Source: Chrysemys picta bellii (taxonomy: Eukaryota). From it: a DNA stretch of 64,000 nucleotides. Every line of letters starts with the position of its first letter. The stretch's first letter is position 1. The stretch lies in the NCBI RefSeq assembly GCF_011386835.1, contig NC_088791.1, forward strand, positions 153,450,001 through 153,514,000. Direction: 5' to 3'. Below, piece after piece: positions 1 through 64,000 of this stretch. The position numbers were made by a program, and so were the translations under genes. The notes beneath the pieces were generated by a model. That model had not been told where the DNA came from. It made no database searches and worked only from the letters and a program-made list of their open reading frames with translations.

Positions 1-1714
1 AAATTGAGCGGGTAACAAAATAGATGTATATAATATATGGATGCTGGTATTTGCCTTCTTTTAAACTGTCATCCCAAAACTTACCAATGGTATCTGACAT
101 CCTAAAATTACATTTTTTCCTTGATAGATCAAATAGCAATACAACAGTCGTTAGAGAGACACTTTGGATGGGTGGAATAGAAAATTCAAGCCGTTAATGT
201 AAGATGTTTGTATCCTGGCAAGCTCCTCCTCTTTTGCAAGTGCATCCACAATGGATGTAGGTCCAGATTGTGTCTCATGGGCACTACTCCATATTGGTGG
301 TGGTGTAATGTGGACCTGAATCACACCAGAGGGAACTCCAGGGAACATTGTGGAGTTCCTGAGCTTGTGGGGGGGGGGGGGGAAGGGAGCTTCTGTCCAT
401 GGCTAGCGAGCTCTGGCCAATCTCATCTTTATGGTGAGCACAAGGACTGCAATTGTCAGCCCCACCTGAGTGGGAGTGAAGGGAAGTCACCTTGAGCCCT
501 TGCCATCCTTGTCCACCCTTAAAAGTAGTAATTTTAGCTCCTTCGCTATATCTTTGGATTAAATTCTTTCTAGTTTAGCTTTTTAGGTATCTGTATAAAA
601 ATGATAAACACATCAAAACTTGTCACATGGCTATAGTTTTGTCTCAGGGTTCTGGTGACATCATAAACCTCTGAAATATCACTACTGATATTATACCTAC
701 AGCACCCTCAATGGAATAAAAAGCCTGGTTATGCAATATGTACGTGCTTACATTTTATCAGTGATTAGCACCCTCATTGCATTTCCACCTTGCTCTTAAA
801 TATTTGCCCTCCACTTAGTGTTAGTACAGAAGTTTTAGGTCAGGAGTGTTCAAAAAAATCAAATTGGCTGCTATTTCTTTATACCCACACAACTGAAGGT
901 TACCGGTTTTAAAATGCTTTTTTGTTGCTCATGAAATTCAAAAACAGCTTTGATTTCAAACATGAAACTTGGCAAGTGACTGGTCCATAATGTGTTCTAA
1001 TCACTTCTGGTATTTTGGAAAAGACTTGAAAATGACGGAGTTATTATTTTATTTAGAAATCTAGCCACCATGCATAGACCTTAATTTTTCTCGCCCTGCC
1101 ATGATAAAATTCAGACAGATTTTTAGCATATGGCTTTGTTGTCCCTGCCCCGGCATTCACACTAATATGACAAATCTTAACTTTGCATTTTCTTGCTTTT
1201 CATAGTTCTTGCTTGTCACAACTTTAATATTATTTAAAAATGCTAGGCTGGTTCTATCTCTGTGGTTTCATTGATCACCAGGGATGAATTTGATTATTTC
1301 TGTTTTCTTTAAATTAGGGCTGTCAAGCAATTAAAAAAATTAATTGTGATTGATCACGCGATTAAAAAAATTAATCGTGATTAATCGTGCGATTAATCAC
1401 ACTGTTAAACAATAATAGAATACCATGTATTTAAATATTTTTGGATATTTTCTACTTTAAAATATATTGATTTCAATTACAACACAGAACACAAAGTGTA
1501 CAGTGCTCACTTTATAATTATTTTTATTACAAATATTTGCACTGTAAAAAGCAAAAGAAATAGTATATTTCAATTCACCTAATACAAGTACTGTAGTGCA
1601 ATCTCTTTATAATGAAAGTTGAACTTACAAATGTAGAATTATGTACAAAAAATAACTACATTAAAAAATAAAACAATGTAAAACTTTAGAACCTGAAAGT
1701 CCACTCAGTCCTAC

Positions 1715-2268
1715 TTCAGCCAATCACTCAGACAAACAAGTTTGGTTACAATTTGCAGGAGATAATGCTGCTCATGTCTTGTTTACAATGTCACCTGAAA
1801 GTGAGAACACGCTTTCGCATGGCACTGTTGTAGCCGGCATCACAAGATATTTATGTGCCAGATGCGCTAAAGGTTCATATGTCCCTTCATGTTTCAACCA
1901 CCATTTCAGAAGACATGCGTCCATGCTGATGACAGGTTCTGCTCAGTAACGATCCAAAGCAGAGTGGACCGACGCATGTTCATTTTCATCATCTGAGTCA
2001 GATGCCACCAACAGAAGGTTGATTTTCTTTTTTTATGGTTCGGGTTCTGTAGTTTCCGCATCAGAGTGTTGCTCTTTTAAGACATCTGAAAGCATGCTCC
2101 ACACTTTGTCCCTCGCAGATTTTGGAAGGCACTTCAGATTCTTAAACCTTGGGTCAAGTGCTGTATCTATCCTTAGAAATCTCACATTGTTACCTTCTTT
2201 GCGTTTTGTCAAATTTGCAGTGTAAGTGTTCTTAAAACGAACTTGTGCTGGGTCATCATCCGAGACTG
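1715..2268 (-). pseudogene. hAT transposase C-terminal remnant (RNase H end plus dimerisation domain), with stop codons
   Basis: Manual minus-strand translation gives ...TALDPRFKNLKCLPKS...KWWLKHEGTYEPLAHLAHKYLVMPATTVPCESVFSLSGDIV, matching the hAT LDPRFK and WW...LA..YL..PATS..SER.FS motifs. Internal stops are present. Confidence 0.9.
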
Positions 2269-2389
2269 CTATAACATGAAAAATATGGCAGAATGCAGGT
2301 AAAACAGAACATAAGACATATAATTCTCCCCCAAGGAATTCAATTACAAATTTAATTAATGCATTATTCTTTTAACAAGCATCATCAAC

Positions 2390-2608
2390 ATGGGAGCATG
2401 TCCTTTGGAATGGTGGCCGAAGCATGAAGGGGCATATGAATGTTTAGCATATCTGGCACATAAATACCTTGCAACTCCGGCTACAAAAGTGCCATGTCAA
2501 TGCCTGTTCTCACTTTCAGGTGACATTGTAAATAAGAAGAAGTCAGCAATATCTCCCGTAAATGTAAACAAACTTGTTTCTCTTAGCGATTGGCTGAACA
2601 AGAAGTAG
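2390..2608 (+). pseudogene. Second, inverted copy of the hAT C-terminal dimerisation domain
   Basis: ORF track: CPLEWWPKHEGAYECLAYLAHKYLATPATKVPCQCLFSLSGDIVNKKK, the hAT dimerisation motif. It lies in the right arm of the palindrome. Confidence 0.9.
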
Positions 2609-4466
2609 GACTGAATGGATTTGTAGGCTCTAAACTTTTATATTGTTTTGTTTTTGAGTGCAGTCATGTAACAAAATCTACATTTGTAAGTTGCACTTTC
2701 ACGATAGAGATTGCACTTACAGTACTTGTATGAGGTGAATTGAAAAATACTATTTCTTTTGTTTATCATTTTTACAGTGCAAATATTTGTAATAAAAAAT
2801 AATAATATAAAGTGAGCACTGTACACTTTGCAGTCTGTGCTGTAATCAATATATTTGAAAATGTAGAAAAAATCCCAAAATGTTTAATAAAATTCAATTG
2901 GTATTCTGTTGTTTAACAGTATGATTAATCGCAATAAATTTTTTTAATCACAGTTAATTTTTTTGAGTTAATCGCGTGAGTTAACTGCGATTAATCGAGA
3001 GCCCTACTTTAAATATAAAGTATAAAACAGGTAAGGTTGGATATACAACCTTAACTCTCTGATATTGTCTCTTATATTTTAAGCATGGTTCTTTTTGAGG
3101 TGCAAGTAGATCCAAAGTGATGTTCAATCTCAGCTGTTCTTAGTATTGATCAATCAGTCAGGGACAGCAGACTTACTGGGTCAATTTCTTACCTTCCTTA
3201 TATCCTCTATAGTTATCCCACATGTTCAAAGTGGGTAAAAGTTGCATAGGTGTAAGTGATTGCACAAGATGCAAGACAGTGGAGAATCAGGACCGTGGTT
3301 CGTGGAATATATGCAGGAATCGTCTCAATGGGATCAGTCCAGCAAGATGCAGAGCACTCTGGTCCCAGTCCTGCAAAGCTCTTAAGTATTCCATCCTCTC
3401 TGCCTCCAGCAAGAATGGCCCTATTTTACTCTTTCCATAAACCTATTAATTGGTCCTTAAATCTAGTGATTATATTGTTGCTTAACTGAAGTGGTTAACT
3501 GTTCCAGGGAATGATTGTCAATCAAAAGAGTTTTTGTTTGTTTATATGTTTATACTAATATCTGAACTCAGATGACCATTGCCCCAACTTCAGCCTATTA
3601 TTCTGTTTTAACACTGGTGACCAATATGAATGCTTGCTGGTATTTTCTCTTTTCTGTTTTGTTTCCCCTGAGAAATGTATAATAGACCTGGGCCCAAGCC
3701 AAAGCACAAGAGCTAAATTTCCCCAAACTTTTGGGAAGTTCAAAAGTGGATCTGAATTTCACCACTTATGGGTGATTGCGTCCATGTGTGTGGAGTGTGC
3801 TGGAAAATATAAGGGGGCTCATGTTGGTGGGTTACATTTAAAGATTAAAGGTCAGATTTTCCAGACTGTCTAGAGGATTTGGAAGCCTAATTCCCATTAA
3901 TTTCTTTGAAAAGCTCACCCAAAGATCTGTGAGATGTATGAAAGTGTTTTTATGCTGACAGTGTCACTGTAAGATTGAGTCTCAGTCTCCTAATACAATA
4001 AGATATTGTTCCCCAGGTCTCGAACTCTAATACTGCAGTTATATAAACTGGAACAATGCTAAATCTCTGGGCATGGCTCTTTGTATTGTGCAAGATGGAG
4101 CTGGCCTCAGACTTTAGATTTAATGGCCTAGTGGCAAAAGAATATGTGATGTGCCCAAGATAAAGCATATATCTGATTTGTGTTTCTGCCTGTACTAGGA
4201 CCAAAATGCAGCCCATGTGTAAATGAGAACAACTACACTGTCTCTGGTGGAGTGGCACCTGTCTATCCCTGGTCTGAATTCTGCATTTGGCCCAAATCTT
4301 GATTTACCAAAACAATTTTTGTGTGATTTTATTTTTTATTAATTTTCATAAATTAGAAGTACAAAAAGGACTTACAGCTTGGGTATGCGTCCGAATATAG
4401 CATGCTTCATGGGCTCGCCAAAAGAATTATGCCATTTTACAACTTGTCAAAGCTGCAAGACTAGAC

Positions 4467-4770
4467 CAGTGGTTCTCAACCAGGGGTACGCCTACCTCTG
4501 GAGGTACTCAGAGGTCTTCCAGGGGGTACATCAACTCATCTAGCTATTTGCCTAGTTTTACAACAGGCTACATAAAAAGCACTAGTGAAGTCAGTAAAAC
4601 CAAAAATTTCATACATACAATGACTTGTTTATACTGCTCTATATACCATACACTGAAATGTAAGTACAATATTTATATTCCAAATGATTTATTTTATAAT
4701 TACATTTTAAAAATGAGGAACTAAGCAATTTCTCAGTAATATTGTGCTGTGCCACTTTTGTCTTTGTAAA
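4467..4770 (+). mobile_element. hAT-Charlie-like MITE, one end only
   Basis: Starts CAGTGGTTCTCAAC (Charlie-type TIR), preceded by GACTAGAC, which resembles the NTCTAGAN target preference. No matching right TIR found, so the end coordinate is approximate. Confidence 0.7.
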
Positions 4771-5329
4771 TTAGCCAAATTTAGTTCTTGCAATGACTGT
4801 TATACTTTTAAGATGTCATATAATTTTAAATGACCTTTGAATCTTCTCTCTCTAGTCAATGTAATTTTGGAAGTCTGGTGATCAGCACTCTAACAGTATT
4901 TCATTTGTGAACTTACCAAAACAATATGAAATGGTAATATAACCATTGTCTCTCTAACCTCTGTATAATCCCAGAATGGATTTTTTTCTAGTGGCGTTTG
5001 CACTAAGAATTGTTGTTCAGTTTATCAATAGTTACTCCCAAGGTTCCTCCTTCATCATAACTATTTTCCAGATAACAACCCCTTAGTTTATATCTGGTCT
5101 GTGTATTATTATTCCCTAAGCGTCTTTTCTCACACTTATGTTTGAGTTGACACTGTCTCATGCTTGTTTTCAGCCCAGAGATAATTTTTTTAAAAGTCTG
5201 AAGAAAATCAACTCAGCTATTTTTGAAGATAATTAAAAAATAAAGGAAACTAAATGCAAATAAATAAAAAATGTTGGTGCACATGTTCTAGGGGATACAA
5301 CTAGGATTAAATTAAGGATGAGAAAATTT

Positions 5330-5560
5330 GGGCTGAATCTCAATCATGAACTGCTCCCAGACACTAAGTCGTTTTAGGCTTAGAGCTTTCCCACAAAGGG
5401 AAGTGATGGAAGCCCAATCGCTTGTTGGGACATTTTAAAACTAGACTGGATGGAACGCTAGATAATGTGCTATAGAAGGGAACATTCCCGCATTGGCAGG
5501 GAAAATGGAATGCCTGGGACCTACTAAGTCTTCTCCCTATCTTACTTCTCTGAGTTTATT
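5330..5560 (+). mobile_element. Old CR1 LINE 3' fragment
   Basis: Degenerate CR1 3' pattern (GAAGTGATGGAAGCCC...TTTTAAAACTAGACTGGA...GGCAGGG...TCTTCTCC). Boundaries approximate. Confidence 0.55.
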
Positions 5561-6749
5561 CTCTGAATGTTAAGGTTTAGAGTTTAATTGCACAACACTC
5601 AGGGAATTAAGATTCTTGTTTTGACCCTATCTATGTATGCATTGCAATAGGGCCTTTCATTACACAGTTATAACGTTTCTAAGTCACCTTTCATCTAAGA
5701 TCTCAAACTGGTTCACAGACGTTAAGGGACAGATTGTGCCTCTTGGAGGCAGAACTGTAGTGGGGATGGAAGAGGGAGGAGTACTCTCTGTGTAGTGATG
5801 GCTGGGGGTATTGCATCCGTTTAAGATACAATGTCTCTAGGACACTGGGGAAAACTCATCGAGCAGCAACATGTGATACATCTGTAGAAAAGCGTAGCAA
5901 GCACTACCGTCAGCACTAGCTGACGCACAGGGCGTAAGGCTAGGGGCGTGCCCGAGCCCCACCCATACATGCTTCCTCTGGGATGGCAAGCACTTCTGGC
6001 AGCTCTACTGCCCCCTTCCGTACTGTCCAGAGTGCTTGCAGCCAGTTTATCTCTGTTTCCTACATGGGGCTCCCTGTAACCTCTTAGGCCCCCACAACAG
6101 CACTAATTGATTAAGCTTCACAATACCCCTTTGATGTAAATAAGAGATAGAAAATGAACACATAGAAACGCAACCTCCTATGGCATGAAACAGCAACTAA
6201 CAGTACCCAGCCGTACTACACAACAGCTTAACAAAGGAAGTAGAAAAGAATACTGTATCCAAATGAAACTGCCAGAGAATTTAAGGAAGTGGAATGGAAT
6301 TACTTGAGTTGAAATTTGACCATGACACCAGAGCTAACATCCTATTGTTAGGAAAAATGCCTGGGTATCTTGAATGCCCACTAGTGGTCAGGACCCTGGT
6401 GGGAAGTCATTTGATAAAAATTCTTGTAATGTTCATTCACAAAGGAGCAGAGTTTGTTTGTTGTGGAATCCTAGATTCTAAATTTCTGGACTTCTACAGT
6501 GTCTATATTTAATACAGTTTTTTGCTTTTGATTTACATTAAATATGATTCCATTCTAACCCAGCCACATCTCAGTTATGCTGAACTCAGTGTAGTTTTGA
6601 TCTGTGTTCTCTGTCTGTATTTGGTATATGTCCTATTTTTGAGTCATCTACCAATCTGATCACTACTGAATTTTTAAATTCCTTTCTTGGTCTTTAACAA
6701 ATCTGTTTAATAATAATAGTCCTGGCACCTATCACTGTGGCATCTGAGT

Positions 6750-6975
6750 AGATTCCTCCCTCCATTTTCATCTAACATCACTGATTAATAACTCATTGCT
6801 TCCTTTCTGTCAGACAGTTTTTATCCACCTTATTGTATTATTATCCAGACCATAATTCTGTAGTCTCTCTATGAGCTTCCTGTGTGGTACAGTGTCAAAG
6901 GCCTTGCTAAAATCCAAACAAATTATATCCGCCACATTTCCTTTATCCACCCAGTTTGTCACTGCACTGAAACAC
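6750..6975 (-). mobile_element. CR1 LINE reverse-transcriptase fragment
   Basis: ORF 6810-6992 reads WVDKGNVADIICLDFSKAFDTVPHRKLIERLQNYGLDNNTIRWI, the CR1 RT motif VDVIYLDFSKAFDTVPH. Confidence 0.9.
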
Positions 6976-8479
6976 CCGTCACAATGAAACATTTATTGAT
7001 GTAAGTTTCTGTGTTAAACCAGAGCAAATGTGAAGGTGCTGCTGTGATTATATGATAGAACCTGCTTCTTAACAGGTATTATCATTTTATGCACTAAAGA
7101 TAATTTGAGCCATGGGAGATGATATCATTCAACAGGAGCAGTGGGGCTGTGAAGATCAGAGCATTATGAACCTTGAAAAGAACGGGGAGAGGCTTATATG
7201 CTACAATGACTTGTAAAAAGTATAAGCAAAGTCCTCAAGCTGTGTTCTGAGTGATACTCAGAGAATATCAGCATCAGAGCTGCCTTCACAGAGAATTGTA
7301 TCTTTATAGAAAGAATTGTTTGGGCAAGGCCTCGCAAAAGCTGCATGCTGTCACTATTCCTGTTCCTTGGGAACATAAACAGGATCTAGGGACAGCTTGT
7401 GCAAGAAAACAGTTGGAATAGGGAATGTCGTGGTTTTCAGCAGCCAGCTTGATTATCATCATCACCCCCGCATAGGAGGAAAGCTTCAAGAGGTATTAAG
7501 AGGAATGCTGGGTCCCACCTCAACTGCAGCACAAATAATACTATAGTGCATTTCAGGATGCCAGGTCCAGTCTTGCATTGAGTTATAAAGAGACTTACTC
7601 CAGCAGAGTGAGAAGTTCAACTACTACTGTGCTTTAGCAGCTGGGCTTCTGAAGAGCTGCTTTCTCATTCCTTGAATAACTCAGATGCAGGTGGCCTAAG
7701 TGAATAATGGGAACTAGGGATCTAGTTTTGACCTGGCAGTGGCCATTATGATTATGTGTACATAACAGTCTCCATGCTAGCCCCCTATTTTCCCACTTTC
7801 TGAAACTTTCATTTCTCAGGCCGACATTTTCCAAGATTAGTTTCTGTCCAAAAGTGACTTTTTCCCCCTTAAAGTTTGAGTGAAAACAGTTCAGCAAATT
7901 TGCGATACAAGGAAAGTAGGAAAAAATAAACCTTTCCCATGATTAAAATGTACAGGTGTGTCTGTTTGAAAACCTTTTCTGCTGAAACAGCTACGGTTTG
8001 AAAGTTGAAATTTGGCAAGAAGATAGTTTTCACCGAGGAGCGGGCTATGACCTTGTTCTGCAGAAAACTGGTTTTGATTTTGACTGAGTTATGAGCTTAA
8101 AAAAAATCACACTCCGAGTATGATAGACTTTATTCACTAAACTCACTAGGTGTGCACCAACGGGAGGATGTGGTGTACATGTGTACACAGCTAGGGCATG
8201 TCCTCTAAATGACGGTGAATTGGAAGGCAGAACTGGTGCTGGGGGGAAAGCTCCTCTGTACTTTGTAGTGTTCACAGCGGTCTCAGTTCAGGAAAGCAGT
8301 TAAGCACATACATAACTTTAGGCACATGTTAAAGTCCCCTTGAAATCTTGCAAGCCTTCACCAAACTGAGTGTTGAGCTGGTAGCCAAACTGTTGAGTGT
8401 TGAGCCAAACTGGCTGAGCTTCTTCAGCTAAGATTTATTTTCTTTATTTTGTCTGTATCTATCTATCTACCTACTTTAC

Positions 8480-9062
8480 TTACGTGGCTCCTATAATCAT
8501 AGTATCTGAGCTCTGCACTATCTTTAGTGTATATTTTCTCACAACACCCCTGTGAGGTAGAGAATCATCCCTACAGTGGTGCTGGAACAATGTGTATAGT
8601 AGGGGTGCTGAGAGCCATTGAACCAAACTGTAAACCCTGTATATGGTGGAAGCCACTTCAAGCCAGCACCCCCAGTGCGCCTAGTTCCAGGATCTATGTC
8701 CCCATTTTACAGAACGGGGACTGAGGCACAGAGGGACTAGGGGTATGTACACTGCAATCATGGGGTGTGATTGCAGCATGTGTAGCCATACCTGAGCGAG
8801 CTTTCATCTTGCTAGCTCAGGTACCAGAGCAGTTCAGCTGCAGCAGTGCAGGCTTCAGGGCAGGCTGTACAAGCCTTCATGAAGTGCAGGGTAGTTACTC
8901 AGGTGCTAGCCTGCCCTAGAGCCTGTGCTGTCGTGGCTGCACTACTATAGTACATGGACTAGGTTGATTAAAGCAGGCTCAGGTATAGCTACATGATCTG
9001 CAATAACAGCCTGTGACTGGAGTGTAGACATACCCTTAGTGACTGCCCAAGTTTACTCATGC
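8480..9062 (-). mobile_element. MIR-like CORE-SINE relic, interrupted by a Harbinger MITE
   Basis: CCCATTTTACAG...GGGGACTGAGGCACAGAG (8701-8735) resumes as GTGACTGCCCAAG after 9038. This is the inverted MIR core. Confidence 0.65.
8741..9035. mobile_element. PIF/Harbinger-type MITE
   Basis: TIRs GGGTATGTACACTGCA and GGAGTGTAGACATACCC. The right flank is TTA and the left is CTA(G), consistent with a TWA target. It splits a MIR-like core. Confidence 0.8.
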
Positions 9063-10123
9063 AATCCACAGCCCTACCTGGTTTTCTGGTCATGCCTTCA
9101 AAACCGAAATGCGAGAGGAATCATTTTGGGCCATATCCTGTGGTCCTTATTTAGGCCCCAGTCCTGCAATGAGATCAGTATGGGTGGAACGTGGTACATG
9201 TGTGAAGCCCCACGGAAATCAATGGTCTTGGTTTTTTACTCAGTTCCTGGACAGAACTCTTTCAATGAAATCACTGGAGTGTTACCTGAGTAAGGAGTAA
9301 GTAAGGATTTCAGTATTTGGCCATTACACAGCATGAGCAGCTGTTGTAGGGATCCTGTCATGAAAGATCCACAGGCTCAAGTGCCTTTGCTAGTAACAAT
9401 AGAATTGGGAATAATAAGTGGATTGAAAATTATTGACTGATGTTCTAAATTGTCCATATGTGAATCCCAAAGCTATCATAGGTGATATACTACTTTGATT
9501 GGGAAATTAAATCAATCTCTGATTGCTATTCAAAAAATATTTTAAAAAATCATTGATCAAGGAATATAAATAATCCTGATTAATTTACTACATCAAAATT
9601 CGGGAAAATCAAACACTTTCAGACACACCATGAGTATGCATGATACCTACAGCTGAGGAACAGGCTGCAGAAGGAAATGTGCTCTTTGATAGGGAATGAT
9701 TTTCTTTTTATTTTGTGAATAAATTTAGTTCTCATGAAGGTGGAAGACTTAGAGTACTGATCTGAGCCAAACATAGCAGAGACAGGTGCTGTTTAGGCTT
9801 CTACCATTCAAGTATGCCGGTAAACCTAAATCATTCTATAACAGCTCTGCTCTCCCTGTCCTGGGCCTTCATACAGTCTTCCTAGGGCTTAGGAGTGACC
9901 AAACAGTAGGGAAAATATGCTTACCTCTGAGATTTTTATTTAAAACATTTAATTGAAAGTTAAAACTTGTTCTGATATCTACTAATGCACCTACCAAGTC
10001 CTGGGATTTTCTTGAGCAGAAGCTCACCAGCTGTTTTCTAAGTGCCGTTCCTTGATGTGCAGGTTAGTCACCTGAGTAATTACTCAGGGTTCGATGTGGA
10101 CTTGATGTGCACCACAAATCTAA

Positions 10124-10586
10124 AGGTATGTCTACACTGCACACTCCTTTAGGTGGAATGTAGAGTACATATACTACACGACCTCCTAGCCCAGGTATAA
10201 ATAGCGGTGTAGACAGTGAGGCACTGCTTAGGTAAGTAAAGACATACCTGAATGCTATGGGTATGTACCCTATGCAGCTCTCTACATGCCCAAGCAATGG
10301 CTACCCCGTCTCTATATTGCTATTTTTAAAGATGTTGGAGCGATTCTTCACCTCAGGGAGCAGCCAGAGCCTTCCCCCCCCCCCCCCGCCCCCCCGCAGA
10401 GAAAGACTCTGGCAGCAGGGAAAGGCTCTGGCAGCTCTGCGTTGCTGAAGCCTTTCCCCACTGCCTCCCCCCGCCAGAGCTTTTCATTGATATGCGTAAA
10501 TACACAGTGCAGTGTGGACACACCTGCTTTTTACTGTACACATACTGTACATGCTGCTGCAAATGGTGTTCAGTGTAGATGTACCC
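10124..10586. mobile_element. PIF/Harbinger-type MITE
   Basis: TIRs AGGTATGTCTACACTGCAC and GTTCAGTGTAGATGTACCC. TAA TSD at 10121-10123 and 10587-10589. Confidence 0.9.
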
Positions 10587-10639
10587 TAAGCCAACTCCGC
10601 CTTTCCTCAAAAGTGCTAAGCATGCTGCCTGGAGAACAG

Positions 10640-10840
10640 GAATAGTGGCCTTGTGGTTAAACACAGAATCTGGGTTCTATTTCCAGCTCTGACACAGACT
10701 GATCTTGTGCAAATCATTTCTCCTTTCTATTCCTTGGTTTCCCCATCTGCACAATTAAGATGATAATACTTATGGCATAAAGTATGAAAGTCTGTATTTG
10801 TAAAGTTAGTGGACATTTTTGGATGGAAAGTGGTACAAGA
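10640..10840 (+). mobile_element. MIR-like SINE
   Basis: GTGGCCTTGTGGTTAAA...CTGGGTTCTATTTCCAGCTCTG...TTTCCCCATCTG, a tRNA head plus CORE pattern. Confidence 0.6.
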
Positions 10841-11809
10841 TGATATTCCCACTCTTGCCTTCTTTTCTTTATATTTTGATTCAGTTTCACTACCAACATG
10901 TAGCTGGAATAACACATCAGGATTTGTAAGATACACTTATTGTATGTCAAGGTTCCTATGTTAACTATAGTTATTTTCCCCAAATTCTTCATGATGGTAA
11001 TGAAAATGCTATGAATAAAATAGGCTATCATGCAACCTTGCTGAGGCTTCTGTTTCTTGAGTTGGTGGATCCTAGGCACATGACAGAGATCGGGGACTTG
11101 GACTGCTTTGGGGAGAGGGAATCCTTTTCACCAATAAGAGTAGACCCTGCTGGTTGATTTGCAGAGTGACATTGGACATTACATTTCCTTGCCCCTTTTC
11201 CTACTAGAAAGGTGAGTATGGCACAGGCGAGGACTTCAGATTGGAAACTGACACTAGGAAGATACCATAGAACAAGATGTGAGTATCCCTGAGACCAGCC
11301 CTTAGGGATGTTAAGGCAGATAAACCTATGCTTGGATTTACTTGGTAAAGGGGAGAACCCGTACAGAAGAAACAAATATTGGATGAAAATCACTGTGGTG
11401 AAGAGGGCCAACATAAAGCCTATGCACCACGTAAGTCCCACATAAACTGTCAAAATAGGGTTTTGGGGTGTTTGTATGTGTGTGTGGACTCTTTTTGCTG
11501 TCTCTGTGCACAGGGATACATTTCACACTCAGTGAATATTTTTTGTTTTCTCAGTTGAGATCAGTTTTCAGTTGCATATATCAAAAGGAATAGCTTTTGG
11601 CTGCAACTGCCCCATTCTCTTCTCTGCCAGAAAGCCACAATGTGATCTTTGAGATGTTACACGGGGGAAAAAAGAAAGAACTAGAAGTTCAGATCAGGTA
11701 ACTTTATCTCTCACCTGACAGCTGCACCATTAGCTAGTTCTGATAGACTCACCTTATTTGTCTGGTTTTCTTCACTAGTGCTGTGTATATGCCAGTCAGG
11801 AAGGGAAAG

Positions 11810-12010
11810 GATAGTCTTGTACTCAAAGGACAGCACAAAAGGAGTCAAGAATTCTATTTCCAGCTCTGCCTCTGATTCCAGGGGGCAAGTCATTTAACCT
11901 TCAGTTTTTATGTCTGTAGAACTGGGATATGACATGCAACCTCACTGGGGGTTCTGAGGCTTAATTATTAAAGTTTACAAAGCACTTTGAGATCTTCAGA
12001 TGGCAATGCG
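11810..12010 (+). mobile_element. MIR-like SINE
   Basis: GGAGTCAAGAATTCTATTTCCAGCTCTGCC...GGGCAAGTCATTTAACCTTCAG...AAAGCACTTTGAGATC. Confidence 0.6.
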
Positions 12011-12040
12011 AAGTATTACAGTTATTACTGATATGTGACA

Positions 12041-12411
12041 CATTTGTTACTTTCTGATCCCAAACATGCTAAACCCGTGGAAAACCCCCCGCAGAAATTG
12101 GGCTTGTTTTTGGCTTAATTGGCTTGTGAGTTGCTCGTTGGCTAGTTTTTGGCTTGTTGCTTGTTTGGCTTGTTGCTTCTTCTTTTTTTTTGATCGGTTC
12201 CCGGCAAGCAAAGGCAAGGGAGGGAGAGAGTCAGGAGTGCACAGCAGGCCCACCACAGTCCCAGACTGCACACCAGGGGGATCTAGTCATATAGAGTGTT
12301 GGGGTTCTTAGGGATTGGCTTGTTTTGGCCTGTTTTGAAATGGGATTAGCTTGATTTTTGACTTATTGGGAAAGTCGTGGTGCTTATTTACCGCGTGAAA
12401 GTTGGCAACTG
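12041..12411. mobile_element. hAT (Tip100-like) MITE relic
   Basis: Right TIR GAAAGTTGGCAACTG is clear. The left end CATTTGTTACTTTC is a degenerate match. Internal TTGGCTTG repeats. No convincing TSD. Confidence 0.55.
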
Positions 12412-12934
12412 TGTCTGATCTTGGTTTACTTTAGTAAGTTTATCTTATGACATTGTATTGCACAAATATGTGGATTCCCTTTCCTTTCATTTAATTGTTT
12501 CTGCCTAACACATCATAATTTTTGGTCTTCTGTCAACTGATTTGTTGTCTGCTGAGTCGAAGTAATACTTTAACTTCTTAGAATAAATTGCTGATCACAT
12601 TCACATATGCACTTTGTATATGTGCATGCAAGCGCGTGTGGTGGGATGAGTTTGTAAAGTATATGGATATGATGGATACAAAAGTATACACAAATGTCGT
12701 CTTGTATAATATTAGCACACTGATAGGTGCCTTAACAGAATCGTAGATAGGTAGGTAGGTAGGTAAAGAGACATGACATGGAAAACACCTTTATTCACAT
12801 AAAATCACATTAAAAACTACTTTAAAATGTTATAAAATTACAATATATACACAAAAAGATACGAATAAAATACAACAAAACACATCTTAAATGAACAATA
12901 AACACAAATCACTAAAGTAGCATCATCATCAAGT

Positions 12935-15590
12935 TTACTCAAAATATTGTTTACACACCAAGTGTAAAAGTGTCCAGATTACAAGAGCATTTATCAAAGG
13001 TGTAATCAGTCTGCAGCCTGGCCACAGTGTGCAGAACAGCCTTACCACATCACACCACTCCACCCCGGCCTCATTGTTCTGGTGAGATTTCAAAATGGCT
13101 AGTTTTGCCTGACCCAGCAAAAACTTAGCCAGGCAGGAAAACAGCCTAGTGCGAGCATTGTATCTCACTCTGAAAACAAACAAGGGCTTGGAGAAAACCA
13201 GTCCCAAACCACTGAAAAGTTGCTGCAAAAAAAACCAAAAAGAGGAATTAAACAGAGGCAAGATAGATAAAAATGAAACATCATGTCTGACACCAAACAG
13301 AAGGGGCACTGTGCAGGCACCTCAGAGGCAATATGGTGCACCAAACGATTAGTTGCTACAATGCTACGCGGGACCCTCCACTGTAAGTCACCAGGACACT
13401 TAGGAAGAGATTTGTACAACATCCTCCAAGCCAAAGACCCAGAGTCATCCTGGGACGGAGGCATCCTCCAAGACTGTATCAGGGAGATCAGAGAGGGTGG
13501 TAGCCTAATCTCACACTTTGACACACATACCACAGACCTGCTTGTTGGTCATGTTTGCGAAAGGAACATTCACCAAACCCTTGCAGGACAACAATCTGCC
13601 TGGCCGCACAAGGATCTCATCCACAGAACAGCATACAGCTAGTGAAGGGATCAAGGGATTCCCCCCTGGAAGAACCATCTCTGAAAAAACATTCTGCAAA
13701 TACTGAGCAGCCCTCTGAGGGAGTTCCGCCTGGAATTCAGAGAGGAAGTTATCCAAAAAATGCACAGGGAAGATTTTGCTCTGAACAGCAAATGCTGTTG
13801 CCAACTTCTAGCTTGACCAACTGGGAACAAACCAGTGGGACAGCTTGGTCAACCCAGCCTGAATAAAGGCAGAAAACAGGCTCCTGGAGGAGAGAGCTTC
13901 AGTGGAAAAAAGTGGGCTAAAAAACAGTGGCTCTTCCAAGAGCCATAATTTGAAAAATGCAGATTTCACCACAGTCCCTGGGCATTAAAAAGATAGAATA
14001 GAAACAAATCTAGATTCTGTAATTGACCAGTTGCCAACAAAAATAGGTGAGAATTAAAGCCCATCCCACCAGCACGATGGAGAAGAGAGAAGGCAAGGGA
14101 TTTCCAGGCCGGGGGGAGTCAGAGGACAATAACTGCTAAACGGACCAGAGGTGAAAGGCTACAACCCTGCTGACTAAATCAGTGAGTCCCTGACCCCATT
14201 CATCTAATGGCAGGAAGAGCAAAGCAGGGCACAATCAGAGGTACCTATTCCCCAAAAATATAATTAATATGCCTCTGAATTTGGTCCAGGGGGAGAGTCC
14301 AGACATACTAGCTGGTGCCACATCATTGAGGACACATGGTTATTGGCAATCAAAACCTGTCCCCAAATAGAGAGCCTAGGAAGAAGCCACTGCCCTTTCT
14401 CATGTGCCCTTGCACCATCTCTTCAGCCCCCTCCTGGTTCCTTTATATATATTGTTCAGATGCAAAAAGGTCCCCCAACACCTAAATCCCAGAGCTGCCC
14501 ATATGCAATTGTTAGGGCAACAAAGGGGGATTGCTGCACTGCCAAGAGCCCAGTAAGATTGAATTGCTTTTAGCCCAGTTCATGCAAGCAGATGCCTATT
14601 CATTGTGATACAGCAGGACTAGAAGGCAGCGACAAGGTTGCCATGAGGGTCCACGATGTCTCATTCCAGGACACTCGTGGCCAAAGCAAGGACTGTGTGG
14701 CAGCCTGGGTATGCTTATGGCAGAACAGTTGGAGCTGGATCTTTCTGACATCCCTCCACTGTCTAATACACTGCCCCACCACTGTTTCATAGAGGCTTAT
14801 GCTGCTGCCAATGTTCCCAAAACACAGCAAACATCTCAGTGAGATTCAAGTCCTGTAATAATTTGGTATTAAAACACCAGTGGGCAGTACAGGAAGGAAG
14901 ACGGAGAGACACATTGACAGAGGCATAATGATGATCAGAACAGGGAAGACCACACTGGTCTTCCTGGTATAAAAGTGATCCAGTCTAGCCCTTGAGACCT
15001 GCTTGGGAGCAGCCTTCGGCCAAGAGTACTACCTAACACTGGGGTGAGAGTACCTCAAACATCTGCTAGCCCAAAGGGCTGCAGGAGACAACACAGTTCC
15101 CTGGCTGACTGAGGGTGTAGTTCCTTCTGGTTCTTGTCTAAAACATAATCTACAGTGCAACTGAAATCCCCTCCCAGGACAATATTACCATCAGGGTCAC
15201 AGCCAAGCATGGCATGGACAAGTGTCTGCAGAAAGGAGACATGATCTCGCCCCAGAGTAGGGGCATACACAGTAAAAAGATTTAAAACAGTAGTGCCAAT
15301 ATGTGTCTCCACCTGGAGGAGCTGGCCCTGCACACTCTCATTCACAGAGAAGATCTGTGTCCCTGTGTTCTGGGGAAAGAGAACAGTTCCCCCAGCTGTG
15401 ACATTGGAGCTATGGCTCAAGAAAGCTTCCCCTTTGCATTCCTTTAACCAGATCTCCTGATTATCAAGGTCTGAGTGTGTCCCTTGCAAAAGAAAAACAT
15501 TAACCTGCTTTTGTCTAAGAAATTCAGAGTTGTGCCCTTCTGTGACCATCCTGGCAGTCATTAATATTGAGAGCCAAGGGTAAGCAGCAT
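12935..15590 (-). pseudogene. Tx1 ORF2 (APE endonuclease, deleted RT, C-terminal zinc finger)
   Basis: Starts near ATGCTGCTTACC (15590) with LTLGS.NIN. Endonuclease in ORF 15055-15705. Post-RT motifs SACMNWAKS (about 14590) and LPRLSIWGQVLIANN (about 14350). Zinc finger in ORF 13165-13533. No QG.PLS or YADD motif found in between. Confidence 0.88.
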
Positions 15591-15689
15591 CACAGAGATT
15601 AGAAAGAGAGAGCCAAGCAGCAGAAGGAGACAAATGGAAAGTGGAAATACTGTGAACAAAACAAGCCACGGGGAGGGCTGTGTATCTTG

Positions 15690-17135
15690 AACAATCCCAA
15701 CACACTTCCTCATCTTCCTCAACAACTTTTTGAAACAGAAACGTTTCCTACAGTCAACCGAATTATCTCTCAAGACAAGGGCAGCTGAATGAATAAAATG
15801 CTGTAAATCAACTCCCCATTTCCTTTTAGGGCTATCAAAAAAAAGTCACTAAGCTCCTTCACACTGTACCTCCTTTCTTATCTAGCTGACTGGCTGGGAC
15901 ATCAGGAACCAGTGAGGAGTAAGAGAGATTATCATCATACTCTTCATCTCCCTGAGACTCCACCAGGTCAGAAGAACATTCAGCCACCATTGTAACATTC
16001 TCATAATTCACGAGGGAGAAAGATTCAGTGCGGGCAGATAGCATATCTATAGTCTCAAGAGGGGAAGGCAGTGGGTTGGGACTCAGCATCATCTCTGCAG
16101 CATACGGGATTGGGGCTTGAGGACTCACCATGCCAGAAGAGGACAGTATCCCACTGGAAATGCCAGGCATGGAGCTATCACCCAACACAACACTATTCTC
16201 CTTCTCAGGGCACACAGCTCCATCCTCAGCCACTGCCAGTGGCTCAGGCGCCGCCAACGTCTTAGTCCTTTTAGAAATAGTGCTTCATAAATCCATGTCA
16301 TTGGTCTGTTCTCCACCCCCATCTCTAGAACCTCTCTCTGCTTCCTCTGCAGGGATGTGCAGCTCAAACTCTGAGACTCGCTTCTGTCCAGGTACAAGTG
16401 ATGGGGTCACGACAGAGGACACCTGTGGTGGGGAGGCTTTTCTCTAGAGGATAGCAGATACATATGGCGGTGGGGGAGGGAGACAGAATCTGGCAGTGCA
16501 GATGTCCCTTGACGTCCCAACCACCCCCACTATCCTGGGGTCCCACATTCTTACCAGGGATCCCCAAGCTAGCAGTGCATGGGCAAGATCAGGGTCACCA
16601 CATAGGAAACATTTCACATTTTCAAAGGTAACAAATACTGTAAAAACTATGCCATCTATGTGATGCTTTAAAACGTAGTTCAAGGGCTGTTCAGGGGTAT
16701 TTAGAACCACAGAAACCTGGCACCAGAATGACATAACATGCCCCACATTTGGGTTCTTGCGGACTAATGGAATCATCCTAAGAGCAGGAAATACCTTTCC
16801 ATCGAGAGAGATCAGACACTGGTGTCTCATTATGAAGGAAGGGGGGACATTGGTACTTTAGTAGCAGGAGTAAACAAGGGGAAAACTTGAACAAAAGCCT
16901 CCTTGACCCAGAGTCCCTCCTGTACCAAACGATTCACAAACTATTCTTGGGCCAGGAAAATTACTATAAATTTGCTCATTCGAGAGGCAGATTTTGTATT
17001 AGCATAGTCAATCTTACCTACACTCAGCAACTCATCCTGCACAGTGTAGGAGACAGGATGTACACACTGAATCCCATGCTTGTGGATTAAACTGCTAAAA
17101 CCCTCTGAGGCAGAGAACCCCACCAACTCCTGCAA
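15690..17135 (-). pseudogene. Tx1 ORF1 (gag-like, zinc knuckle), frameshifted
   Basis: Pieces in ORFs 16941-17135, 16444-16830, 15859-16257 and 15561-15773 are collinear with Tx1 ORF1: N-terminal ASRM motif, CCHC-like knuckle, acidic disordered linker, basic C-terminus. Confidence 0.85.
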
Positions 17136-17333
17136 GGAAAAGGAGATGGGGGACCAATAACACCCCTAAAGTAAAGAAGCAGCAAGAAACAAAACAAAAC
17201 CATACACAGCCTAACAGAAACCTGGCTAGTGCACAGAGCACATAAACTCAGCCTCACTCTCAGAAGCTCCCACAATCCCGAGAGAGAATCCATCTCTCTT
17301 TCCTGTTTTGTAATAATGAGGACTGGAGAGATC

Positions 17334-18724
17334 CATGAGAACGTAAGAATGGCTATCCTAGGTCAGACCAGTAGACCATCTAGCCCAGAATCCTGTCTTC
17401 TGATAGTGGCCAGTGCCAGATGCTTCAGAGGAATGAACAGAATAGAGTAATTTTAGAATCATCCATCCCCTGTCCTCCAGTCCCAGCTTCTGGCAGTTGG
17501 AGGTTTAGGGACACCCAGAGCATGGGATTGCATCCCTGACCATCTTGACTAATAGCCACTGATAGATGACATTATCCAATTCTTTTTTTTTTACCCCAGT
17601 TTTACTTCTGGCCTTCACAACATCATCTGGCAATGAGTTCCATAGGTTAACTGTACGTTAGGTAAAGAAGTACTTCTTAATGTTTGTTTTAAACCTGCTG
17701 CCTATTAATTTAATTGGGTGACCCCTGGCTCTTGTGTTATGTGAAGGGATAAATAACACTTCCCTTTTCCTTTCTCTACCCCATTCATGACTTTAGTATA
17801 GTCCTCTGTTGTATCCCCCCCTTAGTCATCTCTTTTCCAGAAGTTCTGCAAACTTTGCCATTACATTAGCTATGCTTCAATCATCAGGTACAGAGGCTGA
17901 TTTATGCGATAGGTTACATACCACAATTAGTATTTCTGCAATTTCATATTTGAGTCCTTCAGAACTCTTGGGTGAATACCGTGTGGTCCTGGTGACTTCT
18001 TATTGTCACCTAACAATATTCTCCCTCACATCCTCTGCAGTAAAGTCTGATGCAAATAATTCATTGAACTTCTCCGCAATAGCCTTGTCTTCCTTGAGTG
18101 CACCTTTAGCACCTTGATTGGCCAGTGTCCCATTGATTGTTTGGCAGGTTCCTGCTTCTGATGTACTTTAAAACAATTTTGCTGTTATTTTTTGAGTCCT
18201 TTGCTACTTGCTTTTCAAATTCTTTTGTGGCCTGCCTAATTATACTTGACTTTTCAGAGTTTATGCTCCTTTCTGTTTTCATTAGTAGGATTTGACTTCC
18301 AATTTTCAAATGATGTCTTTTTGCCTCTATCTGCCTCTTTTACTTTGTTGTTTATCCATGGTGGCGTTTTTTGGTCCTCTGACTGTTTTTTAAAATTTGG
18401 TTTATACATTTAGTTTGAGCCTCTATTATGGGGTTTCTAAATGGTTTCCATGCACCTTGGAGGTATTTCACTCTTGTGACTTTTCCCTTTAATTTCCATT
18501 TAACTAGCTTCCCCTCTTCTGTGTAGTTGAAGGTATCTATCTCCCCCACTACAAGGATATTAAATTACATTACATTATGGTTGCTATTACTTAGCCATTC
18601 AGCTATAGTCCCCTCTTGGACCAGATCCTGTGCTCTACTTAGGACTAAATCAAGAATTGCCTCTCCCCTTGTGGGTGCCAGGACTAGCTGCTCTAAAAAG
18701 CAGTTGTTAACGGTGTCTAGAAAA
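17334..18724 (-). mobile_element. CR1 LINE, 5'-truncated, with an internal deletion of the RT core
   Basis: Tail CATGAGAACGTAAGAA (inverted TTCTTATG repeat) at 17334. The 3' ORF2 end LEKR.LRGD (17800-17840) is joined to the PDD..IANV / PGP.GIHPRVLK region (17851 onward). Endonuclease end FLDTVNNCFLEQLV.APTRGEAILDLVL at about 18600-18722. Confidence 0.92.
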
Positions 18725-19110
18725 TCATACTTTCTATTAAAGACAGGCCTGAATTAAAACTCCACATTTGAATAACCCCAAAACTCTGGGGGTGTTCAAA
18801 ATATGAATCTGGATTCAGAACCAAAGTGTGTAGCTTGGGTCTTTCTCTGTATTCTGCTAATGAAGGGGTCAGCTTTGACTGAATTTGTACATTCTAAAAG
18901 TTTCACTGCCATATTTTCAAAATAAAATATTTTAACCAAGATATGTACTTGTTCGTTTTTATTTCCTCTTATTAAAACATTACATATATAAAAATATGAG
19001 TTTTGTTACTATGAGTCCCGAACCCTGGCAGCTTAATGTCAAATTGTTGTAATGTATTAATAATTTTTCTCATTTGGATTTCTGGGTTTTCCCTTTTTTT
19101 CTGTTTTCAG

Positions 19111-19177
19111 AGATTTTACATTTGGATAGAATTAAAACCATTGATTTTAAATGCTCCTATAACATTTATACTCAGAC
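19111..19177 (+). other. Candidate internal exon (67 nt) of an unidentified transcript
   Basis: Acceptor CCCTTTTTTTCTGTTTTCAG, donor AC|GTATGT. Two open frames: RFYIWIELKPLILNAPITFILR or ILHLDRIKTIDFKCSYNIYTQ. No protein recognised. Confidence 0.45.
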
Positions 19178-19553
19178 GTATGTTGTAACCCTTGGAGTTT
19201 TTAATGCCATTCCAACTGTTATTTGAAAAATAAAAATTGTTTTTGATTTTGCATCTGTTCAAGTGGTATGAATGTCTATAACTATCACTTCCTAATCTAC
19301 TATTTTGCAAAGTAAAAGGGCATTGATTTTACAAGATAAAAACTTCACAACTAAATCAGCTATTTTGTATCCTTTAGCAAAAGGATATATAGGTCCTGTA
19401 CTTTTTACACCTTGCACAACACATTTCCTCTTTCTAAATTTGCCTGTCTTTCTTTTCCCGTCTGTGCAATTGTCTGAAAGTACTACGTGTTGTAGAACGG
19501 ATTTTAAAAATATTTTTGGCTAGCATTATTTAAAATCATATTTTCTCTTTCAG

Positions 19554-19619
19554 TTTGTACATTCTGGTCCTAACAGTTTCCTTATTTGGCTGAAATTAAC
19601 ATCTTTTCCACACTCATCG
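19554..19619 (+). other. Candidate internal exon (66 nt)
   Basis: Acceptor ATATTTTCTCTTTCAG, donor CG|GTATGT. The only open frame is FVHSGPNSFLIWLKLTSFPHSS. Confidence 0.45.
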
Positions 19620-19797
19620 GTATGTGATGTTGTCTTTCTGTCATTTTTAATTGTTATGCCTGATTTTTCTTTTAGAAGGTAGATTGTTGAAATTAAGGGG
19701 CAGGAGGTTTCTTTCCATGTTAATCTGAGATCCTTTAATGCAGAGGCATATTTTGCTTTTGTGAATTGCTTTTTTCCCCCCTCTTTCTTCATTACAG

Positions 19798-20035
19798 ACT
19801 ANNNNNNNNNNNNNNNNNNNNNNNNNNNNNNNNNNNNNNNNNNNNNNNNNNNNNNNNNNNNNNNNNNNNNNNNNNNNNNNNNNNNNNNNNNNNNNNNNNN
19901 NNNNNNNNNNNNNNNNNNNNNNNNNNNNNNNNNNNNNNNNNNNNNNNNNNNNNNNNNNNNNNNNNNNNNNNNNNNNNNNNNNNNNNGAAATCACTGCACC
20001 TTAAAAACAAAAAGATTAAGCTGCACTGCATTCCT
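19798..20035 (+). other. Candidate exon (or two exons) spanning an assembly gap
   Basis: Acceptor TTTTTTCCCCCCTCTTTCTTCATTACAG ends at 19797, four bases before the gap. Consensus donor CT|GTAAGT at 20036, 49 bases after the gap. Confidence 0.4.
19802..19986. other. Assembly gap (185 N)
   Basis: Run of N. Confidence 1.
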
Positions 20036-21794
20036 GTAAGTAAAAGCTTTTCCTGTACCTTTTGTCAGTATTTCTCTGAATACATTGCACACAATAAAAG
20101 GGTTAGCACAGTAACTGGACATGGATAAAGGTCAGAGTGCCCTTGGATGGGATTTACAAGTTTAAATGACATTTATTTATTTTTTTAAAGGAAGTTGTGC
20201 TAGATCTTTACCAGGTTTTATGTCAGACCCCAAATTGCTAATTCTTTCCGCTGGCTGTTTCAAATTTTATTAGGAATGGTGTGTAGCTTTGTCCCAATTG
20301 ACATACATTTCCTGTCATCCTGTCACCAAGGATTCCTGCACTTTGATGCAGGGATAATGGAAAATAGCAGAGATTCCTGATGGCATCAGAAATAGAATTA
20401 ATTCTCCTTTGTGATGTCATAGGACATTTTTGTCCTTTGTTATAAGAAAAATTGAAAGAAAGAGAAAGTTTCTGGTGACATCACAACAGGAGTCATCTGC
20501 CTGAGGACATTGGATGGGATCAGAAATGCATAATTCTTCTATGTGTGTGTATGTGTGTTCCCTATTGTGCTAGGAAACAGTCAAAATAACATATCTTATG
20601 TTTTCGAACGAGAGATGAGACTGTCTCTAAGAGCCCCATTAGTCCATAAATGCATGTCAGAGTCTACATCAGTCTGGTCTATCCTTATTTAGAAGCTGTT
20701 TTGTCAATGTACTCGAGAGAACAATTAATACTTGGGATTTCAATGCATGAATAACAGGCAAGTGAATGACCAGACAGTGTAAAAGATTCAGATGCCCCGA
20801 GTTTAAAAAGAAAAAAGAAACAAAACAAAATCTTAAAGATGATAGGGGGAAAGGGATTTTAGTTTCACAATAAAAGGTTGTGAAATACTACAAAGCAAAA
20901 TCAATCTGTTTTCTCATTTAAGATGAAAATGTAAGTTTGGTAATGAAATCCAGAAGCTTATGAATTCTTCCTAAGTGATATCTTTGTTTTATAGCACAAA
21001 GTGTTTCAGTGTTTTAACTGTTACATAAGGGGGTTTTCACCCCCTTTCAACTCTAATGAATTTACTTTGGAGACTAGCTGAAGGGTACAGCATACTGCGG
21101 GTACATAATACCCCTTCCAGGAATGGAATGCCAGGCATGAGTCAGTGAGGCAGATTGTGCCATTCTGGCACCAATCCATTGCATTTTTACATTACTGGCA
21201 GGGGCATGCCATTGTGTTGTTAAATACTATGCATTAACTGCAGACTGTGGCCAGTGAATTGGGTTTAAAATGTTCTGCTCATAGTTCTTAACTTCCTACC
21301 ACAAGCAGTATCCCTGGCCACCATGGTCATCAGTGTAACTCTGAGCCTATGACCTAGGTTAAAGGTACTAGTAGATTTAGTGGTACCAATGACATAACAT
21401 TTGGGGGGGGGGGGGCAGAGAGGTTGGGTTGGGGGGAAAGCCTTTGTCATGTATGAACACTGAATCTAAAAGCCCTTTTGTAATTCCCTGTATATTATAA
21501 AATAATAATGAGGAGAATTTTGCTTGGAATGCATTAGACATTTTCTTACCAAAATTTAATAGATCTAGGAGTGAATTAAGGTTGGTTCTTTGGATCTTTG
21601 GGATACAGATGGTCATTCGGTCCTTGATGGAGCAGTGAGGCGAAGTACTATGTAGCAGTATATGGCCCTGATGATTGGCTGCCAGCTGGGCTGGGCTATA
21701 TGACTTGGTAAGGAGACAGGGACTCATTGGTAGAGGAAAACAACTTCAAATGTAAATTGTTATCCTAACATAAATGTGGAACCGACCTGCAGAA

Positions 21795-21925
21795 AGAGAA
21801 CCTTAATATCTCCATTTTACTGATGGGGAAACAGAGATACAAAGGTTAAATGACTTGCTCCAGGTCACACAGCGAATCAGACCTAGAGTTGGGAATAGGA
21901 CACAGGATCCTGACTCAGCACAATT
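21795..21925 (-). mobile_element. MIR-like SINE
   Basis: CCATTTTACTGATGGGGAAACAGAG...AAATGACTTGCTCCAGGTCACACAG...GGAATAGGACACAGG. Confidence 0.7.
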
Positions 21926-22721
21926 CCATCCTTCCTTTTGCTCTATCAAACTCTCTCAGCTGGACCTCTGCTTTATTGCATGCATTATCTCCAACTTACT
22001 TCCATCATTCATTTTTCAAAAGTATCCTATCTGTAAACTCCTAAATGCTCCTAGGTTTTGTAGCCTCAGCATACAGCCCCACCTTTGAAATATACCAGGA
22101 TCGTTAGTGCTTTATGATTCTTTATGCTGTGAGTAGCATGGTGGAGGGACTTTTATGGTTGGACATGCAAATCATAATAATGAAATCTGGATATTGCTGT
22201 TACATTCGAGTGTCTATGTAGGCAGTAACACAAAACAATTATAATGCATGGTGTTTAGCCATAGAAGAAAAGATGCTTTGAAGTTTTGCGTTGTTTCTTA
22301 CTGAGGTTCACTGTGAACAGTGGCTGCTAATTTCTGAGATCTGGGATGAGATTAATCCCAGTATATGGCTTTCCTGTAAATAGAGAACTACCTATTTTTT
22401 TAAATTATTTTTTTTAATTTGGAGTCTGAAGAGATCATTCCCAGAATGTGATGTCCCTACATCATCTGATTGTTCAGAATCTGGGCTATCTCCTCAGCTG
22501 GTGCAAATCATATACGCTGTTGACTTGGGAGCCAGATCTTTGCACAAAGGAAAGATACTGTACATATAAGCTAAAATTGTCCAAAACATATACGGGTGTG
22601 GGATAAATTTTCAAAGCAGTGTCTAGGGATTTAACCATGTTTCCCTTATCTAAGACTTATAAGAATTGCATATAGTAGATACATTTTTAATGTATGTGCT
22701 GCCTTGAAAAATTCCAGCTCA

Positions 22722-22935
22722 TGTGTGGCGTAGTGGCCTGAGTACAGGATTAATAGCCAAGAGATCCTGTGTTCTTATCCTGATTCAGACACGCATGGCA
22801 TTGAGCAAGTCACTTAACCCTTCTGGACCTCACCATTCATATCTATTTTAAAGTGTGAATAATACTGACATACCTATGTAAACATTATTTAGTTAGTGTT
22901 TGTGAAGCTCTTGAAAGTGCTAAGCATTGTTATTA
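22722..22935 (+). mobile_element. MIR-like SINE
   Basis: GTGTGGCGTAGTGG...GAGCAAGTCACTTAACCC...AAAGTGCTAAGCATTGTTATTAT. Confidence 0.65.
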
Positions 22936-24469
22936 TAAACAAACACCTTGTGTGCACAAAACACCTGGGATGGAGATATAGTCACTCACTGGGATGATCT
23001 TTCACAACTCACTTGTGCCTTTGTTTTGTTCCATCACTGAAAGGTATCCAGGCCAATTGTAATTTACAAAAATACTTCCCATATCACTCTCCTCACTGTT
23101 GAGTATTTTTATTGCAAACATTCTTTCTTTGTTCGTCTGTCTCCATACTTTCCTCCATGCTGAATTAACCTTGCTTACCAAACTTTATCCCCTCCTCTGC
23201 ACTATACAGCAGAGACATTTGCATAGCCTCCAAATTACAAAGAACAAATTCATTTTGTCTACTAATTATGTTTGCTGATGATGTATGAAACAGACAGAAG
23301 ACAGTTTGAATTTTCATAAGTTCAATTGAGCTTGCAGGCATAAGGAAACGAACTGGCAGAACCCAAGCCAATGTGACATGGAATGCAGGCATCCCAGAGT
23401 GCATGCTGCATGCATAGCGTCAGGATGTCAGGGCTAAGAAGGGCCTCTTCCATCAGAGGAGTGCTTTTAAAAGAAAGAAATATTTTGAAGCAACAAACAG
23501 TCCACCCTAACATATCCTTCAGGTTCTCCTTTACAGTGCATTGAACATCATAGCGCTTGGGGGACATGGGCATCTGCTCACCAATATTGTAACTTACTCT
23601 TTTAACCAGAGTTGCATGCCTGAGACATGTTCTGTTTTCCCCAGCAGTTCTCTAACTCCGATTCCTCCCATCAGCTCCAACACTGCTCACAGAATGATGG
23701 CAAGCTAAGCTCTTTTTGCCAAAGTAATTGTGGTAGAAAGAGGTCTGCTGGAGAAGACGTTTGTATAAAAAAATTGTTTGGGATTCTGCCTGCCCTAAAT
23801 AGAACTCAATGTCTTGGGGCCATCACTGAAGAATTATATTAGCACTAACAAAGGGAATTAATTTTGCCTTCTCTTTCTCCTACAATGAGGCATCAATCCA
23901 GAAACTCCTGGGGATAAATTCTACCCTGATTTTTACTCATGCAACCCCATCAAAGTTAATGCGGTGGTACAGATGTAAGTCAAGGCAGAATTTGCCTCCA
24001 GCATTGGATTGGCTGAGAAGGCAGAAGTCTGTTTTGCTGCATCATCTGACCTGGAGTACAGGTTTCAAAAGTGTGTAAGTGACTTAAGAGTCCAAGTGCC
24101 ATTGGATTTCAATTTAGGCTCCTAAGTATATGTCACTTTGGAAAATGGGACTCAGGCTTACTCACTTACGCACTTTTGAAAATTTTATCCTTGGTTATTT
24201 ATATTCTCGGCAAGGCCCCCTGAAGATAACGGGCCGGTACTCTGTGGGGTGCTGACAACTTCTTAACCCTGTTTTTGAGACAAAGATGGTGAGAGTGTTA
24301 ATGTAGACATTTGGGTCCAGATTTTAGATGATGATAATCTGCACAGTTTCACTGAAGTCAGTGGAGTAATACTGATTTACGCCACTGGAATATCTGGTCC
24401 TTAAACTTCAGATGAAATGAGAAAATCCAAGATACTTGTTTGTTTCTTTAAAAAATCACCTTATTTTAG

Positions 24470-24553
24470 GTCTTCTGACATGGGACATGGTCACAGTTTA
24501 AAGGTGCAAATACAGCGGATGATCAAAAGAATAAATATGCAGCGGGGCTTATG
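24470..24553 (+). other. Candidate symmetric 84-nt exon
   Basis: Acceptor CACCTTATTTTAG, donor TG|GTAATC. Length is a multiple of 3. One open frame: SSDMGHGHSLKVQIQRMIKRINMQRGL. Confidence 0.3.
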
Positions 24554-37795: not shown

Positions 37796-38456
37796 ATGAA
37801 GAAACACTTATGATGCTCCCACCTCCAGTAATGAGCTCTCTTCTCCCTATCTTTCTTCCTAGAATTTACAAGCATCTTTTTCATAGTCATTTTTTATTTA
37901 TTAAGGGGGAGGTTTTCAAAAGGGATTTGTCCTCCTCAAGCCTTTAGGTCTTTATAAAAATCCCAGCCTAAGAGTTATCAGTGTGCTTGTCCTTGTGTAA
38001 AAGCCAGAGAGTGATACACTCCAAATCCAGATAATGGTGAGCACCCTGACCCTACACTACTGCTATGTCCTGCCATACCAGACATGCCATGTGGATGACA
38101 GAAGTCTGCCTAAGTACAGTCTTCTACTTAGCACACAGAAATGTAGGGCTAGCCCTGGTGAGTGTACTATACAACTAAAAAAAAAAAAAATCCTGGAGTC
38201 TGATTATAATTCAGATAAATTCCCCAGCACTCTCTGCACTGAACCTCTTGTAGTGTCACAGAGCAGAATGTAAAATGTCTGAGAATGGTTCTTCAAAACA
38301 ACAGCAACGCCACAGTGCGATCAGGCACTAAACATGTAAAAACAACAGCAAAGAAACAAAACTGGGACCAAGCATCTGAAACCAGGGACAGTGTCATGAA
38401 AACCCAGCCAGTGGTGTGTTTCTACTATGAAAGGAAAGGGGGGTAGTTACTTATGA

Positions 38457-38596
38457 NNNNNNNNNNNNNNNNNNNNNNNNNNNNNNNNNNNNNNNNNNNN
38501 NNNNNNNNNNNNNNNNNNNNNNNNNNNNNNNNNNNNNNNNNNNNNNNNNNNNNNNNNNNNNNNNNNNNNNNNNNNNNNNNNNNNNNNNNNNNNNNN
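38457..38596. other. Assembly gap (140 N)
   Basis: Run of N. Confidence 1.
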
Positions 38597-38670
38597 CACA
38601 CTCCAGCAGTTGATAGCAGGTACCTGCTCAGAAGGGAGGAGGGGGGAACGAAGCTGGAAGGTTGTTTTTT

Positions 38671-38722
38671 AGTGAGAGTGAGAGAGAGAGAGAGTGTGCG
38701 TGTGTGTGTGTATGTGTGTGTG
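38671..38722. repeat. Compound (GA)n(GT)n microsatellite
   Basis: AGTGAGAGTGAGAGAGAGAGAGAGTGTGCGTGTGTGTGTGTATGTGTGTGTG. Confidence 0.9.
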
Positions 38723-41709
38723 AACAAAGGCTTTTAATAAGTGTCAGTTGTGAGCATCTTTTAAAGTAATTAATGCACCCACACAAAAATTGTTAAAATG
38801 AAATTTTAAGGAATTGTCTCAAATGAATTAATTAACAACAAAAAATCACTGCAGAACATTGTGTCTTTTTGTATTAAATAAAGGAGTAAAGACTAACAGG
38901 AGGGGATCCTGTGATATGGCATTTTAAGATGTTCTTGCTGTAAAAACTTAAGGTACATAGACAGGCTGCCAGAAACCAAATACAAACAAGGATACAAATG
39001 TGGGAGCAGATCCTCCCTCAGCCTGTGTGGGATGCAGAGGGGCTTTGAGCGGCATATCAGGTATTGGACAATCTCCTGCAAAGGGGACTAATCCATCTGC
39101 ATCCTGCAAAGTTCTCTGCAGAACAGTGATGTTTGCTCATCATATTCACCCCAGTTTTGTCCATAGGGGCAAAAGCGTTTGAATGACCAGGGAGGGGTCT
39201 CCTTAAGCAGGTCATGTACCCCTCAAACTCTGCATATATATAAACACCTGAGTGCACAGGAATCATTTCTCATATAACTAGTTACTTCTCCATTGTGGGT
39301 GTAACTAAAGGTCAAGTGGCAGTGACCAGGATGCAGAGTACGGATGCCAGGTGCTCAGGGGTCTATCTTTCCCTTTCTCCATCTGCACATTTCCCTTAGT
39401 TTCAACACATGCAGAATCCACCCCATTTTGAGGGCATAAATCTAGCAATAAATACAAAGCACGCCTGGCTTTTTGCATTGCTGATTTGCTTGTATGTCCT
39501 GGATCTGCTCATTCTTTTTGAAATTTCCAGACAAAAGTCCTGGTTAAAGTGTAGTCTACTCAGAAACTGAGCTTTGGCATTGTTTGTCTCTCAGTGACTC
39601 CCAAACAAACGTGCTCACTTTATACATATAAAGAGGCTCTGTCTAACTGCCAGTGCCAGCAACTTGCCTTAGCATCTGGAGGTGTCAAGCTGGGTTCTTG
39701 CCTACTTAATAGCCATCACCAAGAAACCTAGCTCAACTGAGTGTAGTGCAGGAGCAATTGAGGAGATGTAATAAGACTACTGGAGATGTTGCTCAAGAGG
39801 GAATGAACCCAGCATGATTACAATCTGGTTTAGATATAGGTCTAAAACCTGCCCCCAAGGACATGTAGGATCTGATAGGTGGAGTAATTCCACTGCACAC
39901 TCAGGTAGGTTATAGAGCCTTTAGAAGGTGAGTTATGTGGATACTTCTACAGTCCCTGTGTTGCAGTAGTGGGGATAGAGTTGATGTGTGGGTGCTAAGA
40001 GGCCTTAGAGAGAGAATTCCATCGTCCCCCTCTTGGTCTCCCCTCCAATTTCCCTTTAATCAGAGACTAAGAGGATTTTGCTCATAGACACTACAGTTTT
40101 GTACCCATAATAGAATGAGAGAATGGTTCTCACTTGAAGCAAAGCAGATAACTTAGGTTGTGGTCTCTGCCAGAATGTGGAGGCTGAGATCATACTAAAG
40201 CTTTGTGAGCTCCATTTGGTGCCTTTTACTTCCGTCTTGTTTCTCTCTCTGCAGGGGATGTGAAACTAGATTTGTCCTGTTTCCACAGCAGGGTTTTGGT
40301 TTATTTTGTTTTTCCATAGCATTTCATTCCATGGCCCAACTCCAGATGAGAGTGTACTGCAGAGACAGATTTGAATGTCAGCTAGAAAATGTCTTGGGTA
40401 TGATACACCCTTCATTGTTGTAAATTATGGTAGCTAGAAAATTACGGTACATTTTCAATGCATCAATACAATCGCTAAATTATCATGTTGACTATTTATC
40501 CCTTAGCATAAAGCAAAACTATATCAGACAGGTTTGCTGAAGGATGTTTAGTGGTGTAAGCTTCAAGATTGAAACTCCTTGATTCTGTGTAGTCCAGGGC
40601 CAAATTCCAACAGCCATTCATCTCTTTATACCTCTGTGAAAGGTAAATTGAAGTTCATGCAATTTATTTTAATGGTTTTCCAGATGAGTCCTTAAAACTG
40701 AGGTCCGGTTAGGTCAGGATCATCATATAAAAGAGACTGGGGCAGTTTGGGAAGAGGAGGAGTCGGCTTTGCTGTATGCAGCCACAACTTTCCCCTTCCC
40801 TACTGTTGTGCAGTATGCTGTGCTCCATTCATCTCTCAGCTTGATGTTTTATCACAGAGGTGGTTGCATTTCTGGTAGTTCTGGGTGTATGTATAGCACA
40901 TTGGGCTCTTTCAGAATGAAAGGTCCTGTTTAAGTATAATATATTGTTTTAAGTTTACAATCTAATGTGGGCTATTGACCATATAGCTCTCATTAAATGT
41001 ACAGTCATGGCATTTACTCATCTGCTTCCCTCACCAACTTCTTTCTGAGTGTATCGTAGGCAGCACAGCTTACATATTTGTGTTGATCTCATTCCCAAGT
41101 GATTTGTCGGCATGGTGTGTTATGAAATACAAGGTCAATAACAGGCCAAGCATTTGACAGCATGGTATTGTGTTGTACACTAGGAAAGGAGAGCTCAAGA
41201 GTAGCTAGGCAAATCCCAGGTCTTTCGATGTGCCTTGAAAGCAGTGCAGTCAGCCTTCAGGAGTTGGAGCATGGTGAGGTTCCTGAGTTGCTCTCTGTCA
41301 TTCATAGCAGGACAGAGTATGGTTCTGACAGAGGCAGAGTGCCCACAATGCTTATTAAAGTCAGAGAATTAAAGGACTGGTTTCTTGGCATCATTTACAT
41401 TCAACGCCTGTCCTCTTCTAGCACTGTCCAGTAACACAGAGCCAAACAATATATATTGGCATATTAAAGCCTTTCCAAAGCATGAACTTGAGAAGGTAGG
41501 GCATAAAAGCATCATTCTTCATTGGCCTTTCTTTCCCTTGGTAGCTATGAGCTACTCCAGCTATACTCCATTATAGTCCCATAATGTTTTCCCCCAATCC
41601 GCCACACTTTTCTAGTAACAAAAAACAAAACAAACAACAACAACAACAACAAAATAAATAAAAGTTGAGTGAGCCAGAAGGGGGGCACTGCTCTAAAGAA
41701 ATCACCGCC

Positions 41710-41835
41710 AGTGGAATTTTTACAAACACTCAGCGTTGGTCTAGCTCTGCTCCGATTGAAGTCAATAGGAGTTTTACCATTACGTCAGTGGAGCAAAGTT
41801 AGGCCAACGCTGAGTGCTTTTGACAATCCGATCCC
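41710..41835. mobile_element. Short palindromic MITE-like relic, same family as 62875-63000
   Basis: CACTCAGCGTTGG...CCAACGCTGAGTG inverted arms around an ATTGAAGTCAATAGGAG core. Confidence 0.6.
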
Positions 41836-42174
41836 TCTTTTATAAATTTGGCTATTACAACTGCACCTTCCCTTTAATACATATTTCTCTGGGTCTGACT
41901 CTGGGGTGGGGAGATTCCTCCTCTAAATATCAGGTAAATGTTCTCTATTTTTACTGTTTGTCTTCAGCACAATCAAATGCAAGCTTCTGCCTCTCCTTGC
42001 ATCCCATTTAGACTTAAACCAACACAAACACATTGGCTTTTCTAAAGATTGTTTCCACCCTGTTGCTCTTTCATCTGACCCTTCTTCTGTCTGTAGGAGA
42101 ACTAACTTAACCTGTCTGGAAAGCTAACACCTTAATTTTCAGAGAAGGGAGGTAATGATGACTAAATAAGATAA

Positions 42175-42245
42175 GGGTCAAATCTTAGTCCCATTGAAAT
42201 AAATGGCTGAGCTCCAATTGATGTCACTGGGACTCAGATTTGGCC
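42175..42245. mobile_element. 71-bp palindromic MITE with TAA/TTA flanks
   Basis: GGGTCAAATCTTAGTCCCA ... TGGGACTCAGATTTGGCC inverted arms. TAA at 42172-42174 and TTA at 42246-42248. Confidence 0.7.
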
Positions 42246-42248
42246 TTA

Positions 42249-42332
42249 AGGTCTCTTTCAATCCTAATCTTCTATGATTCTATGATTATCAAATCTACTG
42301 CACTGAACAAACATCCCAGTGCATCCAAGAAC
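42249..42332 (+). repeat. Exact inverted copy of 36207-36290 (39 bp CR1 tail plus 45 bp unique flank)
   Basis: Base-by-base comparison gives 84/84 identity to the reverse complement of 36207-36290. Identity stops at both ends. Confidence 0.97.
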
Positions 42333-42724
42333 CCATTGTCCAACGGACCTGAGAGAATCCAGACAGCCAATGAAAAACATGACTAAGTCAATCCAAACTA
42401 AAATGGAAGCTTGTTATGCAAGATCATCTGTCTCCCCATTTATTTTCTCTTATTTGTCTATACAGTAGTGTCTGAGGCTATGCCTTTGGCCAAATTCCCT
42501 CAAACCCATCTGTAAAGGGCATGTACCACTACATTCCTCAAACTGCAGTGCCAAGCATTGTGAATGAAACACGATGAAAGGAGGAAGGAGGTTCATTCTC
42601 AGGTACCCTTTAAAGGAAATGAACATATTTGGGGCAGTCGGCTGTTAGCTTGCACTAGGAATCCATGTCCTCAGAGAGCAGATTTCACCTCTTTGAATTC
42701 TAGCTTTTAATGAAAAGATAAAAA

Positions 42725-43115
42725 AGAAGTATTGCCTGGTGGTTACAGCAGAGAACTGGGTGTCCAGAGAGAGCCAGGACAACAGGGAGTGGAGGACTAG
42801 GAGGCAGGAGAGGACTGGGATGACAGGGAATGAGGGACTGTGAGTCTGGAGAGGACTGGGTGATGGTATGGGGGACTTGGAGGCAGGAGAGGGCTTAGGA
42901 TGACAGGGAATGGGAGTTGAGTGGACTGGGACAACAGGGAGCAGGAAACTGGGAGTCTTAATTCTATTCCCAGCTGTTGATTTGTAATCCTGGGCTATCC
43001 TCTCTGTTCCTCAGTTGTCCCCATCTGTAAAATGGGTAGGATAATACTTATCCATCTTTGCTAAATACTGTGAGAGCCTCTGTCAAAAGGTACTACAGAG
43101 GGCAAAATAATCTTA
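42725..43115 (+). mobile_element. MIR-like SINE with an internally amplified purine-rich repeat in the tRNA head
   Basis: GCCTGGTGGTTACAGCAGAGAACTGGG, then about 190 bp of GGACTGGGA(T)GACAGGGA-like repeats, then CCTCAGTTGTCCCCATCTGTAAAATGGG. Confidence 0.65.
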
Positions 43116-43804
43116 AAAGAATAACAGTCAGGCCCCTAATCTAGTATCACTCACTCATCTTGTTGCAGATGTGTGCAGTCTCTAAAGCATAACAAAGGAT
43201 ACCTGACTCTGTGTGTGTGTGAGGTGGTAGGGCAGGCAGAATAGAGATTCTACTTCCATGAAGCTGGGGGTGCATTTGAAAACATTTCCCTACACACTGT
43301 TGTAAACCAGAGTTTTCCCTTTCCACATTTCTTGTAGGAGTTGAATTTTCCAGTTGGCTTGACTTTGCTGTCAAAAAAGTCAAGCTGATTTTTTTCTTTG
43401 CTCTGATTAAGTTAATAATGGGGTGAATAAAATGTTAAGAGCAATTAAGCCAGGGAGAGTTTTTAATCTGTTTAAAAACAAAACACAATAAACCAACTTA
43501 ATATATCCAACGTTACAGAGATATTTTGAAGCCTCTCCGTTCTCTGTTGAAAGCACCATGTAAAATCAGAAGTTTCCATTCTATGGAAGTCTTTTTTTTT
43601 TCTGACCTTCAAGCCATGTGTGTTGAAGCCACAAGTACCAATAATGTTTTTCTTCCTTGTTGTTACTTCAACTTCGGGGTTAGGGTTTCTCATGAAGATG
43701 AAATGGCATTCATTTTTTGCTGTGTACATGATCACTTAGGCCCAGATTATGCTCTTCTGTAAAAATACTGAACAGAAAACTCCATGGCCTTGAAGCAAAG
43801 AGGG

Positions 43805-43995
43805 AAGGTTTTGTACTTAGGGCGCACGACTGTGACTTAGGAGATCTGGGTTCTTTTGTGTCTCTGTCTGCGTGACCCAGGGCAAGCCTTCTCTGCCTTC
43901 ACTCCCCACTTGTAAAATGGAGATGATAAGACTTCCCTACTTCACAGGTGTCTGAAACTAAATCTATGGATATTTGTGAGGTTCTCAGACACTGG
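43805..43995 (+). mobile_element. MIR-like SINE
   Basis: GACTTAGGAGATCTGGGTTC...GGGCAAG...CCCCACTTGTAAAATGGAGATGATA. Confidence 0.65.
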
Positions 43996-45292
43996 TAATG
44001 ACCCCAGTAACTAATAGAAGTATTGGTGGATTTTCCACTGTTCACAATGGATAGTGAGGTGTTTCCCTCCCAGCACAAAGATGTCTTGAGGTTTGTTAGG
44101 AAATCTGGTATAGAATGGGGAATGCAGATTGGAGCTCCATACTACTTTCTGAGAACATCCATCTCCTTGCCAGCATGTGCTTGAGACAAGCTCCTCCTTT
44201 TCCCCACTTTATGGGCAGTGAAGTTTGACAGCATAAGATGGGAGTCCACATAACAGGTCAGCATGATCCCCACACGTCTGAAGAGGGATGCTGCTGCAGC
44301 AAGTGGTCTTGCAATCTGGCCAGTAGTTCGGACAATGAAGCAGATTTCTTGCTCCTTCATTCTCTTCCACTGCAAAAAGCAGTGGCTCCTAAGCTGTGAT
44401 CCACCAAATGTCATGTAGCAGTAGTGATCTGCCTGTTATTGATTATTCACTGGTTTATTGGTGCTAAAGAAGCTTATCATATATGCCCTGGGCACAACAG
44501 AGGGACAGAGCTGTACCTGTGCATATGTGCTGACGCCTTGAAAATTCTGTTGCCCATTCACCCAGGGCAAGCAATTCTGTCTGATGGGCAAGCAAACTAT
44601 ATGTTATATTAATACTGGGACAGGCTATCACATTTTTGCCTGTAGTGTTAGATTTTCATGCCAGATTTGCAAGGATGATATCCTGCATGAAGAGCAACTG
44701 AAGATCTATATTTATTAATACATTAAAAACTCAGTTAGGAAATAGTGATGATTGACAATATGTATTGCTGGAGCCTACTTAACATCCAGAAAATGTATTA
44801 TAATTTCCATAGAATAATTTTTCTGTCTGAAAAAACCCAAACCCTCATAACAGTGAAAGTCTGCGCATATACAATTATGGGACGCGGCCGTTAATCATTC
44901 ATGCCATATCTTCCTTTTTCACTTTCTAACACCTTTTGCATGTTACACTTCCCCACCTGATCCAAGCTATACTCTATTGCCACGTTCTGAATAATATATT
45001 GTTGCATATGTACAGAAAAAATAGTATGTTTTTTTATTATTATTATTTAGGGAGAGCTAGCAAAAAGCCTATGTGCCAGTTAGGTCCCATCCTGAGACAG
45101 GGAAGCACAGTTTCCTCCCTGATCCTTTACTTCTTGTCCTTGTCTGTCCTGGTACCTCGCCCCACTCCATTCCTTTGTTCTGTACACTTTAAGCAACATT
45201 AAGCAAAACATTTCTTTACAAATGGTAAATTATGGCATCTGTAACCCAAGAGAATAAAAACCCAAGGTTGCTAACTTTGTGCATTCTTCCAA

Positions 45293-45358
45293 TTAGCCCT
45301 GTCTGAATGGGTGCTAATATTTGTTTCTTAGCCCTGTCTGAATGGGTGCTAATATTTG
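45293..45358 (+). repeat. Exact 31-bp tandem duplication with a 4-bp spacer
   Basis: TTAGCCCTGTCTGAATGGGTGCTAATATTTG at 45293-45323 and 45328-45358. Confidence 0.95.
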
Positions 45359-47104
45359 CTTTTTTCTTCATTGATGATTAGAGTTGAGTTTGGGCTGCAG
45401 AATTTAGAGCCAGATTTTGGAAAACATCAACGTTTGAATTGGGTTTTGTTTCATGCCCATGTTTAGTACTGATAGCGTTCAACTTTGTTCTCTAAGGCTG
45501 AGTCCTGCAACTTGTTCTGCTTGAGTAGAACTCTGTGCTCAGACAGAGTCCCACTGACTTCCAGAACAGGTTGCAGGAGTGGAGGCCAAGTCGTTTTCAG
45601 ATGGCTTCTAATTTCAAGTTCTCTGTATGAAATCCTAACTGCCTTACTTTTTTTTTTAGAGTCATCCTCATCCAGGCAAAACCCCCAGTGGACCAGAATT
45701 TGATCTCAGTCACACCAGCGTATATCTGGAGTAAACTATTGATTTTAGTGGAGTTCCCCCAGTTTTACAATGTAATAGACAGAAACTGGCTCATTGACTT
45801 CAATAGGAATGTGCCTGGATAAGGACCTCAGGATTTGCCAACTGATTTTGGCCACCTGGGCCATATTCATCCCTCATTTAACTCCAGTGATATTAGTCAA
45901 GTTACACATGGGATGAATTTGAACTGCAGTGTCTATGTAATTACACCTTTCCTTCCACCGCTTACATTTTACTAAAGTTTAATTGCTCTGTATTCTGAGT
46001 GCAGCTTACTTGTTGTGGTTAGGGATGCTCAGATGTGGTTGATACCAGGGCGATAAGTATGCTATTATAGCTTAGATGGATAGATGCTAATAGCTAATTC
46101 AGTGGGGAAGAGCAAGATTCTGTGGTATATAAAAAAAAAGCATTGAGACATTTTGAGAGAGATCCATTTTCTTACCAGACATGACTTCAGAGTGTCTCTC
46201 CAACTTCTGAAAAGAAGTATAAATTTCAAACTGAAAACAAATATGTGTGGTAAGAGCTTCTAATGGGAAAAAATACAAGCAAAACTTAGAAGGGACATAA
46301 CATGGACCAGGTGCCCCTTTTATTTTGGACAAATTTGGAAGGGAACCCTCTCAAAACATGTATGTTTAAACAAGCCAAGTTCATCACTGCTGATAACACC
46401 TCATGCCACATCAACACTTGTTCCCCAGTCCATGCAGGAAGGGGGGACTCGCCCACTTTGCTGTCATCCCTCAGGAGATGAATGTGAGAGAACTAAGCAG
46501 TTCAGAGTGTATGAAGTCTGAGAAACGACAGTGTTTTGCACTAACAGTAGCTGCACGAGGTTATCTGAGGACAGTGCCTGGCTCCACTGGCTGATTGCTT
46601 AAAGTGTTAAAAAAAACAGGTAATGGGGACATCTTTTAAGCAAACCAAATATCCATTTTTGCTATGCAGTCTCTGTTGGGAAGAATGTAATTTTACGTGA
46701 GTTGCATTGGATGAGTAAGAATTTGTTGTGTTTTGACTTGATCCAGTAAATTCCCATTTAAACAGTTGTCCCTAAGAGTGTGTCAACTCTTTTTTCCCCA
46801 AGCTGTCTTGTGAAAAGAAAAACAAGTACATTCATGTTAAAAGTTTAAGTTAAGTCAAAAAATTTAAGAAACTCTTGCATTAAAGGAACATTATGTTGAG
46901 AATATTTTTTTCAGACACAAATTTCTTTTCTGACAGTTTTTGCTTTGATTATGTAAAGTAAATTTTAAAAAACCTACTTTACTTTTCATTATTTTAATAC
47001 CGTTTATTTCCCTTCTAAGTTTGGACCATGGAAACAGACTTGTCAGTTTCATGTTTGTTTATAGTTGAAAGTTTCACTTTCAAAGTCTCATATATCCTTC
47101 ATAT

Positions 47105-47220
47105 TAATAGTACTTAGCACTTACACAGCACTTTTAATCTGTAGAGCTCAAAGAAATTTAAAAAGGAAGGTTAAATTATCATCATTTTACCGTGAGGGAA
47201 ACTGAAGCTCAGATAGGTAC
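47105..47220 (-). mobile_element. MIR/L2-tailed SINE relic
   Basis: TACTTAGCACTTACACAGCACTTTTAATCTG...CATTTTACCGTGAGGGAAACTGAAGCTCAGA. Confidence 0.55.
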
Positions 47221-48084
47221 AGATGTCCATGGTACTACTTGTGATATTTTGACATCATGTAACATTTTTGTTTCCTTGTGTGGAAATAAACTGTTGACAA
47301 CAACTACACTTAATTATTCTTATTCAGAGAATTCAGGCAGAATGGACTGTAGTGATGATATGCTCATATTTAAAGAAATCTGCATCACAGTTGATAATAC
47401 ATATTCCGCTGAATAGCACTAAGGTGACCACCTCCAATAGCACCATTTGACTTTCTGTAATGTTACACTTTGGAAACACTTGCTACCATGGTATCTATCT
47501 AAGCACCAGCACCATTAGCACAATACTGGACTGTTTGTGTTACACTCACTGAATGATAATGGGTTTATTTGTTTTGGAGAAATGTTATGAAATGATGGAA
47601 ACATTTTTATTGGTTTTAAATGTTATAAAAGTCTATTTCTACACAACTGAAATAATGAAGAAAATCTGACCTGAGCGCATCCCTTAAATCTGATCTACTG
47701 GCCCTTAATTTATAGGTGTTGCACACTGGACATCAAAGTCAGATTTAATCCTAAATTTCATTGCATGTGTGAGACCCTTTATAATTTAAAATTTATAACT
47801 GTTTAATATGCAATTAATATACCAAAATGTTCTTAGCCAAAAATGGCTCTATTTTTCAAAGGCTTTGCCCTCATAAAGGGCCCTCATCTTTGACATCAGT
47901 AAGAGTTTTGTTGTTGTCTTCAATGGGAGCATGAATGGACCTAAGCGAATACTGAAAATCTACCTGTCTTGTTCTGCACACACTTGCATAGCTGGTTAAT
48001 CTATTAACGAAACATCTCCTATGAACCAATTTCAGAGGAATTTTCAAAGTTACAGATTTGAAGGTCAGATGAGACCATTATTAT

Positions 48085-48396
48085 TAAGGCTGTAAGAAAA
48101 TCACAGGTAGCAATTTTGTTGCAGAAACTGCAACTTTGAACACAAGCCACAACTTTTTGTAGTTGTCAAAACTTTTAGAGGTCTTGCGACCCTATGCACC
48201 AGATCACAATGCCATTCTCTCAAATTTGGCTTGGCCACCCCTCCTTCATGTTTACCTTTTAGAGCCCGATGGGACACACGGTATCTCTTCTGCACTGCTG
48301 CCCTGCTTTGGAAGGTAGGCTGCATGCCTTGAGCCCGAACTTTAACAAACTAGCCGCAACTTTTCAACCAAAATATCACAACTTTCTTATAGCCTA
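48085..48396. mobile_element. hAT-like MITE nested in a CR1 tail stub (about 48045-48420)
   Basis: TIRs TAAGGCTGTAAGAAA and TTTCTTATAGCCTA. Degenerate 8-bp flanks ATTATTAT and GTTGTGAT. The CR1 tail GAGACCATT...GTGATCATATAGCCTGA is split around it. Confidence 0.6.
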
Positions 48397-48479
48397 GTTG
48401 TGATCATATAGCCTGATGTTTACTCTTGCCATTGAGATATGCCACACTTCCTCTCAGTTCTTTGTCTAATCTTTCTTAC

Positions 48480-49253
48480 TATGGCAAATTGCCGGCACTA
48501 TTATGAGGGGTCCCGCGCTTTCTCCTCTTGTGGGAGTTCAGGGCACCATTTCTCATCCCTGAACTGGGGTATCAACTGTCCCACTAGTGTCCCAGAAAAG
48601 GGGAGTGGAGAGGGAGGGACCCAGGCCTGCCCTCTACTCTGGGTCCCAGCCCAGGGGCCCTAGGGATAGCAGCGAACCACTTGAACTAGCAATTCCTTCC
48701 CCTGGGCTACTTCCCTCTCTGGCCCTTCAGCTTGTGGGGCTACCTGCCCTCTCTCCGCTTGGGCCAAGTTTCTCCCAACTCCTTGTGTCTGTAGAGTCCC
48801 TCTGCTCTGCGCAAGCCGGGTTTCCCTTTACCTAGGGTCTTGGTCTTCTGGCCCGCCACAGCACTTCTTCAAACTGCTCTCCTCCAAACTGCTCTCTGCT
48901 CCAACACCAAACCACTCCGCTTCAACTCCTTCAAACTGCTTTCCTCCAAACTGCTCTCCACTCCTACCCCAAACCACTCTGCTTCAACCCCTTCAAACTG
49001 TTTTCCTCCAAACTGCTCTCTGCTCCAACACCAAACCACTCTGCTTCAACTCCTTCAACTGTCTAATTGAAGCAGGGGGGTTTATCAGGTGACTGGTTTC
49101 AGGTGCTCTAATTGGCTTAATTGGTTTCAGGTGCTCTAATTAATCTGTAACAGCCTCTCTTCCCTCTACAGGGAATAAGGCTCTCCTCATCCTGGGGCTT
49201 ACATATCTCCCATCGATCACTCTCCTGCTGCCCTCTGGCCATGCTATATCACA
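48480..49253 (-). mobile_element. Solo LTR (Gypsy or ERV1 type), 774 bp
   Basis: On the minus strand it begins TGTGATATAGC and ends GCCATA (decayed CA). 4-bp TSD TTAC at 48476-48479 and 49254-49257. No internal sequence. Confidence 0.85.
48867..49060. repeat. 62-bp tandem repeat, about 3.1 copies, inside the LTR
   Basis: Units start at 48867, 48929 and 48991 (CTTCAAACTG...CCTCCAAACTGCTCTC...CCAAACCACTC.GCTTCAAC). Confidence 0.92.
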
Positions 49254-50366
49254 TTACATGGAAGGCATTGTATGTGCAGAAGATGCCCAGGACCCTTACA
49301 AGGTTCAAGGATCTAGCTAGTCCTTTTTTGCTATATTTCACATTGGCTGCTTGGTATATTGATGCAAGTTAAAGAATTCCTAATATCTTGTCTGCTTTTA
49401 AACAGCTGATATATATAGTGCAAAACATGAAATCAATACATTTCATTAGGGAAGATTAATAACGTAGATACAGTTCATCCATCCAAAGCACGATGCTTTA
49501 AATTCTATATTTATTCATAAGGAATTATTGTCGTAACCTGGCATATTTTATCATCTTGAGGTTGAGTGATATCAAAATAGGTAAATTCCATAGTTCCTAG
49601 AATCTGACCATATCATAGGAAACATGTTCAGAACTTCCAAATACAGCTTGTATCAAAAGAGCAAGAAATATAAGGCCTTAATTGGCAACTTTGGTCACAC
49701 AAGTTGCTCTTACTCATCTGAGTAAGAACCCAGACCCAAAGTGACTTTGAAAACAGGGCCATGTTTTGCACTAAGAAACAATCTGAGTGATCGAAATTGG
49801 GCTCTTTGTCCTACACTTATCTAGATACGTTACTTTGCAAGGACCAGATGGAATAGCTACAGTATCAGTGCGCTATGGGTCACATTGGAATGTTGTTCCT
49901 TGAACCTTGTAAGGATATTCCTGCTTCTGAGTCCAGACCCTAGATCTGCATTTAGCAATTAATATGGGTAATTCACATCACTCTTGCTGTATTTTATTTA
50001 TTTTTCCCAAATATACTATTTCTCACCCTCCTCTTAACTGAGCAGAATGGAACTTAGCTATATGAAATTTCTAAGGAAATACAATGTGCACATCTAGATT
50101 TCTTACTATACCCACTTGACCCATTATTGCAAGATGCTAATCTAGTTGTGTGATGCTGCTTGCACAGATTTACACCCTCTTCAGAAATTGGTTGTGTGCC
50201 TAAATTGTGGACAAAGAGACTGAGACTCAATGTGTATGCCCAAATGCTTAGTTTTTCAAAGCATGGGTGCAGATGAATATTTAGCCCCTACAGTTACTAC
50301 AACAGTTTTTGTGTGGGCATTTCCTTGGTTTTTTTTTCCAAGGGGTTCTTTAGTAAGTGGATTACT

Positions 50367-50467
50367 GATTTAGTAGGGAATTGGTCCTGCTTTGAGCAGG
50401 GGGTTGGACTAGATGACCTCCTGAGGTCCCTTCCAACCCTGATATTCTATGATTCTATGATTCTATG
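50367..50467 (+). mobile_element. CR1 3' stub with three ATTCTATG octamers
   Basis: TTGGTCCTGCTTTGAGCAGGGGGTTGGACTAGATGACCTCCTGAGGTCCCTTCCAACCCTGAT(ATTCTATG)x3. Confidence 0.95.
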
Positions 50468-51534
50468 TAATAGGTCATAAAAGCTGCTTTGTATCAAAAG
50501 TAATTACTCCTTATTTTAAGAATTAACTTTAAATTTTTAACAATGCTGGAGTAAATTTTTGCAGTCTGGTTAAAATAGAGGCTCACAGAGAAAATGTTCC
50601 TGGTATCTTGGTGCAAATGAGCTGTTCTCTAGTGCATGGAGGAACATATGTGCCCCCACCTGAATACAATCTGGATCCAAAGCAGTAGTTCAGCTGAGTT
50701 GTCCCGAATCTTGTAAACCACATGAATGTGCTTGAAAGTGTTTATTAATGGCATGTGATCCCCACAGCCTGAGTCACTGCCTTCTAGTTTCTTGGGCTGG
50801 AGGTGTAAGGTTATAGAAAAACGATCAGTAGGGGAAAGTTCTTAATTAAAGCTACAAAATAGCTTTTTGCTAACTGAGGCTTGGCATAGTTGGAGAATGA
50901 TTGGTGAACGTGTTTTGCTTTGGAGAAAAGACTTTTTGTCCTTGTGACGCAGCAAGGGACGGATTATTGAATGTGCGAGTTAGGAGAAGAAAAATCACAG
51001 AACAAGCAAATGGAGTATTTACTGGCAAATAATTGCTCTGTTAAGCTATGGCTCTCTTCCTAAATTCTTGGCATTCCCAAGCACTAGAAACATAGAAAAA
51101 ATGCATCATTACAAAGTACATTTTAAAAAAAAATACAAAGGCTGATGTTACAGGCTCATGCAGGTATGAATGTGTGTATTAATGTGTATGTTTCTCAAGA
51201 TTTAGATTGTGCTGTTGTTTACTGGAATACTGTACTGTTTCCAAGGAAATTGGAAATTTGGTTTCAATGCTATGTTTGTTGCAAACGTTGGGGAAGCAGA
51301 AGGGTCATCCAAGGCTGTTGTGTGTGCTTTGTATCTGCACCAATATGTCTATGTTTAAAAAAAAATACTTCAGTACAAACTGAATGGGCCTAATTCTACT
51401 CTTAGTTAAATTAATACAATTCCTATAGAAATGCCTGTAAATAACTAAACTGCCTTCATTGGGAATAAAACGGGGAAGAATCATCAGCCCCTCTTTGTCT
51501 ACATCTAAGGCTATCTAATTTTATTTAGGAAATA

Positions 51535-52052
51535 CAGTAGAACCTCAGAGTTACAAATACAGTACCACAGTTACGAACTGACCGGTCAACCACACACCGC
51601 ATTTGGAACCAGAAGTTCGCAGGTAGCAGAGACAAAAAAAAAAAAAAGGCAAATACAGTAGAGTACTGTGTTAAATATACACTACTAAACAAATAAAGGG
51701 AAAGTTTAAAAATATTTGACAAGGTAAGGAAACTATTTCTATGCTTGTTTCATTTAAATTAAGCTGGTTAAAAGCAGCATTTTTCTTCTGCATAGTAAAG
51801 TTTCAAAGCTGTATTAAGTCAATGTTCAGTTGTAAACTTTTAAAAGAACAACCATAACATTTTGTTCAGAGTTACAAACAACTTCCATTCCTGAGTAGGG
51901 TTGCCAACCCTCCAGGATTGTCCTAGAGTCTCCAAGAAATAAAGATTAATCTTTAATGAAAGATTATGTCATATGATGGAACCTCCAGGAATACATTCAA
52001 CCAAAACTGGTAACCCTATTACTGAGGTGTTCGTATCTCTGAGCTTCTACTG
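51535..52052. mobile_element. Tc1/mariner (Tigger-like) MITE
   Basis: TIRs CAGTAGAACCTCAGAGTTAC and GTATCTCTGAGCTTCTACTG. TA on the left and TG (decayed TA) on the right. Confidence 0.85.
51896..52018. mobile_element. hAT (Tip100-like) MITE nested in the Tigger-like element
   Basis: TIRs TAGGGTTGCCA and TGGTAACCCTA. 8-bp TSD TTCCTGAG / TTACTGAG (1 mismatch). Confidence 0.88.
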
Positions 52053-53049
52053 TGGCTATAGAGCTTTGCCTATGTATGGATCTTTTTGAGTGGCTCTGAG
52101 AAATGCCCCACTTCAGCAGTAACCAGGACATGCCTGGGTCTGACTCTTTTTGTTTGTTTGTTTGTTTTTTGTTAGTTTGATATATACATTCCATTTCAGA
52201 ATAGCGATAAGGCACTCCAGGCCAGGAAGTTCTAAATGTGGTTAAAAGTAACTCAGCCTTAACATATAATCATCAGTTTTGTCTTGGTCATCATATACAT
52301 GATATATGTAGAGAAAAATAGTGCTATCGGTATCTGTGCCTAAGATCATTATAATGTTCACACTATACATTTTGTATATGAGCACATGAGACATATATTT
52401 GAATTTATGTCTACGTGGACAGAACCATGATTAGCAATTTTTGCTAAGCCTGTGAAATATTTTGCCACCAAAAAAACAAACAAACCCTTTAGTGACTCTC
52501 CCCATGCTCACACCATACTCTGCATTAATGTGAATGATCAAAACAATCTCATTTTGAATGCGTAAATAGAGGTGCCATGTATTCCTGAATACCCTGGAAT
52601 GCCCCCATGTCCCTGTTGGTTTTACAGGAAGCAGGCCTTTGTGCTCTTTTTTTTGTAAATGCCAGCAGACTGGCCACCTGAAGGGATCACTGGGCACTGA
52701 GCTGAGGAAACTGACAGCTGGCTGGTGAGCGCATGTGCACCTTATGGCCCACCCACAGGTTTGTCACATAATGGTAGCATACCGGCTCCCTTGAAGCTTC
52801 CCGATGAGCACCACAGTAGACAGCATCACACGCTTCAGAAAAAAGTGCTAGAATCTCCCATAATGAACAGTTATAGAATAACCCGCCCATAGGGGAAGTT
52901 TCTGCTCAACAGCTATCAATTAGAGATTGGTTTCTGCCCTGAAACCATGAGAGTGTACAGTCCTTATATGTATACTGTATTGTAATGTAATTCTGGAAGT
53001 TCTGTTTATCCATATGAATAATTATTTTTGTATTTCTTATTCTATTATT

Positions 53050-53200
53050 TAACATGTTTATTACCACAGTGCATAAGGGCCAACAAAGTTTGAGGCCCCA
53101 TTGTGCTCAGCACTGAACAAACACAGAGAAGCAGACAGTTTCTGCCCTGAAGATCTTACAGTCTAAATAGATAAGACAGACATAGGGCAGAAGAAGGGGT
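53050..53200 (-). mobile_element. L2-like 3' end relic
   Basis: CCCCATTGTGCTCAGCACTGAACAAACACAGAG...GACAGTTTCTGCCCTGAAGATCTTACAGTCTAAATAGA. Confidence 0.6.
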
Positions 53201-53589
53201 AGAACACATAAGCAGAATGACAAATTTCCATGGTTTTTTGGAGGGGGTGAGGGTGATATTTGCTTATAGAAAGGGGTCAGCTAAATAGAAAGAAAAGGGA
53301 ATGGTGGATAAGGGGGACAGAGAAGGGGAGAAGAAGGTGAGAGGAGCATGTGTGGAATGAAACTTAGGTGAAGAGACTGTGAGAAAGGAGGACTAGGAGG
53401 GAAAGTGGGAGAGTTGGAGCAAATAGCCAGTCAGCATGGAGCAGACTTCTCCTTTTTTTTAATCTTAGTAAATTCTTGGCCTTTCTTATACCTTGTGACA
53501 GTGAGTTCCCAATCTTTTCAGCTTCTCTTCAGATGGACGTGTCTTCAGTCCTCTAATCATAATTATCACCTGTCTCTAAACCTCTTTTA

Positions 53590-53785
53590 TTTCTGCTGTA
53601 TCCTTTCTGAGATTGGGTGACATAACATTGAGTTATATAATGGCATTACAGTATTCCCACAACTATTTTCATCCCCTTCCTTATAAATCCTAATATTGTT
53701 TCCTTTTTCAACTGCCACTGCACATGGAGCAATTTTTATTATGCTGTCCACAGTGATACCAAAGTTATTTTTCCTGAGTGGTGAC
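53590..53785 (-). mobile_element. Old CR1 ORF2 fragment (post-RT region)
   Basis: ORF 53587-53799 reads FGITVDS...CAVAVEKGN...NTVMPLYNSMLCHP, matching CR1 DLGV.VD...QCAAAVKKAN...IMPLYKSMVRPHL. Confidence 0.75.
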
Positions 53786-54694
53786 AAGGAATTTAACACA
53801 CAACGTTAAAATAGAGCAAGCCCTGGAAAAGGCTTGAATGTCGAAAGTAAGATCCAGTAGAAAACATAGCTGTACCTCGTGGTAGACTAGAAAGATTGCA
53901 TAAAATGGTGCTGGCTGGGATGAGAACGAAGTACAGCGTGTCCTGTGGCTTCTGGACCATCTGCAAGTGACTTGCTACAGACATGAGGATGCCAAACAAA
54001 AGCATAATTGTGATATAGTGAAAGTATGAATCAGTCATTGGTACACCCTTCCTGGAAAAAACAGGCGAAGTTTGAGAATATTCCGAGGGTGGCACTATGA
54101 TACTTGAATGATCTGAATTGCAGGCATTAATTCAAGACTAACAATCACATTAAAATGTCTGGACCAATCTTCTTTCAGTCCAGAGTGGCAGATTTTTTAT
54201 CTATACCTATTTACAATATACTGATCAAGAAGAGCAGCATCAATAAGAAGGTGTCTTGTTTCCATATAGTGCAATTGCATGTTGAGTTTTGCTGGAGGTA
54301 AATGAGTTTCACTCCAATCTCTTTCCCTCCTCCCCCTAGTCAAAAATGCAGAGCCTGTCCTGGTATTTTTGAACTACAGTGTAAAAGATCACCTTCAGCA
54401 GTAAGGTGATAAAGCATACTTACTGCCTTCTTACTTACCCAAAAGGTAGCAAATATATGTCAAAAAGGAAATGACTGAATAGAAAGCCCTGAAGTACCAC
54501 AGAACTAATAGGTGCAGCTTCCATTTTAGATTCTACAACTCAAAGAAATACTGTTTCCCAAACAGATCAGAGACGATTTAGTGATGAAGTGGACTTAGAG
54601 TCCAAACAAAGGGCTAGGTTTTCAAAGTTACGTTTATGTTAGATTATGCAGAAAGGGCATTTACATATTTGAAAGCAACCACTGCTAAGAGGGA

Positions 54695-54890
54695 AGATGA
54701 GTATGTGGCTAAAGAACAGCACTGAGGCAGGACATCGGGTTTGAATACTGTCTCTGTCATTGATTTGCTGTGTAATCTTGGGCAAGGCATTTCACCTTTG
54801 TGCTTGTTTCCCCATTTGCAAAAGCAGGGTAATAGCTGAGGAGTAACTAATTAATGCTGCTTCACTACTTTGTGAACTTTGGATTGCAGG
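54695..54890 (+). mobile_element. MIR-like SINE
   Basis: GTGGCTAAAGAACAGCACTG...CTTGGGCAAGGCATTTCACC...TTTCCCCATTTGCAAAA. Confidence 0.6.
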
Positions 54891-55689
54891 GGATAGAGAA
54901 GGGAAAGTGTGTTGTTATTAAAAACAGTGTCTGCCTTTTTATGTATTTATGCTTATTCTCTGTGCTTACTGCAACTCTAAGTACATTCCAAAAATTTGTA
55001 AAATACACTTTTTAATAACTAAACACATTCTCAAGCAAGACAACACATCTAGACCTTTAATAAGGAAGGAAAAAAAACTACTACTACCTGTACCTATTTC
55101 CAGTCTAAGCATCACTGTCCAGCCCAGCTCCCCCATATCCTCTGTCAGCCCAATTTCGCCTTCCATAATTCACCTTCCTTGGTGCACACTAGGAAATATT
55201 TGGGGAGACAGGTGGCTCTAAGAGCATGTCTAGAAGTTCACTGCATCTAGGCTATGGTGGACCAAGGAGGGAAGTGAGTTCTCTCCCCTTGCTTACCTTT
55301 TCTCAGTTTTGATATGGGTCTGTCTAACTTGGTTGCTCACATTCTGGCCTTTAAAGAACACAGTTACTGTTGTCTACAGACATATTAACTTATCCTACTC
55401 ATCCAGTCTTCATCACACTTGCTTCCTGTAATCTATTGATGATTTGGGCATAGAGCTTTGATCCACACTCATGCGGCCATAAAATCCAAGCTGAGACAGA
55501 AAATGCTTGGAGAATACAACTACCATATGCTAATAGGCCTGATCTAGGCCCTGATTCAGCAAGGTACTTAAGCACATACCTTACTTTAAGCATGAGTAGT
55601 CCCGTCAAAATCAATGACACATGCTTGCTGAACCAGTTCCATACAGTGCTGAGAGCTCTTCAATGGGCCTGTTTATAATACCCTTTATC

Positions 55690-55855
55690 TGAGGATGTCA
55701 ACGCACTTCAGAAAGATGTGTAGGTATTATTACCCCCATTTTATAGATGGAAAAGTGAAGTCCACAGAGATGGAGTGACTTATGCAAGGCCACACAGTGA
55801 CTCAATGGCATGGCTAAAAATAGAACCCAGGTATCCTGGCTCTTAATCCTCTACT
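55690..55855 (-). mobile_element. MIR-like SINE
   Basis: CCCCATTTTATAGATGG...AGTGACTTATGCAAGGCCACACAG...AATAGAACCCAGG. Confidence 0.7.
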
Positions 55856-56780
55856 CCGAGTACTAGAAGCCTGTATCCCTTATTTCAGTGCAAAAGAGAG
55901 GTTCAAGAAGCAGAGAACCCAGTACCTCTCAGAATCCTTGGCTAGTAGTGAGAGGCTAGAGAGATGGGCAAATAATGAACAAGGTTCCAGGCCCTCTCCT
56001 CATACTTTTCAAGTGTTAATATCAGTCGGTAAACTTTAAGTTACTAGGAAAGTACAATCCATTAAACCCTACCAGGAAACAAACTCTTAATAACCATCAT
56101 CAAGAAATAAAACAGGAGTGGGCACAGTTCACTGTGGGTCATTAATTTTATGCAGACAGTTTTCCTAGGGGAAAGCCACAGTGTCTGCTATACATATGCA
56201 GGTGCCTGGAACATCATATACATGCAGTTGCTCTGTAAAAGACAATCCTCTAGTTCTAGGACTGGCACAAAATTTATAAAAATTGAGGCAGGGGAGTTGA
56301 AAAGACTACAAAACAATTGGAAGAAGTTTAAATAAGAAAGAAGATTGAGTTGAAAAGTCTGAGACTGTTAGAGGGGTGGGGAGTAAAAGATCAGGAGATG
56401 TTTGTAAAAAAGAGAGTGGGTGAGATGAGGGTTTGATCACAGAGCAGTCTTGATGGAGAGTAATATTGTGAGGAGAGTCCTCTCTAGCCAACTGCAACAG
56501 AAGCCATTGATATACAAACATCCTTCTCCTACTCCTGCACCTGTGAAGTGGGATATGAATCCTGGCCTTCAGTTCCGGGGTCTTCTGCATATTGAGCTAA
56601 AGAAGATCTCCCTTAGCAGTAAACTGTAGTAGGACCCTTAATCTCTCACTGGCCCCACAACTAGTGGGCAACGTCACTCACTCATTTATATGAACAACTC
56701 CAGTTCACTATAACTGAATCACCGCTGTCCTGCCTATTTCAAGCACTGCTCAGATAACTGCAGAATTAATTCACCTCTAC

Positions 56781-57047
56781 AAGCATGTCTACACTGCAAG
56801 TGGGGGTGCAATTGTAGCATGGGTAGGCAGCTAGCACTGGTAACTATAATGGTATAGATGGGGCAGCATGGGATTCAGCTAGCAATCTGAGCACATACCC
56901 TGGCAGGTTTGTACTCAGGCTGCTAGCCCGTGCGGAAGCCTGTGCCTCCATGGCTTCACTGCTGTTGTTACCCATGTTAGATTAAAGCTAATGCCCGTTC
57001 TCCTACCTGGGCTGTCATCAACCCTTTGTTTGCACAGAAGATGTCCC
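56781..57047. mobile_element. PIF/Harbinger-type MITE related to 8741-9035
   Basis: Left AAGCATGTCTACACTGCAA, degenerate right TTGCACAGAAGATGTCCC followed by TAA. Internal sequence resembles the 8.7-kb copy. Confidence 0.7.
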
Positions 57048-59309
57048 TAAAGCAGCAGTTTGTACAAAATGACCCAGGGAGACCCTTTGGCCTGGAATGT
57101 AAAGGAGGTTTCAGTACTGTGGAAGCAGCAGTGAGCAACACTAGCGAAAGCAAAGGAAGAGTTCAGTTAGTTTTATTAGCAAAATACTGTAAAAACTGAA
57201 CTGAGAAACTTGCAAAAATTTCAAGGACTTTTCCTGATTTGCCTTCTCTCTGTGACAGAATGGGAACTACTGTCAGGTGACTCCAGTTTTGACAGCCCTT
57301 TGAGATGACATGTGAAAAGTACATAGACTTTAGCCTGTGATACAGTGTCTTTTCATGAAGTGATTTGCCCCTACCATGCTGCTTTAGTATGGTTGTTTTT
57401 TCACCACACCTGTTCACATAGTCTCACTTGTCCCTGATCTGATATGATCTCAGAGAAATGCAAAGAAGAATAGAAAGCATGTGGGACAAAACAGGTATTA
57501 CCAACGGGGCCAAATTACCCATGGCAGTTTGTCAGCCCTCAAGAAAAGATGGAGGAAAAGGGAATTAGCTTCATGAGCTGCTGTGATGTCAGGGAGGTAC
57601 TGTATGGCAGACTTACCTTTGATTTTAGTGTTGTCAGTAGGACAAACTGTGGCGTAGGGAAGCTTCTTATTGTTATAGTATTTGTTGTATATACATAAAT
57701 GATAGGTGGTGGTGAAATGAAGTGCAAAGGAATTGATTCAGCCCTTTTCTGTTAGTGCCCTAAACCTCTAGACTCTGATGGCCTAAATTTTGGCCTAACT
57801 TGCACACTCTCTGACTTTAGTGGAGGAGAATTTAGCCCAGGTAACTGGGGTTTTGGTTGTTTTCTTCTTCATATTTGCCCAGTTTATTTTGTGTAATGCA
57901 TCTTTTCCGCAACCTTATTTTCTGCTGTTTTATGTCTGATGCTTTGAATCCCACCACCCATGCCACTGGTCTTGGCATTTTCCTTCCTCCTCTAAGGAAG
58001 GGAGCAAAGAAGGAGGATGGATTTTACTTGAGAGGAAGAGTGAGGTGCTGGTTCCCGGGGAAATAAAATATGCCCGAGGGGCCTCGTTGGGAGGAAATAT
58101 TGTTCTGTTGTGGTGTGGTGAAAAAATATTGGCCGGGAGACTTTGCGCTAGTCATTCCAGTCCTAATTCCAGCTCCTACTGCTTCCCATCCACAGAATTT
58201 CTACTCCTGGTACTGCCTGTAATACTATAGGAAAACCCCATCCAAATTCTTGATCAGAACTTTGGAACATATGAAGGAGACTCCACCCCCAAAAATCCTG
58301 TTTTATATAAGACCCAGCCTGCTGTATGTTGGGGCAGGACTGTGAAGTCTGACTAGATAACGATAATAGTTCTTTCTGGCCTTAAAATCTATGAATCTAG
58401 TCACTTCTTCATAGATCCGTAATGTGGATGTGTTCAATGGAGCTGATAGCTAGTTACTTTAATTCAGACTATTAGTGCATTCATTCAAGAACCTCTCAGT
58501 AAACAGAGGATCAGTCTCCTTTCCCTCCCCCTTCCACAGGACCTCTACTTCTTGTGGCTTTGACTCCGATCCCATGTGCTCCAAAAGTACTTCTCCTCAT
58601 GGCTTCTTTCTTGGCACTTTCCTTACCTCCCCTGCTTCTGAGGCCTCCCCAACCTTATTGCTGTTTTTCAATCTACCAGCTCCCTGCCAGCAGAGAAGTT
58701 TCACAGTGCACACCCGCAGCACTCACTGTTAATTTTTCTTTTTGATGTTAACCTGGTGTTGGTATAGTGCTCCTTTTCAAATTTTAAAAAAAAAAATTGA
58801 AGGCATCTCTTGGAAAGACTCAGTAAAAATCCCTAAAGGAGCAGCAGTCATACTTATTGCTACATTTTAAATTCCAGCCCTGTTTCATGCATGTCTGTTT
58901 GCCTCAGCTTTCCATCCCCTCCATATTTTTTTTCACATTCAGAAATCTTACATTCCTGAGGAGTTTTCATTCCTCCCAATTAAGCTTTTTAAATAAAAAA
59001 TAAAAGTTAAAAGCAACTGCCACGTAGGATTAGCACTAAGTGAGCTGCTGCCGGCAGGTAGTTCCCATCTAGTGTAAATGGCTCTGTACTTCTGCAGCAC
59101 TAAACAGTGCAGTTCACACTTGTGAATTGCGGGGGCTGGTGATGACAAACACATGACTTCTAATAAGTAGATGACAGAGCTATGTTGGTGTCTCAGACCT
59201 ATGAGTTGCTGAAATCAAATAATGCCTCACTTTTGAATTCCAGTGCCATTGTGCCCATGAAGTACTGTAGGGAGGAAGTGTTGTCTAATTGTTAGAAACG
59301 GGAACTGGC

Positions 59310-59475
59310 AATAAAGCACATGGATCCTCTTCTTGGCTCTGCTCTAGACTCTGGGTGACCTTGGGCAAACCAATTCGTGACTTTGGGCCTCAGTTTCTCC
59401 ATCTGTGAAAGGGGATAACAAGAAATCCCTATTTCACAGGGCTGTTGGGAGACTTCAGTAAGTGTGAAGCACTCT
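59310..59475 (+). mobile_element. MIR-like SINE
   Basis: GGGTGACCTTGGGCAA...GGGCCTCAGTTTCTCCATCTGTGAAAGGGGATAA. Confidence 0.7.
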
Positions 59476-60165
59476 GTTGTTCTTACATTTGCGGGTTGCA
59501 CCTTTTATCTGAGAATTTCAAAGTGCTTCATAAACAATTGATGAAGTGTCGCAGTACCAATGTGCGTTGGGGAAATGTTATCGTCCCCTGTACAGATGGT
59601 GAAAGGGATGTGTAGAGATATTATGTGATACTTTGTATTTTAACAGTTAATACACAGGACAAAGCAAAGTATTATAACAGGGATGGGCAGCATTATGGGA
59701 ATTTGGAGGTGGTTTTTAGTACCTTTTGACTAAATCCCAAAATTCAAGAGGGTCAAGAAGCTTAAATAAATGGTTCTTTCTTACCTATCTCTGCTTTAGA
59801 ACATTGTTGTGACAGATATTTCTTTAGAGCTTTTTAAAAGAGCTCAGCACCCATTGTATCCCATTGTGAAACACGTTGAGCTGTTTCAAAAATCTGAAGG
59901 TGTCTAGAGCACTTTACAAAATCTGGCCCTTAATGCTTGCGTCTTTACCAGTGGTACTGTCACTAATAACCTGCCCTTGGCTGGGGGCTTGGCCTGCTTT
60001 GCAGAGATGAAGAAATGGCAGGCAGCTGGGAGAGGCTAGGAGAATCAATAAAGGCAAAGAACTCTGGCTATCATAGGGGAAACCTGAAAAGCCCAATTCC
60101 TTCATTCTGAGCATATTCTGAGCATTCCAGCAAGAGGTGTTGAAAAATCGGCCAACTCAGACTAG

Positions 60166-60697
60166 AACTTAAGAACAGCCAGGCTGGTTCAGACCAATGG
60201 CCCATCTAGCCCAGTATTCTGTCTTCCTACAGTGGCCAGTGCCTGAAGTTTCAGAGGGAATGAACAGAAGAAGGCAATCTTTGAGTTATCCATTCCCTGT
60301 CACCTAGTCCCAGCTTTTGGGAGATGGAGGTTTAGGGAAACCTGGAGCATGGGATTGTGTCCCTGGCCATCTTGTCTAATAGACATTGATGGACATATCC
60401 TTCATGCACTTATCTAATTCTTTTTTGAACCCTGTTATACTTTTGGCCTTCACAATATCCCATGGCGACAAATTCCACAGGTTAACTATATGTTGTATAA
60501 AAAAGTTCTTGTTTATGTTTGTTTTTAAACCTGCTGACTATTAATTTAATCGGATGACCTCTTGTTCTTGTGTTGTTCTTGTGAAGGGGTAAATAACACT
60601 TCCCTATTCACCTTCTCCTCACTATTCATGACTTTATAGCTCTCTATCATATCCCCTCTTAGTTGTATCTTTTTCTAAGCTGAACAGACCCCATCTT
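60166..60697 (-). mobile_element. CR1 LINE 3' portion, same subfamily as 17334-17840
   Basis: Inverted TTCTTA tail (AACTTAAGAA), 3' UTR CCAATGGCCCATCTAGCCCAG...GGAATGAACAGAA, ORF2 end on the minus strand (FSLEKDTTKRGYDRE, equivalent to FSLEKRRLRGDM). Confidence 0.92.
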
Positions 60698-60722
60698 TGC
60701 ACAGTGTCCAGATGGGTATGTC

Positions 60723-62427
60723 TGTAAATAATTAATAGTAAAATGGAGTAAAACAGGAAAGAAAGATTTAGTACTGAAATGTCAAGTGTGTACCAGAAGC
60801 CAAGAACTTGTGGAGGAGGGACTATGTGGGAGGGGAGTTGAAGTCTGCTTTTCACTGGCTAGCCCCTGACCCTGACATGAGACTGATGTCTGACTATAAC
60901 CCCTTTGAGTCTAACGGCCAGTAAGAACACTGCATTGATAAGGGCTTCAGTTGTCTTTTTATAGGTATCTGTTTTCCTAGGGCACTCCTATCGATATAGG
61001 CTTATTTCTAGAATTCAGGAAACCCAAGCTCCCAGTTCAGTTACGTATTTAAGTGCATACCTAATTTGAAGCATGCAAATAGATTTAAATGCAACTAGTT
61101 GTGTGTTTAAAGTTTGGCATATGCTTAAGTATCTACCTGAACCAGATCACTAATCAAGATTCTCTAGTATGGAGCTAGTCGGGAGGTAGTAAAAATACTG
61201 TTATCACATTCCCCAGGTTCATGCCCATTCACCCTGCTGAAACATTGCTCGCAAAAAAACATGTTCTGCAAATTTCTTACTTCTGTTTTCATGCCCCTGA
61301 GATGCTTGTGTTTTGTGAAAATGTTATCATGTGGTTTCCCAGACATTCAAAAATGGGGGAAATTATTTCGCTTAAAAGTAAATGAAAATGTTGCAAAACT
61401 TTTGTAAAAGTCAGAGCAATTTCAAATTTGCAATAAGAATTCTGAATATTGTTGTGGATATTTTGCACAGCTTTAACTAAGAACCTCTTCACATACATTA
61501 TTCTTTATATCTGTTTTTAATAATATTCAAAAACTTGGCAAGGCAGTATCCAGTCCTGTGAATGGGAGTATACTATGGTCATAGTAGGAAACTGACATGG
61601 AATGGCAAACTGTGGTTGTGAGATGAGAGGAAGATACTGTGCTAAATTCTGCCATCATTTACATCTCTGGATAGTCAATGTGGTTGCCCAGGGCATAAGT
61701 CAAGATAAAATTTGGTTCATTGTGTTGAATTACAAGGCTCATATCCAATTATAATTAATTTTGGATTAGATATAGTGCATACAGCAGCATGGTACCGTAG
61801 TCTGATGTATCAAATAAAGTGATTAAATGGAAGGATAAATTCTCTTTGCTTTCACATCAACAATAATATTGTCACTTTTCATATGGAGATCTCTAAGTGC
61901 CTGTAAACAATAATATATTACAACATCTCTTAATGCTTCTGTGTTATGGATAATTATCTCCAGTTTACAGGTGGAGAAAATGGGGCACAGAGAAATGAAA
62001 TGACTTGCTTAAGGCCACACAGCAAGTCAATGGCAGATGTGGGAATAGAATCCATAAGCCCTGACCCCTAGTCCTGGGCTTTAAGCAGAAGATCAATAGC
62101 ATCAGTAGTGTGCACATCAATTCAGGCTGATTTCAGCTTGTGCAGAATATGCTTCCCCTCCACTGGCCCCTCGGAAAACAGATACCTATAAAAAGACAAC
62201 TGAAGCCCTTATCAATGCAGTGTTCTTACTGGCCCTTAGACTCAAAGGGGTTATAGTCAGACATCAGTCTCATGTCAGGGTGAGGGGCTGGCCAGTGAAA
62301 AGCAGACTTCAACTCCCCTCCCACATAGCCCCTCCTCCCCAAGTTCTTGGCTTCTGGTACACACTTGACATTTCAGTACTAAATCTTTCTTTCCTGTTCT
62401 ACTCCATTTTACTATTAATTATTTACA
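60723..62427. repeat. 255-bp inverted repeat (60723-60977 vs 62173-62427) with a 1195-bp spacer
   Basis: Manual alignment shows 6 substitutions in 255 bp and no indels. The ORF track shows the same peptide on opposite strands (60634-60855 minus and 62220-62543 plus). Confidence 0.96.
61870..62090 (-). mobile_element. MIR-like SINE
   Basis: CCAGTTTACAGGTGGAGAAAATGGGGCACAGAGAAATGAAATGACTTGCTTAAGGCCACACAGCAAG...GGGAATAGAA. Confidence 0.7.
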
Positions 62428-62874
62428 ACACCATCATTGTTGTAAGATCCTGTCTTCCAATCATTGATTCTGTACATAAACACCGGCTCAGTAGGCAGCT
62501 CTGCCTTTTTAATTCTGTAGCAGTTTATAGTCTGAACACATAGCAAATAATATCTTTTAAGCTGTGTTTAACTCCTGTTATTGGCAGACTGTAATTATAT
62601 AGATCTCTATATAGCAGTATACATTGAATATTTAACTGCAATATGTATGGGAAGCCCTTCCCCCTTGAGATTTCTTTACCCATGCATATCAATATAGGCA
62701 CGGTATCTAAGTGCCATTGCAATGAAACCAAGTACATTATGGAAGAAGAACAAAAGAGAGACTTCAGCTGAGGAGAAATGAAAATACTTGGAGGAGAGCA
62801 AAGTGAGGAGAGAGGACTTGTGTGACAGGTATATACTGGCACAAAATATTAATATTTGATTTCTGCAATATCTT

Positions 62875-63000
62875 TAGGGTGGGCTTTTCAAAAGCTCTCA
62901 ACACTGGCCTAATTTTGCTCCCATGGAAATAAATGGGAGTTTTGCCATTGATTTCAGTGGGATAAGAGTTAGGCCAATGCTGAGTACTTCTGAAAATCCC
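62875..63000. mobile_element. Short palindromic MITE-like relic
   Basis: GGGCTTTTCAAAAGCTCTCAACACTGGCCTAA...TTAGGCCAATGCTGAGTACTTCTGAAAATCCC inverted arms. Similar to 41710-41835. Confidence 0.6.
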
Positions 63001-63384
63001 ATCCTTAAATAGGATAAGGTTGGCCCATATGAGAACTAAATAAACCCACCTCATCCCTTACATTATTTTTTTTTAGAGACACAGATAAGTAGAGGGCTGT
63101 GGCTTACTTCACATACAGAGAGAGCTGTGGCATCCCACCTCATTGTCTTGCTTTCCAAATTACTGCCTCCTCAGTTAATTCTGCTGAGCTATAGGAAGCC
63201 ATTCATCAGTACAGCCAAAAGGCTAGGCCGCTGGTCTTTTTAACTCCATGAAGTTGTCAAATCTCTGAGCCAAGGACTTTTCTCGTTGAGCTTGTCCGTG
63301 AAGCGCCATGCACGAGTATCATGCAGTATAAATAACAGGAGATTATTAACTATATAAGGTTCTTCATGGGGTGGGGGGGGGAAC

Positions 63385-63605
63385 ACTGTGTAGTATTTAG
63401 AGCTGCAGAATGACAGTGTGGATTGTGGGGTTAATTCCCAGCCCTTCCACTGATTTATGGTATAACCTTATGCAAGTCAGCTAACCACTCTCTGTGTCTA
63501 TTTCTTTATCTGCAAAAAGGTGTAATAATGTTACTGTAATAATAATAATTAATCATTAATAAATGTTGGTAAAGTGCTTTGAAACCCTGGATAAAAGTTG
63601 CTAGA
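63385..63605 (+). mobile_element. MIR-like SINE
   Basis: GTGTAGTATTTAGAGC...TTATGCAAGTCAGCTAACCACTCTCTGTG...GTAAAGTGCTTTGAAA. Confidence 0.6.
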
Positions 63606-64000
63606 TATACATGCAAAGTTTTGTCATCAGGCCAAATCCTAGGCCCAGTTTATATAGGAGCATTAGCCCAAGTCTGGCATGTAATCTGATTTAGCATCAG
63701 ATAGGTCCTAAAGATGGTTAGTCTAGTGTATAAAAAGGATGGAAGGGATTCATCTCTGCTGTGTGCACAGGGCTACCCATGGAACTCAGGATCTAATGCA
63801 AATGAGCTCCCTCCTCTGCCGAGTAGCCGTACATCAATCCTGGTTCTGTTTCTTCCCCACATTCTGGCTGCAAAGGCTGCTCCAGCCCTTGATAGCAATA
63901 AAAGACCCTGTGTATCTTCTGGAGGGAGGAAGGCAGAAATGGTTGGTGGTCACTCAGTGTGTTTTGGTTTTGAAGGGGCATGGGAAGAGGTCAGCAAGGG

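What the first reader, a model, noticed from the sequence alone, without database searches (positions are those of the whole stretch)
60162..62427. CR1 whose 5' junction captured an inverted 255-bp copy of DNA lying 1.2 kb downstream
Seen: a minus-strand CR1 (60166-60697) is followed by about 25 bp of filler, then an inverted copy (60723-60977, 249/255 identical) of unique sequence at 62173-62427. The composite is bracketed by CTAG at 60162-60165 and 60977-60980. Inference: during integration the nascent cDNA end switched template to, or was repaired from, nearby chromosomal DNA, so the whole unit is one insertion with a 4-bp TSD. This left a long inverted repeat able to form a stem-loop or dsRNA (an ADAR substrate if transcribed).
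Basis: partly seen in the sequence, partly recalled or inferred. Interest (0 to 1): 0.7.

Follow-up and report, generated by a model that had tools for sequence, protein, structure and literature searches.

The report
Old CR1 beside later inverted duplication
A 255-base stretch of unique turtle DNA was copied backwards into a site 1.2 kb away, right next to a much older, decayed CR1 fragment; it looks like an ordinary scar of DNA break repair or replication, not part of the CR1's own insertion.

Summary
A minus-strand CR1 3' fragment (about 60161-60697) and 24-25 orphan bases lie to the left.

The repeat is real and not new. In contigs of a second, about 1.1% diverged species, the assembly breaks fall exactly at the repeat borders, and a k=31 simulation gives that pattern only if both arms are present. 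The arms are single-copy, so they are not transposon ends.

The one-event reading is not supported:
- The CR1 is about nine times more diverged (JC 0.22 to its only relative in the window, seven in-frame stops) than the arms (JC 0.024).
- The left CTAG lies in the CR1's own octamer tail.
- The right CTAG lies in a 6-nt imperfect microhomology (CTAGGG/CGAGGG).
- A shared 4-mer is expected by chance.

Best reading (about 0.65): a resected break end folded back, primed at that microhomology, copied about 254 nt, and was joined to the other end beside or inside the old CR1. Which arm is the copy, and the empty site, could not be tested; no outgroup was distant enough. The scan has noted several similar inverted templated patches elsewhere in this genome. 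A weak hint of A-to-G editing over arm 2 remains unverified.

The parts
60161..60697 (-). Old, 5'-truncated CR1 3' fragment. It is a neighbour of the event, not part of it in my reading. Its tail ends in two octamer-like units, GTTCTTAA and GTTCTAGT on the minus strand; the second unit holds the left CTAG.
   Evidence: 77-81% identity to the only other copy at 17338-17836. The ORF2 C-terminal frame has seven stops. Family depth is 1e5 or more in contigs of another species, and a single-copy orthologous contig covers 60198-60394 with 2 differences. No ORF2 continuation is seen beyond the arms.
60698..60722 (.). Junction filler of unknown origin between the CR1 homology and arm 1.
   Evidence: No other match in the window with up to 3 mismatches. 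Alignment to the second CR1 copy ends before it.
60723..60976 (+). Arm 1: inverted copy of 62174-62427. I favour this arm as the copy, about 70:30.
   Evidence: 249/255 over 60723-60977, no indels. In organism D a 255-nt contig equals 60723-60977, as a k=31 graph predicts for a two-copy inverted repeat.
60977..60982 (.). Imperfect 6-nt microhomology, CTAGGG, against CGAGGG (the reverse complement of 62168-62173). Proposed priming site of the foldback. It contains the right CTAG.
   Evidence: The mismatch at 60978 is shared by organism D, where the contig breaks at 60977/60978.
60983..62167 (.). Spacer or loop, mostly unique sequence. It carries a MIR-like SINE core at about 61940-62090.
   Evidence: One contig in organism D covers 60948-62202 with 11 substitutions and 4 gap letters.
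62168..62173 (.). Partner of the microhomology (CCCTCG on the + strand).
62174..62427 (+). Arm 2: the probable source copy, single-copy sequence.
   Evidence: Contig depth in organism D over the arms is at most about 55, against 32-35 in the flanks and 1e5 in the CR1.

Best explanation
A DNA-level, foldback-primed templated insertion, also called a template-switch scar. It happened long after an unrelated CR1 had inserted and decayed at this site.

Proposed steps (inferred, not shown):
1. A break or stalled 3' end arose at about 60976/60977.
2. The 3'-ended strand was exposed for at least 1.45 kb and folded back on itself.
3. It paired through the imperfect 6-nt microhomology (60977-60982 with 62168-62173).
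4. It was extended for about 254 nt, copying 62174-62427.
5. The new strand was released and joined to the other end at 60722 with about 24 nt of filler. Ancestral sequence was probably lost in the process, including the more 5' part of the CR1. That loss would explain why the arm abuts the CR1's truncation point.

The mirror-image direction, with arm 2 as the copy, uses the same microhomology and is not excluded; I rate it at about 30% within this explanation.

Shown here: the repeat, its borders, its single-copy nature, its presence in a second species, and the age gap to the CR1.
For: - Gap-free inverted repeat of 253/260 made of unique sequence.
- Arms are at single-copy depth while the CR1 bins reach 1e5.
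- Organism D contigs 60723-60977, 60948-62202 and 62398-62952 are exactly the unitigs expected only if both arms exist. The repeat therefore predates a split that corresponds to about 1.1% divergence (25 differences in 2258 nt of listed pieces). This fits an arm divergence of 2.4%.
- The arm contig in D has depth 49 against 32-35 in the flanks. That fits arms that also differ at about four sites in D, so recent homogenisation is not indicated (inference).
- The CR1 is about nine times older by divergence. Its private differences are supported by family depth at 19 sites, and the second copy carries the majority letter at 12 of 17 comparable sites.
- Imperfect microhomology at the inner junction, and a filler junction at the outer one. 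This is the architecture described for foldback inverted insertions at double-strand breaks (PMC11724301).
- Several other inverted templated patches were noted in this genome, one of them in this window.
Against: - No outgroup with an empty site was obtained, so neither the order of events nor the direction of copying has been observed.
- The arm starts within 25 nt of the CR1's 5' truncation point. Under an independent event this needs either coincidence (a few percent) or a deletion that removed the rest of the CR1.
- The copy (254 nt) and the loop (1.19 kb) are larger than most events in the yeast model (mostly under 34 bp, up to about 150 bp, 41-nt loop).
- Arm divergence gives only a minimum age if the arms were ever homogenised by gene conversion.
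- The CR1 divergence was measured against one other copy and against family majority letters, not against a curated subfamily consensus.
Confidence: 0.65

Rival explanations
1. One reading: one composite CR1 retrotransposition. Target-primed reverse transcription extended the + strand from 60165. The reciprocal end of the endonuclease-made break was resected, folded back and copied 62174-62427. It was then joined to the truncated cDNA end through the filler.
For: - Arm 1 starts 25 nt from the CR1's 5' truncation point, and no CR1 sequence continues beyond either arm.
- Experimental L1 insertions sometimes carry inverted or locally templated genomic DNA at the reciprocal end (PMC11702581).
- CR1 has been active recently in the painted turtle (PMC4316615).
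Against: - The CR1 is about nine times more diverged than the arms and has seven in-frame stops. A copy as young as the arms should have about 0.4 stops (my estimate).
- The CTAG pair is not a credible target-site duplication. The left one lies in the CR1's octamer tail, the right one in the microhomology, and a shared 4-mer is expected by chance.
- There is no sign that the arms were kept alike by conversion in organism D.
Confidence: 0.1
2. The same DNA-level foldback event in the opposite direction. Arm 1 is ancestral, and arm 2 (62174-62427) is the copy, inserted at a break at 62173/62428.
For: The microhomology and the geometry are symmetric. No repeat or other landmark spans either arm border that could mark the original.
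Against: The end of the copied tract would then lie 25 nt from the CR1 5' end purely by chance. Orphan filler is seen at arm 1's outer border. This is weak evidence only.
Confidence: 0.2
3. The segment 60723-62427 is a DNA transposon with 255-nt terminal inverted repeats that inserted next to, or into, the CR1.
For: Long terminal inverted repeats bracket a 1.2-kb interior.
Against: - The arms are single-copy in whole-genome contigs of another species (depth at most 55 against 1e5 for the CR1) and unique in the window.
- There is no direct repeat flanking the ends (GGTATGTC against ACACCATC).
- There is no ORF of 90 aa or more in the interior.
- The CR1 does not resume after 62427.
Confidence: 0.02
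4. An assembly artefact, such as a chimeric or palindromic read.
For: Inverted duplications can be produced by library artefacts.
Against: - The arms differ at 6-7 sites.
- The same structure, with the same borders, is in contigs of a different species and study.
Confidence: 0.01

Closest known systems
Foldback-primed templated inverted insertions at double-strand breaks (yeast Break-Ins study, PMC11724301)
   Same: One resected end folds back on imperfect inverted microhomology and is extended. [quoted passage not shown] The product is a longer inverted repeat with the former loop as spacer.
   Different: Here the copy is about 254 nt and the loop 1.19 kb, against mostly 5-34 bp (up to about 150 bp) and a 41-nt loop. 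This is a fixed germline event in a vertebrate, and no genetics is available.
Short-range template-switch mutations in great ape genomes (PMC7954356; abstract only)
   Same: A local switch of the polymerase to a nearby template yields an inverted copy and hairpin-forming sequence.
   Different: Those events are described as small-scale. This one is longer and longer-range, and a break-repair route fits it equally well.
L1 insertions with inverted or locally templated genomic DNA at the reciprocal break end (PMC11702581)
   Same: A retroelement fragment directly abuts an inverted copy of nearby chromosomal DNA.
   Different: There the two parts arise together and carry hallmarks of target-primed reverse transcription. 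Here the CR1 is about nine times older than the copy and the target-site duplication is not credible.
L1 twin priming (5' inversion) (PMC2837659; abstract only)
   Same: The second 3' end at the target primes synthesis, giving an inverted segment at the 5' side of a LINE.
   Different: In twin priming the inverted segment is LINE sequence copied from the RNA. Here it is unique chromosomal DNA.

Membership tests
CR1 LINE (identity of 60161-60697) | Octamer microsatellite at the 3' terminus | tested here: met
   The minus strand ends in GTTCTTAA then GTTCTAGT, two degenerate 8-nt units. The second copy shows the same tail. The feature is described in PMC4316615.
CR1 LINE (identity of 60161-60697) | Conserved 3' UTR hairpin | tested here: inconclusive
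   A hairpin is predicted in the last 60 nt, but its energy is no better than shuffles (z -0.06). The copy is decayed.
CR1 LINE (identity of 60161-60697) | ORF2 C-terminal coding remnant upstream of the 3' UTR | tested here: inconclusive
   Both copies read in one frame with similar peptides. From memory these resemble the CR1 ORF2 C-terminus. Pfam, the Atlas and the word search gave nothing.
CR1 LINE (identity of 60161-60697) | High-copy, interspersed, 5'-truncated | tested here: met
   Contig depth is 1e5 or more over 60126-60730 in four runs. No continuation is seen 5' of 60697.
Composite LINE insertion with captured local DNA | A target-site duplication brackets the whole composite | tested here: not met
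   Only a 4-mer is shared, which is expected by chance. It lies inside the CR1 tail on the left and inside the arm or microhomology on the right.
Composite LINE insertion with captured local DNA | LINE part and captured part are of equal age | tested here: not met
   JC 0.22 (CR1 against the other copy) versus 0.024 (arm against arm). Seven in-frame stops.
Composite LINE insertion with captured local DNA | The empty site in an outgroup lacks both parts | not testable with these tools
   The three other species laid (organisms D, F, G) are only about 1-2% diverged, and D already has the repeat.
Foldback / template-switch inverted insertion | Inverted copy of nearby single-copy sequence on the same chromosome | tested here: met
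Foldback / template-switch inverted insertion | Microhomology at the priming junction | tested here: met
   5 of 6 nt: 60977-60982 against the reverse complement of 62168-62173. Such a short match is weak evidence on its own.
Foldback / template-switch inverted insertion | The ancestral state lacks one arm | not testable with these tools
   No sufficiently distant outgroup was obtained.
TIR DNA transposon | Family of copies with the same ends, plus target-site duplications | tested here: not met
   The arms are single-copy, unique in the window, and have no flanking direct repeat.

The most novel reading that the evidence does not exclude
The CR1 fragment, the filler and the inverted copy arose in one CR1 retrotransposition. 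In that event the reciprocal end of the endonuclease-made break folded back and copied downstream DNA. The arms were then kept alike by gene conversion, or the CR1 came from an already decayed source. This would be the first natural, fixed CR1 example of the target-site inverted duplications seen in experimental L1 systems.
Probability: 0.1. Interest if true: 0.45.

Novelty: new member of a known kind. Interest (0 to 1): 0.25.

Why it matters
On its own it matters little. It is a neutral-looking structural scar, fixed before two related turtle species split.

Its value is as a clean, sequence-resolved germline example of a long (about 254 nt) and long-range (1.2 kb) foldback-templated insertion. 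It adds to several similar scars noted in this slowly evolving genome. A systematic count with outgroups could measure how common this mutation class is, and whether it clusters at particular repeats.

It also creates a 255-260-bp near-perfect inverted repeat. If transcribed, this would be a textbook ADAR substrate, and one probable RNA run gives an unverified hint of clustered A-to-G changes over arm 2.

Tried and rejected
- Continuation of the CR1 to the right of arm 1 or arm 2: three-frame translations show no ORF2-like sequence. An insertion into the middle of an intact CR1 is therefore not shown.
- Source of the 24-nt filler: none in the window.
- More CR1 copies for a divergence estimate: only one in the window.
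- Tool-based naming of the ORF2 remnant: Pfam gave 0 families, the Atlas no usable hit, and the word search no candidates for a 44-aa piece. None of these searches could see full-length ORF2 proteins.
- Rfam over 58000-64000: only sub-threshold miRNA-family matches to a palindromic repeat outside the feature.
- Coding context: no Pfam hit for ten long ORFs in the window, so the gene context is unknown.
- Outgroup empty site: the runs laid turned out to be close relatives.
The N runs at 19802-19986 and 38457-38596 were left untouched.

Full report
**1. Observation**

- The repeat finder reports one strong inverted pair: 60723-60982 and 62168-62427, 260 nt, 97% complementary, 1185 nt apart.
- A pairwise alignment shows 7 mismatches and no indels. 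The seventh is at 60978, followed by four more matches.
- blastn of each arm against the 64-kb window finds only the other arm.
- CTAG is present at 60162-60165 and at 60977-60980.

**2. The element on the left**

- The stretch 60164-60673 matches one other place in the window (17338-17836) at 77% by blastn, or 81% over aligned columns with a JC distance of 0.22.
- On the minus strand both copies read in one frame with similar peptides. The focal copy has seven in-frame stops in about 105 codons.
- From my own knowledge these peptides resemble the C-terminus of CR1 ORF2. No tool could name them: Pfam found 0 families, the Atlas gave no usable hit, and the word search found no candidates for such short pieces.
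- The minus strand ends in two octamer-like units, GTTCTTAA and GTTCTAGT. This fits the CR1 3' octamer microsatellite described in PMC4316615.
- Contigs of four public runs pile up to depths of 1e5 or more over 60126-60730, so this is a high-copy interspersed repeat.
- I accept the CR1 label. The homology ends at about 60697. No ORF2-like sequence resumes to the right of arm 1 or of arm 2.

**3. Is the repeat real, and how old is it?**

The look-up of sequencing runs listed holders from seven coded organisms. I laid one whole-genome-sized contig set of organism D and three small, probably RNA, sets.

In organism D the listed contigs are:
- 60723-60977: 255 nt, 2 differences, depth 49.
- 60948-62202: 11 substitutions and 4 gap letters.
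- 62398-62952: 10 differences.

A k=31 unitig simulation on the window gives exactly these boundaries when both arms are present and alike. It gives a single unbroken contig when arm 1 is removed. Organism D, about 1.1% diverged (25 differences in 2258 nt of listed pieces), therefore has the same inverted repeat with the same borders. This rules out an assembly artefact and places the event before that split.

The depth of 49 for the arm contig, against 32-35 for its flanks, is what a two-copy segment with about four popped single-base bubbles would give. I infer that the arms also differ in D and were not recently homogenised.

A single-copy contig of D (60198-60394, 2 differences, depth 30) shows that the CR1 is orthologous there too. 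Depth over the arms is at most about 55, against 1e5 in the CR1, so the arms are not a repeat family.

**4. Test of the one-event model: age**

- The arms differ by 2.4% (JC 0.024). The CR1 differs from its only relative here by JC 0.22, about nine times more.
- At 19 sites at least about 76% (mostly over 90%) of the family depth carries a letter other than the focal one. The second copy carries the majority letter at 12 of 17 comparable sites. These are therefore mostly private changes of the focal copy.
- Seven stops in 105 codons are far more than the roughly 0.4 expected at arm-like divergence (my Poisson estimate).
- The CR1 was thus long dead when the arms were identical. The alternatives are that the arms were homogenised for a long time, or that the CR1 was copied from a decayed source.

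**5. Test of the one-event model: target-site duplication**

- The left CTAG (60162-60165) lies inside the second octamer-like unit of the CR1's own tail. The alignment to the second copy still matches there.
- The right CTAG (60977-60980) lies inside the homology between the arms.
- A shared 4-mer between two 8-nt windows occurs in 10% of random pairs. Between windows of about 21 nt it occurs in 70%.
- The bracket is therefore not evidence for a single insertion.

**6. What the junctions suggest**

At the inner end, 60977-60982 (CTAGGG) faces the reverse complement of 62168-62173 (CGAGGG), a 5-of-6 match. The mismatch at 60978 is shared by organism D, because the contig breaks at 60977/60978. 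It may therefore be original rather than a later substitution.

This is what a foldback-primed event would leave:
- After a break near 60976/60977 the right-hand end is resected.
- Its 3'-ended minus strand folds back on itself and pairs through this microhomology 1.19 kb away.
- It is extended along 62174-62427.
- The product is unwound and joined to the left end at 60722 with about 24 nt of filler, for which I found no source.

This hybrid of microhomology-primed synthesis at one end and end-joining capture at the other has been shown genetically for inverted insertions at yeast breaks (PMC11724301). There the sizes were smaller.

The geometry is symmetric, so arm 2 could equally be the copy. 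I lean to arm 1 because orphan filler sits at its outer border. A deletion reaching into the CR1 would also explain why the arm abuts the CR1's truncation point.

Three of the seven mismatches are transitions and four are transversions. That is unusual for neutral decay and could mean that some arose during error-prone copying. The numbers are too small to say.

**7. The rival that remains**

L1 insertions in an experimental system sometimes carry inversions or locally templated DNA at the reciprocal break end (PMC11702581). CR1 has been active recently in the painted turtle (PMC4316615). A composite CR1 event is therefore mechanistically possible, and it would explain the adjacency for free.

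I weighed the adjacency (favouring it about 10:1) against the age gap (disfavouring it about 20:1) and a lower prior. That leaves it at about 0.1. Only an outgroup with an empty site can settle the matter, and none of the laid species is distant enough.

**8. Double-stranded RNA and editing**

- The arms could pair over 260 bp (duplex energy -484 kcal/mol as RNA).
- Three small runs that the tool guesses to be RNA hold low-depth contigs across parts of the stretch. The tool warns that this does not show transcription.
- One contig of the run with the window's species label (X17, 62336-62486, depth 2.3) has 7 differences in 151 nt. That run's tally shows 11 A>G places, against 4-5 in two other runs, while all other change classes sit at the shared CR1 baseline.
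- This is compatible with A-to-I hyper-editing of a + strand transcript over arm 2. The positions were not listed and I could not lay reads again. I report it only as a lead.

**9. Context in this scan**

Earlier notes on this genome describe several inverted templated patches.
- One lies in this same window at 36207-42332. Its follow-up also concluded that it was a repair or replication scar rather than a CR1 jump (s1-320937).
- A first-reader note proposes a recurrent pattern at CR1 ends (s1-321022).

I did not test those. They are unchecked notes, and I did not raise my confidence because of them. They fit a general DNA-level process in a genome that is rich in CR1.

**10. Verdict**

The single-insertion reading is not supported, although the idea of a templated copy from nearby DNA is. 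The feature is a new member of a known kind of mutation scar, of modest interest.

Noticed in passing
window 62895-62986 (second copy 41717-41834): Palindromic high-copy repeat. It scores below gathering for mir-1677, mir-1784 and mir-1803 on both strands and has depth of about 4e4 in organism D contigs. It looks like a hairpin-forming MITE-type repeat rather than a miRNA gene.
   Followed up: partly
window 62336-62486: A contig of a probable RNA run with the window's species label has 7 differences in 151 nt over the outer part of arm 2. The run-level tallies show about 7 excess A>G places. This may be A-to-I hyper-editing, but the positions were not shown.
   Followed up: partly
window 1700-1932 and 2382-2619: A second inverted pair, about 240 nt at 82% and 449 nt apart. 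It has no other copy in the window. It could be an older inverted duplication of the same kind, or two copies of a sparse repeat.
   Followed up: partly
window 61940-62090: A MIR-like SINE core inside the spacer, with weak copies at 21807-21898, 55717-55810 and 54753-54794.
   Followed up: no
window 48867-49058: A tandem repeat of a 62-nt unit, three copies at 90-96%.
   Followed up: no
window 60935 (organism F contig end): The spacer contig of organism F runs 13 nt further into arm 1 (to 60935) than the k=31 graph predicts for alike arms (60948). This would fit an extra arm-to-arm difference at 60965 in that species, and hence presence of both arms there too.
   Followed up: partly
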